Below are positions 1-64,000 of a stretch of 64,000 bases of DNA, piece by piece; the stretch's first letter is position 1; every line of letters starts with the position of its first letter. Position numbers and translations under genes: made by a program. Below the pieces are notes generated by a model that saw nothing but the letters and a program-made list of their open reading frames with translations, was not told where the DNA came from and ran no database searches. Location of the stretch: NCBI GenBank assembly GCA_963797095.1, contig CAWCNY010000002.1, positions 544,001 to 608,000 of the forward strand, in the 5' to 3' direction. The DNA comes from an uncultured Chloroflexia bacterium. Lineage in GTDB: Bacteria; Chloroflexota; Chloroflexia; QHBQ01; JADMIH01.

Positions 1-723
1 ACCCGCTATGTCGGTGTCACCCCCAAGCCCACGGCGGCCACCCTCCAGATGAATGTCCCCTATATCCAACAGGTAAACGACACTGCGGGCAGCGCCGACG
101 GTAATTGGGCCTGCGGTCCCACCTCCATAGCAATGGCCCTCGCCTACTACGGCAAGATCGAACCCTGGTCCGTCAACCAGAACGAGCGCGTAGCACGATT
201 GGCAAGCCCACCTGCCCCTACACCCACACCCACCGGGGCCGATTACGCCCCCTACATCACCACCGAATATACCTACAACGGTCACACCTACAACGCCACC
301 GCCCGCGACCCTAGCGGCAATCAGCTTGCCGGTCTCTACGGCACCATCTGCCCCACAGGCAATGCCAGTTGGCCTGTCATGGCCGATGTTCTGGCCTGGC
401 ATGGCCTCAACAGCCAGCACATCTCCATCACCTGGGATGCCATAGTAGCCGCCCTCAAGCGCGGCCACCCCGTCCTCCTGGGCAACAAACTCACTTCCGA
501 GGGCCATATCATCCTAGTCGTCGGCTATACCAGCGATGGCAACCTCATAGTGAACGATCCCTACGGCAACAAATTCGCCCCAGGCTACGGCACCAACGAT
601 GGCCAAGACGTCCTCTACCCCTGGAAGCGCATCACCCCGCGCAACGCCCTCGAAGTAATAGGCGTCTACCCACCTCCCACTGCCACACCCGTACCAACCT
701 CAACTTCCACACCCATTCCCTGA
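1..723 (+). CDS. Peptidase C39-like family protein (5'-partial; frame open from position 1)
   Basis: VPYIQQ...CGPTSIAMAL...GHIILVVGY...VNDP papain-like C39 Cys/His/Asp motifs; Pro/Thr linkers. Confidence 0.8.
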   Translation, partial: TRYVGVTPKPTAATLQMNVPYIQQVNDTAGSADGNWACGPTSIAMALAYYGKIEPWSVNQNERVARLASPPAPTPTPTGADYAPYITTEYTYNGHTYNATARDPSGNQLAGLYGTICPTGNASWPVMADVLAWHGLNSQHISITWDAIVAALKRGHPVLLGNKLTSEGHIILVVGYTSDGNLIVNDPYGNKFAPGYGTNDGQDVLYPWKRITPRNALEVIGVYPPPTATPVPTSTSTPIP

Positions 724-774
724 CCAACAATAAAGAGAATTGGCGGCTAAGCCGCCAATTCTCTTTATTGTTGG
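724..774. terminator. Perfect 24-bp-arm inverted repeat between convergent genes (bidirectional terminator / REP-like)
   Basis: CCAACAATAAAGAGAATTGGCGGC-TAA-GCCGCCAATTCTCTTTATTGTTGG. Confidence 0.75.
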
Positions 775-799
775 ACTCTTCTATGCCTCGCCAGGGCTT

Positions 800-2017
800 T
801 TAATAGTGCACCCACACAATCGTGCCGATCTTGTCCCACCCATAGAGCCATTCGGCCATCGGTGTGCTCAGGTTCACACAGCCGTGGCTGTGCGGCCTGC
901 CAAAGTCATCATGCCAGTACGTACCGTGCAATGCTTCGCCCGAAGTGTGGAAGTACTGGGGGAAAGGCACGTCCTTCAAGTCGTAATAATCCCCGTTTTC
1001 AATGCTTCCGCCCTTCATCTCCTGCGACGGCAACCTGTAATAGATCTTCCAGACCCCGATCTCCGTCCTGTTGTCCTCTTTCGTACCGTTGGGCAGTGTC
1101 TTGACCGTGCCTGTCGAGGCCAGCGTCACCTTCACGGGCGTGCCATCCTCATAAGCAGTCATGATCTGCTGGGTAATATTCACCGCGATCCATTTCCCCT
1201 TATACTTCGGCCCGTCGAACACTACCGGGGCCACCTTCCTGACCAGGCTTGAGTGTACCCACTGGGGCGCTTCAGGCGGCTCTGACACCCTGTACCAGAG
1301 CTCTCCGTTCGCATCATAAGCCGACTCGTACAATAGCACGCGCCTGCCTACTCCCCAACCCTTAATCACCTTCTGGTCGCGCCCAGGCCCACTGCGTACA
1401 TTTCCGCTGTACGCCATCTCACCCAGCCAAAGGCCAGTATAATCTCCAGGCTTGCTGGGCGTGGGAATTACACCCGTCGGCACAGGTGTGGCCGTCGCAT
1501 CGGGTGGCGCTGTGGGCACAGATGGCTCGGTGGGTGTTCCCTCAGGCACCGGCTTCCAATTACCGTCTACCACCGTCAATTCTTTGCCGCTCACATAACC
1601 GGAAGTGCCCTTGTAATCGAGCCAGTAATAACCGCCATCGTTGAACGGCCCGCCCAACACAGTTGCCTTTGAATTAGCCGGCAGCGCAGTGATCACTGCT
1701 CCGCTTGCCAACGGCTGATCTATCAGGTTTGTATCAACCGTTGCCGCTACTATGCTACCCAATGCAAATCGCGGTACATCTTGTGCGCTGGCTGTGCCTC
1801 CCCACATCCCCAGTGTCGCCATAGCCAGCATCGATACCGTTGCCATTGCCCACATTGCGCTCTTTACTTTATGCCCGATGTCGGATATTCCATTCCTGCC
1901 CGAATTCACCCTATTCTCCTTTATATGCCACCCCGAACCATTCCCAGGGTATGCGCTATCTGATGTAAACCTTGAGAGGACTACGTTTACTATTATATCG
2001 TACAATCTTTTCCACAT
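800..2017 (-). CDS. L,D-transpeptidase (YkuD) with N-terminal SH3-like domains; true start probably downstream of ORF start
   Basis: C-terminal HGTYW...SHGCVNL catalytic motif; signal-like segment ending ASAQD; NVRSGPG SH3 motif. Confidence 0.85.
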   Translation of the reverse strand: MWKRLYDIIVNVVLSRFTSDSAYPGNGSGWHIKENRVNSGRNGISDIGHKVKSAMWAMATVSMLAMATLGMWGGTASAQDVPRFALGSIVAATVDTNLIDQPLASGAVITALPANSKATVLGGPFNDGGYYWLDYKGTSGYVSGKELTVVDGNWKPVPEGTPTEPSVPTAPPDATATPVPTGVIPTPSKPGDYTGLWLGEMAYSGNVRSGPGRDQKVIKGWGVGRRVLLYESAYDANGELWYRVSEPPEAPQWVHSSLVRKVAPVVFDGPKYKGKWIAVNITQQIMTAYEDGTPVKVTLASTGTVKTLPNGTKEDNRTEIGVWKIYYRLPSQEMKGGSIENGDYYDLKDVPFPQYFHTSGEALHGTYWHDDFGRPHSHGCVNLSTPMAEWLYGWDKIGTIVWVHY

Positions 2018-2239
2018 CTAGCCTTAAGGCCATAAACATGCCCAATTTGGACCTTTCAATATTAACAACGTTGCTCGAATATAGAAAGTTTCCTTCACTT
2101 CATAACGCAACGATCTCGAACCTGCCCCGATTAAGTTGGATGCAGAATCCATGCCGACAGGTCACACAACCGCCTCCCACTTATTCAAGGTGTTATAATT
2201 GCTCTCTGTACCCATCCAGTCACACAGGAGTCGCTACGG

Positions 2240-4654
2240 TTGGCAGTTGATAACAGGCGCACATTCCTTCCCTTCTGGTCCTCCCCATACCTTCTGCGCT
2301 CCTTACCTGTGCTCCCGGTTCTGCTCGTAACCCTCCTCATGGGTCTGCTGGCCTGGCGTGCCTCCGCCGACGAAACTATCCCATTCGGCACCGAAGCCGA
2401 CACAATCTACATCACCGATGGCTTTTACGCCCCCGAACAGAGCGCGCAACTCGGCACCTACATGTGGACCGAGCCTCTAGCCCAACTCCACCTTCCCAAC
2501 TGGGGCCCAGGCCGCATACACATCATCGTTGAGGGCGTTTCCGGTGCCGCTGGTCACATCGCTCTCAAGCTAGGCTCCGCCACCCTCGCTGAAGCCGATA
2601 CCCGGCAAGGCCAGCCCTGGCAGCTACAGGGTTGGGGCGACACCAACGACCGCACCCCCGCAGTCTTTCTCGAATCTCCCCCCTACAATCCCCCAGGCGA
2701 AGGGCGCGACCTCGGCTTATTAGTGCGACGGATGGAAATCTACGCCCCTGATGCCCGCCTCCGCGCCTGGATCGCCATAGCCCTCCTCGGCCTGGTGGGC
2801 ATCCTGCTCTACTTCTTCCTCTCGCTGCGCACGGGCCGCACTCTCTTTTCTGCCCTCGTAGCCGCATCGCTCCCCGCCCTTTATGGCCCCCTCGCCGCCT
2901 TCCGTGACCCCTGGATAGAAGTAACAGCCTGGGCCGCACCCCCCATCCTCCTCCTTGCCCTGTTTGCCGCCCACCGTTTCAAAGCGCCGACAGACAACCG
3001 AGCATCCCCAAATCCGAAATCTAAAATCCGAAATCTAAAATCCCCATTGGTTCTTCTCTCCCTATCCGCTGCCCTCCTCCTCCTTTATCTCGGCTACATG
3101 AACGCATTCGACTCCGACCGCATGTACCAGGTAACAGCAGGTCTAGCCGAGTACGCCCGCCCTACCCGCTACCCAGGCTTCGACACCTGGACCAAGTACG
3201 GCTTCGGCCAGCCCTTGATCGCCGTCCCTTTCTACTTCCTCGGCAAGCTCTTCGTCCCGTTCGGCGCAGACTACGAGCCTATCACCCGCCTCACCGTCTC
3301 CTTTACCAACCTCATCGTCACCGCCCTGACCCTCATCCTCCTATACAAAGCCGCCCGCCGCCTCGCCTCAGTGAATATGTCTCTGGCCGTTTCTGCTACC
3401 TATCTTCTGGCAGCTCCTGCTCTCAACTATGGCCGCACCTTCTTCTCCGAGCCTGCGGGTGGCCTCCTCCTTCTAGCCGCCATCCTACTAATCCTGCCGG
3501 AAAGGCTAATCCTGCCGGAAAGGCTAATCCTGCCGGAAAGGCGAACAACCAGCGACGAACTCCGCACCACCCCACTACAACCCAAACGCGCCCTGCTGGC
3601 CGGACTCTGCCTTGGCGCAATGATCCTCTTCAAACCCGCCTTCGCCATCTACTGGCTTCCCGTCGGTGTGGCAGTCCTCTGGCTCTCCCTACGAAAGACG
3701 AACGACGAAAGACGAACGACGAATAATGACATAAGCAATACGCAGTACGCAGTACGCAATAAACCATCGTCCATCCCTCGTCGTTCGTCTTTCGTCCTAA
3801 CTCTATCCTCCTTCGCCGCCGGTCCTCTACTCGCCCTCATAGTCCAGGGCTGGTACAACTATCTCCGCTATTCTCCTCTCCCCGACGCCCTCTTTCGTAC
3901 CGGCTACGAGAAAGAGGCGGGCTTCAGCACCCCCATCCTGGAAGGTCTTGGCGGTCTTCTGTTCAGTCCCGGCAAAAGCATCTTCCTCTACGCCCCGGTA
4001 GTCCTGCTGGCCCCCATCGGCCTCTGGCTGATGTTTCGGCGCTCAGGTAGCCCCGGCAGGCTAATCTCCCTTCTCATAATTTCCGAAGTAGCTCTAGGCT
4101 TCATATTCAATGCCCTCTGGTGGGCCTGGACGGGCAACTTCGCCTGGGGCCCACGCCTGGTAATGCCCATCCTCCCCCTCCTGATATGGCCTCTCGCCTC
4201 CCTTATACCTGCACCTCACTCCAAACAACCCCAAACCACTACCACCCTATCACCCACCAACCACCAACAGCCTTCCACTAACCTCCGACTACCAGCTACC
4301 GGCTACCGGCTACCAGTAACCCTCCCCTGGCTCCTCCTAGGCATCCTGGGTGCAATAGTCAACATTCCAGGCGCGATGGTAGACTTTCAAGTCTACTTCC
4401 GCAACTACGGCCTCCTCTTAGCGGGCGACCCCGGCGAAGCCATCACCCTCTATGACCCCGCCAACTCCCCCCTCCTGGTCGAGCCGCGCTACCTCCTCGA
4501 TGGCCTCACCGCCGCTGTCTACCGCCCATCCCTCGCCTCAGTAGGTATGCCCCCCATCTGGGACATCCTGATCCCCATCTCCCTGGTAGCCATAGCACTG
4601 CTGGCCATCTGGTTCGCTACCATCCCTAACCATGCCCCTGAAGACCGGCTGTAG
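2240..4654 (+). CDS. Polytopic membrane protein, GT-C (lipid-carrier-dependent) glycosyltransferase-like, with repeat-derived loop insertions
   Basis: Many TM segments; KYGFGQP, FFSEP, GLLFSPGKSIFLYAP, WGPRL motifs. Confidence 0.65.
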   Translation: MAVDNRRTFLPFWSSPYLLRSLPVLPVLLVTLLMGLLAWRASADETIPFGTEADTIYITDGFYAPEQSAQLGTYMWTEPLAQLHLPNWGPGRIHIIVEGVSGAAGHIALKLGSATLAEADTRQGQPWQLQGWGDTNDRTPAVFLESPPYNPPGEGRDLGLLVRRMEIYAPDARLRAWIAIALLGLVGILLYFFLSLRTGRTLFSALVAASLPALYGPLAAFRDPWIEVTAWAAPPILLLALFAAHRFKAPTDNRASPNPKSKIRNLKSPLVLLSLSAALLLLYLGYMNAFDSDRMYQVTAGLAEYARPTRYPGFDTWTKYGFGQPLIAVPFYFLGKLFVPFGADYEPITRLTVSFTNLIVTALTLILLYKAARRLASVNMSLAVSATYLLAAPALNYGRTFFSEPAGGLLLLAAILLILPERLILPERLILPERRTTSDELRTTPLQPKRALLAGLCLGAMILFKPAFAIYWLPVGVAVLWLSLRKTNDERRTTNNDISNTQYAVRNKPSSIPRRSSFVLTLSSFAAGPLLALIVQGWYNYLRYSPLPDALFRTGYEKEAGFSTPILEGLGGLLFSPGKSIFLYAPVVLLAPIGLWLMFRRSGSPGRLISLLIISEVALGFIFNALWWAWTGNFAWGPRLVMPILPLLIWPLASLIPAPHSKQPQTTTTLSPTNHQQPSTNLRLPATGYRLPVTLPWLLLGILGAIVNIPGAMVDFQVYFRNYGLLLAGDPGEAITLYDPANSPLLVEPRYLLDGLTAAVYRPSLASVGMPPIWDILIPISLVAIALLAIWFATIPNHAPEDRL
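3488..3541 (+). repeat. 18-bp perfect tandem repeat x3 (LILPER x3), in frame
   Basis: CTAATCCTGCCGGAAAGG x3. Confidence 0.95.
3692..3797 (+). repeat. In-frame composite heptamer array (CGAA[A/C]GA, [A/G]TACGCA, then inverted TCGT-type units)
   Basis: cgaaaga cgaacga cgaaaga cgaacga...atacgca gtacgca gtacgca...tcgtcca tccctcg tcgttcg. Confidence 0.85.
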
Positions 4655-4806
4655 AGGCGAGGCAGGCTTAACGCCCTCTTTGGTCATGAACCATCTCATG
4701 CAACTCACCCTGAATCAAGGATGTCGATCACGCTATCCGTCTTGATTGTGTTGGCCCTCAAAAGCGTGCTATACTGCTGTTAATCTAGCTGAAAGGAATC
4801 TGTCCT

Positions 4807-6036
4807 ATGCGCAGAGTGTTCGCCCGTGTTCTCACTTGCCTGCTACTTCTCCCCGTGCTGGTATCCTTCATTTCGTCATCTTCCACCAAAGCACAATCCG
4901 ACGCGCGTACCTTCCCCGAAACAGGCAAAACCGTGCAGGGACGCTTCCTCCAGTATTGGGACACCCACGGCGGCCTCGCCCAGCAGGGCTATCCCATCTC
5001 CGAAGAGCTACAGGAAAAATCCGACACCGACGGCAAGACCTACACAGTCCAGTATTTCGAGCGCGCCGTCTTCGAGTATCACCCTGAGAACCCCATCCCC
5101 AACGATCTGCTCCTATCCCTGCTCGGCGTCTTCCTCTATACCCAGAAATACCCCGGTGGCGCCCCCAACCAGCAGGCCAACACTACCTCAGGCTCCCAGC
5201 TATTCAATGAAACAGGCAAGCACGTTGGCGGCGATTTCCTCCAATACTGGCAAACCCACGGCGGTCTAGCCCAGCAAGGCTACCCCATCTCCGAAGAATT
5301 CACCGAGGTCTCGGACCTCGATGGCAAGACCTACACAGTCCAATACTTCGAGCGCGCCGTTTTCGAAAAGCACCCCGAAAACGCCCAGCCCTTCAACGTC
5401 CTCCTATCTCAACTCGGCACCTTCCGCTATCGCGCGCTCTACCCTGCCGGGCCTTCCCCCATCATCCCCACGCCCGTAGCGGGCTGTTCCTCCCATCTGG
5501 CCCCCGGCACGTGGGCCGGCCCGTATGACTGGAGTTTCACCCTCACCTCCGATAACGGGTTGACGGGCAACGGCTCTCTTAGCGCCGATCTCTCCCTTGA
5601 CATAGCCTGCGACGGCACCTTCACAGGCACCGCCACCGCCACAAAATACAACGCCCAGGCCCACCTGGCAAGCGTGCAGGTGCTCACCTGCTCGATGACT
5701 ACTCCCCCCATAGCCGATTTCATGGGCCGCGTGGTTGTCCAGCCCTCCGGTCTGCACCTCCTCATAACCGGCGGGACCTGGCGTCAGGGCGCTACCGTCT
5801 GCAAAAGCTCCCTCTCCGCACCCCAAACCCAGGACCTTACGGGCTTCTCCGTCGCCCCCCTCGATGTCCAGATTGAAACCATATCAGAGAACAAAATAAC
5901 AGGCAGCCAGCTACTCTCCGACCCCGCCCTCAACATAATCAAAGAGAAAATAGCCTCCTTCTTCCCCAACGCCAACGTGACCATAACCACCCAGGGCCAT
6001 TGGGAGCTAACCTACAACCCCACGAACACTCCCTAG
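4807..6036 (+). CDS. Secreted protein with two Chloroflexi-type (LGFP-like) repeats and an unknown C-terminal domain
   Basis: Signal peptide; duplicated F.ETG..V.G.FL.YW..HGGLAQQGYPISEE...YTVQYFERAVFE.HPEN. Confidence 0.8.
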   Translation: MRRVFARVLTCLLLLPVLVSFISSSSTKAQSDARTFPETGKTVQGRFLQYWDTHGGLAQQGYPISEELQEKSDTDGKTYTVQYFERAVFEYHPENPIPNDLLLSLLGVFLYTQKYPGGAPNQQANTTSGSQLFNETGKHVGGDFLQYWQTHGGLAQQGYPISEEFTEVSDLDGKTYTVQYFERAVFEKHPENAQPFNVLLSQLGTFRYRALYPAGPSPIIPTPVAGCSSHLAPGTWAGPYDWSFTLTSDNGLTGNGSLSADLSLDIACDGTFTGTATATKYNAQAHLASVQVLTCSMTTPPIADFMGRVVVQPSGLHLLITGGTWRQGATVCKSSLSAPQTQDLTGFSVAPLDVQIETISENKITGSQLLSDPALNIIKEKIASFFPNANVTITTQGHWELTYNPTNTP

Positions 6037-6178
6037 ATTATTGCCTGGTATTTGACGGATGTTTTAGCTTATGATTTAACCGTCACGAAACCGGCAAGAG
6101 CTTGATCGACTTTTGCCGATACCTTAACAACCAACTACCAAACGCTCAAATTGCCACCGATGGCCCGCTCATGTACGC

Positions 6179-7791
6179 TCATGCAGCCTTTTTGATGGCT
6201 GGATAGCGTCGAGCGGGCCCTGAACGTCGTCCCTTGGGTCTGCCAGGCGAGCGTCCACACGGTTTTGGCAACTTCGCCGGAGTACCCACCTCTAGCAGAA
6301 GTGTCCAAAACCTCCGCCTCACTCGGTAAGGAGTCAGCTTGCCTGCCTCAAGTGGTCTCTCCCAGGGCAGACGTTGGTCAGTCACGCAGCTTCTGGCAAG
6401 ACGCAGTTGAGTGTAAGCGGCGATAATAAGCCAGCTCCAACGGTCGGCTTGCTGAGGTAGTCGAACGCGAGGCACCGTCCAGTTGAGGGTTTGTTTGATG
6501 AAGCGGAAGGTGTGTTCCAAGATGAAGATGAAGCGGAAGGTGTGTTCCAAGATGAAGATGAAGCGGAAGGTGTGTTCCAAGATGAAGATGAAGCGAAGGT
6601 GTGTTCCAAGACGAAGCGTCTGACATAGGAACGCCAGAGCATATCTAACAGATCCAAGCCTGGCTCATTTGCGTCAGGGCCTGAGTACCACAACCAAAGC
6701 ACCTGTGGCTCTCGCGTCTTTCTGGGCAGCCGAGAGACTTCAACCAGCACCAACATGCCCTTAGATATAGGTCGGGGTTGGCGGGGTTGGCGGGGTTGGC
6801 GGGTGCCATGAGTGGGGTGGTTTTGGGTCTTGGGGTGCAAGCCACACCACGCTCGCACCCTCACACTTCCGTATTGACTATCCTCGCATCAATGCTCAAG
6901 GGTGGGAGTGGGCCAGGTGGCCGGGTTGTAGCACTCGAACTTGCGACCATGCCGACGTGGGCGACCACCCAAAGTGCCCCGTCCAGTGCCACACTCAGCA
7001 GGGGAAAGGGGGTCTGCATAGAAGCAACGACCACAGCGCAACCTAACCAGGATAGAAACAGAAGCCGCCAAGTCAGGGTTATCAGAGTTGGCAAGCTCTT
7101 CAGCCAGTTGCACCGGATCGTACCCGGCATCAAATGCGAATAGAGGTGTTAGAGCGGTTGGAGAGGCAGCTTGTTGATCTGTGTCCAGCTCCGGACCGAG
7201 CGAAGCAAGCATTTGCCCGATCTGCTGTACAGCAACCACGTGGAGGTTCTCATTGGGGTGAACACGACGCACATCGAGAGGCGCAGTCCAGCTATCGCGG
7301 GTAAAACCGAGCTGAGCGATCCATTGATAAGCCCAACCAGCCACGATGGGCTGACCGGCCGAGTGGCGAGAGGGGTGGTAGTAGAAGCCTCGATCTGGGC
7401 TTGCTTCGGCATCACACCGCGGCCATACGCTGACATCTACTGCGTAGACTGTTCTAGAGTTTGAGTTATCCATGTCCAAAGGGTGCAGTGGGTGCTCAGC
7501 AAGCAGGGTTCTGAGGCGATCAACATCGATTTGACCTTCGGAGAGGGCCGCGTACAGGCTACCCCAGCCCCGCCGATGCACTGGCTCAAGGCTCAGTTGC
7601 ACCGGAGATGGCAGAGGCCCGCCCGTTATGATAGCATCGGTAAGCTCAAACAGAGCATCGGCTCGTTTGGAAAAACAAGCATAGAGGGAAGCGCGAAATG
7701 TAGCCAAAGCATCAAGAGAGTACAGAGCGTTGGATTCCATAGCGAATCCAGTACGCTCCCTCTCTCGCAAAATGACCACCTTACCTGCCAA
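6179..7791 (-). pseudogene. DDE transposase pseudogene (in-frame TGA at 6889-6891, frameshift near 6595, tandem duplications)
   Basis: ALFELTDA, VDVSVWPR, FDAGYD, RRF.LEHTFRF.KQTL.W motifs split over three ORFs. Confidence 0.85.
6497..6616. repeat. 30-bp tandem repeat x4 (one copy lacks a base, causing a frameshift)
   Basis: GATGAAGCGGAAGGTGTGTTCCAAGATGAA units. Confidence 0.95.
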
Positions 7792-7873
7792 TTGCCACCC
7801 TCCTGGTTAAATCATAAGCTTAGGGCCGGGTGCTCAGATCACACCCGGCCCATGAATGATCCTATTTACACGC

Positions 7874-9469
7874 TTAGATCATATCGTCCGATATTACCCC
7901 TATCGGCTCTGCCAATACCTGTGGTAGAACCTTCGCCTTCTTGTCACCGGCAGTTCTGCTATTCAACAGGAAGATAATCGGAAGAACACCTTGAAGCGCA
8001 GCAATTGCAATCAGGATCAACCCTGAATTCTCGCGCTGGCTCAGGAACAAATACAATATCCCACCGGTGAGTACTAAGGGCGATAGAACCTGTGGCATCA
8101 GCCACAACGGATTCAGCGTCCCATCATGGCTCTTGGGAGTCGGACGGAAAGCCAGTGGCACTCTCAGCATCGCCATTATCCACGCGAGCAAATATATAGG
8201 CCATGTAGCATACATCAGCACCATAGCTCTCCATAACAAGCTTGCCTCCGCTGCTCGGTGTCTCCATGTTAGGAATGCCGCTTGCCTGACCAGCAACACC
8301 GAAATCGCCAAAGGGATGGCATGCAGCAGGTAGTTCTCCCACGCTATGTGTACTACACGATTCCCCCCGACCAGCACAGCGACCGTGAAAAACAGGTGTA
8401 GTGCTGCCACCGGACCGACCCAGTAGAAAGTGGAGCGTACCATATACGAAAGTCGCTGCCCCCATGTGAGCTTCCGGAACAGGCGAGGGTAAGCCTTTAT
8501 CAACACCTCGAACACCCCTCGTGCCCATTTTAGCTGCTGTGTGAACCACGCAAGCATCGTCGCCGGGGCCAGTCCAGGCGCGAGAGGCTCGGCCACATAC
8601 ACCGATTTCCACCCGGCCGCGTGTAATCTAATAGATGTCGCGAGGTCTTCGGCCAGCCCCGGTCTATATCCTCCGATCAATTCCAGGGCGCTTCGCCTGA
8701 TGAGGGCGTTGCTTCCCACAAGTGTGGCGCTCCCTATCCCATCCATTCCCATCGATGTCGGGTTATAATAATCGAGTGTGCTTTCCCCTGCGGCCCGTGC
8801 CACCCAACTCTCATCCCGGTTGCAGAAAGTAAGCATCACCTGCACAAACCCCACCTTCGGGTCGGCAAAATAACCGAGTGTGCGCTCCAGGAATTCAGGC
8901 ACCGGTGCGTGATCTATATCAAAGATCACCACGATCTCTCCATCTGTCCGCGCGAGGGCCGCGTTCACGTTCCCGGCTTTAGCGTCCTTGCGATCTGTGC
9001 GCGTCAAATACCCGGCCCCCAACCGCCTCGCCATTACTTCCAGTGCAGCGTCTTCCCCATCGTCCAGCAGCCAGGTCCGGTGCTCGCCTCGCATCGCACA
9101 GGCCGCCGCCAGTGCGCGCTCGATCAGACTATGTTCCTCCTTATACGCTGTCACAAAAACATCCACCGTTGGGGCTTTTCTCAACCTCGGTGGTCCTGTG
9201 CGCCGCTTAGCCCCCAGGTACAGTACCCAGTTGCCGACCAGTTGAGCCAGGTTGTATACCGCCGCAACCATCAGCGCCAGAGCCAGCCAGGGAGAAGTAA
9301 TACGTCCACCAACTTGCCACCAGCTAAAATAGTAAATGAGTGCAAATAGACCAAGCGTCACCAGTATCCTGATGGCCCATATACCTGCCTGCTCGCTCCG
9401 TTCTTCCGCCCTCTCCTTGCTGGCGATAGCAGGCTTTATCCCGGTCTGTCTACCAATCTCTATCTTCAT
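7874..9469 (-). CDS. Processive GT2 glycosyltransferase, cellulose synthase catalytic subunit-like (no PilZ domain seen)
   Basis: DDG, KAGNVN, FDIDH, AEDL, QQLKWARG (D,D,D,QxxRW variant); flanking TM helices. Confidence 0.85.
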   Translation of the reverse strand: MKIEIGRQTGIKPAIASKERAEERSEQAGIWAIRILVTLGLFALIYYFSWWQVGGRITSPWLALALMVAAVYNLAQLVGNWVLYLGAKRRTGPPRLRKAPTVDVFVTAYKEEHSLIERALAAACAMRGEHRTWLLDDGEDAALEVMARRLGAGYLTRTDRKDAKAGNVNAALARTDGEIVVIFDIDHAPVPEFLERTLGYFADPKVGFVQVMLTFCNRDESWVARAAGESTLDYYNPTSMGMDGIGSATLVGSNALIRRSALELIGGYRPGLAEDLATSIRLHAAGWKSVYVAEPLAPGLAPATMLAWFTQQLKWARGVFEVLIKAYPRLFRKLTWGQRLSYMVRSTFYWVGPVAALHLFFTVAVLVGGNRVVHIAWENYLLHAIPLAISVLLVRQAAFLTWRHRAAEASLLWRAMVLMYATWPIYLLAWIMAMLRVPLAFRPTPKSHDGTLNPLWLMPQVLSPLVLTGGILYLFLSQRENSGLILIAIAALQGVLPIIFLLNSRTAGDKKAKVLPQVLAEPIGVISDDMI

Positions 9470-9484
9470 AATATACGCCCCATT

Positions 9485-10936
9485 CTACATTTTGGTCGTG
9501 GCAAGTATCCCCTTGCCCCAGTGCAGGATAGACGGACGAGCGACGATTAGCTCCTTGATATAAGGAACGCTCATCCAGAGTAACAGCAGGCACGCAGGCG
9601 CGTACCAGATTACTACGCTCACCTCAGTCGGCAGCCATACAAATGGCCCGGCAACTTCCACCAGCAAATAAATCAGTAAAGCGGAAGCGCTGAGGACGAG
9701 CGCCAACACAGTGATTTTGCGCGTGCTTACCAGGCTCACCGCGCCCAGCAGCGTTATCAGATACCAGGTGCGATCGATTGGCATAAACAAGAGCGTGAAT
9801 GCCACCATCACCACGGCCCAACCCCTGAGCATCTTCTCGACCCTTCCCTGGGCTTGCCATATAGCCCACAGGATCGCCAGCCCGAAGGCTGGAACGAAGA
9901 CCATACGGCGCAAAGTGAAGAGGTTGTCGGGCAGCAAAAGCAGCACGATCCCCCCCACCAAACCACTGACAAAGAGTGCGATCACCGGCACCTTACGAGG
10001 TGAAACAAGAAACAAATACATCACTAACAGAGGCGCTGTAACGAACTTGGTTGTGCTCGCTACGGCAATCGCCACCAAAGCAACCCACTTATGCCCCAGC
10101 AAATAAAGGTAGACCCCTCCCAGTAGGAAGAAGACTATCATTGGGTCAACGTGCCCCAGGCCCACCAGCACTACGATCGGGTTCCAGCAATAGAAAACCA
10201 GCCCGGTCAGCCGGTAATCCGGGTTCAGTCGTCCCAGGATCTTCCAGATCAGCGCGGCGTTGCCCAGGTTCAATGCCAGCAGCAACAGGCGGAAGGCGAA
10301 CAGGTTGGCCACCACCCCATCCCCTGCCACTGCTGTCATGATGATACTCATGGCCGTCCACGCCGGCCCATATAGCGATGGTACATACGTCCAGTCTGCG
10401 TATGTGTACTTCAACAGCGGATCACCAATGAAAGTGGCCGGTGCCACGGTCAGTGGATTTGCATGATAGACCGTGAACACCCGCCCTTGCGCTGCGTACA
10501 GGAAAAGGTCCGTGTTAGCAACATTCGGCAGTGCGATCAGAGAACTGAGCAACAAGAGGAGCGCGCCTCCACCTACCACTGCCACACTGACCCTGCTCAC
10601 TCCGACCCATCGGCTGATCACCAGTGCCAGCGTGTAACATATGATCAGCACCAGGGCGATAGCCGAGCACGTCAAAATAGCTGCCTCGGATGTTTGTGGG
10701 ATCGGTAGAGGAAGAGCAGCAATCCATGACCAGAAAGGTACCTGCTTGATCAACTCCGCCTGGGGAGCTGCCATGTACGGGTCGCTGAGTGGTATGAGAA
10801 GCTTAACCGCCAGGTAGCAGGGCAGCGCGAGACATGCTATCATGCCAAGCAGCCAAATAGCCCTTCCACTTTTTTCGCCGGAATATAGTCGCTCGGCGCC
10901 CTCAATATTGAGCAGACCTAAATAATCGGAAACCAT
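9485..10936 (-). CDS. GT-C polyprenol-phosphate-sugar-dependent glycosyltransferase (MptA/MptB alpha-1,6-mannosyltransferase-like)
   Basis: DLFLYAAQG, NP, SLYGPAW, WNP..., GH.D motifs; multi-TM. Confidence 0.75.
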   Translation of the reverse strand: MVSDYLGLLNIEGAERLYSGEKSGRAIWLLGMIACLALPCYLAVKLLIPLSDPYMAAPQAELIKQVPFWSWIAALPLPIPQTSEAAILTCSAIALVLIICYTLALVISRWVGVSRVSVAVVGGGALLLLLSSLIALPNVANTDLFLYAAQGRVFTVYHANPLTVAPATFIGDPLLKYTYADWTYVPSLYGPAWTAMSIIMTAVAGDGVVANLFAFRLLLLALNLGNAALIWKILGRLNPDYRLTGLVFYCWNPIVVLVGLGHVDPMIVFFLLGGVYLYLLGHKWVALVAIAVASTTKFVTAPLLVMYLFLVSPRKVPVIALFVSGLVGGIVLLLLPDNLFTLRRMVFVPAFGLAILWAIWQAQGRVEKMLRGWAVVMVAFTLLFMPIDRTWYLITLLGAVSLVSTRKITVLALVLSASALLIYLLVEVAGPFVWLPTEVSVVIWYAPACLLLLWMSVPYIKELIVARPSILHWGKGILATTKM

Positions 10937-11207
10937 TGCGCGGGTCCTTCAAAACCCACCGGATACCAGGCTGATAGTGGCAGCAGTCGACTACCAATAT
11001 CTGCTAGAGACATGTACCGGTGCGTGGCGTGGAATGCAACCCCGTGCTGAGATCCTAGAGTTACGTTCGTCTTATTCTAGATTAGTATTCTTGCCAGGAG
11101 ATTTGTGTAGTGCTGAACAATTCTGTAAGGACTGTAAGAAGTCAACTATGTTGCTCCTTATGATCAATTCCTGTAAGATGGTGACTGCATGAATATCACG
11201 CCTGCAA

Positions 11208-13400
11208 GTGAACATGTCGAAAGAAGATCGAATGTTACAATTCGTCAAAGTCAAGCAATCGACCTCGAATCCTCTATTATCACAGGCACACGACGGCGTC
11301 CGCTCTGGCCTCCTGGCGAACGGTCTTCTGCTCCTTTTACTACTCCTTGTTATCATAGCGGGCACTACCGCGTATGTTTCCAGCGAGCACGCCTTCTATT
11401 CGTGGGACTACGCCTTCTACGAAGAATCAGCATACGGCACTGTAGACTACTTCCACGAATCACCTCTACAGGCTTTACGCGCCGTAGCCCATTCCATGTC
11501 GGACGACTACAATCTGGCTTTCACATTACCCATTTTGCCTGCCCTCCTTCTTGATCGCTCGCGCTTGACCTATGAACTGGCCCTTGCTCTCATCTACTTC
11601 TTTCCTTTCTCACTGGCGATTGGCGGCATAGCGGCCAACGTCGTGCCACCCCACTCACGCGCCGTATTCTGGTCGGCTGTAGGCTTGACCTTGCTCATCC
11701 CGATGGCATGGGTACCTATGCTTCGTGGGCTACCCGACGTCGGCGGCGCGCTGCTCCTCTCCCTGGCCCTCTGGCTCTATACGCGTGACCCGCAACTGAA
11801 GCGTGTCTACACCATGATTGGGATCGCCCTTCTCCTCACTGCTTCCATACTCTTTCGCCGCCACTTTGCCTATGCCGTTGTTGCCTTCTTCCTGGCCGCA
11901 GGTTTGGTACTTTTGATACAGGCCGCAGGGCGCATCAGACAGGGACGGACTGCGGCCCTGCAAGAATTGCGGTCCTCCATTCCACGTCTAACCTTGCTCG
12001 GAGTTGCCACGCTAATAGCGTTGATCGTTTTCGGCTTTGCCTTTGTGCAGCTTGTTCTCACCCATGATTACTCTTCACTCTATAGCTCGTTCGAGTTCAA
12101 CCCCTTCGTGGTCCTGACTTCCTATATCGACGCCTACAGTTGGGTGGTGATGCTCGCGGCGACAATAGGCTATCTTTTAGCCCTCGCAACGCACAGACTT
12201 CAGCAACAGGGTATCTTCCTCGGCATTTATGGGGTTTTGTTTCTGCTGCTTTGGTCGATAGTGGTGCGTCAGGTAGACTGGCACTATACTCTCCATTTCA
12301 CCCCTGTTGTTGTGGTGGGGCTGACCTCGCTCGCATGGACCGCCGTCCCCCGCCTTGTTCGCAGCACCCGTTTGCTCTTTGTCGCTGCCATGCTCCTCTA
12401 TCTCATCTGCTATATCGCTGCGGGACTGGGCAGGACGACTGTCGCCAACGGTCCCCTGCCGATTACCAGCTGGGGGCCTCTGCGCCGCGCCGATTACGGC
12501 CAGATGGCTAACCTGATTGCCTACCTGCGCACAATCGCTCCCAATCGGGAGCCAATAGAAATCGCCGCTGCCTCCCTGGTGATCAACGCCGACCTCGTCC
12601 GCGTTGCGGAGCAACAGTTATACGGCGTAGATGGCTCCATCCTGAACGTGCTACCCAACCCCGACGTTGACTCCAGAGGTTACTATCCCCTGGAGAACCT
12701 GATCCAGGCCCAATACATCGTTGTGGTCGATCCCTTCCAATACCACTTGAGGGTGGAAGAACAGGGTGTGGTTGCTGTCATGCACGATCTCTTCCAGGGA
12801 GAAACCGCTTTCGCCAACGACTTCACGCTCCTTGAACCATACTTCCAACTGGAAGATGGCGCAACCGCCCTCACATATCGGCGCACCCGGCCCACGAGCC
12901 TGCAAGTCGCCCTGAGCACGCTCGACTTGATCCGCCGGTACGTGCCGGCCCGCCCCGGCAATCAGCCGGAGTGGATAGGCGCGGAAATCCCATCGGACTA
13001 CGACTTCCTTTCCTATCGGGACGGCAGGCCCAGCGGCATAGGCTTCCAGGTGAGCCGCCCCGGCACTCTCTCGGCCTCGTACAACTCTGCCGTCACCCTG
13101 GCTTATCTCTCTCCCCTGCCCCAAAAGGCAACCATCACCGGTATCGCCACCTTCGAGGAGAGCACATGTGAAGATTGGACGGTCACATTCTCAACCACCT
13201 CTCCATCGGGCGCTCTCACAAACCTCGCCACTGCAGACTTAGCGCCCGACGAGAATGATCCCGACCGGTTTGAGGTTCCACTCTCGCTCCAAAACGTGGA
13301 CTACCTGCTGATGCGAGTGTCAAGCTCAGCCGGTGCAAGCCACACCACCGGCATCTGTACCCTGGAACTGCAAGTAGATCCCTTGCATGAAGAACATTAG
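11208..13400 (+). CDS. Membrane protein, putative GT-C glycosyltransferase with large extracytoplasmic C-terminal domain
   Basis: About 12 TM segments, FYSWDYAFY and LFRRHFAY motifs; soluble C-terminal half. Confidence 0.55.
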   Translation: MNMSKEDRMLQFVKVKQSTSNPLLSQAHDGVRSGLLANGLLLLLLLLVIIAGTTAYVSSEHAFYSWDYAFYEESAYGTVDYFHESPLQALRAVAHSMSDDYNLAFTLPILPALLLDRSRLTYELALALIYFFPFSLAIGGIAANVVPPHSRAVFWSAVGLTLLIPMAWVPMLRGLPDVGGALLLSLALWLYTRDPQLKRVYTMIGIALLLTASILFRRHFAYAVVAFFLAAGLVLLIQAAGRIRQGRTAALQELRSSIPRLTLLGVATLIALIVFGFAFVQLVLTHDYSSLYSSFEFNPFVVLTSYIDAYSWVVMLAATIGYLLALATHRLQQQGIFLGIYGVLFLLLWSIVVRQVDWHYTLHFTPVVVVGLTSLAWTAVPRLVRSTRLLFVAAMLLYLICYIAAGLGRTTVANGPLPITSWGPLRRADYGQMANLIAYLRTIAPNREPIEIAAASLVINADLVRVAEQQLYGVDGSILNVLPNPDVDSRGYYPLENLIQAQYIVVVDPFQYHLRVEEQGVVAVMHDLFQGETAFANDFTLLEPYFQLEDGATALTYRRTRPTSLQVALSTLDLIRRYVPARPGNQPEWIGAEIPSDYDFLSYRDGRPSGIGFQVSRPGTLSASYNSAVTLAYLSPLPQKATITGIATFEESTCEDWTVTFSTTSPSGALTNLATADLAPDENDPDRFEVPLSLQNVDYLLMRVSSSAGASHTTGICTLELQVDPLHEEH

Positions 13401-13434
13401 AACTGCACATCGTTTCCCCAGGCCAATCTACTAA

Positions 13435-13463
13435 TTGACCCTTATCCCTCGACCTGCTATAAT
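13435..13463 (+). promoter_or_regulatory. Sigma70-type promoter upstream of comM
   Basis: TTGACC-N17-TATAAT. Confidence 0.7.
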
Positions 13464-13534
13464 CGCGCATGCCAGCCTTCAAGGTTGGTCTCTTTGCCTG
13501 CTAAATTGATGACCATTTGTACAGGAGGACTCTG

Positions 13535-14000
13535 ATGGCCCTGGCCCGCGTCCTAAGTTGCGCCGTCGTCGGCCTTGAAGGCTCCCTCATCGAAGTCGAA
13601 GTAGACGTAAGCCGCGCAGGTATGCCTTCCATGGCGATCGTCGGCCTCCCGGACGCCGCCGTCAACGAGTCCAAAGAGCGCGTTCGTTCCGCCATCCGCA
13701 ACTCCGGCGGCACCCTCCCCCAGCCCTCCCGCATCGTCGTCAACCTCGCCCCCGCCAGCGCGACCGCTTCAAAGACGCCCAGAGTATCTCTACCAACGCC
13801 GAAATGCGCCCCGCCGAAATCCGCCAATACTGCGACCTGGATGCCGCGGGCCAATCCCTCATCAAAGCCGCCATGCGCCAGCTACACCTCTCAGCCCGTG
13901 CCTACCATCGCATACTAAAACTCTCCCGCACCATAGCCGACCTTGCAGGAAGCGACAGGATCGAGGCCGCCCACCTGGCCGAGGCTGTGCAGTACAGGCG
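13535..14000 (+). pseudogene. comM: comM / YifB Mg-chelatase-like AAA ATPase, internally deleted (N-terminal ~74 aa joined out of frame to C-terminal ~80 aa)
   Basis: IEVEVDV...[24 protein letters not shown]...IVVNLAPA, then in another frame NAEM...[19 protein letters not shown]...HLAEAVQYR; central ATPase region absent. Confidence 0.85.
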
Positions 14001-14052
14001 GTGTAGCGTACCGCACATCTCAGGTTTCAGGTCGGACGGAGGATGGATTGCA

Positions 14053-14763
14053 ATGCCCACTTTGAAGGTCAACAACATAAATATCTATTACGAAACGCAG
14101 GGTGATGGGGATACGCTCGTCCTTATCCCTGGCCTTTCAAACGATATTTCAGAATACAAGGGTGTTATTGCCGGGCTTTCCAGCAGATATAAGGTCGTGG
14201 CGGCCGATAACCGAGGCGCAGGGCGCACGGATAAGCCTGAAATACCATATTCAATCGAGATGATGTCCGATGATACAGCGGGGCTTCTGACAGCCCTTGG
14301 CATAAGTAGCGTGCATGTTCTGGGCGTTTCTCTGGGTGGGCGCATTGCCGCGGATCTCACTCTGCGACACCCTGAACATGTCAGGAGTCTGATTTTGGTC
14401 TCGACTGTTGTTAAGCGGCAAGGTCAACGTAACTGGTCTAATCGCCTACTCAACGTCGCGCTCAGAGTACCTATCTGGAGAGGAACAGGAAGCAGGTATG
14501 CACAACCATATTACGCGCTTGCTCGGCAACGTGAAGCGGCAAGGAATTATGACTGTATGGACTTGCTGCCCGAGATACAGGTGCCAACCCTGATTCTGCA
14601 CGGAAGGGAAGATAGGATTGCCCCTTACAGCGTGGCGGAAGAGATGCATGCCCCGATAAAGGGCTCGCAGATGATTACGGTTGACGGCGGCCATTTATTT
14701 CTGTTTTTCCATCCCAGGCAGTTCGTTGGCGCAATTCTGGAGTTTTTGGCTGGCGTTTCCTGA
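14053..14763 (+). CDS. Alpha/beta fold hydrolase
   Basis: DNRGAGRTD, GVSLGG nucleophile elbow, HG.ED, GGH; in frame with the comM remnant. Confidence 0.85.
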   Translation: MPTLKVNNINIYYETQGDGDTLVLIPGLSNDISEYKGVIAGLSSRYKVVAADNRGAGRTDKPEIPYSIEMMSDDTAGLLTALGISSVHVLGVSLGGRIAADLTLRHPEHVRSLILVSTVVKRQGQRNWSNRLLNVALRVPIWRGTGSRYAQPYYALARQREAARNYDCMDLLPEIQVPTLILHGREDRIAPYSVAEEMHAPIKGSQMITVDGGHLFLFFHPRQFVGAILEFLAGVS

Positions 14764-14910
14764 AGGGGAGAAGAGTAGTCCCATAATCAAGGGACATGCC
14801 CCCCGCCCCGGAACCGGATATGCTGGTATTACCCAGTTTGAGGTTGCCGGACCATCCCACGGACCCGCCGCGCTTGGCCTGTGCCTAACTCATGGGCTAG
14901 GAGGCAGTTC

Positions 14911-16776
14911 ATGTACGAACAATTCGTTCCCGTAGAAATCGATGATACCGGCCAGGTAGACTTCAAACTATTCCTGCCCGACGACACCCTTGCTTCATCT
15001 CAATATGATGGCGGCGGCCTGCCCCACATCCGCGAAATCTATGTAGTTGGCGACTTTCAGTCTTTCATGGGCGATCCGAATTGGACCCCCGTACCTGCAA
15101 CTCTCATGTCCAAATCTCAGTTTCAGGATACTGATGGCTCCGTCAAAGGTTGGCTCTATACCCTGCGCACTCCTAAATTGGACAAAGGCTTCTACCAGTA
15201 CAAATACTACGTCCTCTTCGAAGACCAAACTGAAGCCCCGCGCTACGTTGGCGACCCCTGCTCGCGCTACGGGGGCCGTTCAGACCAAAACTCGGGGTTC
15301 GTGATCGGCGGGCATAAGATCAAGCATGTGCGAGCACATGCTGACCGCACCCCATACAAGGACCTGATCGTCTACGAGTTGATGATCGACGACTTCACCC
15401 ACCAGTTCCTCAACGGTCGCGCACCCCTCGACGCCCTCAAGGATAAACTCGACTATCTCGTTGACCTCGGCGTCAATGCCATCGAATTCATGCCCTGGAC
15501 AGCATGGCCCAGTGATGATTTTAGCTGGGGCTACAACCCCTTTCAGTACTTCTCCGTAGCCCACCCCTACACTCTTGACCCCCAGAATCCCGCCGATAAA
15601 ATCTACTACCTGAAGCGATTGATCGGGCTTTGCCACCAAAGAAATATCAACGTAATCATGGACGGCGTCTTCAACCACGTAAAGTCCGAGCCTCCCCATA
15701 GAGGCTTCGGCTACTACTGGCTCTACGACACCCCCTCCGACTCTCCCTATGTCGGAAACTTCGCCGATCATGCCTTCTTCCGCGATCTGGATTACGCCAA
15801 CCAGTGCACCTTCGAATTGATGCGCGATGTTTGCCTCTACTGGATGGATATTTACAAGATCGACGGCATCCGCTTCGACAACACGCTCGGCTACTACAAA
15901 GCCGACGACCGCGCTCATGGCCTGCCCAAGCTCCTGACCGAGTTGCGCTCCCACCTGGCAGATACCGGAAGCTCTGACTTCGCGACCATACTGGAGCATA
16001 GCTGGGACTATGGTGCCATTGCCGTAACCAATCAGGTCGGCGCTACCAGTTGTTGGTACGATATGTTCCGCTCTCTATCCAGGCGCTATATGCAAGACCA
16101 TCAGATCGACACCAAAATCATGCGGATGCTCAATTCCAGCAGAGATTTCGGCAAGGACAGCACTCCCACCATTTGCATCCAGAACCACGATCATGAACCG
16201 CTCATCCAGAACGCAGGAGGCCGCCAGGCCTGGTGGAGAACCCAACCCTACATGATCGCACTCTTCACCTGTCCGGGTGCTGTACTGATCTACAACGGGC
16301 AAGAGTTCGGTGAAAACTACCCGATGCCGGAACCGGGTGCTGCCGATGCTGATCAGCGCGTGCAACCCCGCCCCCTCCATTGGGAGAATCTGGATGATGA
16401 GCCGGGCCAACGACTACATGCCCTCTATAAGCAGCTAATTCATCTGCGCAAAGATCACCCCGCCCTGCGCTCTCCTAACTTCTATCCGCCCGATTGGGAC
16501 GAGCAAAATCAGACGCTTGATGGCAATGGCTTCGGTCTCGACGTTTCTAAGCAGGTAGTGGTCTACCACCGCTGGCAAACCGCAGATGATGGCAACACAG
16601 AGCGTTATTACATTGTGCTGAATTTCTCCGACTTCTCCCAGCCCGTCGAAGTCCAGTTCGCCGAAAACGGCCCTTGGAAAGACCTTCTCAGCGACTGGCA
16701 GCCCCATGTACAAAACAACCGCCTACAATTTCAAGTCGGCTCAAACTGGGGGCATATCTTCTACAAAAAATCCTGA
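14911..16776 (+). CDS. GH13 alpha-amylase family glycoside hydrolase (branching enzyme/TreZ-like)
   Basis: YEL.IDDF, SWGYNP, DGVFNH, DGIRFD, NHD motifs; AGGAGG RBS. Confidence 0.85.
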   Translation: MYEQFVPVEIDDTGQVDFKLFLPDDTLASSQYDGGGLPHIREIYVVGDFQSFMGDPNWTPVPATLMSKSQFQDTDGSVKGWLYTLRTPKLDKGFYQYKYYVLFEDQTEAPRYVGDPCSRYGGRSDQNSGFVIGGHKIKHVRAHADRTPYKDLIVYELMIDDFTHQFLNGRAPLDALKDKLDYLVDLGVNAIEFMPWTAWPSDDFSWGYNPFQYFSVAHPYTLDPQNPADKIYYLKRLIGLCHQRNINVIMDGVFNHVKSEPPHRGFGYYWLYDTPSDSPYVGNFADHAFFRDLDYANQCTFELMRDVCLYWMDIYKIDGIRFDNTLGYYKADDRAHGLPKLLTELRSHLADTGSSDFATILEHSWDYGAIAVTNQVGATSCWYDMFRSLSRRYMQDHQIDTKIMRMLNSSRDFGKDSTPTICIQNHDHEPLIQNAGGRQAWWRTQPYMIALFTCPGAVLIYNGQEFGENYPMPEPGAADADQRVQPRPLHWENLDDEPGQRLHALYKQLIHLRKDHPALRSPNFYPPDWDEQNQTLDGNGFGLDVSKQVVVYHRWQTADDGNTERYYIVLNFSDFSQPVEVQFAENGPWKDLLSDWQPHVQNNRLQFQVGSNWGHIFYKKS

Positions 16777-16847
16777 CCTTGCTCAACACCTGCTCACATA
16801 CCTTCCCCGCCCATCGAAACCTACGAGTATAATGACAATGACACCAC

Positions 16848-16990
16848 GCGCCAGCTACACCTCTCAGCCCGCGCCTACCATCGCATACTAAAACTCTCCA
16901 GCACCATAGCCGACCTCGCCTCCAGCGACCGCATAGAAGCCGCCCACCTTGCAGAGGCGGTTGCAGTACAGACCACGACAATCAGCTTAG
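16848..16990 (+). repeat. Second copy of the comM 3' end (direct repeat of 13875-13997), ending QYRPRQSA*
   Basis: First ~65 bp nearly identical to copy 1, remainder diverged largely at synonymous sites; 1-bp insertion near 16961. Confidence 0.9.
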
Positions 16991-17037
16991 TTACGTGTAC
17001 ACAGGTTTCGATTTCTTGGCAAGCACAAAACACCGAC

Positions 17038-17066
17038 TTGATTTGTACGGCATATTGCCGTACAAT
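17038..17066 (+). promoter_or_regulatory. TA operon promoter overlapped by palindromic operator
   Basis: TTGATT-N17-TACAAT; palindrome TTGTACGGCA-TAT-TGCCGTACAA (17043-17065). Confidence 0.8.
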
Positions 17067-17120
17067 AAGAGAGATACTGATCGACATATATTGAATATCT
17101 TCAACATCAGGAGGTTTTCA

Positions 17121-17429
17121 ATGGCTCTAAGAAAGCGAAAAGAGGCTTCGGTTACTTCGAAGATAGAACGTTTGGAAGCTCGTGTTACCTCACAACAGAA
17201 GAGTATCATACAGCGTGCAGCGCAACTATCAGGTCTGTCCGTAACCGACTTCCTTGTTACAAGCGCACAGAACAAAGCCGAAGATGTTATTCGCGAGCAT
17301 AACGTTATAACTTTGACAGCACGAGATAGCGTACTTTTCGCCACAGCGCTGCTCAACCCTCGCGAACCCAGTGCAGCCCTACGCGATGCGTTTGCGCAGC
17401 ATGATGCGGAGGTCATAGAAAGAGATTAG
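17121..17429 (+). CDS. DUF1778 (TacA/AtaR-like) RHH antitoxin
   Basis: ERLEARVT..QK.IIQRAA.L.G.SVTDF...LLNP.EP..AL; AGGAGG RBS. Confidence 0.9.
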   Translation: MALRKRKEASVTSKIERLEARVTSQQKSIIQRAAQLSGLSVTDFLVTSAQNKAEDVIREHNVITLTARDSVLFATALLNPREPSAALRDAFAQHDAEVIERD

Positions 17430-17934
17430 CGCCTACATAGTCGAGCGGCTCGATACCAACAAGCATAATCGGACGGCCGTCTCCTGTGGCGTGCTCCCGC
17501 TCGATGCTTATCTCAAAACAAGAGCAAATCAGGAAGCAAAGAGAGGAATTGCGGTGGTCTATGTCCTCTGTCCAGAGGATTCAGGCACAATTCTCGGCTA
17601 CTATTCCCTCAGCACGGCGTCGATAGAGATCACCCAACTACCCGAAGAAATGCGAAGTCGGCTACCACGCTATCAAGCTATGCCTACCTTTCTAATCGGC
17701 AGACTTGCAACTGACGAGAAATACCAGGGTCAGGGAATTGGCAAGTTACTTATCGCCTCCGCGCTCAAACGCTGCCTGAAGCTCTCTGAAGATGTAGGGG
17801 CAATAGCAGTCCAGGTTGATGCAAAAAATGACCAAGCTGCTACCTTCTATCAGCACTACGGATTCATTCCCCTCGTTAATGCTCCGCTCAGACTCTTCAT
17901 GCCCATGTCAGAAATCGCGAAACTTGTACCATGA
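17425..17934 (+). CDS. GNAT acetyltransferase toxin (TacT/AtaT-like); start probably non-canonical ATT at 17425
   Basis: H.R...SCG...LD.YL, GYYSL, IGRLATD..YQGQGIG, VDAKN..A..FY..YGF. Confidence 0.85.
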   Translation: MSAYIVERLDTNKHNRTAVSCGVLPLDAYLKTRANQEAKRGIAVVYVLCPEDSGTILGYYSLSTASIEITQLPEEMRSRLPRYQAMPTFLIGRLATDEKYQGQGIGKLLIASALKRCLKLSEDVGAIAVQVDAKNDQAATFYQHYGFIPLVNAPLRLFMPMSEIAKLVP

Positions 17935-18830
17935 GTGATCCTTCTACCCCTTCTGAATTCCTGACCACCCCCAACACTAACATCCACCTCAACCACCGCA
18001 CCTGGGGCGACCCCTCCTCTCCCCCATTACTCCTCATTCACGGCCTCGCCTCCACCCTCCGCATCTGGGACTTCGTAGCCCCCATCCTCGCCGAGCGCTA
18101 CTTCGTAGCCGCCTACGACCAGCGCGGCCACGCCCTCAGCGACAAGCCCGACGACGGCTACGACCTCCCCACCATGCTCTCCGATCTCCTCGGCTTCCTC
18201 AACTCCCTCCACTTAGATAAGCTCATCATCGTCGGCCACTCCTGGGGCGCTAACCTCGCCCTCGCCTTCGCCGCCGGCCACCCCCACAGGTGCTCCGGCC
18301 TCGCCCTCATCGATGGCGGCATCTCCGACTTCCAGGACATCCCAGGCACCACCTGGGAAACCATCAAGCGCGACCTCACGCCCCCCGACCTCAGCCGCTA
18401 CACCCTCTCCGACCTCACCGCCCGTATGCGCGGCGGCGTCCTCTCCAATCTCCCCCCATCCTTCATCGAAGACTACGCCTCCTCCATAATGAACGTCCAA
18501 CCCGATGGCACCATTCGTGCTCGCCTCACCCTGAACCATCACCTAACCATCTTGCGTATTATGTACGACATGCATACCCCCGACCTCCTGCCCCGCATCA
18601 AATGCCCTCTACTCATAGTCCAGGCCGTAGATGGCGACCCCACCAACGAGCGCGCAGCCCAATTCCTGCGCATGAAGCAGCAAGGGGCCGAACGCGTACA
18701 AACCCTGCTCCCAGGTGCAAAGGTCGTCTGGATGCAAGACACCATCCACGACATCCCACTCCAAAGACCCGAACAACTGGCCCGCGAAATACTCGACTTC
18801 TTCGCGGGCAAGGCTGCAACCACTCCATGA
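17931..18830 (+). CDS. Alpha/beta fold hydrolase
   Basis: LLIHGL, DQRGH, GHSWG, terminal HD.P. Confidence 0.85.
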   Translation: MSDPSTPSEFLTTPNTNIHLNHRTWGDPSSPPLLLIHGLASTLRIWDFVAPILAERYFVAAYDQRGHALSDKPDDGYDLPTMLSDLLGFLNSLHLDKLIIVGHSWGANLALAFAAGHPHRCSGLALIDGGISDFQDIPGTTWETIKRDLTPPDLSRYTLSDLTARMRGGVLSNLPPSFIEDYASSIMNVQPDGTIRARLTLNHHLTILRIMYDMHTPDLLPRIKCPLLIVQAVDGDPTNERAAQFLRMKQQGAERVQTLLPGAKVVWMQDTIHDIPLQRPEQLAREILDFFAGKAATTP

Positions 18831-18857
18831 CCCCATATTCCCCACAGGAGAACCTTC

Positions 18858-19667
18858 GTGACTTCCGGTACTCTCGCCCTCCTCGGTTCGGGCGAAACCT
18901 CTTCCCAGGGCCGTAAAATCCACGACTACCTAATGTCCCGCGTTGGCACAGTCCCCGTCCGCGTCACCCTGCTCGAAACCCCCGCCGGGTTCCAGCCCAA
19001 CGCCCACACCGTCTACCGCAAGATCGGCGATTTCATGCAGAAAAGCCTCCAAAACTTCCGCCCTGAGATCGAATACGTCCAGGCCCACCGTAAATCCATC
19101 CCCACAACCACCGCCTCCGACCGCCTCCTGCTCGATGCCCACTACATCTTCTCCGGGCCGGGCAGCCCCACCTATGCCGCCCGCAACCTCCAATCCACCC
19201 GTACCCTCGACCTCCTCACCGAAGCCCACAAACACGGTGCCACCCTCGTCCTATCCAGCGCCGCCGCCATAGCCGCGGGAAGCTCCGTAATCCGCGTCTA
19301 CGAGATCTTCAAGGCTGGGGCCGACCTCGGTTGGGACAACGGCCTCCACCTCCTCCCCTCCCTCGGCCTCGGCATAGACCCGGTAATCGTCACCCACTGG
19401 AACAACACCGAGGGCGGAGCCGACCTCGACACCTCCCGCTGCTACATGGGCCGGCACCGCTTCAGCAGCCTGGTAGAAATGCTCCCCATTCCCACCTCCA
19501 TCCTCGGCATCGACGAGCACACCGCCTGCATATTCGAGCACGACGCCGCCTCAATCCGGGTAATGGGCGCGGGCACTGCCACCATAATCAACAACGGCAC
19601 CACCACCGTAGTACCCGCAGGCCAATCCTTCCTCATCTCCCTCCTTCGTACCCCCAAAGCCGCTTGA
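18858..19667 (+). CDS. Cyanophycinase/peptidase S51-like (class I glutamine amidotransferase-like) protein
   Basis: LLGSGET, FSGPGSPTY, SSAAA, HWNN.EGG, LGIDEHTA. Confidence 0.7.
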   Translation: MTSGTLALLGSGETSSQGRKIHDYLMSRVGTVPVRVTLLETPAGFQPNAHTVYRKIGDFMQKSLQNFRPEIEYVQAHRKSIPTTTASDRLLLDAHYIFSGPGSPTYAARNLQSTRTLDLLTEAHKHGATLVLSSAAAIAAGSSVIRVYEIFKAGADLGWDNGLHLLPSLGLGIDPVIVTHWNNTEGGADLDTSRCYMGRHRFSSLVEMLPIPTSILGIDEHTACIFEHDAASIRVMGAGTATIINNGTTTVVPAGQSFLISLLRTPKAA

Positions 19668-19698
19668 CCATATAGCCTGGTCGGATATACAATCGCAA

Positions 19699-19716
19699 TG
19701 CGAACAATAGTTCGCA
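19699..19716. promoter_or_regulatory. Palindromic operator resembling a Gram-positive-type LexA box
   Basis: TG-CGAAC-AATA-GTTCG-CA just downstream of TTGACC-N18-TACAAT. Confidence 0.4.
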
Positions 19717-19792
19717 ACGTGAACCGGCTGCGTCTCGATCCGCGTGTATCGGATCGCTATCTTCAGAATAAATCGCAGGAGAGACAACACCA

Positions 19793-20281
19793 ATGCAACG
19801 CCCCACCAATAGCCCCCATTCAATTGACGAGTATATCACCACCTTCCCACCGGATATACAGGCCCTTCTTGAAACAGTGCGCGCCACCATCAAAGCCTCA
19901 GCACCCGGCGCAGAAGAGCGCATAAGCTATCAGATGCCGGCATTCGCGCTCCACGGGAATCTCGTCTATTTTGCCGCCCTCAAGAACCACATCGGGCTTT
20001 ATCCAACAGGAAGCGGGATTGAGGCATTTAAGGACGAATTATCCGGCTATAAGAGCACAAAAGGCTCGGTAAAGTTCCCCATCAATCAGCCCCTGCCGCT
20101 GGACCTGATAAGCAGAATTGTTCAATTTAGAGTTACCGAGAATCTCAACAAAGCCGAGGCAAAACACGCAAGAAGGCATAACTCACCCCAACATCTACCC
20201 GGAAAGCAAACACCCAGCGACAGCCCACCTCAGCTTTACCCTGTCTATAGTGCTGTTTCGCCTCCTAACACATCAAAATAA
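19793..20281 (+). CDS. DUF1801 / YdhG-like protein
   Basis: IDEYI..FP...L..VRATI...AP.AEE.ISYQMP.F...HIGLYP...KGSV.FP...PLP. Confidence 0.85.
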   Translation: MQRPTNSPHSIDEYITTFPPDIQALLETVRATIKASAPGAEERISYQMPAFALHGNLVYFAALKNHIGLYPTGSGIEAFKDELSGYKSTKGSVKFPINQPLPLDLISRIVQFRVTENLNKAEAKHARRHNSPQHLPGKQTPSDSPPQLYPVYSAVSPPNTSK

Positions 20282-20715
20282 CCCCAAAATCGCCAAAAAA
20301 CTACCCATTTGGCCGTATCCAAATACAAACAAATGTGCTAAGATCAAGAGTGAAATAGCTAATTCACCTCCGAGCCGCGCAGCAAGGAGGACATAGAGAA
20401 CCGGCTGGTGTCCCTATGTACCTGGCAACCAAAAATCGCCGGTTGCCATCCTGCGTTCTAGCCTCACAACCAAACACACTCAGTACTCGGCACTCAGTAC
20501 TCGGTACTGACCACAGTACTGACCAAAGCACTTTCACATAGGGGCTAGACAAAATAACACGAGCGTGATAAGCACAGGCCAAACTACATGCCACGTGTCA
20601 CGACCACCCCGGCTTGCCCTACCCAGAAAGCAATAAGGGTAGCACCTTCCCCCTTCCAACCTACACCTGAGCAGGAAGCAATAACCACTACCCCCACTCC
20701 CCACTCCCCACCCCA

Positions 20716-20769
20716 AACCAGGAACCAGGAACTTGGAACCAGGAACTTGGAACTTGGAACTAGCAACCG
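20716..20769 (+). repeat. Heptamer array AAC(CA/TT)GG
   Basis: aaccagg aaccagg aacttgg aaccagg aacttgg aacttgg aactagc. Confidence 0.9.
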
Positions 20770-20892
20770 GAATAGTCCCCTGCTGCCCACGCGGAACACG
20801 GACCAGTTGCGCCACAGGGACACCATCCCGTAAGCCAACCATCCACCGCTCAACTAGCGATGATCCACAAGCAAACGAACCAACAAGGTCCT

Positions 20893-20920
20893 TGTCATCC
20901 TGAGCGAAGCGAAGGATCTC
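20893..20920. repeat. REP-like element (GTCATCCTGAGCGAAGCGAAGGATCT type); related copy at 40244-40274
   Basis: Shared TGTCATCCTGA...GAAGGAT core at two sites. Confidence 0.65.
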
Positions 20921-21331
20921 GCTCTCCAAGATCACACTTTGGCAACCAACCAACCCACAGAGTGCCCACAACGAGCAAGATCCCCACAACGCAAAAGATC
21001 AAGATGCGTTTCCAGCAAGATCCCAACCGTTAGCAGAGCACAATAACCAACAACCAAATAGAACAGGATAAGGGTGCATGAAGACCCAACCAAAACAAAA
21101 CCAACCCTCATGCACCCTTTTCCCCATACCCACTACCACCAATACGAAATACGCAGTACGCAGTACCAACAATCCTTCGTGCCCTTCGCTCTCCTTCGTA
21201 TCTTCGTGTACAAGAATCCAATCAAGAAGCCATACACAACACTAACAACCCAAACATGCGTTATAATAGTCACCACTTCAGCGCCCATCCACAGGCGCAT
21301 CTGGCACCACACACCAACCAGGAGAAACACC

Positions 21332-21640
21332 ATGAAGTTCCTTATCATGTGGGAATTAGACGTTGCCCGCCTATCCATGGATGTAGTTCACTCAGTAATG
21401 CGCATGCCCGCCTATGCCGACAAGCTCACCGCCCAGGGTAAACTCGAAAAGCGCTGGCACATAGTCGGCAAGCACGGCGGGGCCTGGGTCTACGATGTCG
21501 CCTCCAACGAAGAGTTGGAGCGCCTGCTAGCCATGGCCCCCGTCTACAACTTCGCCCACTACGATGTCTATCCCCTCGCCGAAATGGAATCTCCGGCCAA
21601 CATCCTCCAACCACCCGACCAGCAACCCGACGCTAAATAA
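21332..21640 (+). CDS. Muconolactone delta-isomerase-like / DUF3303-type small protein
   Basis: W.IVG..G..WVYDV.SNEEL..LL...P.Y.F..Y.VYPLA; AGGAG RBS. Confidence 0.65.
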   Translation: MKFLIMWELDVARLSMDVVHSVMRMPAYADKLTAQGKLEKRWHIVGKHGGAWVYDVASNEELERLLAMAPVYNFAHYDVYPLAEMESPANILQPPDQQPDAK

Positions 21641-21743
21641 GAGCTACTAGACTACTCCCCATCTTCCCCAATCTTCATACCCTTTTCAGAAAGGATTGTT
21701 ATCATAAAATAACCACAAGCGACTGAACAGAAGGAGGAACCAA

Positions 21744-22592
21744 ATGGATACGAACATCTCAAGGCTAGCGAACGCTTTCCTGGTAGTAGCCGCTCTGTTG
21801 ATCCTTATCGGCCTCGCCCTCTTCGTCTTCGCCAACTCCGTCGCCACCCTCCCGGCCAACCTCCGCTCAGGCAACATCTGGCCCTGGGCAATCGGTCCCC
21901 TCGCCCTACGCTTCGTGGCCTCCTTCTTCGTCGCCGCGGGCTTTACCTTCTACCTCGTAAGCCGCCGCCCCGATTACCCGACCCTCACCGCCTTCTCCTC
22001 CATCGCCACCGGCTTCACCATCATGCTTCTCCTCCATCTCCTCCTCAACCTCGGCAGCCTCGATTGGTCCAAGCCCCTCGCTTACGCCTGGCTTATCGCC
22101 CTCCTCGTCGGCTTCGTCTGCTCTCTACTCCTCCTTCTGCGCTCGCGCCCGAAGGCCGTTCTCACAGTCCCTCCCCTCCCTCCGACACCTTCCACCGCTC
22201 GCTTCGTAGCCTACTTCATCCTCGTGCTCACCGTCATCGTCGGCGGCGTAATGTTCCTCTTCCCTGACTTCGGCAGAGAGCGCTGGCCCTGGGACCTCAG
22301 CAACCCCACTAACGTGCAGCTCCTGGGAGCCATCTTCCTCTCCGCTGCCATAAGCTCCACCCTCACCGTCTCGCAACCTAGCTGGTACGGCTACGACCTC
22401 TTCTACCCCAGCGCAGGCATCTTCATCATCCTCGCTCTCCTGGCAACCTTCATGCACTGGAGCCTCTTCGACAAGCCTCTCACCAGTTGGGTATTCGTAG
22501 CCATCTACGCAGTAAGCGGCATTCTGGCCTTCTACACCTACTTCCGCTACGCTTTCAACCGGCAAAGCACAGCCCAGCTACAGACCTCCTGA
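21744..22592 (+). CDS. Hypothetical membrane protein with internal duplication (two WPW-containing halves)
   Basis: About 8 TM helices; IWPW and RWPW motifs. Confidence 0.7.
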   Translation: MDTNISRLANAFLVVAALLILIGLALFVFANSVATLPANLRSGNIWPWAIGPLALRFVASFFVAAGFTFYLVSRRPDYPTLTAFSSIATGFTIMLLLHLLLNLGSLDWSKPLAYAWLIALLVGFVCSLLLLLRSRPKAVLTVPPLPPTPSTARFVAYFILVLTVIVGGVMFLFPDFGRERWPWDLSNPTNVQLLGAIFLSAAISSTLTVSQPSWYGYDLFYPSAGIFIILALLATFMHWSLFDKPLTSWVFVAIYAVSGILAFYTYFRYAFNRQSTAQLQTS

Positions 22593-22600
22593 AACCCAAA

Positions 22601-22803
22601 AGGGGCGTGCGGGGCTACTCCCCCGGCAGGGAGTTTGGGGAGTGTCCCCCAGCACTTCCCCTGCTTACCCGACTAAAAGGGGGCGCAGTGGTACTCCCCT
22701 GACAGAGGGAGTGATGGGGGGCAGTGGGGTGTCCCCTAACTCTACTTCTTCTTTAATTAAACTCCCCTCTCCCTATCAGGGGAGAGGGGCAGGGGGTGAG
22801 GGG
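22601..22803. repeat. Cluster of GC-rich REP-like palindromic elements between convergent genes
   Basis: Two related GGGG...TACTCCCC...GGGAG...GTGTCCCC units, then CTCCCCTCTCCC-tatca-GGGGAGAGGGG..GGGGTGAGGG; similar unit at 58601-58640. Confidence 0.6.
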
Positions 22804-22847
22804 TGTTCGCATTCACTACCCTGAGGGTTCCAACAAAAGGCCAATCC

Positions 22848-23270
22848 TTAAGAGCCTTCACCCGCACGCCTGAAGGTGTAGCACCATGCCTCCCCTTCCA
22901 GCACCACCTCCCCATCCTGCCGCCTCACGGTCATCTTCAACTGCGTAACCGGCTTGCTGGCATGCATCGACAGCACCTCCGCTTCCCCTGTAATCGTATC
23001 CCCAATGAACACAGGAGCCGTAAACTTCCAGTCCTGGCTCAAGAACACAGTCCCAGGACCCGGCATATCCATCGCCACCAGCGCATGCAACACCCCGGTC
23101 GTCAGCCCGCCCTGCACCACCAGCCGCCCGAACTGTGTCCCCGCCGCGAACTCCTCATCGAAATGCAATGGATTGTAATCCCCGGTCATCTCAGCGTAAG
23201 CCCGCACATGCTCCGCCGTCAAAGTAAGGTTGCGGCGAGCCTTCTGCCCAATCGAAACCGTCAATCCCAT
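22848..23270 (-). CDS. MaoC family dehydratase
   Basis: GDYNPLHFD, QGGL, PGPG.VFLSQ..KFTAPVFIGDTI. Confidence 0.9.
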   Translation of the reverse strand: MGLTVSIGQKARRNLTLTAEHVRAYAEMTGDYNPLHFDEEFAAGTQFGRLVVQGGLTTGVLHALVAMDMPGPGTVFLSQDWKFTAPVFIGDTITGEAEVLSMHASKPVTQLKMTVRRQDGEVVLEGEAWCYTFRRAGEGS

Positions 23271-23324
23271 GCCGTCCTCCTCTCCATTCCACAACCAACA
23301 GTCAAGCACCTCACGACACGAACC

Positions 23325-23443
23325 AATCAGGAACCAGGAACCAGGAACCAGGAGCCAGGAGCCGGGAACCAGGAACCAGGAGCCGGGAACCAGGAACCAG
23401 GAACCAGGAGCCAGAAACTACCGACTACCGACTACCGACTACC
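23325..23443 (+). repeat. 17 in-register heptamers (A[A/G]CC[A/G]GG-type x13, then [A/G]ACTACC x4)
   Basis: Counted directly from sequence. Confidence 0.95.
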
Positions 23444-23507
23444 CACCCCCCAAGTGGTATAATGATATCCCACAGTTTACAGCATATGCTGAGGAACTAC
23501 ATTATCT

Positions 23508-26294
23508 ATGGCTGACTTCACTACCGGTACAGTTACCTTCCTGTTCACCGACATAGAAGGGAGCACCCTCCTCTGGGAGCAACACCCTGAGGCAGCCAAT
23601 GCTGCCCTCGTGCGCCACGATGCCATCATAGAGAATCTTGTGGTCGAGCACCTGGGCATAGTAGTGCGCCCGCGTGGCGAAGGCGACAGCAGGTTCGCCG
23701 TTTTCCCCCGCGCCACCGACGCCGTCACCGCCGCCGCCTCCATCCAGAAAGCGCTCTACGCCGAACCGTGGCCCACGCCCCGCCCCCTCCGGGTGCGCAT
23801 GGCCCTCCATACCGGCGAGGCCGAGCTGCGCGACGGCGACTATTACGGTAGTGCCGTCAACCGCTGCGCCCGCCTTCGCTCCGCCGCTCATGGCGGGCAA
23901 ACCCTCATTTCTCAGGCCACCTTCAACCTGGTCAGCGATGCCCTCGCCCCAACCCTCAGTTTCCTCGACCTGGGCGAGCACCGCCTCAAAGACCTGGAAC
24001 GTCCTGAGCATATCTTCCAACTGGTGATCCCCGACCTCCCGGCTGATTTCCCTCCCCTCAACACACTCGACAGGCGACCTCACAACCTGCCCATACAGCG
24101 CACCCCCATAATCGGGCGCGAGAAAGAGGTCGAAGCCATCAGCGAGATACTCCTGCGCGACCGCACCGGGCTGCTCACCCTCACCGGCCCCGGTGGCACC
24201 GGCAAGACTCGCCTCGGCCTGCAAGTATCCGCCGAGCTTGCCGATCAATTCGACGCCGGGGCCTTCATGGTCGCCCTGGCCCCCATCGACGATCCTTCCC
24301 TTGTGGTTTCTACTATAGCCCGCACCCTGGAGATCCCTGACACGGGCGGACGCACTCAACTCGATGCCCTCAAAGATTACCTGCGCCCCAAACACTTCCT
24401 CCTCTTCCTCGACAACTTCGAGCAAGTCCTTCCCGCAGGCCCGGTCGTAACTGAGCTACTCGCTGCCGCCCCCCGTCTGAAAGTGCTGGTGACCAGCCGC
24501 GAGGCGTTGCACCTCTACGGAGAGTACGAATATCCGGTCTCCCCCCTTACTGTCCCCGACCTTGAAGATACCCATCTCCCACCTCAGCAGCTCAGCCAGT
24601 ACGAAGCGGTGCGTCTCTTCATCGAGCGCGCCAAAGCCATCAAGCCCGATTTCAGCATCAACGATGACAACGCACCTGCCGTGGCCGAGATTTGCTTCCG
24701 GCTCGATGGCCTCCCCCTCGCCATCGAGCTTGCTGCCGCCCGCATCCGCCTTCTCCCACCCCAGGCCATGCTCCCCCGCCTGCAAGGTAAATTGCAGGCG
24801 CGTCTGCAACTTCTCACAGGTGGGGCAAGAGACCTCCCCGCTCGCCAGCAGACCTTGCGTGGCGCTATCGAGTGGAGCTACGACCTCCTCACCGCCGACG
24901 AACAGAAGCTCTTCAACATGCTCTCCATCTTCATGGGTGGATGCACCCTCGAAGCAGCCGAGGCGGTCTGCGATGTCACCCACCTTGCGGTCGATCTTCT
25001 CAATGGGCTCGAGTCCCTCGTCTCCAAGAGCCTTGTGCGACAGTCGGAAACCAGCAGTGGCGAGCCTCGTTTCTGGATGCTCGAAACCATCCGCGAATAT
25101 GGCCTTGAGCAGCTTGCGGCGAGCGGTGAGCTAGATAACCTGCGCCGTAGGCATGCCGACTATTTTGTGGCGCTTGCCGAAGAGGGCGAGAAGGGCATTG
25201 TCGGCCCTCAGATCGTAGAGTGGTTGGATCGTCTTGAAGCCGAACACGACAACTTCCAATCCGTGCTCGAATGGGCAGTCGGACGCGAAGATGGCGATTG
25301 GGGGTTACGCCTGATCGGCTCTCTCTGGCACTTCTGGCAGGCCCACGGTTACATGAGAGAGGTGATCGGGTGGGTGGAAGAAAGCATCAACGCTGCCGGC
25401 ACACCCACCAACTCCCTTGTCTGGGTCAAGGTTTTGATGGCCCATCGTTTCATCAAGTGGAACCAGGGCGATATCTACGCTACCGATAATACCATGGAGC
25501 GTGCAGTAGCAATCGCACGCAGGATCGGGGCACGCGAGTATGAGGCCTGGGGACTCTCAGTGCTTCATACGCTACGCATACTCAGCAACGATCACATATC
25601 TGATCGTGCTGCTATACTCTCCACCTTACAAAAAGTGCTGGTGTTGGATCGCCAGCTTGGAAACACCTGGTATGGTGCCTTTTCCATAATGATCCTTGGG
25701 CTCGCTCACAATGGGCTTGGCGATTTCGATGAGGGGCGCGCCCTTTGCGAAGAGGCACTCATCCTGTACCGCAAACTCGGCGACCTGTGGGGTGTTTCTC
25801 AAGCTGTAAACATACTGGGCGACCTGGCCCGTATACGAGGCGATTACGCTGAGGCGCAGCGCCTCTACGAAGAGAGCCTGGCTCTCTACCGTAAATTGGG
25901 TAACAAAGCCGATGTGCCTGCCTCCCTTCATAACCTGGCCTATGTTGCCCTCCACCAAAATGACCTTGAACGCGCTACACTGTTGTTCAAGGAAAGCATA
26001 GACTTACAGCTTGATAGAGGCAACCGGCTCGGCGTGATCGAGTGTCTTTTTGGCTTCGCAGGTACCGCTCTGGCTGCGCAACAGATCGAGCGGGCAACCC
26101 GCCTTTTTGTAGCCGCGACCAGGTTGCAGGATGAGCAAAGGGCCCAGGTTTGGCCCGCCGAACGCGCCGAGCATGAGCGCAGCCTGGCTCAGTTGCATGC
26201 CCTCATGGACGATGCTGCCTGGCAGGCTGCCTGGGCAAAAGGCCAGTCATTGACCCTGGATCAGGCCGTCGATTACGCTCTACAGGAGAATTAG
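23508..26294 (+). CDS. Adenylate/guanylate cyclase domain + STAND ATPase + TPR protein
   Basis: FLFTDIEGST, GEGD, VNR.ARL, GPGGTGKT, LDNFEQ, LDGLPLAIELAA, C-terminal TPRs. Confidence 0.9.
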   Translation: MADFTTGTVTFLFTDIEGSTLLWEQHPEAANAALVRHDAIIENLVVEHLGIVVRPRGEGDSRFAVFPRATDAVTAAASIQKALYAEPWPTPRPLRVRMALHTGEAELRDGDYYGSAVNRCARLRSAAHGGQTLISQATFNLVSDALAPTLSFLDLGEHRLKDLERPEHIFQLVIPDLPADFPPLNTLDRRPHNLPIQRTPIIGREKEVEAISEILLRDRTGLLTLTGPGGTGKTRLGLQVSAELADQFDAGAFMVALAPIDDPSLVVSTIARTLEIPDTGGRTQLDALKDYLRPKHFLLFLDNFEQVLPAGPVVTELLAAAPRLKVLVTSREALHLYGEYEYPVSPLTVPDLEDTHLPPQQLSQYEAVRLFIERAKAIKPDFSINDDNAPAVAEICFRLDGLPLAIELAAARIRLLPPQAMLPRLQGKLQARLQLLTGGARDLPARQQTLRGAIEWSYDLLTADEQKLFNMLSIFMGGCTLEAAEAVCDVTHLAVDLLNGLESLVSKSLVRQSETSSGEPRFWMLETIREYGLEQLAASGELDNLRRRHADYFVALAEEGEKGIVGPQIVEWLDRLEAEHDNFQSVLEWAVGREDGDWGLRLIGSLWHFWQAHGYMREVIGWVEESINAAGTPTNSLVWVKVLMAHRFIKWNQGDIYATDNTMERAVAIARRIGAREYEAWGLSVLHTLRILSNDHISDRAAILSTLQKVLVLDRQLGNTWYGAFSIMILGLAHNGLGDFDEGRALCEEALILYRKLGDLWGVSQAVNILGDLARIRGDYAEAQRLYEESLALYRKLGNKADVPASLHNLAYVALHQNDLERATLLFKESIDLQLDRGNRLGVIECLFGFAGTALAAQQIERATRLFVAATRLQDEQRAQVWPAERAEHERSLAQLHALMDDAAWQAAWAKGQSLTLDQAVDYALQEN

Positions 26295-26456
26295 CGCGAC
26301 ATCGCAGCACACACAGGCAAGTTTGGCTAGCTATCCGTTATATCCGGAGTTTATGGTTTGTGGGTCATTAACCAAGAAACCCGAATCGCTCCTTCGCCGT
26401 ATATAGTCCCGAACTTGGCGAATCGACATGCTACAACTACTGAGAAAGGCTATTCT

Positions 26457-26855
26457 ATGAGCATATTCAACCCGGCAGAAATCGACTATCTGCAAAGCCT
26501 CCGTATAGGACGGGTCGCCACCGTCAGCCCCAACGGTGATCCTCATGTGGTGCCCCTCCGCTTCAAGTACAACCCGCAAGAGGATGCAATCGACCTGCTT
26601 GGTAGCGACCTCAGTAGTAGCAAGAAATACCGTGATGCCCAGGCCACGGGGCGCATCGCCTTCGTTGTAGATGATATCGCCGACGGCAAACCCCGCGGCA
26701 TCGAGATTCGCGGTAGGGCCGAAATCCACCCAACCGGCGGCGAGTCCCTGATGAAGAACGTTGGCACCGCTTTTATCCGCCTGATACCCACCCGCATCGC
26801 TGTGTGGGGCATAAACTCAAACTCCTACCACCCGGTCAGCCGCAAAGTTGGTTAG
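26457..26855 (+). CDS. PPOX-class F420-dependent oxidoreductase
   Basis: GRVATV...G.PHVVP, KKYR, AFVVDD, RGIEIRG.AE. Confidence 0.85.
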   Translation: MSIFNPAEIDYLQSLRIGRVATVSPNGDPHVVPLRFKYNPQEDAIDLLGSDLSSSKKYRDAQATGRIAFVVDDIADGKPRGIEIRGRAEIHPTGGESLMKNVGTAFIRLIPTRIAVWGINSNSYHPVSRKVG

Positions 26856-26887
26856 CAGTCTGTATAGAAGAAAGTAGATGGCAGCAA

Positions 26888-28222
26888 ATGGCTAAACCAT
26901 TCTCCGAAATCCCGCTTGTAGATGTCACACCATTTGATGAAGCCTTTTGGCGAGGCGACCTGTGCGCCACTATGGCCCAGGCCGCGCACGAATATGGCCC
27001 CGTATTCCGCTGGATCCCAACTTCACCCGAAGAGGCCGGGCAAATGCGCCTCTCTATGGTCGGCCCCGAAGCCAATCGCTTCGTTATGAACTCCCATCGC
27101 CAGCACTTCAGCCATGAGATCGGCTGGTCGCCCCTCATCAATGAAACCATGGGTCGTGGCCTCCTAACCATGGACGACCCCGAACACGCTATCCATCGCA
27201 AGATGTGGAATCCCGCCTTCGCCGCCTCATATATGGGCACCTACCTCCCAATTATGCAAAGAGTGGTTGAAGAGCGCACCGCTCGATGGCCCCAGTTAGG
27301 TGAGATCGACCTCTATTCCGAAGCGCGCGAGATCACATTCGATATCGCGGCGGCGGCCCTTGCGGGCTTTGATAGAGGTGAGCAGGTGGACAACCTTCGC
27401 ACCCTCTTCTATGGCCTCCTCCATGGCTTCGACGAGAGCGTACCGTTTGAGGAGTATGTGGCGGGCTTCTATGCATCCCGCGACAAACTATTCCACATAC
27501 TCACAGATATGATCGCAGAGCGCCGCGCCGCCGCGCCCGAAGAAAGGCCACGCGATGTCCTTAGCCTGATCGTCCACGCTCGCGATGACCAGGGGCAACC
27601 CCTCACCGATATGCAGGTGCTCGGCCACCTCAATATCCTCCTGGTAGCCGGCCACGAGACTACCACCACTCTCAGTACCTGGGCGCTCTACCTCCTCTCC
27701 ACTATGCCCGAACATCGCGACCGCATCCTGGCCGAGCTTTCGGCTTCAATGAATGGCAATGATGAGCCATCCATCGAAGCCATCAGGAGCCTCAAGCACC
27801 TGGACAACTTTGTGCGCGAGACAGGCAGGATGTACCCGCCTGTCATCAATGTCCCGCGTGGTGTCGTTGATGACGTCGAGTTCGCGGGCTATACCATCCC
27901 CAGGGGCACGGTTGTGCGCCTGAGTCTCGGCGCTTGCCACTATCTCCCTTCTGTCTGGACCGACCCACAGACTTTTGACCCCGACCGATTGGCCCCGCCC
28001 CGCGAGGAAGATAAAAGCACCCCTTATTCCCTCGTCACATTCGGTGGCGGTCCCCGAGTCTGCATAGGCCAGCATTTTGCCCTGATAGAAACGAAAGCTC
28101 TCGTCGCCCATGTCCTGCGCAACTACCTCCTTGAGCCTGTAACATCCACCAGGCCGGTGCTTGCCGGGTTTTTCAACTCGTTCATACCAGGCGGTGTGCC
28201 TATGCGTGTTCGTTCTCTCTGA
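26888..28222 (+). CDS. Cytochrome P450
   Basis: AGHETT, ETGR (ExxR), FDPDR, FGGGPRVCIG heme motif. Confidence 0.95.
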   Translation: MAKPFSEIPLVDVTPFDEAFWRGDLCATMAQAAHEYGPVFRWIPTSPEEAGQMRLSMVGPEANRFVMNSHRQHFSHEIGWSPLINETMGRGLLTMDDPEHAIHRKMWNPAFAASYMGTYLPIMQRVVEERTARWPQLGEIDLYSEAREITFDIAAAALAGFDRGEQVDNLRTLFYGLLHGFDESVPFEEYVAGFYASRDKLFHILTDMIAERRAAAPEERPRDVLSLIVHARDDQGQPLTDMQVLGHLNILLVAGHETTTTLSTWALYLLSTMPEHRDRILAELSASMNGNDEPSIEAIRSLKHLDNFVRETGRMYPPVINVPRGVVDDVEFAGYTIPRGTVVRLSLGACHYLPSVWTDPQTFDPDRLAPPREEDKSTPYSLVTFGGGPRVCIGQHFALIETKALVAHVLRNYLLEPVTSTRPVLAGFFNSFIPGGVPMRVRSL

Positions 28223-28266
28223 CCATTAATAGCCAGATCAGCGGTTGGATCACTGGAGGTGTAGCT

Positions 28267-28962
28267 TTGACCGGCATATCTGATGATACTACCCTGGATC
28301 GCCAGGTTCGGACTCACATTTACGACATACTCTTATCAGGTGGCAAGATGCCTTTGGCTGCCGATGTGGCCCGGCATCTCGCCATAGATTTAGACCGTCT
28401 GCACTCCTCTTTCCGGCGCTTGAAAGATGCCCACATCCTTGTGCTCCAGGAAGGCGATCAAGAAATACTGATGGCTAATCCCTTCTCGGCTGTGCCGACA
28501 CCCTTCCTGGTGGAATCCGGCTCTAGCTCGTGGTGGGGCAACTGCATCTGGGATTCTCTTGGTATCGCCGCTATGATCAAGCGGGATGCCCGCATCACCA
28601 CCGGCTGTGGCGATTGCAACGATTCTATGGCCCTTCTCGTTCAGGATGGCTCGTTGCGACTGGAGAATGGCGACGGCATAATACACTTCTCCGTCCCTGC
28701 CCGGCGTTGGTGGGACAATATCAAGTTCACCTGAAAAACAATGTTGCTCTTCAGGTCGGAAGAGCACATCGACCGGTGGTGCGCGGCCTGGGGTCAGCCT
28801 CGCGGCGGCACACTCAGCCTCGATCAGGTCTGGCAACTCGCCGTTGCCTGGTATGGTCAGGATCGCAGGGACGAGGATTGGCGTCGGAAGACCCTCGAAG
28901 AAGCTACAGCCGTCTTCGAAGACATCGGCATGACGGGACCGTTCTGGCAACTATCGGGCTAG
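28267..28962 (+). CDS. MerB-like (organomercurial lyase family) protein, probable selenoprotein (UGA at 28732-28734, residue 156; 231 aa)
   Basis: N-terminal HTH-like region, MANPFSAVPT, NCIWD, CGDC, then WWDNIKFT-TGA-KTMLLFRSEEH in frame; SECIS-like hairpin follows. Confidence 0.8.
28741..28769 (+). promoter_or_regulatory. Bacterial SECIS-like stem-loop
   Basis: ATG-T(bulge)-TGCTCTTC-AGGTCG-GAAGAGCA-CAT; loop starts 18 nt after the TGA. Confidence 0.75.
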
Positions 28963-28983
28963 AATACCCCTCCGGAGAGCAGT

Positions 28984-29980
28984 ATGAGATATTTCATCAC
29001 AGGGGCCACCGGCTTCATTGGTGGCACTATCGCTCGGCAACTTATAGAGGCGGGCCACCAGGTAATAGCCCTCGTCCGTACCCCTTCCAAATCGACTGAG
29101 CTAGCCAAACTGGGAGCCGAACTCCACCCAGGCGACATCACGGACAAGGAAAGCATGCGCGCACCCATGAATGGTGCAGATGGTGTTTTCCATATTGCCG
29201 CCTGGTACAAGATCGGCCTGCGCGATAGCAGCATGGCCGAACACCTGAACGTGGACGGTACGCGCAACGTCCTTGAGTTGATGCGCGACCTGAATATACC
29301 CAAAGGCGTGTACACAAGCACCCTCGCGGTCTTCGGCGATACGCACGGCAAGATGGCGGATGAAGTCATATTATGACGGCGGCCCCTGGCTCAGCGAATA
29401 CGACCGTACAAAATGGATGGCGCATTACAAGGTGGCCTTGCCAATGATCAATGATGGCCTGCCCCTTGTCATTGTGCAGCCCGGTCTGGTCTATGGTCCG
29501 GGCGATACAAGCTCATTCCACGATATGTGGGTTCAATATCTGAAGCGTCGCCTCCCGGCTTCGCCCAAACGTGTAACTTACTGCCCGGCTTACGTGGAAG
29601 ATATAGCCCACGGCCATATCCTGGCGATGGAGCGCGGCAAGGTAGGCGAGAGCTATATCATAGCCGGGCCATGCCACACCCTGATCGATATATTGGCCCG
29701 CGCCCAGCGGATCACAGGAGTGCCCGCGCCGCGTCTTCATCCATCGCCCGGTTCCATGCGTACATTGGCGGGTGTTATGGGTGCGGTAGGTAAAATAGCT
29801 CCTTTACCACCCAATTTGAGCGCTGAGTATCTACGCATTAGTTCGGGTGTTACGTATCTTGGCTCTAATGAGAAAGCGCGGCGAGAACTGGGTTACAACC
29901 CGCGCTCGCTGGACGAAGGCCTTCCCGAAACCCTTGAATACGAGATGAGCCTCCTTGGCATGAAACCCCACCCAAAATGA
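28984..29980 (+). pseudogene. NAD-dependent epimerase/dehydratase (HpnA-like), frameshifted near 29365 (or sequence error)
   Basis: TGATGFIG, YTST in first ORF; YDRTK (YxxxK), PG.VYGPGD in second frame. Confidence 0.8.
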
Positions 29981-30109
29981 GTAGAAACTGAGCAGAATCC
30001 GGCATGGATCATGAGCAATCCCCTCCCGTATCCTCTTACCGGTGAGAAGTGGCTTCTCCTGATAAGCAGCACACAAATGGAGTGCAATACACCATAAGAG
30101 GGGATAACT

Positions 30110-30565
30110 ATGATAGCTCAAAGACAAATCCCGCAGGGTTTGCGGATCGCTTTTCTGTCCTACTCTATCTTCACATTGATATTCGGGCTGGCGGGTACAT
30201 TCGCTGCTAAGTTGGTCGGTGATGTTGCCGGGCACCAGGTGCGCGATGCAGATGTAAACTCCATGCTGGGTGTCGTTTCGCTGGCCCTCGCCATCGGCTC
30301 ATGGTTGGCCTACAGGGCCTCCTCCTGGGAGCAAATTCGCATCCTTACCATCATGGTCACGTTCAACAACCTTTTCGGGGGCATAGGAGGCATGATCGCC
30401 TTCTTCTTCCCCTCAATCTTTGGGCTGGCAGAACCCTTCCCACCTGTGCAGCTAATCGTATCTATCGCCCTCTCCCTCTTCGGGGTTGCCTTTGCCTATT
30501 ACTACTTCTCAGTTGCACCTGAAACTCGATCTGCGCGCAACGAAGCTCCCGCCGCTGCAAAGTAA
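30110..30565 (+). CDS. Hypothetical 4-TM membrane protein
   Basis: Hydrophobic segments; GAGG RBS. Confidence 0.7.
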   Translation: MIAQRQIPQGLRIAFLSYSIFTLIFGLAGTFAAKLVGDVAGHQVRDADVNSMLGVVSLALAIGSWLAYRASSWEQIRILTIMVTFNNLFGGIGGMIAFFFPSIFGLAEPFPPVQLIVSIALSLFGVAFAYYYFSVAPETRSARNEAPAAAK

Positions 30566-30581
30566 TCCACGTTGGAAGCAA

Positions 30582-30609
30582 TGATAGGGCAGATTATCCT
30601 GCCCCATCA
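30582..30609. terminator. Hairpin between convergent genes
   Basis: TGATAGGGCAG...CTGCCCCATCA. Confidence 0.5.
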
Positions 30610-30626
30610 CAAACAAGATCGGCCCC

Positions 30627-32531
30627 TTATTTGCCCTGCTGCTTCAGCCTCTCTTCCAGGGCGCGCTTAGCCATCTCCTCATACTCTGGCGTTCCCGGCT
30701 TGGGCTTTTGCCCCGAAGGTGGCGTTGCCGGTTGGTCAGAAGGAGTGCTCTGGGCCGAAGTCTCCGGTGAGTAAAGCGGTCCGGATGAGGTTTGCGCCGT
30801 TCCAAATGGCGAGGTATCCAAAGGTGCGGTCCCACTACTGGGTCCCCTGCGCTGTTCTATGGCGCGTCTTGCCATCTCCTCGTACTCTGGAGTCCCCGGT
30901 TGCGGTCTCTGCCCCGGGGGCGGTATCGCAGGTTGCACAGGAGGAGGCGGGCCAGGCTTCGGCACAGGTTCAGCACCATAGCCATAAGGCGGGGTCGGAT
31001 TGGAATACGACGGAGTGCTCAGAGGCGATGTAGCAGGCTGGCTTGCAGTCGCTGCCTGCCCCATGCTCTGCTCCATAACCCGCCGAGCCATCTCTTCGTA
31101 TTCTGGCGTCCCCGGTTTGGGCCGCTGACCGGGAGGTGGCATTACAGGCCCCGGTTGCGTCGTAGGCGCAGTCGCCCCCGCAGACGAGCTTTGTGTGTAT
31201 GATTGGAATACCGGGTTGGATGGTGGCTCCAGCCTGTTTCCCTGGCTTGCTGACGAGCCTTGTGTCGCAACCGCAGGTGTGTCGTCGCCTGGCTTCCACG
31301 ATGGGACTTCACCTGCGTGTTGCTCGTCTTCGTGTGACGTGGAATTGTCAAACGTATAGACTGTGGTAGCAAACTCCTCGTTATCCGGCTCCTGCGCATC
31401 CGTTGTGGCTGACTCGCTGCCAGGGGCCGTATCAGCTTGCCCCCAGGTCGGCGCAGTATAAGTATCACTCTGTCCTTCTTCGGACGCTGGCTGCTCCTGT
31501 ACGCTCTCAAACGTTGGGGTAAAGCTTGGGCTGTTATCGCCCCCATCGCTCGTGCCCTGCCAGGAGAAAAGCTCGCTGAAAGAGATCACCTCCGGCTGTG
31601 ATTGCATTCCACTAGGTTCCGGCTGAACCCGCATCTGAACGGCTTCTGCTTCGGCAGATGGCGGCTCGGCTGCCTCCAATTCTGCTCCCGTTGCCTTATA
31701 CGGTTCATCTACACCCATTGCTGCCATAGCCTGTCCAGCCCCATCATCCGGCGAGCCACTTTGCTCCTCTACTCCAGTTTCTCCTTGTAATGCAATTATC
31801 GGGATGGGCGTATCAGATACTTCGCTATCATCCTCCACTACAGCTACAGCATCTTCCTGTGTTAGCAAATCTTCCCTGGGCGCTTCGGAGGTGTCTTCTG
31901 CCGCTTGCGCGTCCGTATCGTTCTCATCTGGTGCTGAACTTACGGCATCCTCAGTTTCCTCACTCTGGTCCGGCAGGTCAGGCATTTGAGGGAGTGGCCC
32001 TGTGATTGGAGCTTGCCGATCTACAGGGGGTACCGGTGTAACCAGCATTTCCGGCGTCTCATTGGGCGCTGTCGTTATAGCTTCTTCAATTGCAGGTTCC
32101 TCCAGTGTTGCCTGCTGCTCCTCCATCGGTGCTACAGGCATATCTTGCGGCATAGCAGGTTCTTCCACCTGCGCTACGCTCTGCACAGGTGTTCCCTGGG
32201 TGTTGCCGTAGCCGAAGAGGGAGGCAAAATCGACATAGCCCCCGTCACCGCCCTGGCTATCACCCTGAGTTTCCGCTTGTGTTGGAGCCTGCCCGGATTG
32301 CGGGCTTTCATCAGCTGGCGTCACATTCCATGAGAACTGTTGCTCACTTACTGCGTCCGGCTGCGACGTTTCTATTACCTGTGCTTCATTGACAACAGGC
32401 TCCGGCCCGGTCGCAGTGGCTGGGGCTGTAGACGGCTGGGGCTGTGTGGGTGCGCCGCAGGTTGGGCAGAACCTGAACTGTGGCTGCAACTCGGAGCCAC
32501 ATACAACGCACCGGAATGTACCATTACTCAT
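30627..32531 (-). CDS. Zinc-ribbon protein with long acidic disordered region and three C-terminal repeats
   Basis: CxxC...FCPTCG; PP.GQ.P.PGTPEYEEMA.R x3. Confidence 0.75.
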   Translation of the reverse strand: MSNGTFRCVVCGSELQPQFRFCPTCGAPTQPQPSTAPATATGPEPVVNEAQVIETSQPDAVSEQQFSWNVTPADESPQSGQAPTQAETQGDSQGGDGGYVDFASLFGYGNTQGTPVQSVAQVEEPAMPQDMPVAPMEEQQATLEEPAIEEAITTAPNETPEMLVTPVPPVDRQAPITGPLPQMPDLPDQSEETEDAVSSAPDENDTDAQAAEDTSEAPREDLLTQEDAVAVVEDDSEVSDTPIPIIALQGETGVEEQSGSPDDGAGQAMAAMGVDEPYKATGAELEAAEPPSAEAEAVQMRVQPEPSGMQSQPEVISFSELFSWQGTSDGGDNSPSFTPTFESVQEQPASEEGQSDTYTAPTWGQADTAPGSESATTDAQEPDNEEFATTVYTFDNSTSHEDEQHAGEVPSWKPGDDTPAVATQGSSASQGNRLEPPSNPVFQSYTQSSSAGATAPTTQPGPVMPPPGQRPKPGTPEYEEMARRVMEQSMGQAATASQPATSPLSTPSYSNPTPPYGYGAEPVPKPGPPPPVQPAIPPPGQRPQPGTPEYEEMARRAIEQRRGPSSGTAPLDTSPFGTAQTSSGPLYSPETSAQSTPSDQPATPPSGQKPKPGTPEYEEMAKRALEERLKQQGK

Positions 32532-32646
32532 AGCGTAGTATGTCCTCTTGTAAGAGATTGTGGGGATGATACCAGCCTGATTATAGCATAAATAGCCCTC
32601 GAACTTGAGGAACTTTGCATGCAGACATGGTGTATGACTCTATGCA

Positions 32647-33627
32647 ATGTCCACCTATGTTCTTACCGACACAACCGCGCCCGGCACTCTTGATTATCCA
32701 GGTGAGTTTGCTATCCTCTGGCGGCGTTTCCGACGGCACAAGGCCGGGCTAATCGGACTGGCGATCCTATCTATCATCCTGGCTGCCAGTCTCCTCATGC
32801 CTCTCCTCTCACCCTTCGACCAGAACGCGGTTAATCCGGCCGGTGCTTTCGCGCCCGCCGGTTCGGCCAACTCTCTAAATGGACATATCCACTGGCTTGG
32901 CACTGATTATCTGGGCAGGGATACCTTTACCCGCCTCTTCAATGCCGGGCGTGTGTCTCTCCTCATGGCTCTGTTGGCTACATTCGCCATCCTCGTTGTA
33001 GGTCTGCTGATTGGCTCTGCGGCGGGCTATTTAGGCGGTTGGGTAGACGCCTTTCTCATGCGCCTCACCGATTTCATGCTGGCTCTTCCCCTCCTCCCTA
33101 TGTATATCTTCGCCCTCAAGTTAGTGCGGTCGCTCCCGGCCCTGGTGCGATTTTCCCAGGAGCACGAGATCCTCTGGACCCTGGGCAGCATAGCCGGTGT
33201 GTTCGTGCTGTTCGGTTGGATGGGTTTAGCACGTTTAGTGCGTGGCTCTATCCTATCGATTCGCACGCTAGATTATGTGGAAGCCGCCCGCGCGCTCGGT
33301 GCGGGTGGTCAGCGTATCGTCTTCCGCCATCTCTTGCCCAATGCTGCGGGACCTGTACTGGTGGCTGCTACTTTCGCGGCTGGCGACTTCATCATCCTGG
33401 AGGCGGTCCTATCCTACTTCGGCCTCGGTGTCTACGAATATTCGGCCCCATCCTGGGGCAACATGTTGGCGGGCGTGCAGAACTACGTCTGGTACGTGGC
33501 GAACCTCAACCCCTTCCAGGAAATACGCGGCTACCTGATCTTCCTGCCAACTCTGATGATCCTGGGCAGCGTCCTCTCCCTGAACTACATAGGCGACGCC
33601 CTGAGACACACGATTGATCGGCAATGA
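32647..33627 (+). CDS. Peptide ABC transporter permease (OppC/DppC-like)
   Basis: WLGTD.LGRD, YVEAARALGA (EAA motif), RHLLPN. Confidence 0.9.
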   Translation: MSTYVLTDTTAPGTLDYPGEFAILWRRFRRHKAGLIGLAILSIILAASLLMPLLSPFDQNAVNPAGAFAPAGSANSLNGHIHWLGTDYLGRDTFTRLFNAGRVSLLMALLATFAILVVGLLIGSAAGYLGGWVDAFLMRLTDFMLALPLLPMYIFALKLVRSLPALVRFSQEHEILWTLGSIAGVFVLFGWMGLARLVRGSILSIRTLDYVEAARALGAGGQRIVFRHLLPNAAGPVLVAATFAAGDFIILEAVLSYFGLGVYEYSAPSWGNMLAGVQNYVWYVANLNPFQEIRGYLIFLPTLMILGSVLSLNYIGDALRHTIDRQ

Positions 33628-33707
33628 GGCCGATAGACGACGATTGCAGTTGCTGGATCCAATCTCCGACTACCGACTACCGGCTTCTATCATTTCGGTG
33701 ACCAACA

Positions 33708-34874
33708 ATGACCCTTTACCTCGTCCGCCGGGTGGCACAAAGTCTAGGCTTTATACTGATCGCATGGCTGGTCGTTTACACCGGCCTGGTGTTGCTCATG
33801 CCGGGCGGGCCTGGGCAAAACTACTCCGGCATCATCAAAGGCGATGGCAGCGTCGTCCCCAGGTTCCGGGGCGAAGATACCTACCTGGCTTTCAGGTACA
33901 AAGTCGATAGACCCTGGCCGCTCAACTACCTCCTCTGGCTGTTCGACTCGAACGACACGGTTCAGTTTGTCAACGACGACTACGGCAACACCTACCAGGT
34001 CCCCAAGGGGATTGACATCCAGCTAGGGAGCCTTCGCATCAAAGGCTCCGGTTTTCTGACCGGCGATCTGGGCTACACCGACTCGCTTGGCCGCGATGGC
34101 CCTGTCAGTGAGATGCTTGGCACTCGGTGGGGCAATACCGCCTGGCTCCTGATCGGTTCGTTGTTTTTAGCAATCCCAACCGCGCTCGTGCTTGGCATCC
34201 TGGGTGCTCTCCGGCAAAGGTCGCGGCTCGACCATGCTCTTACCTTCTTCTCCTTTGTGGGCTTCTCCATCCCGCCTTATATGCTGGGCGTGTTCCTCGT
34301 GATCGGCTTCGCGGTCCTTCCTTACCTATGGCACCAACAATACAATTGGTCCTGGCTCCCCTACCTGCCAGCCGGTTATGCGACCGATGCCGACCAGGAC
34401 GGCAACCTCCCCAACAGGCTCTATCATCTGGTGCTGCCTGCCCTTACGCTTGCCCTGCCGCAGATTGCCTACCTTTCTCGCTATGTGCGTTCCTCGATGC
34501 TGGAAGTGCTGAAGCAAGACTATATAAGGACTGCCTGGGCCAAGGGTCTGAAAGCGCGGCGAGTGGTGCTCAAACACGCTCTTCGCAATGCCCTTATTCC
34601 CCTCATTACCATGATAGGTGTCCTGGTACCCGGGCTGGCCGGTGGTGCGATTCTCATCGAGACTGTCTTCAGTTACAGCGGTATGGGCCAGCTTTATTTC
34701 CGTGCCCTGGGCGGTTGCGTGGTCGAGACGCAACCCTGCCCACCCACCGGTTACGCGATTGATTACCCTCTTACCCTCACCCTCACCTTCATCCTTATTG
34801 TGGTGGTGGCTTTCTCCAACCTGATAGCCGACCTGCTCTATACGGTAGTCGATCCGCGGATCAGGTACGACTAA
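33708..34874 (+). CDS. Peptide ABC transporter permease (OppB/DppB-like)
   Basis: DYIRTAWAKGL, KHALRNA, DLLY.VVDPRI. Confidence 0.9.
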   Translation: MTLYLVRRVAQSLGFILIAWLVVYTGLVLLMPGGPGQNYSGIIKGDGSVVPRFRGEDTYLAFRYKVDRPWPLNYLLWLFDSNDTVQFVNDDYGNTYQVPKGIDIQLGSLRIKGSGFLTGDLGYTDSLGRDGPVSEMLGTRWGNTAWLLIGSLFLAIPTALVLGILGALRQRSRLDHALTFFSFVGFSIPPYMLGVFLVIGFAVLPYLWHQQYNWSWLPYLPAGYATDADQDGNLPNRLYHLVLPALTLALPQIAYLSRYVRSSMLEVLKQDYIRTAWAKGLKARRVVLKHALRNALIPLITMIGVLVPGLAGGAILIETVFSYSGMGQLYFRALGGCVVETQPCPPTGYAIDYPLTLTLTFILIVVVAFSNLIADLLYTVVDPRIRYD

Positions 34875-34959
34875 CCGACCACTCCCTTCCCTCTTCACAA
34901 CTAGAAGCCGTAGCGGCACGTGCATGGGTGCGGCTTCAGCCGCAACCGGGTCAACGAGG

Positions 34960-34997
34960 AATGGAAACAGTGGGCAGCGCTGCCCACTGTTTCCATT
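34960..34997. terminator. Perfect 38-bp palindrome between convergent genes
   Basis: AATGGAAACAGTGGGCAGCGCTGCCCACTGTTTCCATT. Confidence 0.7.
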
Positions 34998-35020
34998 TCA
35001 AAGAGCTTGTGAAGCGTAGA

Positions 35021-36244
35021 TCAGTTTGCCTCTTCGAGCATCGTTTTGACCAGCGCGAAGTGTCCCCGATGGTGTGCCTGGAAAGTCGTTATCCAGACGG
35101 CTACCTGGTAGAACATGTGCTTTCGCGCCACGGCGTCCGGGCGTAGTTGCTCTATGGCCGCGACCACTTCAGCCTGGGCGTTCTTTAGCTCCTGTACCAT
35201 ATCGTTGATAGTCGGGTGGGCCGCCACTATCGATTGGACGCGCACATTGTCGTTCGAGTGGAACACCTGCTGAACGTCGCTATCCTCTGCAATAGAGGCT
35301 ATCCACGTATGTACGTCGCGCTCGGAGGCCACCAGGTGCGCCAGGATCTCCTTTGAGTTCCACTCCTCGGGGGCCGGTCTGTAGTCTGCTTGCTTCTCGG
35401 TTGCTCCCATGAAGAGTTGATCCAGTTCTTCGTTGGTCTCTGCGTAGAGTTCACGGGCATGGTCAGCCAATGCCCATGCTGTTTCGGGTAGCTCAGGGTT
35501 GGCTCTCGCTGTAAGCTGCACCGGCAGGACGACCTTCTCACCGTCTCGGTACAACTCGGCTTCGATTGTGTCGCCTGCCCTGTGTTTGCCCAGCGCCTGG
35601 CCGACATCGGGGAATGTGACCAAAGGCATGCCCGCCAACCTCACCAGAACATCGCCCTCCTGTATCCCCGCTTTCTCCGCTCCCATCCCTTCTACGAGGC
35701 CGGTCAGGCGTATGCCCTCGCGGACGGGCAGGTTATGCTTGGCGGCAAGATCATCATCCACGATCTCGGCCCCGTTCATGCCGAACATCGGGCGGCGCGC
35801 TATGCGCTGGTCGATGCCTGTCGCGAGCATTCCTTCGAGATTCTCCAGGCCCTCGGTCCAGTCGCGCTTCGCTTCGTCAAGCCAATCCCGGCTCGCACCG
35901 GGTGCGCTGTGCGTCACCCGCACGGTCGATCTACCCTGCTCGTTTCCCTCTATCTCCACCGTCACCACCGAGGTGTTCTGCTCAACTTCGGCTCGCCAGG
36001 TGAAAGCGAGCAGCACATTCTTCTCCACCCTGGTGAACTTGCCCGCTGTATGGTAGCCGCTATTCCAGGCCAGGTAGATGCGCCCTCCCACTCTGGGATC
36101 TACCTGTGAGCTATTGCAGAACCAGTCTCGCAAAGCCTGGGGTGTGACAAACGCTCGATATACGTCGGCAGGTGGGGCGCTAATAGTCCTTTCAACTGTA
36201 ACACTGTTCGTTTCGGTCTGTGCTCTTTCTTCACTGGTAATCAT
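35021..36244 (-). CDS. SRPBCC (AHSA1) + PDZ + DinB-like multidomain protein
   Basis: RTI.APP..VYRAF...DPRVGG; AEKAGIQ.GDV; EWNSKEILAHL...HHRGH. Confidence 0.75.
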   Translation of the reverse strand: MITSEERAQTETNSVTVERTISAPPADVYRAFVTPQALRDWFCNSSQVDPRVGGRIYLAWNSGYHTAGKFTRVEKNVLLAFTWRAEVEQNTSVVTVEIEGNEQGRSTVRVTHSAPGASRDWLDEAKRDWTEGLENLEGMLATGIDQRIARRPMFGMNGAEIVDDDLAAKHNLPVREGIRLTGLVEGMGAEKAGIQEGDVLVRLAGMPLVTFPDVGQALGKHRAGDTIEAELYRDGEKVVLPVQLTARANPELPETAWALADHARELYAETNEELDQLFMGATEKQADYRPAPEEWNSKEILAHLVASERDVHTWIASIAEDSDVQQVFHSNDNVRVQSIVAAHPTINDMVQELKNAQAEVVAAIEQLRPDAVARKHMFYQVAVWITTFQAHHRGHFALVKTMLEEAN

Positions 36245-36474
36245 GTCCATCCTCCACACAATGATCGCCCCGCGCACGGATACGCCAGCCTGGGTGCATT
36301 GTTGGCAGGCCACAGGGTTCTATAAATAAGAACAATATCTAATCAACTCAGGTTCACAGTGCTATCTCCTTTTAGCACTATCTTTCTTTCATCAGCAGGC
36401 TTGCAAAGGTCATTACCTTGTTGTATGTATAGACTGTCCAGGCAGAGCGTAGCCTGGGCAAAGGAGCAACGGAC

Positions 36475-37077
36475 ATGAGGATAGGCATACTTGGCGCTGG
36501 CAACATAGGCGGTACGCTTGGCCGGAAGTGGGCGCAGGCAGGGCACCGGGTTATGTTTGGAGTGCGCGCCCCCGACAGCGAGGAAATCCAACAACTGATC
36601 CAGGCGGTTGGAGGCCAGGCACACGCAGGCAGCGTGTCGGAGGCCGTGGCGTTCGGCGAGGTGGTGCTGATTGCTGTGCCTGCCGCCGCCGTGCGCGAGG
36701 TGATACGGGAGGGGCGCGATTGGGCGGGCAAACTCGTGATCGACGCTACGAACCGCTTCAACCCTCCTACGCTATCGCTGACCGAGGAGATAAGCAATTG
36801 GGCGGAGGGTGCCCGCCTGGTGAAGGCGTTCAACACGGCAGGGTTCGAGATACTTGAAGACCCTGAGTTTGGCGATATGCGCGCCGATACCTTCATTTGC
36901 GGCGACGATGCCGAGGCCAAAGAAGTAGTTACAAAGCTCGCCCAGGAGATCGGGATGGATGTGGTCGATGGGGGGCCTCTCTCCTCCGCGTTCATGCTCG
37001 ATTCGCTCTCCAGGCTCTGGATACAACTTTCCAGGAGCATCGGGCGCGATCATGCCTTCAAATTGCTCACCCGCTGA
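36475..37077 (+). CDS. NADPH-dependent F420 reductase family (F420_oxidored)
   Basis: GILGAGNIG, VIDATN, VKAFNT, ICGDD..AK. Confidence 0.9.
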   Translation: MRIGILGAGNIGGTLGRKWAQAGHRVMFGVRAPDSEEIQQLIQAVGGQAHAGSVSEAVAFGEVVLIAVPAAAVREVIREGRDWAGKLVIDATNRFNPPTLSLTEEISNWAEGARLVKAFNTAGFEILEDPEFGDMRADTFICGDDAEAKEVVTKLAQEIGMDVVDGGPLSSAFMLDSLSRLWIQLSRSIGRDHAFKLLTR

Positions 37078-37350
37078 CCGTTCGTCGTTCGTAAATGTGG
37101 ATCTTTGGCTATTTTCCTCTCCTATTTTGAGTCTGCTTTTGTGAGGCGTTTAGATTTGCCCTCATTAACTTAAAGGCATTGGTGGGACAAAACGGGACAG
37201 TTTTTGGGGTGTACTTAAGCACAGTTTTTGGGTCCTTGTTAGCTCTTTTCTGGTATAGTAGGGGTTAAAGCGTGGGTTTTCTGCCTGTGCTCAAGAACCG
37301 GCCAGTACGCGATATGTTCGTGTAAGAACTCAACGAGGAGTCAGTCTCGA

Positions 37351-39459
37351 ATGCTCACAAGCAAATCAGTTGCCGCCGGGTGGCGGCCTCTCTCTGCCCC
37401 TGCCGACAAAGCCCAACCCACCACCGAATGGTGGCTCTCGATCCTGGAGCGCGCCCTCATTTCACGCGCTATGGACGACCTGGAAGTCACCAAAGAGTTC
37501 CGCCCCAACCCTGACAAGCCGCTCGAAGGCCGCCTGAAGTTCCAGTTCGGCGCGAAGGGTCACGAAATACCGCAGCTTATAGCTGCCTCACTTCTGGATC
37601 ACCGACACGATGGCGCGACCGTCTATTACCGCTCGCGTCCCCTGATGCTGGGCGTGGGGCTGTCGCCTTTCGAGGCGTTCGCCAGCAATATGCACAAGCT
37701 GGAGGGCGTGTCGGGCGGGCGCGATATCGGGGTGGTGTTCAACCACAAGCAGCCGGACGGAGTGACGGTGCTGCCCGCTTCGGGCGATGTTGGCGCGCAG
37801 TTCACTCCGGCCATTGGGTGGGCGCAGGGCGTGCAATATCGCGCCGAGAGCATGGGCGAGGATGAGTACCGGGGTGCGGTGGCTCTTGTCCACGCGGGCG
37901 ACGGCGCGACGGCCACCAACGGGTTCTGGAGCGCCCTCAATATAGCCGCCCAGCACGGCCTCCCCTATATTATGCTGATCGAGGACAACCAGTACGCGCT
38001 ATCGGTGCCGTGGCGCTACCAGACCGCCGCGCCCTCGGTGGTGGAAAACCTGGCTAACTTCAAGGGAGTGCACATTCAATCTATTGAAGGCGGCGATATA
38101 CCTGCCCTGTATGAAGCGATCCGAAGCGCGGTAGCAGGAGCGCGAGGTGGCGAAGGTCCGCAGATGGTACATGTGAAGGTGCCCCGGCTTACGGGCCACA
38201 ACTGGCAGGACCCGGCGGCCTACAAGAGCGCCGAGGAAAAAGCAGAAGATGCACGCCGCGATCCGCTGGCCCGGTTGATCGCCTGGCTGCAAGAGGAACG
38301 GGGCATATCTGCCGCTCAGATCGAGGAGATGCAGGAGCGCGCCACCACCTTCGCACGCGAGCAGGCCGACGCAGCCTGGACGGAGGGGCACGACCCGGAG
38401 GGATCGGACGCTCTAAATTACGTGTTTGCTCCGGCCCGTGCTATTCCGGAGATAGAGCCTGTGAAGGAGGGGCCACGCCTTACCATGCAGCAGGCGATCC
38501 TCAAGACCCTCGATGATGAGATGGCGCACGATCCCAAAATGCTGGTGTTCGGGGAGGATGTGGGCGCGTTCGGCGGTGTGCATCGCGTGACCGATGGTTT
38601 GCAGGCCAAGTACGGCGAGGACCGCTGCTTCGATACCAGTCTGAACGAAGAAGGGATCGTCGGCAGGTCGGTCGGGATGTCGGCGTGTGGGCTGCGGCCT
38701 GTGCCTGAAATCCAGTTCCGTAAATATGCCGACCCCGCGCACGAGCAGATCACCGACGCAGGGAGCATCAGGTGGCGCACGCATGGGCGCTTTGGAGGGC
38801 CAATTGTGCTGCGCATCCCGGTTGGCTACCAGCTTATGGGAGGCGACCCGTGGCATGCGGTGTGCGGCGAGGCGGTGTTCGCGCACCTTCCCGGCTGGCA
38901 GATCGCTTATCCATCGTCTGTGACAGATACGGTTGGTTTGCTCAGGACTGCTTTGCGCGGCGACAACCCGGTGATGTTCCTGGAGCACAGGTTGCTCTAT
39001 AGATACAGGGAGGCGAACGCGCCCTACCCTGGCCCCGACTATATGCTGCCATTCGGCAAGGCCGCCAAAGTGCGCGATGGCGATGATGCTTTGATAGTCA
39101 CCTGGGGCGACACGGTTTACCGCTCGATAGAGGCGGCGAACGCGGTTGCGCAGAGCACGGGAGCCGAGACTCGCATCCTCGATCTACGCACAGTGGTGCC
39201 GTGGGACAGAGAGGCGGTAATGAGTGCCGTGAAAGAGATAGGCAGAGTGATGGTAGTGCACGAAGACATGATGACATGTGGCTTTGGGGCCGAGATCGCC
39301 GCCCAGGTAGCCGATGAAGCCTTCGCTTATCTCGATGCGCCCGTCAAGCGCGTGGCCTGCGCGGATGTGCCCTCACCCACACATCACCACCTGTTCGATG
39401 CTGTGATGCCCACCGTCGAGAGGATTCAGAAAGCGTTGGAGGAATTGGTGAGGTTCTGA
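37351..39459 (+). CDS. 2-oxoacid (probably branched-chain) dehydrogenase E1, fused alpha/beta subunits
   Basis: GDGA...N TPP motif, FGEDV, PEIQF, FLEH, VHED. Confidence 0.9.
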   Translation: MLTSKSVAAGWRPLSAPADKAQPTTEWWLSILERALISRAMDDLEVTKEFRPNPDKPLEGRLKFQFGAKGHEIPQLIAASLLDHRHDGATVYYRSRPLMLGVGLSPFEAFASNMHKLEGVSGGRDIGVVFNHKQPDGVTVLPASGDVGAQFTPAIGWAQGVQYRAESMGEDEYRGAVALVHAGDGATATNGFWSALNIAAQHGLPYIMLIEDNQYALSVPWRYQTAAPSVVENLANFKGVHIQSIEGGDIPALYEAIRSAVAGARGGEGPQMVHVKVPRLTGHNWQDPAAYKSAEEKAEDARRDPLARLIAWLQEERGISAAQIEEMQERATTFAREQADAAWTEGHDPEGSDALNYVFAPARAIPEIEPVKEGPRLTMQQAILKTLDDEMAHDPKMLVFGEDVGAFGGVHRVTDGLQAKYGEDRCFDTSLNEEGIVGRSVGMSACGLRPVPEIQFRKYADPAHEQITDAGSIRWRTHGRFGGPIVLRIPVGYQLMGGDPWHAVCGEAVFAHLPGWQIAYPSSVTDTVGLLRTALRGDNPVMFLEHRLLYRYREANAPYPGPDYMLPFGKAAKVRDGDDALIVTWGDTVYRSIEAANAVAQSTGAETRILDLRTVVPWDREAVMSAVKEIGRVMVVHEDMMTCGFGAEIAAQVADEAFAYLDAPVKRVACADVPSPTHHHLFDAVMPTVERIQKALEELVRF

Positions 39460-39466
39460 GTCTAGT

Positions 39467-39877
39467 CTAGAGTGCTTGTAGATTGGCCCCTATCCAGCCC
39501 GCGAAGGCTTCCACTACATCGCTTTCGCGGTCATTTTGTGAGAGCACAGCAACAAGGCGTTTACCGAACTCTCCGGCTTGGCTCTTGACGAGATAGCCAT
39601 TCAGTTGCAGAAAGACAATACCGGCGGCGAAAGCGATCCTTTTATTGCCATCGACAAATGGGTGGGCCTGGGCGATGCCCAAAATCAGGAGCGCTGCCTG
39701 TTTGGAGAGGCTTGCCTGATCATAGTGCGCCGCCATCTGTGGGCGTATCATGGCACTCTCCAGCAGTTCTTCGCCTCTGTCTCTTAGTAGAGATTCCTGC
39801 CCGAAACGCTCCATTATCTCTTCGTACATGGCTAGCACGTCCAGTTTGCTCAAGTAACGTATCGTTGGCTCAGGCAT
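39467..39877 (-). CDS. doc: Death-on-curing (Fic/Doc) toxin
   Basis: HPFVDGNKR. Confidence 0.9.
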   Translation of the reverse strand: MPEPTIRYLSKLDVLAMYEEIMERFGQESLLRDRGEELLESAMIRPQMAAHYDQASLSKQAALLILGIAQAHPFVDGNKRIAFAAGIVFLQLNGYLVKSQAGEFGKRLVAVLSQNDRESDVVEAFAGWIGANLQAL

Positions 39878-39891
39878 AATTCTGGTCGCCC

Positions 39892-40107
39892 CTAGTTCTT
39901 CGCCAGGTAATCATAGTCTTCGGGGTAGAGCTCCATCGAACGCTCGAATGCCGCGCGTACCTCGGGATCCATTTGTACTTTGTAGGTGACCTTACGCACC
40001 TCCAGGGCCACAGCATCGCCCTCCTGAATGGATTGGCTTTCTATCACTTCGCGTGGGATCGTGACCACGTAGCTGTTGCCGACCTTACGCACTTTTTGTA
40101 TCTGCAT
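39892..40107 (-). CDS. AbrB/MazE-family antitoxin
   Basis: KVRKVGNSYVVTIP...EGD; C-terminal Y.YLAK; upstream of doc. Confidence 0.9.
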   Translation of the reverse strand: MQIQKVRKVGNSYVVTIPREVIESQSIQEGDAVALEVRKVTYKVQMDPEVRAAFERSMELYPEDYDYLAKN

Positions 40108-40125
40108 TGTTCCTCCGGAATGGTT

Positions 40126-40151
40126 GTATATACTTCACATACAGTATATAC
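40126..40151. promoter_or_regulatory. Probable TA operator: two GTATATAC palindromes
   Basis: GTATATAC-N10-GTATATAC upstream of the antitoxin. Confidence 0.55.
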
Positions 40152-40335
40152 GATACGCATCCTGTTTCGCAACGGACCCTGTCGTATGTTGTATAACTCA
40201 AAACCCATGTTCACGACAGTATGGTAGGAAGCCCCCATGCGGTTTGTCATCCTGAACAAAGTGAAGGATGACAACGCTCAACCTGGAAGGTCGTTCTTTC
40301 TCATCTATATGAACGATGCATCTATGGAACGCGAA

Positions 40336-40362
40336 GAGGGAGGCCCGCGACGGGCCTCCCTC
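40336..40362 (-). terminator. Hairpin terminator after SIMPL gene
   Basis: GAGGGAGGCCCG-CGA-CGGGCCTCCCTC. Confidence 0.65.
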
Positions 40363-40383
40363 ATGTTGTTTGCGTTTATCTGG

Positions 40384-41160
40384 TTACTTGCTTGCTGCTT
40401 CGTAGGTCACTACCAGGCTGGTGGTGATGGTCTGCTGGCCGGGGGCTATGGTGCTTCCACCGCCGCCCATGCCTTCCTTGGTGGCTACAGGGTAGTAGGG
40501 GGTGCTGGAGACCTCGCTTACGCTTACGATCTTGCCGAGTGTGAGGTTGGAGAGAGCGGCGATCTTATCGGCGCGGTCCTGGGCGTCCTTTATCGCGCCA
40601 TCATATGCCTGCTTGCTCGCGTCGTTGAAGCTGGATACTGTGTAATAGGTGCTGTAGATGGTATTCGCGCCCGCGCTCGTCAGCGCGTCGATCACAGCCG
40701 GGGCCTGCGAGGGGTCGCGGAAGGTGATGTCATAGAGGTAGGTGACGCGGAACCCAACGAGCGTGCCGGTCGAGACCTTGGAGTTGTTGTAATCCATCAC
40801 AGGCTCGACATTATACTGGGAGGTGGCGTAGTCCTTCTCGTCGATGCCCATCTCCTGCAGCTTCTGGATCATGGCGGTAGTCACGCTGTCGACCGACGCC
40901 TGGGCAGCCGCTACGGTGTCTTCCTGTGCCGACACGCCTATGGTTATCTTCAACACGTCGGGCTTGACGCTGATGCTGCCTGTGCCCACCACCGTAATCT
41001 GTTGCGGAGTGCCTGTGCTTCCCGATTGGTTCTCGCTCTGGGCAGATGCGGGTTGAGCACCGCGAGCCAGCATCCAGGCTCCGAAAAGGGAACCCAGAAC
41101 GAGCAGCACCGAAAGGGCCGCGCTTGCGATAATGATTGTCTTACTGTTACCCGCTTTCAC
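40384..41160 (-). CDS. SIMPL (DUF541) domain protein
   Basis: ITV.GTG...KPD...IGV; A..DA..RA..IA; I.PGQQ.IT. Confidence 0.9.
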   Translation of the reverse strand: MKAGNSKTIIIASAALSVLLVLGSLFGAWMLARGAQPASAQSENQSGSTGTPQQITVVGTGSISVKPDVLKITIGVSAQEDTVAAAQASVDSVTTAMIQKLQEMGIDEKDYATSQYNVEPVMDYNNSKVSTGTLVGFRVTYLYDITFRDPSQAPAVIDALTSAGANTIYSTYYTVSSFNDASKQAYDGAIKDAQDRADKIAALSNLTLGKIVSVSEVSSTPYYPVATKEGMGGGGSTIAPGQQTITTSLVVTYEAASK

Positions 41161-41303
41161 TTGATCTTCCTCCGTTCCTATGGTTGAATGTGATACGTCT
41201 TTGGGAATTGTTGCCGCCTCTATTTCTCAAACGCCGGGATATCCGGATAAGTTCCACAAGACGGTAATCGAAAATTAAGATAGCATGGACCTAAGGAGGG
41301 GGC

Positions 41304-42056
41304 ATGTCACAACAACCACAAGGCACGGCCAGATATGGGGTAGATGCGCCGGCTGTGATTCGCAACCTGGCGTTGGGTGGTGTGGCATGTATGGTGCTGG
41401 GAGGGGTTCTATTCCGTCTCTTATCAGATGGCCTGACCTGGCTCGGCACTATTCTTCTCATTTTTGGGCTGGCTACAGGCGTCAGCTATCTACTGACAGC
41501 GGGCCTTATGCTTCGGAGCAGCCTGTCAGGTAAGTCACATACCCTGGACCGGTTGGTCAACTCGCTCAACTTGCGCGGCGATGAAAACGTGCTCGATATG
41601 GGCTGTGGGCGGGGCATTCTCATGAACAAGGTCGCGAAGCACCTCCCCAGCGGCAAAGTGGTCGGCCTTGACCTGTGGCAGAAGGCGGACCAATCGGGTA
41701 ACAGCCCGGAAGCCACGCTTGCCAACGCACGAGCCGAGGGCGTGGCCGACCGCGTTGAGATAAGGACCGGCGACATGCGCCGGATGCCGTTTCCCGGCAA
41801 CACCTTCGATGTGGTCGTTTCCAGTCTTGCTATCCACAATATCGCCGACAAAGAGGGCAGGGAGCAGGCGGTGGGCGAGGTCGCCCTGGTGCTGAAACCG
41901 GGTGGGCGGGCGGCCTTGCTCGATTTCCAGAAGACGGAAGAATACGCTGCCACCCTTGAGGGGTTAGGCTGGCAGGATGTGACCCGTTCAGGGACCATAT
42001 ACAGCATGTTCCCGCCGGTACGTGTGGTTACGGGCACCAAGCCCCTGGACCGATAG
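41304..42056 (+). CDS. Class I SAM-dependent methyltransferase with N-terminal TM helices
   Basis: VLDMGCGRG, GDMR.MPF...FDVVVS. Confidence 0.9.
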   Translation: MSQQPQGTARYGVDAPAVIRNLALGGVACMVLGGVLFRLLSDGLTWLGTILLIFGLATGVSYLLTAGLMLRSSLSGKSHTLDRLVNSLNLRGDENVLDMGCGRGILMNKVAKHLPSGKVVGLDLWQKADQSGNSPEATLANARAEGVADRVEIRTGDMRRMPFPGNTFDVVVSSLAIHNIADKEGREQAVGEVALVLKPGGRAALLDFQKTEEYAATLEGLGWQDVTRSGTIYSMFPPVRVVTGTKPLDR

Positions 42057-42212
42057 CCCGGCACGCTTGACAATCCGTTTGACTGTCGCTTACAATCCCA
42101 TCAACAAACAGACTTAAGCGCCTCTGCTCAAGTGCCTATATTTCGTGCCACGTATTACGCCTTGAGCTATACGTTCTATACTTACGCTCCAATCTCGCAA
42201 TGGCGGGGGATC

Positions 42213-43853
42213 ATGCAGGGCAAGAGCCGCGCGGGCAACGCGCTCACCACTCGCACGCCAAAGCTGAAGCTGCTCATCGCAGCCCTGGTTCTCTTAGGAA
42301 ACCTGGGCCTCTGGTCGTCCCTTCAGGGAGCGGTCCCGGCGCACGCACAAACCCCCATTGATTTCCCTGAGACAGGCTTCACGGTCAGCGACCCCTTTCT
42401 GACCTACTGGCAGGAGCGTGGCGGCCTCTTTTCCTATGGCTACCCGATCAGCACGACCCTGAATGAAGATGGGTTGCTGGTGCAGTATTTCGAGCGCGCC
42501 CGCTTCGAGCTACACCCGGAGAACGAAGGCACTCCATACGAGGTACTCCTATCACCACTCGGTATCGAGCTTACGCAGGGGCGTGAATTCTCGTTCGGGC
42601 AACCTGCGGACGCGGGCGACGGTACCTATTTCCCTGAGACGAGCCACACGCTGCAAGGCAAGTTTCTCGATTACTGGGAGAGTTATGGGGGGCTTGCCCG
42701 CTTTGGCTACCCCATAAGCGAGGAGTTGGACGAGGTCAATAAGCAGGATGGCCGCACATACACGGTTCAGTACTTCGAGCGTGCCCGTATGGAATTGCAC
42801 CCAGAGAATGACTCTCCCTATGATGTGCTGCTGGGGCAGATCGGCAAGCAGATGCTTACCCTGCGCGATAAGGCTTCGGCGTTTGTTACCACGCAAGGCA
42901 GCAATCTTGTGTACGGGCGCGACCTGGCGACCCTCAAGCTCAAGGGGTTCAACTACTTCCCGCGCGACTTTGCCTGGAGAGATTTCGGGAGCTGGCCTGC
43001 GGAGCGCGTGGCGGCTGAGCTTGATGTAGCGAAGAGCCTGAGAGCAAATGCGCTGCGGGTGTTTATAAGGATGGACGCGTTTGGGGGGCCGGACGCCGGG
43101 TGGAGCGAGCAGGAGGGGTTCGAGCGCTTCGTGGAGATGGCAAAGGCGCGCGGCCTGTTCCTGGTAGTTAGCCTGTTTGATAGCTACAGGAAGTGGCCGG
43201 ATGATGGTTGGGACGATTGGCCCGCTTTCGGCACGCCGGAGGATGCGCAGGACAAAGCGTATTTGTCGGCGGTGGTGGGGAAGTGGAAGGATGAGCCGGA
43301 TATAGCGGCGTGGGACCTGTACAACGAGCCTGATTATGTGGGCGACAAGGAGTTCAGGTGGGACGAGCACAGGCTTAATCGCATGGGGTGGCTGGCGCGT
43401 ATGGCGAGCGAGGTACGCCGCCTGGACCACAACCACCTGCTCACCATCGGGGTGGCTCTGTCAGAGTCCAATTTCCTACCTGGGTTGGGCGGGACGACGG
43501 TGAACGACCTGGTCGATTTCGTGTCGGTGCATTATTACACGCGCAACTACCCCGGCACCAGCCTGTATAATGTGCTTCAGGCTACAAAGCAACTCACGAA
43601 CAAGCCGATTGTGGTGGAAGAGATAGGTCAGGCCACCCTTCCCGGCGGCGAGGATATGAGCGGGGATGAAGATGTCCAGGCGCGCTTCCTCGATGAGGCG
43701 TTGCAGGGCGCACGCGCGGCCAATGCTAGCGGCGTGCTTGTGTGGACGCTATACGATTTTCCCTCGCACGCCAACGGCTCGGAAGGGCATTATGGACTGG
43801 TGAGGGAAGATGATACGCTTAAGCCTGCTGCCGAGGTTTTTCGTCAGTTCTAA
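42213..43853 (+). CDS. Secreted GH5-type glycoside hydrolase with Chloroflexi-type repeats
   Basis: Two FPET...YFERAR repeats; WDLYNEP acid/base and VVEEIG nucleophile motifs. Confidence 0.8.
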   Translation: MQGKSRAGNALTTRTPKLKLLIAALVLLGNLGLWSSLQGAVPAHAQTPIDFPETGFTVSDPFLTYWQERGGLFSYGYPISTTLNEDGLLVQYFERARFELHPENEGTPYEVLLSPLGIELTQGREFSFGQPADAGDGTYFPETSHTLQGKFLDYWESYGGLARFGYPISEELDEVNKQDGRTYTVQYFERARMELHPENDSPYDVLLGQIGKQMLTLRDKASAFVTTQGSNLVYGRDLATLKLKGFNYFPRDFAWRDFGSWPAERVAAELDVAKSLRANALRVFIRMDAFGGPDAGWSEQEGFERFVEMAKARGLFLVVSLFDSYRKWPDDGWDDWPAFGTPEDAQDKAYLSAVVGKWKDEPDIAAWDLYNEPDYVGDKEFRWDEHRLNRMGWLARMASEVRRLDHNHLLTIGVALSESNFLPGLGGTTVNDLVDFVSVHYYTRNYPGTSLYNVLQATKQLTNKPIVVEEIGQATLPGGEDMSGDEDVQARFLDEALQGARAANASGVLVWTLYDFPSHANGSEGHYGLVREDDTLKPAAEVFRQF

Positions 43854-43902
43854 GGTACGCTTTCGACGCAAGCTTTAGCTTAGTCGTGAGAGTTGGGGTT
43901 GC

Positions 43903-44439
43903 TCAGGTGGTTGCTCGTGTTTGAGTGTCCTTCCGGTTATCATGGTGATTGAGCCATTCCTGTAGCTGCTCAAGGTGCTCGCGATGGTGGTCACATGAGC
44001 CTTCCAGGACGCCGGATAGCGGGTAATCGGGTCGCCAAGAGTATGCGCCTTCGGTCAACAGGTCGGACTCGGGCGTGGCTTCTGCAAGCTCGATGAATTT
44101 CTGGAAGCCCGACTGCCAGCTACTGTAAACGTCGTCCCAGGTGCGGTCGCGGTTGGCGTTGTATATTTCGGCGTTATTCTTGTCGAGGGTGCCCTCGGTG
44201 TCGGGGTCGATGCCACCCGACCAGTCGGGGTATTGCGGGTCGGTGTCGTTGCGCGCCGCCTCTAAGCGGGCAATCGACACCTGCTGCCACGCCCACAGGT
44301 GACTCACCTCGTCCTTGATCGACATGCCATCGTGGAAGTCGGGTTTGGTGACCAGGCTTTCAGGCAGACTTGAAAGCAACGCATCCCAGGCGTTGTATAC
44401 CTCGGTGAGAGCAGCGATAAGCTCGGTTTTGCTGTTCAT
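43903..44439 (-). CDS. ClbS/DfsB (DUF1706, DinB-like) four-helix-bundle protein
   Basis: SIKD..SHL.AW, N..IY..NR, DHHREH. Confidence 0.75.
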   Translation of the reverse strand: MNSKTELIAALTEVYNAWDALLSSLPESLVTKPDFHDGMSIKDEVSHLWAWQQVSIARLEAARNDTDPQYPDWSGGIDPDTEGTLDKNNAEIYNANRDRTWDDVYSSWQSGFQKFIELAEATPESDLLTEGAYSWRPDYPLSGVLEGSCDHHREHLEQLQEWLNHHDNRKDTQTRATT

Positions 44440-44547
44440 GGTGCTTCTCCTCAAATACGCAGCGAGTTATGTGGGGTATACACGGTAGTTCGCGGAAATA
44501 GAAAGGGCGAGCTTCAAACCCGTCCCTGCATCCAGATATGTTGGTCC

Positions 44548-47500
44548 TTAGACCTCTACCTCCATCATTCGCCGTAGCTCAACGATCTTATCGCGTATGG
44601 CTGCTGCCTTCTCGAACTCAAGGAGGCGAGCGGCGGCCTTCATCTGGCTTTCGAGGTCTTTGACCATCCTGCCGATCTCGTCTCTGTTGAGCACGATTTC
44701 GCCTGTAAACTCGACCGTGTATTCGGCCTTGGCCTCAGCTATCTGGCGCACTCGCTCGGTGATGTCGCGCACCTCTTTCTGGATAGAGGCGGGTTCGATG
44801 CCGTGCTCTTTGTTGTATGCGACCTGGATCTCGCGGCGGCGGTAGGTCTCCTCGATAGCGGCCTGCATCGAGCGGGTTACCACGTCGGCGTACATGATCA
44901 CGTGGCCTTCGACGTGGCGTGCTGCGCGCCCTATCTGCTGGATAAGAGAGTCGCGGGAGCGCAGGAAGCCCTCTTTGTCGGCGTCGAGGATGGCGACCAT
45001 AGACACTTCGGGGAGATCGAGGCCCTCGCGCAGGAGGTTGATGCCCACCACTACATCATAGATGCCGAGGCGCAGGTCACGCAGGATCTCGACGCGCTCT
45101 ATTACCTCGACCTCATGGTGGATGTAATGGGCTTTGATGCCCACCTCTCTGAGGTAGTCGGCGATCTGCTCGGCGAACTTGGTGCGCAGGGTAGTGACCA
45201 GGACGCGTTGGCCTTTGGCTATTCGCTCTTTGATCTGCTCCACAAGGTCGTCCACCTGGTTGACGGTCGGCTTCACCTCTATCGAGGGATCGACAAGCCC
45301 TGTGGGGCGGATGATAAGCTCCACTAACTGCTCTGAGTGTTCGTGCTCGTATGGGCCGGGGGTGGCGCTCACAAAGACGGCCTGATTGATGTGGCCCTCG
45401 AACTCGTTGAAGGTGAGGGGGCGGTTGTCGGCGGCAGACGGGAGGCGGAAGCCGTACTCGATGAGGGTTACTTTGCGCGAGCGGTCGCCGCCCGACATGC
45501 CGCGCACCTGTGGCAGGGTGATGTGGGACTCATCTACCATGAGGAGAGAGTCATTGGGGAAGTAGTCGAGGAGGGTCCAGGGTTGCTCACCGGGCTGGCG
45601 TCGGCCCAGGTGGCGTGAGTAGTTCTCCACGCCTGAGCAGTAACCTGTCTCCTGAAGCATTTCGAGGTCGTACTTGGTGCGCTGCTGAAGGCGTTGGGCC
45701 TCCACGATCTTACCCTCTGACTGTAGTTCGCCCACGCGCACGACCAACTCTTCTTCTATGTCCTGGATGGCGGCTGCCAACTTCTCTTCATTGGTGATGA
45801 AGTGCTTGGCCGGGTAGATATTGGCCTCGGTGCGCTCGATCAGCACCTCGCCGGTGAGGGGATCGAACTCAAGGATGCGCTCGATCTCATCGCCCCAGAA
45901 CTCGAAGCGCAGGCCCATCTCCTCGTAGGCGGGCACGACCTCAAGGGTATCGCCACGCACGCGGAAGGAGCCGCGGACGAGAGATTGATCGTTGCGGGAG
46001 TAGTGGATGTCGATCAGGTGGCGCAGGATGCGCTGCCTGCGGGTGCTTTCGCCCTTCTTGAGGGAGAGCACGGTCTTGCCGTACTCCTCAGGCGAGCCGA
46101 GGCCGAAGATGCAGGACACGGAGGCCACAATGATCACGTCGCGCCGCTCGAACAGCGAGCGGGTGGCTGCGTGGCGCAACTTATCGATCTCCTCGTTTAT
46201 GTCGGCGTCTTTTTCTATGTAGAGGTCGTGCTTGGGAACGTAGGCCTCGGGCTGATAGTAGTCATAATACGAAACGAAGTACTCAACAGCGTTGTTGGGG
46301 AAGAAGTCTTTGAACTCCTGGTAAAGCTGGGCGGCCAGTGTCTTGTTGTGGGCGAGGACCAGAGTGGGGCGCTGGGTCTGCTCTATGACAGACGCCATCA
46401 CGTAGGTATTGTGTACAAAGAATCCGCCTTGCCCTGCCAGAAATGTTTCAGCTCCAGGTACGCTAAAATCGTAAACATGGGGATGATGATATTCAATTTG
46501 CTCGACTGATGCTATTGGTGTCCAGCGCATCTCGCACAAAGTACGAAGAGATGACCAGATCTCCCACCACTGTTCGCCTATCTGGTCAGAACGTGCTTCT
46601 AGTTGTAATGTATTGAGAATAGCTAGTAGTGTAGAGCGTTGCGGCCTTCTTTTGTTGGTTTCAATTAGCTGCACAGTAGTTCGTACCACGCCTGAACGTT
46701 CACCCACCACCTTCGCGGGCAGGCAAAGTTGCAGGCGCAACCAGCGCAGGCGTGAGCCATCAATGGGTACAAGGTCCACATTTGAGTTTTGGTGGCTATG
46801 AAGGTGACCTTCCAACTTCGCCTGCTTATAATCAATTGAGAAGCCGATGCTTTCGTTGAAGCGTCGCAGATTAATTTGACCGGAGATAGTGACTTTGTAG
46901 TACCAATTCCCTGGATGGCTAGAGTTGGATGCTCGTTTCCAAGTCTTTGCGATGCGCGCCCAGATGCCGAAGCGTAACAGAGCATAAGCCAGGTCGGAAG
47001 CCAGTTGTCTGCTGGCAGTAATGGCTGTTAGAGAGTCTGCCCTGTCAACGGTTCCGTCACCGTCGAAATAAGCCTGAAGTAAATGACCAAGTGATTGGTT
47101 GCTCAATTGAGGCCAGAAGTCCGGCAGCTTCTTACTGCATGCATCTTTGCCGCAGAGATCGCCAAGTATTGTTGAAAGAGGCAATGATGAGACTTGATAA
47201 TCCGAGGAGGGCTGGACAGAGAAGGCTACGCCGAGTTGAACCAAGGCTTGTTCGACCCTGTCTCGCACTCCTTCATTTTGGTTGGCTATTATGAAGAAGC
47301 CAGATTTCGCCTGACAGTTGCCTTCGGCGATATAGTAGCCCACAAGGCGTAGTAACTCCGTAGAGAGCGTCAGTCTGCCGGGGAGAGCCTGGCGTGTTCG
47401 TTTGCCACCAACCTGGGCTGCTTCCGGCTTCCAGTATCCACCAAGGTTACCAGTGGCTTTGAGAACATCCTCAAATACCGAGACTTCTATGCCGCGGCCA

Positions 47501-48222
47501 TGTCCGCCATGCTGGATAGAATATAGCTTGTTGTAGCCAGAAATACCGTGTTTACTGATTGCCTGGATGAAAGTTTCGGCTCCATGCTCTCTGGTATATG
47601 ACGTTATAGCATCTTGAGCTTCCACGAAAAGTCGTCTACCAGAGAGGGCTGCTAAAGTATCAAAGGATGCTAAGTTACCTTCTGCCAAGAGCATCTCCGG
47701 TACGGGTATATAGTCGGTTTGCCGGGCGTCCCCGGTTTCAATGAGTTGCAGGCGACCCTCTCGAAGCACCCACAAGTTGTGATCCGCGGTAAGAGTAACG
47801 CTACGGCCACAAGCTGTGGTCAGGTTATACATCTTCTTGGTGGGTGTGTGGCGGGTAAAGGCTGAAATTTTGTAAAGCTCGACCACGCAAGTGGATGGGT
47901 TGAATGATTGTGTGTAATACTCAGCCGATAAGCTTTTAGTATCGAGTATGGTAGTGTGATTTTCGTGTCGTAGATGCGGCGCATGGCTCTCCATCAGCGT
48001 GTCGATGAGGGAACCTATCTCGGTGATACGAGGTGTTTCTTTGCCATCGCGCTTTTCGACCACAAACACGGGGTCGCTGTAGCCTAGGCTCTTGCCTGTG
48101 CCTGTAGCTCCCAGGAGGGTCTGCTTTCTCATTCCATCGTTGAGCCCATCGAGCAACCTGGCGATGGCCTGGGGCTGGTCGCCCATCGGTCTAAAATCGG
48201 ATACTATCTTGAAATCGGGCAT
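44548..48222 (-). CDS. uvrB: Excinuclease ABC subunit UvrB precursor with intein (mature 663 aa)
   Basis: [51 protein letters not shown]-terminal UVR domain. Confidence 0.97.
46408..48090 (-). mobile_element. Intein (561 aa) with LAGLIDADG homing endonuclease and an XRE-like HTH
   Basis: Starts S after GTGK; TADH (TxxH); LVGYYIAEG and [10 protein letters not shown]; VYDFSV...FVHN followed by T. Confidence 0.95.
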
Positions 48223-48351
48223 GCTCTACTATCTCTCTTCTAAGTGTGGGAACTTAATTATCTATCCTTATATTATACCACCCCAACTGACATCTCGTGT
48301 CAGGATTGGGGTGGCGGTTCTATATTCGTATGAGCTTGAGGCTCCTAACTT

Positions 48352-49169
48352 TTAGTCAGATCTCTTCAATTCCTGCATTATGCTCTCCCGTTGCTTCTTG
48401 AACTGGTCTACTAAGGAGTAATCGCTCCTCTTGGTTGCTGCCCGTTCCAGTTTTCCAAGGACCTTAATCATTTCTCGTTTAGCTTCCAATTCCGTCAAAA
48501 TAGCCAAGCTCTGTTGATAAAGAGAACTCGCTTTATCGTGCTCATTCTCGATGTACGCTATGTCACCTAGACTACTCAAGGTACGGCTTATATCCAATTT
48601 GATCCCTAACTCCCTCGACAGTGCTAGGCTCTGCTCATACAAGGAACCTGCCTTTTGATAATCGCCTCGGGCGTAAGCTATGTCCCCTAGATTGCTCAAA
48701 GTGTAAGCAATACCCCAACTATCGCCCAGTTTTCTCCAATTGGCAAGACTTTCTTCAAAGTACGAGTTTGCCTTATCGTAGTCACCTTGAAGATAGGCGA
48801 TTTCTCCTAGATTATTTAGTGAATGAGCAACTCCTGACTTATCACCCAGCTCCCTTTTCAGTACAATACTTTCAGAATAATAAGATTGTGCTTGCTCGTA
48901 TTCATTCTGGGCCTGCGCCAGTTCGCCCAGATTAGTCAGAATTTGAGCGATCCCCAGCTCATTACCAATTTGCCTCCTTATGAGGAGACTCTGCTGAAGT
49001 AGAAGGTCGGCCTCCCGAAAGTCACCCTGGGCGGAAGCTATCAGACCTAAGTTTTGTAGTCCATACGCAATACCTGATTTCACTCCTAATTCGGTCGCTA
49101 TGGAAAGACTCTCTTGATAAAGCGAACGTGCTTCATTGTACTTCCCTTCTGTGGAGGCAAATAAGCCCG
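48352..49169 (-). pseudogene. TPR-repeat protein, 5'-truncated by IS256
   Basis: 40-aa TPR repeats; frame runs to the IS end; AT-richer than flanks. Confidence 0.8.
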
Positions 49170-50494
49170 GTTGGTGTATTATCTTTTCTGTAAATTGGGA
49201 AATGTGGACCGGCTGAGATAGACAGCAGGTCAGGGTGTATCCTTTGAGTTGCGAAACACCAAAAGGAGGGCACCCATGACCTACCAGCCAGATTATACGT
49301 TATCGCAGGAACTGTTGGAACGTCTCAACGAAGAAGGATTAGACGCTTTACCAGAGATGATTCGAATCGTCATTAACTCAGCTATGCAAGCTGAGCGGCT
49401 CAAATAGTTGGGTGTTGGTGCTCCTTACGAGCGCTCTGCGGAGCGGCAGGACCAGTCCAACGGTTACAAGCCAAAGACGCTCAAGACCAGAGTGGGTGAG
49501 ATTACCTTCTCTGTGCCCCAGGTGCGACAGGGCGACTTCTACCCTGGAGCCCTGGAGAAGGGACTGCGCTCGGAGCGTGCTCTCACACTGGCGTTGGCAG
49601 AGATGTACGTGCAAGGGGTCTCGACGCGCAGAGTGGCAGCCATCACCGAGAAGCTATGCGGTACCCAGGTATCCAGTGCTGCAGTGAGCCGAGCTGCCTC
49701 CCAGTTGGACGAGGTGCTGGAAGGGTGGCGCAACCGACCGCTGGGGGAGTGTCCCTACCTTATCCTGGATGCCCGTTATGAGAAGGTGAGGCAGGACGGG
49801 CAGGTGAGAGACGCTGCAGTGCTGATTGGTATTGGCATCACCCGTGCAGGGCGACGGCAACTGCTGGGAGTATCGGTATCTTTGAGCGAGTATGAGGTGC
49901 ATTGGCGCACCTTCCTGCAGAGCCTGGTATCGAGGGGGCTATCAGGAGTGAGGATGACAACATCCGACGCTCATGAGGGGCTGGGGGCAGCACGCAAGGC
50001 GGTATTCGGAGGAGTGCCCTGGCAGCGGTGCCAGTTTCATCTGCAGCAGAATGCCCAGGCTTATGTTCCCCGGCAGGAGATGAAAGCTGAGGTAGCCCAG
50101 GACATTAGAGCCATCTTCTCGGCATCATCATTGGAGCAGGCCAAACAGATGCTGGACAAAGCGGTTGCGAAGTATGAGAAGAGCGCTGCTCGCCTATCGC
50201 ACTGGCTGCAAAACAACATCTTGGAAGGGTTGACCGTCTTTGCCCTCCCACAATCACAGTGGCGATCCCTTCGCACCACCAACGGGCTGGAACGCATCAA
50301 CCAGGAGGTACGCCGGCGGACCAGAGTGGTGGGGATCTTCCCCAACGAGGCGAGTTGCCTGCGCTTGGTGACGGCAGTGCTGATGGAGATCAGCGACGAA
50401 TGGGAGACAGGCCGAGCTTACATGACTTTTGACTACTGATTGACCAATTTAGAGGAACACCCTGACCAATTTACAGAAAAAGGCTTGCATAATC
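49170..50494 (+). mobile_element. IS256-family element; no target duplication visible
   Basis: Imperfect TIRs sharing TTTTCTGTAAATTGG / CCAATTTACAGAAAA. Confidence 0.85.
49276..50439 (+). pseudogene. IS256 transposase with premature TAG (49405-49407)
   Basis: MYVQGVSTR, LDARYEKVR, SDAHEGL, WQRCQFH, RTTNGLERIN.E..RR. Confidence 0.9.
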
Positions 50495-51854
50495 TAGTGC
50501 GCTACTTCGCCCAGACCTTCCGCCACTGCTTCAGCAAGCCTCAATTCCAGTACTTTGTTACCGTACTGCTGGCTCTGCTGTTGTGCTTGGAAGCTCGCAC
50601 CCTGTGTGGGCTGCACCGTACTGTGTGCGGAGTACGCACTCGCGCTTACTGTGGTCTGAGCCGCTTCTTGAGCCGTGCTCCATGGGACCACTCGGCGCTG
50701 GTAGAGGCCTGGTGTGCTCGTTTCCGAGGACAACTGGCTCCCCAAGTAGCCGCCGAGCGTGCCCGCTTGCGTGCGCAGCGCCCACTCTATGGTGGTCGAG
50801 GGCGTCCTCCTGCTTGTGTAACCCGAGTGACCGGTTACTTGATTGGGGACGACTCCACCATGCATAAGCCCAAAGGCCGCAAGATGGCGGCAATAGGCCG
50901 CCACTTCTCCTCGACAGTGGGACACCCAGTGCAAGGGCACAGCATGTTGACCACCCTGTATGTGTTGTTGGGTCGGCGCTGTCCCCAGACGCCTGGTCTT
51001 TACCGCCAGCGAGAGGTCTGCATTCGAGAGGGTGTGCCCTTCAAGAGCAAGATCGACCTGATGGTGGAGCAGATCCAAAGCTTTGAGCCAGTGGGAGGGA
51101 CCAACACCCATGTGCTGGTGGACAGTTGGTTTGGGTGCAAGGAGGTGTGGAAGGCGGCAAGGAGGCGAGCCTTCCATATTACCAGTGGACTGAAGGCTAA
51201 CCGCTCGATCCGGGTAGCAGACCCTGCACAAGCTGCACAAGCTGCACATGGGTGGCGCTGGCAGACGTTGCCGGAGTACGCAGCGGGCTTGACTGAAGCG
51301 GATTACAAGGTGGTACGCTGGCCCAGGGACGAACTCGGCTCCGGCTCCGAAGGAGAGAAAGAATGCAAGAAGGGCACTGTGTACGCACATGCGATCACCA
51401 CCAGAGTGCGCAAGCTGTACAAGTGCCAGGTGCTGGTGGTGCGGCAGAGCCTTTGTGCCCCTCTCTCTCAGGCGAGGTATTGGCTCAGGCGAGGTATTGG
51501 GCGTCGAGTGACTTGGAGGCAAGCGTGGAGCAGTTGGTGGGGCACGTAGCAGCACGCTGGGACATCGAGGTGCTGTTCGCCGACTGCAGGGAGTTGCTGG
51601 GGCTGGACCAGTACCAACTGATGAGCGCCACAGCAATCGAGCGGTTCTGGACGTTGGTGTTGGCGGCGTACACCCTTCTGGATGAGCAGCGTGCCAGTTT
51701 GCAGGCCAGCACGAGCGAGCACGTTCGTGTGACCATAGGGGATGCGCGCAGAGAAATGCAGCGAGTGCATCGGCGGCACTTGCTGGATTGGCTGCATAAG
51801 CAGTTTGTGGCGGGTGTTCCTCAGGAGCATTTGTATGACCTATTCGCCGCTTAA
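50495..51854 (+). pseudogene. IS701/IS4-like DDE transposase, 5'-truncated by IS256 and frameshifted by a 17-bp duplication
   Basis: IGDDST, LVDSWF, RWDIEVLF.D..ELLGL; CTCAGGCGAGGTATTGG x2 at 51467-51500. Confidence 0.85.
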
Positions 51855-52171
51855 GTGGCCGAATCTAAAATCTGCAAAGATAGAGAAGTATATCGTAAGA
51901 TTGGGCCAACTAAAATGGGCTGGCACAAGATCCGTCCTTCCGAGGTTAATGCGACAGCATTGAGCCTCATTCCCATCACACAAATACGAGTATCTTATCA
52001 GGTATAGTAGGCCGCATAGGACAATTATCCGTCTGTCATAAGACTTCTTGACTATAGGATTTGGGTTCGCGGTAGCATACTATACTAATAAGCTACGGCG
52101 GGCGTAGTTGCATATGCGCGTTCTCGCTTGCCGAGGCTTGCTTGAGGAAGGCTTCAGCACAGGAGGATGAC

Positions 52172-53545
52172 ATGCGCCGCAATCCCTTTATCCCTCTCGT
52201 AATTATAGGACTCATAATCACCGTTGCTTTTGCCATTAGCCAGCGGAATGTTACGTCCAGCCCGGAAGATGCCTCAAGCACGAAGGCGGCTGTTCAGTCG
52301 CTATCGACAGATGTGCCCGCAGACGTAGCAGATATGCCCGTAGAGGCGCAGCCTACGCCTACCGAAGGCCCAACCGCAGAGCCGACGGCCACGCGCCAGC
52401 CCATCCCCCCGGAGCTACAGGCTCAGATCGACCGGATCGAGGCCGAAGCCTCGAATTTGCGGGGCTTGCGCCCGTTGGAAGATGTACCGGAAATCTTCAT
52501 GACTCGCCAGCAGTTCCGCGACTATTTCAAGCAGGAGATGATGGGCGATGTGTCGGAGGAGGAATCCCGCGAGTATTTGCAGGAGCTTTGGCTTCTGCGC
52601 CTGGTTGATAGCCCTTCGATCGATTTTTACGATGTTAGCACCGATATCTACAGTGACAATATCCTGGGCTTCTACGACCATCGCTCAAAGGAGCTTTTCG
52701 TAATCACGGATAAGCTGACCCTCGCCCCGGAGGCGCAGGTCACGTTGGCTCACGAGTTTGTGCACAGCCTTCAGGACCAGCATTACAAGCTCAAGAAGAT
52801 TTGGCCAACCGAATCGACCGACTGGGACCGCAGTATGGCCGCGCGCTCGCTGGTAGAGGGAGACGCCACTCTCTCAGGATATGCCTGGGCGGCATCGTAT
52901 ATGAGCGGGAGGGATTTCAGGAGTTTGTTCGATACCAGGGAGTTGTCGCCCGCAGTGGAGAACAAGACTCCGCCTTACCTGGGACTTAGCACAATATTCC
53001 CCTATGCGGCGGGCACGGCATTCGTGTCGCAGATTATGCAGGTCGGGTATTTTTCGACGGTGAACCTGTCGCTGCAAGACCCACCTCGTTCGACGGAGCA
53101 GATCATGCACCCGGAGAAGTTCCTCCAGACGCCCATCGACCAGCCGAAGGCGGTTACTCTGCCCGACCTGATGCCTGCGCTCGGCACGCCGTGGGAGCTT
53201 AAGGAGAGCAACACGCTGGGCGAATTCGAGTTCAATACGATGCTGCGCTTGAACGGAGCCAGCGACCCCGACCGGGGTGCGGATGGCTGGGGAGGCGCGA
53301 AGTTTGAGTATTACAAGCTTGAGCAGGAGGGGTTGGTGTACGCGGGCACGGTGTGGGACACCGAAACCGACGCGCAGGAGTTTGAGGGAGCGATGCAGGA
53401 GTTGTTCGCCAGGATGACGAAGGACGGCGAGTTCTGGACCGACCCGGCGCGCACCTTCTGGATGAAGCGTGATGGGAAGAAGGTTATTTTTGTGGCGTCC
53501 ACTAACAGACCCGCGCTTGAGCGGGTGGTGGCGGGCTTGAAGTAG
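52172..53545 (+). CDS. Membrane-anchored putative zinc metallopeptidase-like protein
   Basis: N-terminal TM; LAHEFVHSLQDQH, EGDA, PP.STEQI.HP, GWGG. Confidence 0.7.
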   Translation: MRRNPFIPLVIIGLIITVAFAISQRNVTSSPEDASSTKAAVQSLSTDVPADVADMPVEAQPTPTEGPTAEPTATRQPIPPELQAQIDRIEAEASNLRGLRPLEDVPEIFMTRQQFRDYFKQEMMGDVSEEESREYLQELWLLRLVDSPSIDFYDVSTDIYSDNILGFYDHRSKELFVITDKLTLAPEAQVTLAHEFVHSLQDQHYKLKKIWPTESTDWDRSMAARSLVEGDATLSGYAWAASYMSGRDFRSLFDTRELSPAVENKTPPYLGLSTIFPYAAGTAFVSQIMQVGYFSTVNLSLQDPPRSTEQIMHPEKFLQTPIDQPKAVTLPDLMPALGTPWELKESNTLGEFEFNTMLRLNGASDPDRGADGWGGAKFEYYKLEQEGLVYAGTVWDTETDAQEFEGAMQELFARMTKDGEFWTDPARTFWMKRDGKKVIFVASTNRPALERVVAGLK

Positions 53546-53688
53546 CCCCAACTACTTCTGTGGAGAGCCAGGGAACATGCCTGGAACCAGTGCAGGCGGA
53601 ACTGCCTGCCCCCCGTTTTCGCGAGTCGTGATATAATGGCTGTGACCTAACTGTACGCCCATGCGTAGATCCAGATAGGAGGATTGTT

Positions 53689-55125
53689 ATGGGCAAAGTG
53701 TCACGATTCGTTGCGTTGCTGCGGGCCACTTATTTAGGCTCGTTCGTGTTGGGGCTTGTGATGCTCCTGATTGGCGGCTTGCTAGCGCCATCTGTAAAGG
53801 CTGCACGAACAGCGCAAAGCCCAGGCTTCGTGTATGTAGCGCGTTTCGACCTTGCCATTACCCCGGTAAGCGCCGAATACTACGACCGCGCCATTTCGAC
53901 CGCCGAGCGCGATGGGGCCACTGCTCTTGTCGTAGAGCTTGATACGCCGGGCGGCCTTGTCGACTCGATGCAGACGATGGTGCAGCGCACCCTCGCAAGC
54001 AGTGTGCCTGTGATTGTGTACGTATCGCCTCAGGGAGCTATGTCGGCGTCGGCGGGGATATTTATCGTGTATGCTTCGCACGTGGCGGCGATGGCTCCCA
54101 ATACCACCATTGGCTCGGCTGAGGTGATCCTGAACGCAGGCGACGACACCGGTAGCGCCACGCCCGAAAGCGGCGATGCGGCTGCCGAGCGGCGCAAGGT
54201 GACCAACCTCCTCATATCGCAGATCACCAACCTGGCGGAGCAACGGGGCCGGGACGTCGATTTTGGCGTGAAAGCGGTCACCGAGAGCGAGAACATAGGC
54301 GCGACAGCGGCCTTGCAGCAGAAGGTGGTCGATATAGTGGCTACCAACGTGGATGACGTGCTGGCTCAGGCCGACGGTCGTGTGGTGAAGGTGGGGAACG
54401 ATAACGAGGACGTGACGCTCCATACAAAGGGGGCCGCGCTCCGAAGCCTTGAGCCTACATTGGGCGAAAACCTCCTGCTGCTGATCACCGATCCGAACGT
54501 GGCGTTCCTCCTTATCAGTATAGGCACGCTTGGCGTTACCTGGGAATTTATCAACCCAGGCTCAGTGTTCCCCGGCGTGGTCGGCGCTATCTGCCTCCTG
54601 ATCGGCTTCCTGGGGCTTGGCACGCTGCCGATCAACTGGTCGGGGGCGGTGTTCTTGGTGCTGGCGTTCGTGCTGTTCATCGCTGATGTGTTCATGACCT
54701 CGCACGGCATATTGACGGCGGGGGGTATCGCCTCGCTGATCCTCGGTGGCCTGCTCCTGATCAATACATCTGATTCGCCTGGGCTGCCTTCGGTTTCGCC
54801 CTCTGTCGTGCTCGGCACGGCTGCCGGCTTGGGTGGATTCTTCTTCTTCGCCGTGTACAAAGTGTTGCAGGCGCGTCGATACCGCCCCACTACGGGTAGG
54901 GAGGGTTTGGTGGGACGCACAGCCATCACCCGCAGCGACCTTTCGCCCGATGGTATGGTGTTTGTAGAGGGAGAATTGTGGCACGCCACCAGCGACAACG
55001 GCGCGATCCCCTCCGGCCAGCGGGTGCGGGTGGTAGCGACGAATGGCCTGCGGCTTCGGGTGCGGCCCGAAACCGCCCCTCAACCTGAGGCCGAACCTGC
55101 CGGGCTTGATACTCATAAACTGTAG
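53689..55125 (+). CDS. nfeD: NfeD family membrane-bound ClpP-class protease
   Basis: LDTPGG, SASAG, AMAP.T.IG, TM block, C-terminal OB fold GELW.A. Confidence 0.9.
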   Translation: MGKVSRFVALLRATYLGSFVLGLVMLLIGGLLAPSVKAARTAQSPGFVYVARFDLAITPVSAEYYDRAISTAERDGATALVVELDTPGGLVDSMQTMVQRTLASSVPVIVYVSPQGAMSASAGIFIVYASHVAAMAPNTTIGSAEVILNAGDDTGSATPESGDAAAERRKVTNLLISQITNLAEQRGRDVDFGVKAVTESENIGATAALQQKVVDIVATNVDDVLAQADGRVVKVGNDNEDVTLHTKGAALRSLEPTLGENLLLLITDPNVAFLLISIGTLGVTWEFINPGSVFPGVVGAICLLIGFLGLGTLPINWSGAVFLVLAFVLFIADVFMTSHGILTAGGIASLILGGLLLINTSDSPGLPSVSPSVVLGTAAGLGGFFFFAVYKVLQARRYRPTTGREGLVGRTAITRSDLSPDGMVFVEGELWHATSDNGAIPSGQRVRVVATNGLRLRVRPETAPQPEAEPAGLDTHKL

Positions 55126-55221
55126 GGTGGCTTCGGGCCTACTCCTACATTCACTTTCGTTCTGCTTTCTTTCTCTGTGACCTGTGTTTTGTGGTTCAAT
55201 TCCAAAGGAGGAAACCGATAA

Positions 55222-56241
55222 ATGGATGCCTTTTTAGGTCTATTAGCGTTCCTGGTGCCGTTCCTGGTGGTGCTGTTCAGTATTGCAGGCTCAGCCGTCA
55301 AGGTGGTGCAGGAGTACGAGCGCGGCGTTATCTTCCGGCTCGGGCGGTTGGTGGGGGCGCGCGGTCCCGGCCTCTTCCTCATAATCCCGTTCGTGGACCG
55401 CATGGTGAAGGTTGACCTGCGTGTGGTCACGCTCGATGTGCCCGCCCAGGAAGTGATTACCCGCGACAACGTAACGGTAAGGGTGAACGCGGTGCTCTAT
55501 TTCCGGGTGTTCGACCCGGAGAAGGCGGTGGTGGCCGTCACCGATTATGTGCGTGCCACGCACCAGATCGCGCAAACCACCCTGCGGAGCGTGCTTGGTC
55601 AATCGGACCTGGACGAACTCCTCTCTCAGCGGGAGGAGATCAACCTGCGCCTGCAACAGATCATCGACGAGCAGACCGAGCCGTGGGGCATCAAGGTCGG
55701 CATCGTGGAAGTGAAGGACGTGGAACTGCCCCAGAGTATGCAGAGGGCTATGGCCCGGCAGGCAGAGGCCGAACGCGAGAAGCGCGCCAAGATCATCCAC
55801 GCCTCAGGCGAGTTTGAGGCTTCCAAGATGCTTACCGCGGCCGCGAAGGTGATCGGCTCGGAGCCTGCAACTATCCAACTGCGCTATCTGCAAACCCTCA
55901 CCGAGATCGCTTCAGAGCGCAACTCTACGATTATCTTCCCTGTGCCAATCGAACTGTTGAGCATGATCCCGCATATCATGGGCGGATCGCACAACGGATC
56001 GGGCGACGGGATCGAAGACCTTACACCCCCCGCCGGTGCGGATACACTTCCCACGGCGGCTGCTCCCGGTAGCCTGCCTGAGCCGGTGGCTGGCTCGGAG
56101 GCGGAAGCTGAGATGGCGCGCCCTCGCGCCAGCACGCTCCACGAACTGAATGAAGAAGGGGTGGCTAAGCAACAGAGGGAGGCGCATGCTCGCTTTATAG
56201 AGGGCGATAACGCCGCTCCGCCCGCGAAGGACAAGAGTTAA
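55222..56241 (+). CDS. Slipin / SPFH (stomatin-like) protein
   Basis: [41 protein letters not shown]. Confidence 0.95.
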
Positions 56242-56269
56242 CGAATCATAATCGTGTTGGCAGTCAAAG

Positions 56270-56293
56270 GGGGCGGGCACCTGTGCCCGCCCC
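56270..56293 (+). terminator. GC-rich hairpin after slipin
   Basis: GGGGCGGGCAC-CT-GTGCCCGCCCC. Confidence 0.55.
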
Positions 56294-56633
56294 CACGTTA
56301 CGCTCCCATTTTGGAGGGATGCGATGGCCGTGGCCGCTGCGGTGGGTGAGATCGTCTATATTTGCCCATTGAAGGACTCTGTGCGTCTGGGATTCTCTTA
56401 CGGCGGCATCTTGCCCGACCGGGATAGTATACCGGTGGGTGAGGGGAAGCGATTGAGAATCTGGTTAAGACTGCGTGGGTGGAGGCGATAGAGCGGGCGA
56501 AAAAGCCTTGATGCTTGACTATGACCTCAATAGGACTGATTACCCATTGACCCTGTAATGATTGTCCGCCTAGAATCGTTCTAAGATACGTCTCCCTATG
56601 TTTCCCCCTGCCCGTTCTTCAAGGGGTATTGCT

Positions 56634-58406
56634 ATGTCCAGAATGGTCCGTTTCCGCTACCTCCTGGGTGCGATCTTCGTCCTCTTTGCAGCCGTTATTT
56701 GCGCCACCACTATTGCCGCACCCAATCAAGGCTCGTCCGGCGATAAGCAACCTACATCGGCGACACCTGCCGGTTGCGACGATGTCTTTATAGATGTTTG
56801 CCCCGGCGCGTGGTTCTACGATCCTGTAATGAGCCTGAACGACATGGGCGCGGTGAATGGCTACTCGGATGGCACGTTCCGACCTGGGAACCTCATTACT
56901 CGCGGGCAGGTCATGAAGGTGATCGTGCTCGCTCTGGGTCTCGATTCTTATTTGCCCGATGGATATACATTTGCAGATGTGCGTCCCAATAGCACCTTCT
57001 ATTCCTTTGTAGAGGTGGGTTACGCCAACAATCTGGCTTCGGGTTATCCGTGCGGCGGCTCCGAACCGTGCGATTCGCACAATCGCCCGTATTTCCGGCC
57101 CGGTAGCAACGTGAGCCGGGCGCAACTGGCTAAGATGATCACGATAGCCGCCGGGTGGCAACCCCTCAACTCGACGTCTCCCACGTTTAGAGATGTGCCT
57201 GCCGGCAGCACCTTTTATGGCTACGTTGAGAGGGCAGCCGCCGAGGGCGCTATTGACGGCTATGATTGCGGAGGGATAGGAGAGCCTTGCCCCGGCCGCT
57301 ACTTCCGACCCAACGGCACTGCTACCCGCGCCCAGGCTTCCAAGATGGTAGATACTGCCCGCCGCAGGCACGCTACGCCAACACCCACCCGCACGGCACT
57401 GCCAACGCAGACCCCAGGCGGCCCAACCGCCACGCCCATGCCGAGCAACACCCGAACGCGCACGCCCACAAGGACGCCTACGCGCACGCCCACCCGAACC
57501 AATACGCCCACGGCGGCACCTACATCGCCGGGTGGTGGGCCTTGCCAGGTGTTCCCGGCGAACAACATCTGGAACCGCAATATATCGGCATTACCCACGC
57601 TCACTATGTCGAACGCCTATATGAACAGCATCGGGCTTGATGACAATGTGCACGCAGACTTCGGCTCAGGGCTGTGGGATGGCGGTCCTATAGGCATACC
57701 CTATGTATTTGTGCCAGGCTCGCAGCCTTTCGTGCCGATCCACTTCACCGAGTACGGCAACCAGAGCGATGCCGGACCTTACCCTGTGCCCACAAACGCC
57801 CCGGTAGAGGGCGGGCCGGACAGCGATGGCGACCGCCATGTGCTTGTGATCGACCAGGGAAATTGCACCCTGTACGAGATGTTCAGCTCGTACCCGAACA
57901 GCGATGGGTCGTGGGATGCCGGTAGCGGCGCTGTGTTCGATTTGAACTCGAACGCGCTCAGGCACGCGGGGTGGACATCCGCCGATGCGGCTGGGATGCC
58001 GATCTATCCGGGGCTTGTGACGTATGACGAGGTTGCAAGCGGGGTGATCAGGCACGCCATACGCTTCACCGTGCCTGATACGCAGATGGCCTATATATGG
58101 CCCGCCCGCCACTTCGCGAGTGACGACGACAATCCCAACTTGCCGCCGATGGGCCTCCGCGTGCGCCTTAAGGCCAGCTACGATATCAGCCACTTCGCCC
58201 CGCAGATCCGCGTGATACTTCAAGCGATGAAGGATTACGGGATGTTTGTCACCGACAACGGATCGCCCTGGTACATCAGCGGCGCGCCTGACGAACGCTG
58301 GGACAACGACCTGTTGCACACGATGGATGTCATTACAGGGCGGGACTTCGAGGCGGTGGACGAATTGAGCCTGATGATAGACCCCAATTCGGGCGAGAGC
58401 AGATAG
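56634..58406 (+). CDS. S-layer homology (SLH) domain protein with Thr/Pro linker and conserved C-terminal domain of unknown function
   Basis: Three F.DV...GY...FRP...TR.Q repeats; FP.NN.WN, GDRH, SADAAG, PPMG.R.RL, DNG. Confidence 0.85.
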   Translation: MSRMVRFRYLLGAIFVLFAAVICATTIAAPNQGSSGDKQPTSATPAGCDDVFIDVCPGAWFYDPVMSLNDMGAVNGYSDGTFRPGNLITRGQVMKVIVLALGLDSYLPDGYTFADVRPNSTFYSFVEVGYANNLASGYPCGGSEPCDSHNRPYFRPGSNVSRAQLAKMITIAAGWQPLNSTSPTFRDVPAGSTFYGYVERAAAEGAIDGYDCGGIGEPCPGRYFRPNGTATRAQASKMVDTARRRHATPTPTRTALPTQTPGGPTATPMPSNTRTRTPTRTPTRTPTRTNTPTAAPTSPGGGPCQVFPANNIWNRNISALPTLTMSNAYMNSIGLDDNVHADFGSGLWDGGPIGIPYVFVPGSQPFVPIHFTEYGNQSDAGPYPVPTNAPVEGGPDSDGDRHVLVIDQGNCTLYEMFSSYPNSDGSWDAGSGAVFDLNSNALRHAGWTSADAAGMPIYPGLVTYDEVASGVIRHAIRFTVPDTQMAYIWPARHFASDDDNPNLPPMGLRVRLKASYDISHFAPQIRVILQAMKDYGMFVTDNGSPWYISGAPDERWDNDLLHTMDVITGRDFEAVDELSLMIDPNSGESR

Positions 58407-58546
58407 GGCCAGAGTCCGAAGTTCACACCCTCAATATCGTACACGCCTCTTCCCGGATTTCTGATGCAAATTCTCAGGCGCACAATCTGGTTCTAAATAT
58501 GAGTCATCCCCAAATTCAGATTCAGCTTCGCGGGCGTGCAATCTGG

Positions 58547-58599
58547 TTCTAAAAAGAGCAAAATTGGCGGCTTTGCCGCCAATTTTGCTCTTTTTAGAA
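58547..58599. repeat. Perfect 25-bp-arm inverted repeat sharing its core with 724-774
   Basis: TTCTAAAAAGAGCAAAATTGGCGGC-TTT-GCCGCCAATTTTGCTCTTTTTAGAA. Confidence 0.85.
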
Positions 58600-58822
58600 G
58601 GCCCCTCCCCGAGATCTTGGGGAGGGGGTGGGGTGGGGTCTTTGGTCGTTCCCAATCTGTTTTACGCACGAATTTAAAATTCGGGATGGCCCATGTTTTC
58701 GTTTGTCCAATTCAAAGATTGTCCTCGGAGGGAGGTCACGAGCGGCATCTTGATCTATAATTGGCGCAGGATAGCAAAGACGGATAGCCCACCACTCAGC
58801 GGATGAAAGGACGGTATGCGCT

Positions 58823-60142
58823 ATGAGCAAAGTGCTGGCGGTTATTTTGGCGGGCGGCCAGGGTGAGCGCCTGAGCCTTTTGTCCGAGAAGCGTGCCAAG
58901 CCTGCGGTGCCGTTCGCTGGTAAGTACCGCATCATCGACTTCGCCCTGAGCAATTGCGTCAACTCCGATATTTACGACGTGGCTATCCTCACCCAGTACC
59001 GGCCCCATTCCCTCAACGATCACATCGGCATAGGCAAGCCATGGGACCTCGATAGGCGGCGGGGAGGGGTGCATCTACTTCAGCCATACGTTGGCCTCCA
59101 GGAGGCGGACTGGTACCAGGGTACGGCGGATGCGGTATACCAGAACCTCGACTTCATCATGGAGAGCAAGGCCGACTATGTGCTGATACTGGCGGGCGAC
59201 CATATCTATCGCATGGACTACAGGCCCATGATCTCTTTCCACCAGGTGCACTCGGCTGATGTGACCATGGGGGCTGCGGTGATACCTATAGAGGAGGGCT
59301 ATCGCTTTGGGATCTTGGAGACAGACTCTCAGGGGCAGGTAGTGTCGTTCGAGGAGAAACCGCCGGAACCTAAAGGCACGCTTGGCTCGATGGGCATATA
59401 CGTGTTCAACCGGGATGTACTGGCGAGGGTGCTGATGGAGGACGCCAGGACCCAGAGCAAGCACGACTTCGGGCGCAACATCATCCCTGGTATGCTGGAG
59501 CGCCGCGAGCGGGTGTTTGCCTTCCCGTTCAGCGGCTACTGGCAGGACGTGGGCACGGTCCAATCTTACTGGGAGACCCACATGGATCTGCTGGAGGAGA
59601 AGCCCGCGTTCGACCTGTACGACCGTTCGTGGGTGGTTCATACCCGCTCCGAAGAGCGGCCTGCCGCCCATGTGGAGCGTGGGTCGCGGGTGAGCAGAAG
59701 TCTGATCTCTCATGGGTGCATCATCAAGGGACAGGTAGAGCAGAGTGTGTTGTCTCCCGGTGTGGTGGTCGAGGAGGGGGCGGTGGTGCGCGGCTCTATC
59801 GTCTTCTCAGGGACGGTTATAGGCGCGGGCAGCGTGGTTGACCGCTCGATCCTCGATAAGGAAGTGGTGATCGGGCGCAACTGCCGGGTTGGGTATGGCG
59901 ACGACATGGCCCCCAACAAGCAGGAGCCGGACAGGCTGAACACCGGTATTACGCTGGTGGGCAAGCGTTCGCGCCTGCCCAACGATTTGACTGTGGGACG
60001 CAACTGCAAGATAGGCACCGACCTTACGCCGGAGGACTTCCCCGGCGGCGCGCTGGCGAGTGGCGAAACGGTAGAAGATAGAAGGTTTGCGCATGGTTGG
60101 GAGCGGGAAATGGCCCGCCGGGTTTTGCGTACTCGACCGTAG
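58823..60142 (+). CDS. glgC: Glucose-1-phosphate adenylyltransferase
   Basis: ILAGGQGERL, KRAKPAVPF, GTADAV, LAGDH, FEEKP, YWQDVGT. Confidence 0.95.
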   Translation: MSKVLAVILAGGQGERLSLLSEKRAKPAVPFAGKYRIIDFALSNCVNSDIYDVAILTQYRPHSLNDHIGIGKPWDLDRRRGGVHLLQPYVGLQEADWYQGTADAVYQNLDFIMESKADYVLILAGDHIYRMDYRPMISFHQVHSADVTMGAAVIPIEEGYRFGILETDSQGQVVSFEEKPPEPKGTLGSMGIYVFNRDVLARVLMEDARTQSKHDFGRNIIPGMLERRERVFAFPFSGYWQDVGTVQSYWETHMDLLEEKPAFDLYDRSWVVHTRSEERPAAHVERGSRVSRSLISHGCIIKGQVEQSVLSPGVVVEEGAVVRGSIVFSGTVIGAGSVVDRSILDKEVVIGRNCRVGYGDDMAPNKQEPDRLNTGITLVGKRSRLPNDLTVGRNCKIGTDLTPEDFPGGALASGETVEDRRFAHGWEREMARRVLRTRP

Positions 60143-60211
60143 AGCAGCCAGGTAGAGGAGCATAAGGTAGGTAGATAGCAGCAAGAGCAGGCAGAAAGGA
60201 CGGGTCGCGCC

Positions 60212-61522
60212 ATGAGTAAAGTACTGGCGGTAATTCTGGCCGGTGGCCGGGGTGAGGGGCTGTCTGCCCTCACGGAAAGGCGCTCGGAGGCGGCGGTGCC
60301 GTTCGCTGGCAAGTACCGCATCATCGACTTCGCCCTGAGCAACTGTGTCAACTCCGATATTTACGATGTGGCTGTGCTCACGCAGTACCAGCCGCAATCG
60401 TTGCGAGACCACATCGGCATCGGCAAGCCGTGGGACCTCGACAGGCGGCAGGGGGGTGTACATCTACTCCAGCCCTACATCGGTCGCCAGGAGTTGGGGT
60501 GGCAGAAGGGCACAGCGGACGCGGTGTACCAGAACCTCGACTTCATCATGGAGAGCAGGGCCGACTACGTGTTGATACTGGCGGGCGACCATATCTATCG
60601 TATGGACTACAGGCCCATGATCTCTTTCCACCAGCAGCGGGGAGCGGATGTTACGGTTGGTGCGGTGGTGGTGCGCCCTGAGGAAGGGTACCGCTTTGGC
60701 ATACTTGAGACCGATGCCGGGGGGCGGGTGGTGTCGTTCGAGGAGAAGCCGGGACAACCAAGAGGGTCGCTTGGCTCGATGGGTATATACGTGTTCAACC
60801 GGGAACTGCTTGCCCGGGTGGTGGTGGAGGATGCGGACGACGAGTCAAGCAGGCACGACTTCGGGCGGAATATCATCCCCGGCATGCTAGCGAGGGGCGA
60901 TAAGGCGTATGCATACCCGTTCACGGGCTACTGGCAGGACGTAGGCACTATAAAGGCCTACTGGGAGGCGCACATGGGCTTGCTTGAGGAACAGCCCGCA
61001 TTCGACCTGTACGACCCCGGCTGGGTGATCCACACCCTGTCAGAGGAACAGCCCCCCGCCTACATACACGATGGCGACCTGGTAACTGAGAGCCTGATCT
61101 CGCACGGGTGCATTATTAAAGGACGTGTGGAGCAGAGCGTGTTGTCTCCAGGTGTGGTTGTTGAGGAGGGGGCGGTGGTGCGCAATTCCATTGTCATGTT
61201 CGATACGGTGATTGGTGCGGGGAGCGTCGTGGACCGGGCGATCCTCGACAAGGAAGTGATCGTTGGCCGAAATTGCAGGGTTGGGTACGGCGACGACATG
61301 GCCCCCAACAAGCAGGAGCCGGATAAACTGGATACGGGCGTGACTGTGATCGGCAAGCGCTCGCACCTGCCTGATGGATTGACGGTGGGGCGCAACTGCA
61401 AGATAGGGGCGGGGGTGCACCCTGAGGATTTCCCCGGCGGCACCCTGGCGAGCGGCGATACGGTAGAGAACCGCTCGTTTGCCCACAACTGGGAGCGCGA
61501 GTTGGCTGCGAGTAGCGAGTAA
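60212..61522 (+). CDS. GlgC paralogue with altered catalytic motifs (GlgD-like subunit)
   Basis: Close tandem copy of glgC but GGRGEGL and RRSEAAVPF. Confidence 0.85.
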   Translation: MSKVLAVILAGGRGEGLSALTERRSEAAVPFAGKYRIIDFALSNCVNSDIYDVAVLTQYQPQSLRDHIGIGKPWDLDRRQGGVHLLQPYIGRQELGWQKGTADAVYQNLDFIMESRADYVLILAGDHIYRMDYRPMISFHQQRGADVTVGAVVVRPEEGYRFGILETDAGGRVVSFEEKPGQPRGSLGSMGIYVFNRELLARVVVEDADDESSRHDFGRNIIPGMLARGDKAYAYPFTGYWQDVGTIKAYWEAHMGLLEEQPAFDLYDPGWVIHTLSEEQPPAYIHDGDLVTESLISHGCIIKGRVEQSVLSPGVVVEEGAVVRNSIVMFDTVIGAGSVVDRAILDKEVIVGRNCRVGYGDDMAPNKQEPDKLDTGVTVIGKRSHLPDGLTVGRNCKIGAGVHPEDFPGGTLASGDTVENRSFAHNWERELAASSE

Positions 61523-61590
61523 ATAAGCAGTAAGCAATACGAAGCACGCAGTACGAGATGATCTCGTATCACAGGCAAAGGGGTGCACAA

Positions 61591-62820
61591 TTGGCAGAGT
61601 TGAACAAAGTTGCGATCTTTACCAAAGAGTATCCGCCCTATGTATATGGCGGCGCTGGGGTGCATGTGGAGTACCTTTGCCGCGAGCTATCGCGCCTGGT
61701 GCCCGTTGAAGTACGCTGCTTTGGCGACCAGGATATTCACGAAGGCAACCTCACGGTTAGGGGCTACAGGGAGTGGGGTGAGGCCAAACAAAACACCGAT
61801 CCGCGCTTCGCTGGCGCGGTGGACGCCTTCGCGCGCGACCTTGCCATGGCTAAGGACAACCTCGATGCCGGAATCGTGCACTGCCACACATGGTACGCCG
61901 ATATGGGCGGCCTATTGGCGGGCACGCTGTGGGGCGTACCCTACGTGCTGACCATACACTCTCTGGAGCCGTTGCGCCCCTGGAAGGTGGAGCAGCTCGG
62001 CAACGCCTACCACCTCAGCGCCTGGATGGAACGGACGGCCATCGAGCAGGCAGACGGTGTGATCGCGGTTTCCAGCGAAACGCGCGAGGATGTGCTGCGG
62101 CTCTTCAACGTCAAGCAGGAGAAAGTGCACGTCATCTACAACGGCATCGACCCCGACGAGTACCGCAAGACCGACAAGACGGACGCGCTGGTCCGCTACG
62201 GCGTCGATCCAGACAAACCTTTCGTGCTCTTCGTGGGGCGCATCACTCGCCAGAAGGGAATCATCCATCTGGTCAATGCGGTGCCTTACCTGGACCCCTC
62301 TTTGCAGGTGGTGTTGTGCGCGGGTGCCCCCGACACGCCGGAGATAGGGCGGGAGATGGCCGAACGGGTGCAGGCTGTAAGCGCGGATCGCCGGGGCGTG
62401 ATCTGGATACAGGAGATGCTAGCCCGTCCCGACGTGATCCAGATGTATTCGCGCTCGGCTGTTTTCTGCTGCCCATCGGTGTACGAGCCTTTCGGCATTA
62501 TCAATCTCGAAGCGATGGCCTGCGAAACGGCGGTAGTGGCCTCGGCGGTCGGCGGCATTAAAGAGGTGGTTGTGCCCGGCGAGACAGGTGTGCTGGTTGA
62601 CCCGCACTTGCGAGAGGGTACATTCGACCCTGAAGACCCAACACAATTCGCCCGCGACCTGGCCGAAGCGATCAACCGCGTGGCGCTGGATGACAAACTC
62701 CGAGCCGAATACGGTCATAACGGCAGACAGAGGGTGGAGGAGCACTTTAGCTGGGCGGCAATCGCCGAGCAGACACTTGCGCTCTATCGCACCCTGGTTG
62801 AGCAGGGTAAGAAGGTGTAG
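61591..62820 (+). CDS. glgA: GT4 glycogen synthase, Corynebacterium-type (GlgA/GlgM)
   Basis: EYPP.VYGGAGVHV, HSLEPLRPWK.EQLG, FVGRITRQKG, YEPFGIINLEAMAC. Confidence 0.9.
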   Translation: MAELNKVAIFTKEYPPYVYGGAGVHVEYLCRELSRLVPVEVRCFGDQDIHEGNLTVRGYREWGEAKQNTDPRFAGAVDAFARDLAMAKDNLDAGIVHCHTWYADMGGLLAGTLWGVPYVLTIHSLEPLRPWKVEQLGNAYHLSAWMERTAIEQADGVIAVSSETREDVLRLFNVKQEKVHVIYNGIDPDEYRKTDKTDALVRYGVDPDKPFVLFVGRITRQKGIIHLVNAVPYLDPSLQVVLCAGAPDTPEIGREMAERVQAVSADRRGVIWIQEMLARPDVIQMYSRSAVFCCPSVYEPFGIINLEAMACETAVVASAVGGIKEVVVPGETGVLVDPHLREGTFDPEDPTQFARDLAEAINRVALDDKLRAEYGHNGRQRVEEHFSWAAIAEQTLALYRTLVEQGKKV

Positions 62821-63058
62821 GAACCGAAGCTTACAGACAGAGTCTAGCGGCGATAAGATAAAAACATCTTCAAGCCGTTTGAGGAGGTGATCTATCTAAT
62901 AGATGTGCAAGGCTCGGTCTCCGCCGCCTGTAAAGTCTCCAGGCATTATGAGGGCATAAGTCTTGCTGCCCTCTAATGGTCGATTAGGCTGGATTGCTGT
63001 TGCCGGCAAAGCCGCTAACCGGCAGCCTCAACCCTCCTGTATAGGTCAAAGAGGAGGT

Positions 63059-63841
63059 ATGTCGATGAACGGAAACAGAATGAGCACCGCGACCATTATT
63101 CTTATAGTGGTAGCGGCCCTTGTTGGCTTCTTCTTCGGCACCGCTATAGATGCCGAAATAGGCAGCGTGGTGATTACCGGTAACGTGCTTTGGGGGCTTG
63201 TCTTCGCGGTGGTGTCGGCAGCCCTGGCCTACCTGGTCAGCACGCGCACCGACCGCACCGAGGTGACAGTTGAGGAGAATGGCTTGAGCCATTTCCTGTT
63301 CAAGGACCCGCGCTCAGGCGTTCTATGGCTGCCCGTGCGTGTCTTTGTGGGCCTCGATTGGGTGACTGCCGGCCTGCACAAATTAGGATCGTCCAGTTGG
63401 ATGAACGGTGGTGACGCCCTCAAGGGATTCTGGCAGAATGCCGTAGCGGTCCCCGATCCCCCCGCACACGCAGCTATCACCTATGACTGGTGGCGCAATT
63501 TCCTGCAGAGCCTGCTCGATAGCCAGGCTTATACCTGGTTCGGACCAGTGATCGCAGTAGGCGAAACATTGGTGGGACTGGGCCTGATCTTCGGGGCGCT
63601 GGTTGGAATAGCTTCATTCTTCGGTATCATGCTGAACACCAGCTTCCTGCTGTCAGGCTCGACCAGCAGCAACCCTATTCTACTGTTGCTCGGTATCTTG
63701 CTGATCCTGGCATGGAAGGTCGCAGGATGGATCGGGTTAGATAGGTGGCTGCTGCCTGCCCTCGGCACACCCTGGCACAAAGGCGCGTTGCTGGGCGGCA
63801 GGGTCGCAACACCCGCCCCGTCTGACTCCGGATCAGGGTGA
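63059..63841 (+). CDS. DoxX / TQO small subunit DoxD-like membrane protein
   Basis: R.FVG..W..AG..K, GE.LVG.GLI.G, SG..S.NP, G.IGLD. Confidence 0.85.
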   Translation: MSMNGNRMSTATIILIVVAALVGFFFGTAIDAEIGSVVITGNVLWGLVFAVVSAALAYLVSTRTDRTEVTVEENGLSHFLFKDPRSGVLWLPVRVFVGLDWVTAGLHKLGSSSWMNGGDALKGFWQNAVAVPDPPAHAAITYDWWRNFLQSLLDSQAYTWFGPVIAVGETLVGLGLIFGALVGIASFFGIMLNTSFLLSGSTSSNPILLLLGILLILAWKVAGWIGLDRWLLPALGTPWHKGALLGGRVATPAPSDSGSG

Positions 63842-64000
63842 TGAGTAGTTTCTAACCAGGGCGCGCAGAACCGCGCCTCTGCCCACTGCCCCAAGCAGCC
63901 TGCCGGATGCATCAACTACTGGTAATAGCTTAATCTCGCGCTGCACCAGCAAGCGCACAGCTTCGCCTATCGGGGTGCTGTCGAGGGCTGTCACCACGTT
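63833..64000 (-). CDS. CBS-domain protein, 3' end only
   Basis: Manual translation NVVTALDSTPIGEAVRLLVQREIKLLPVVDASGRLLGAV...SSP*. Confidence 0.75.
   Translation of the reverse strand, partial: NVVTALDSTPIGEAVRLLVQREIKLLPVVDASGRLLGAVGRGAVLRALVRNYSSP

Follow-up and report, generated by a model that had tools for sequence, protein, structure and literature searches.

The window analysed here, a stretch of 64,000 nucleotides from an uncultured Chloroflexia bacterium (assembly GCA_963797095.1, contig CAWCNY010000002.1), carries on its forward strand a reading frame at 28267-28962 that is interrupted by a single in-frame TGA. The features of the locus are the following:

26358-26855, forward strand: PNPOx-like open reading frame (Pfam), upstream and co-oriented
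26804-28222, forward strand: cytochrome P450 (Pfam), upstream and co-oriented
28253-28257, forward strand: Shine-Dalgarno-like GGAGG, 9 nt before the TTG start, as read from the sequence
28267-28962, forward strand: putative complete MerB-like selenoprotein gene of 231 codons, TTG start, TAG stop at 28960-28962
28543-28554, forward strand: codons of Cys93-Ile-Trp-Asp96, equivalents of MerB Cys96 and Asp99 by profile alignment
28606-28617, forward strand: codons of a CxxC motif (Cys114, Cys117) at a predicted beta-hairpin turn, flanked in the model by strands 108-113 and 120-126
28732-28734, forward strand: in-frame TGA, codon 156 (putative Sec156, at the position of MerB Cys159)
28741-28769, forward strand: SECIS-like hairpin within the coding sequence, over the codons of Met159 to His167 (MLLFRSEEH), with loop AGGUCG at 28753-28758
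28984-29980, forward strand: NAD-dependent epimerase/dehydratase in two overlapping open reading frames (28984-29376 and 29360-29980), downstream

A MerB-type reading frame that continues through a TGA

The open reading frames 28267-28734 and 28741-28962 lie in the same frame with TGA-AAA-ACA between them, and the translation agrees with the initial annotation in treating them as one. Reading through the TGA gives a product of 231 residues (...WWDNIKFT-U-KTMLLFRSEEH...), which contains the NCIWD segment with Cys93 and Asp96 that had been pointed out there. The N-termini of homologues begin at the equivalent position (MTGxSD...). The product matches the Pfam MerB family (PF03243) with 111 bits (cut-off 27), over residues 73-197. 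As this match covers profile positions 1-126 of 126, the MerB domain spans the TGA. Three contig runs of one soil-metagenome study match with small shares, and no RNA run is among the matches; their contigs align to 28332-28482, to 28764-28914 and to short conserved stretches, leaving the TGA at 28732-28734 uncovered.

Gene callers had been expected to split such a gene, and this is what public databases contain: 111 of the best 120 database matches end exactly at residue 155, some of them under the name 'organomercurial lyase'. At least 566 relatives were found in named species genomes, so that the gene, which public protein sets truncate at the UGA, is present in several hundred species genomes at the least. 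Since these sets end at residue 155, the presumably catalytic C-terminal third of the protein is missing from the databases and the family goes uncounted in selenoproteomes.

Decoding of UGA156

Codon 156 was compared across 110 loci, of which 30 came from an even sample of the phylum and 80 were the best among the relatives from named species genomes, which number at least 566. The column holds TGA in 102 loci and Cys (TGC) in eight, and nothing else; in particular, it shows neither Trp nor Arg, so that the pairing of Cys with UGA proposed for this residue is what the homologues display. The phylum sample contributes 22 TGA and all eight TGC forms, and the best 80 relatives have TGA in 80 of 80 cases. 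Cys-form homologues are uninterrupted open reading frames, and Cys is likewise the residue at this column in four full-length database proteins (P0043, P0068, P0084 and P0117). Sec and Cys forms occur as pairs within single genera in a quick tree (for example L020 and L021), providing a natural means to test the contribution of selenium.

The genome that carries the window gene has the selenocysteine machinery that the initial annotation had proposed to look for: selA (567 bits), selB (323 bits), a tRNA-Sec gene, and a selD (325 bits) with an in-frame TGA of its own, that is, a Sec-containing SelD. Across genomes, selA was found in 21 of 22 with the TGA form and in one of eight with the Cys form, against a background of 308 of 401 in the phylum sample. 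The initial reading, a MerB-like selenoprotein of about 231 residues with Sec at the Cys159 position, agrees with both the Sec/Cys column and the machinery.

It is very improbable that UGA156 is instead read through without selenocysteine, by near-cognate decoding as Trp, Cys or Gly or by some other recoding, with the hairpin as a mere stimulator. Database protein P0023 has Trp at column 156, as such a reading would allow, in a protein record only, and this residue may come from a gene caller that applied code 4 to a short contig. The TGA-form genome G328, in which selA and selB were not detected, also speaks for it. However, the selD of G328 carries an in-frame TGA, and with a Sec-type selD this genome must decode Sec. 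Besides, the sole sense codon found in DNA at this column is Cys (8/8), the column is that of a metal-ligand Cys in MerB, and the TGA forms track selA. TGA is moreover the ordinary stop codon of the neighbouring P450 gene and of many homologues, so the genetic code is standard.

Judging by the pattern of substitutions, the frame 3' of the TGA is under purifying selection. Among the 22 Sec forms of the phylum sample, differences at the first, second and third codon positions amount to 0.44/0.40/0.60 downstream and 0.40/0.36/0.60 upstream; the hairpin codons are conserved to a far greater degree, third positions included (0.13/0.09/0.31). Among the downstream residues, Phe162 is present in 110/110 loci and Trp171 in 102/110. 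This selection counts against a broken gene or an assembly error, in which a nonsense mutation or a miscalled base would leave a dead product of 155 residues or a pseudogene. The adjacent epimerase is split by a frameshift, so the assembly or the lineage does carry disrupted genes, and this lends such an explanation some ground. But 101 other loci, under about ten phylum labels, share the position of this TGA, and a product of 155 residues would be without the Cys159-equivalent ligand; we regard a broken gene as highly unlikely.

Hardly more credible is a pair of genes, or re-initiation at the ATG at 28741, giving products of 155 and 73 residues. That ATG lies 6 nt past the TGA, as re-initiation would have it, but 10 of the 110 loci have an Ile codon (ATA, ATC or ATT) in place of Met159, which thus is no general start. 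Furthermore, the Cys forms are single open reading frames, and a single Pfam domain and a single fold extend across the two parts. The same low credence applies to the hairpin being an antisense terminator. A terminator scan does flag it on the minus strand, with a T-rich tail after it; yet relatives do not keep the A-rich stretch from which this antisense T-run arises, and none of the eight Cys forms has the hairpin.

In the minimum-energy fold of the window, 28741-28744 and 28746-28752 pair with 28759-28769 and U28745 is bulged. The loop begins 18 nt downstream of the UGA, with G at its positions 2 and 3, in agreement with the earlier description of a loop at this distance with G at position 2. 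The loop of the fdhF SECIS element of E. coli also contains AGGUC. The window hairpin alone is no better than chance (-14.8 kcal/mol, z = -1.04; 31 of 200 shuffled sequences fold at least as well), and its significance comes from the comparison with homologues only. There, the motif CTTCNGGTCGGARG (CUUCC-GGUC-GGAAG) occurs in 87 of 102 TGA forms, namely 21/22 from the phylum sample and 66/80 of the best relatives, and in 0/8 Cys forms. Across the family, the GGUC-containing apical loop lies 18-19 nt after the UGA.

Over the 102 sequences, 88.1% of cells are paired, compared with 37-57.5% in slid registers. Both partners of a pair have changed in 21 cells, against 9.1 +/- 2.4 after shuffling, and 0 of 500 shuffles reach 21, although this signal consists of few events and kinship can inflate shuffle tests. 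Covariation among the 22 sequences of the phylum sample alone gave no signal, and RNAalifold retains just a 5-bp invariant stem from them. The loop-closing pair, scored in 101 rows, is CG in 89, UA in 6, AU in 2 and something else in 4; the window itself has an unpaired A.G there, against C-G in 89 of 101 relatives. In one clade of the quick tree, this pair has changed from C-G to U-A at the cost of an Arg-to-Trp replacement. The lower stem is weak: of the 101 rows, 65 lack pair 18-37 and 29 lack pair 19-36. Rfam contains no matching family, with three sub-threshold matches at chance level only. A genome-wide scan for a UGA followed by a GGUC-loop hairpin and an open frame returned 12 matches; the six that were translated are low-complexity, wrong-frame sequence, and selD is the sole internal control. 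Taken across the homologues, the hairpin appears to be a conserved SECIS-type element specific to the TGA forms.

On these comparisons, there is hardly any doubt that the TGA codon stands for selenocysteine, in the catalytic site of a MerB relative. We propose that UGA156 is decoded as Sec by the SelA, SelB, SelD and tRNA-Sec of the host, directed by the hairpin in the codons that follow. For the main reading as a whole, namely that 28267-28962 is one intact gene of a MerB-fold selenoenzyme whose UGA156 is read as Sec via the hairpin, we give a probability of roughly 0.85.

Active site and candidate chemistry

The AlphaFold2 model of the read-through product (pLDDT 86, pTM 0.82) was compared with the PDB by Foldseek. 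Its 11 matches with E <= 0.001 all fall on MerB or MerB2 structures, and 5c17 ranks first (TM-scores 0.65 and 0.72). In the family profile, 'CiwD' is aligned to 'C96-A-L-D99' of MerB and the TGA column to the first Cys of MerB 'FCCHVHFF'. This Cys is Cys159, since the entry of the C160S mutant reads 'FCSHVHFF'. The profile alignment thus agrees with the earlier placement of the UGA at the Cys159 position. With Cys93 and Asp96 matching Cys96 and Asp99, and Sec at the Cys159 position, the site is a variant of the MerB triad. Cys93 is kept in 110/110 homologous loci, Asp96 in 109/110, and position 156 is Sec or Cys in 110/110. The family also has an extra CxxC (Cys114 in 105/110 loci, Cys117 in 99/110) and His140 (103/110). 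Residue 155 is Thr in 81 loci, Asn in 27, Ala in 2 and Cys in none.

We propose that Sec156, Cys93 and Asp96 together make up a MerB active site of the Cys/Asp/Sec type. The thiolate and the selenolate would bind the metal or metalloid of an organometallic substrate and Asp96 would protonate the leaving carbon, so that the carbon-metal bond would be cleaved without a mer operon. The selenolate might allow tighter or faster capture of trace substrates; a Hg-Se bond might also hinder product release. By analogy with MerB, we consider protonolysis of this kind, with thiolate and selenolate as ligands and Asp96 as proton donor, a possibility falling slightly short of even odds.

Alternatively, the protein may be a selenoprotein but not a lyase: Cys93 and Sec156, possibly together with Cys114-x-x-Cys117, could form a redox centre (a selenenylsulfide) or a binder or chaperone of soft metals or metalloids. 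Canonical MerB can do without the conserved CxxC and His140, whose presence here fits such a role, as does the joint absence of a MerA partner and of a conserved neighbourhood. Bacterial selenoproteins are mostly described as redox proteins (PMC9312934) and the MerB site is said to bind other metals too (Haft & Gwadz, bioRxiv 10.1101/2022.07.06.499078). Against it, Asp96, the proton donor of MerB, is kept almost throughout the family and is not obviously required for redox or binding functions, and the predicted model keeps the whole of the MerB core fold. We judge a redox or binding role rather unlikely.

The gene lies outside any mer operon, as had been noted: no MerA above the cut-off was found in the genome (best score 355 against 454 bits; the genome is 93% complete), and Pfam scans of the open reading frames from 17.9 to 36.3 kb of the window revealed no mer or metal genes. 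Of the 22 TGA-form genomes, 3 have MerA, as do 60 of 401 background genomes, and it is adjacent in none, so the association of MerA with the family is no stronger than background. The neighbours are the PPOX-type protein, P450 and epimerase that the initial annotation had listed (Pfam). From these neighbours it had suggested that the substrate may not be an organomercurial. The doubt stands, and it now comes from the background-level association of MerA; the argument from the neighbours does not, with P450, PNPOx and epimerase homologues beside none of 80 other loci. We therefore rejected this context as a clue to the substrate. No neighbour family within +/-7 kb is present in more than 9 of 81 loci, and those that recur up to this level include ribosomal S4, an ABC ATPase, ADH and DHDPS, among others.

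A broader proposal would make the family an organometal lyase that depends on selenium but not on mer genes, occurs widely among aerobic soil bacteria of many phyla, and demethylates methylmercury or cleaves other natural organometal(loid)s, its selenolate capturing trace substrates. To our knowledge, no enzyme has been assigned to mer-independent demethylation of methylmercury, a process observed for a long time. We hold this proposal to be improbable as stated. More generally, the family suggests that common soil bacteria carry out chemistry on organometal(loid)s or soft metals.

Comparison with SaoL, canonical MerB and MerB2

The initial annotation was right that selenoproteins resembling MerB are on record. 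A MerB relative with Sec is known from the literature as SaoL, a MerB-like 'selenocysteine-assisted organometallic lyase' (NCBIfam NF040728), reported from anaerobes only, in Firmicutes, spirochaetes and deltaproteobacteria (bioRxiv 10.1101/2022.07.06.499078). Both proteins have the Pfam MerB domain, Sec at the Cys159 position and equivalents of Cys96 and Asp99; in both, database entries end at the UGA and the substrate is uncertain. Identity with SaoL is ruled out by three differences. The window protein scores 36.4 bits against the NF040728 cut-off of 140 (members of its clade score 27-66 bits, and 0 of 401 phylum genomes reach the cut-off); the motif of SaoL is Cys-Sec (CU), whereas that of the present family is Thr/Asn-Sec, with T-U in the window protein; and SaoL belongs to a nine-gene SAO neighbourhood, while the 81 loci examined over +/-7 kb share no conserved neighbourhood. 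The hosts differ as well, the labels of our clade being Chloroflexota, Acidobacteriota, Actinomycetota, Gemmatimonadota and others, mostly MAGs from soil and groundwater, and the window gene adjoins a P450 gene.

A full-text literature search found SaoL as the only MerB-type selenoprotein. The terms 'MerB' and 'alkylmercury' are absent from the main texts of GOS 2008 (PMC2398784), Peng 2016 (PMC5029168) and BSepDB 2026 (PMC13326102), and a MerB-like entry may stand in their supplementary family tables; a 2022 review (PMC9312934) credits a MerB-like selenoprotein entry to GOS 2008 and Peng 2016.

Canonical MerB, the organomercurial lyase that breaks bonds between mercury and carbon (EC 4.99.1.2; plasmid R831b; PDB 1s6l, 3f0o, 3f0p, 3f2f and 3fn8), has the same fold, and its Cys96 and Asp99 have kept equivalents here. 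A third ligand occupies the Cys159 position in both, being Cys in canonical MerB and, by our reading, Sec in the present protein. Structural alignments give 15-17% identity. Cys160 of MerB has no equivalent, residue 157 being Lys; conversely, the present family has the extra CxxC, and no mer operon. Identity with canonical MerB is ruled out by this lack of mer context and by both NCBIfam MerB models, which the window protein misses (PRK13239, 26.2 against 193 bits; NF033555, 17 against 200). The closest solved relative, by sequence and by fold, is MerB2 from Bacillus megaterium (PDB 5c17), matched with E 2e-8 by the single sequence and 1e-15 by the profile at 20% identity. Its 'T-C-K' at the second catalytic Cys parallels 'T-U-K' here; MerB2 has Cys at the Sec position and Ser aligned to Asp96 of the family.

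In summary, the gene would represent a second MerB-type selenoenzyme, with a far wider distribution than SaoL and accompanied by neither a mer operon nor an SAO locus.

A UGA codon within a MerB-like reading frame

The gene at 28267-28962 (+) is well supported as a real selenoprotein gene. The ORF running from TTG 28267 to TGA 28732-28734 is in frame with that from ATG 28741 to TAG 28960-28962, and only TGA-AAA-ACA parts them, as the initial annotation had read in the window sequence; GGAGG lies 9 nt upstream of the TTG start. With the TGA (codon 156) as selenocysteine (Sec, U), the product has 231 residues, ...NCIWD...WWDNIKFT-U-KTMLLFRSEEH.... The expectation that gene callers would split such a gene proved correct: among the best 120 of 1650 matches in the protein collection, 111 stop exactly at query residue 155, 4 stop before it and 5 are full length. 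Four of the full-length proteins (P0043, P0068, P0084, P0117) have Cys at column 156. Database protein P0023 (216 aa, ...VFS-W-NTMLLFRSEEH...), the sole homologue seen with Trp there, retains the hairpin-encoded peptide, and its Trp may come from a gene caller that translated TGA under code 4.

The DNA loci bore out the proposed Cys/UGA pairing at residue 156, since they have only TGA or TGC in that column. An even sample of 401 genomes from the window's phylum gave matches in 36 genomes. We analysed the 30 matches with loci, leaving out 9 match rows without loci (one TGA in 3, two in 2, none in 4; partial matches and second copies included). Column 156 is TGA in 22 loci, one of them (L034) from an unpublished genome (G272), and TGC in 8, with nothing else. 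The species-genome collection holds at least 566 relatives, and the best 80 loci all have TGA; these were ranked by resemblance to a mostly Sec-form query, so the Sec fraction is estimated with less bias by 22/30. All 80 are metagenome-assembled genomes whose single labels may be wrong; counted from record titles, they comprise Actinomycetota-type (24), Acidobacteriota-type (20), Chloroflexota-type (18), Gemmatimonadota (5), Eremiobacterota/Vulcanimicrobiota (3), Proteobacteria (3), unclassified (4), and one each of Armatimonadota, KSB1 and Dormibacterota. L015 and L088 hardly differ, so no more than 109 distinct genomes stand behind the 110 loci.

In-frame TGAs were also seen outside the 110 loci. 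Two more distant MerB-like matches (G307:C176:248-946 and G356:C23:18281-18742; 27-28% identity) have two each, and one genome has two family copies with one each (G297, C482:66-737 and C63:5840-6478). A soil-metagenome contig (X3) matches only the conserved hairpin region, reading ...ACC TGA AGC GGG ATG... before the part matching window 28747, and is by this sequence a further relative whose TGA lies at the same position.

The protein-coding signature is equal on both sides of the UGA: when the 22 Sec forms are compared in pairs, they differ by 0.40/0.36/0.60 per codon position upstream and by 0.44/0.40/0.60 downstream of the hairpin. Past the UGA, Phe162 (110/110 loci), Trp171 (102/110) and Trp195 (103/110) are conserved. 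The Met159 codon is Ile in 10/110 loci and thus is not a general start for the second ORF. In a quick tree, phylum labels are intermixed and Cys forms branch off within the Sec forms, requiring 4 Sec/Cys switches by the count from that tree, at least 3 of them forced by well-supported branches; one genus contains both a Sec form (L020) and a Cys form (L021).

The SECIS-like hairpin and the selenocysteine machinery

RNA folding reproduced the hairpin that the initial annotation had drawn at 28741-28769, with U28745 bulged and the loop AGGUCG (28753-28758) 18 nt past the UGA. Taken alone, the window hairpin is unremarkable (-14.8 kcal/mol, z = -1.04; 31/200 shuffles fold at least as well), and its support comes from homologue comparison, not from the window fold alone. 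In the 22 Sec forms, the nine codons past position +3 differ by 0.13/0.09/0.31, far below the rest, third positions included. Within them, CTC-TTC-CGG-TCG-GAA is almost invariant as nucleotides (TTC in 22/22, TCG in 21/22). The motif CTTCNGGTCGGARG is present in 21/22 and 66/80 TGA forms and in 0/8 Cys forms, whose peptide drifts at the hairpin site (e.g. RSD, QTE, ASP).

Covariation with 22 sequences was nil. A larger pairing test on 102 sequences, in 101 distinct rows, found pairing in 88.1% of cells vs 37-57.5% in slid registers, and 21 cells are compensatory vs 9.1 +/- 2.4 in shuffles, none of 500 shuffles reaching 21. At the position closing the loop, 89 rows have C-G, 6 have U-A, 2 have A-U and 4 have no pair. 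All six with U-A fall into a single clade of the tree and thus count as one event, in which Arg163 became Trp and the pair was retained; the A-U rows, L043 and L082, stand apart. L043 is the best-matching named locus (62% identity, among the matches listed). The window copy, like L113, has A.G at the closing position, giving a 6-nt loop. Lower-stem pairing is weak, and 65/101 rows lack pair 18-37. Rfam gave no matching family for the hairpin. The bSECISearch work reportedly laid down bacterial SECIS rules on the distance of the loop from the UGA and on a loop G; a loop 18-19 nt past the UGA with G at its start fits these rules.

The search for Sec machinery in the window's genome (6.0 Mb, 8 contigs, 93% complete) found every component: selA (567 bits), selB (323 bits, plus its C-terminal part), selD (325 bits) and one tRNA-SeC with anticodon tca. 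The selD is a selenoprotein gene itself, and its hairpin GGUC-CUGGU-GACC, with a GGU-containing loop, begins 12 nt past its UGA:

G000:C2:243079-243930 (locus L010; window's own genome), selD, in-frame TGA at C2:243109, ...AQCAG-U-AGKMGPGDL...

Across the phylum sample, selA was found in 308/401 genomes (five unpublished genomes included). It is present in 21/22 TGA-form and 1/8 Cys-form genomes; the latter are not independent observations, since a single family (f17, selA 0/16) accounts for five of the eight. The remaining TGA-form genome, G328 (93% complete, 160 contigs), has no selA or selB above cut-off. Its selD carries an in-frame TGA, so it must decode Sec, and its selA and selB are probably unassembled.

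MerB fold and active site

Pfam MerB (PF03243) matches over its full profile length at residues 73-197 (111 bits; gathering score 27), and the match therefore crosses the TGA. An AlphaFold2 model, built on a 12-row alignment, reached pLDDT 86 and pTM 0.82; all 11 of its structure matches with E <= 0.001 are MerB or MerB2, the best being 5c17 (TM-scores 0.65 and 0.72). The Haft & Gwadz preprint gives Cys96, Asp99 and Cys159 as the active-site residues of MerB. Profile alignment confirmed the proposal that NCIWD corresponds to Cys96/Asp99 and the UGA to Cys159: 'C-i-w-D' of the family profile falls on Cys96...Asp99, and the TGA column on the first Cys of 'FCCHVHFF', which is Cys159 because the C160S entry reads 'FCSHVHFF'. 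Aligning MerB2 with the single window sequence gives the same TGA/Cys column. The triad is almost invariant (Cys93 110/110, Asp96 109/110, Sec or Cys at 156 110/110 loci).

By analogy with MerB, the protein would cleave a carbon-metal(loid) bond by protonolysis, a selenolate taking the place of the Cys159 thiolate, a reading to which we give slightly less than even odds. Beside the triad, the family conserves Cys114 (105/110) and Cys117 (99/110), a CxxC at window 28606-28617, and His140 (codon 28684-28686; 103/110). Cys117 has no counterpart in canonical MerB in the profile alignment, and the CxxC and His140 may make up an additional site for metal or redox chemistry. The chief alternative to lyase chemistry is a role in redox reactions or metal binding, which we consider less likely.

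Gene neighbourhood and relation to SaoL and MerB

Around the MerB-like gene lie:

23508-26294, + strand, 928-aa protein with adenylate/guanylate cyclase domain, NB-ARC/AAA ATPase and TPR repeats
26358-26855, + strand, PNPOx-like ORF, upstream of the MerB-like gene
28984-29980, + strand, NAD-dependent epimerase/dehydratase, as two ORFs (28984-29376 and 29360-29980) that overlap in different frames

The 928-aa protein has a STAND-type signalling architecture and immediately precedes the PNPOx/P450/MerB-like run. With GTG 26804 as its start, the P450 ORF overlaps the PNPOx-like ORF by 52 nt (26804-26855), and its true start is probably further downstream. By Pfam, the two epimerase ORFs are the N-terminal and C-terminal halves, respectively; the split reflects a frameshift in a pseudogene or else an indel error of the assembly.

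The suggestion that the P450, PPOX and epimerase neighbours hint at the substrate did not hold: at none of the 80 further loci does a homologue of these genes adjoin the MerB-like gene, and the context is uninformative. Clustering the ORFs that lie up to 7 kb to either side of 81 loci showed no conserved neighbourhood, no neighbour family occurring in more than 9 loci. Recurrent neighbours (ribosomal protein S4, ABC ATPase, ADH, flavin oxidoreductase, LarA-N, DHDPS, M16 peptidase) reflect synteny inside one lineage, mainly an Actinomycetota group. The gene lies outside any mer operon, as first described; Pfam scans of the ORFs at 17.9-36.3 kb of the window revealed no mer, metal or selenium genes, and the window's genome (93% complete) has no MerA above cut-off.

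Canonical MerB identity is ruled out, as the window protein scores below both NCBIfam MerB models and its clade is associated with MerA no more often than the background. MerA occurs in 3/22 TGA-form genomes (G083, G243, G373) vs 60/401 overall, never adjacent to the TGA-form gene, the nearest being 24 kb off in G083. Different, weakly SaoL-like MerB-domain matches adjoin above-cut-off MerA in two other genomes (G369:C57:4185-6322, G395:C103:23516-25355); these pairs look like canonical mer-type, unlike the clade studied here.

A MerB-like selenoprotein had indeed been reported, namely SaoL, in the Haft & Gwadz preprint. It was the only MerB-type selenoprotein found in the portions of the literature covered; the present clade may still be listed in supplementary selenoproteome tables. 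Table rows of two reviews (PMC9312934, 2022; PMC13188914, 2026) have a single MerB-like entry. The window protein passes no model of NCBIfam release 20.0. SaoL identity is ruled out: the window protein scores 36 bits against a SaoL cut-off of 140, which none of the 401 phylum genomes reached, and its neighbourhood is not conserved. On the SaoL model, members of the clade score between 27 and 66 bits, and, as a further difference from SaoL, Sec is preceded by Thr or Asn and never by Cys. The gene thus encodes a MerB-like selenoprotein distinct from SaoL.
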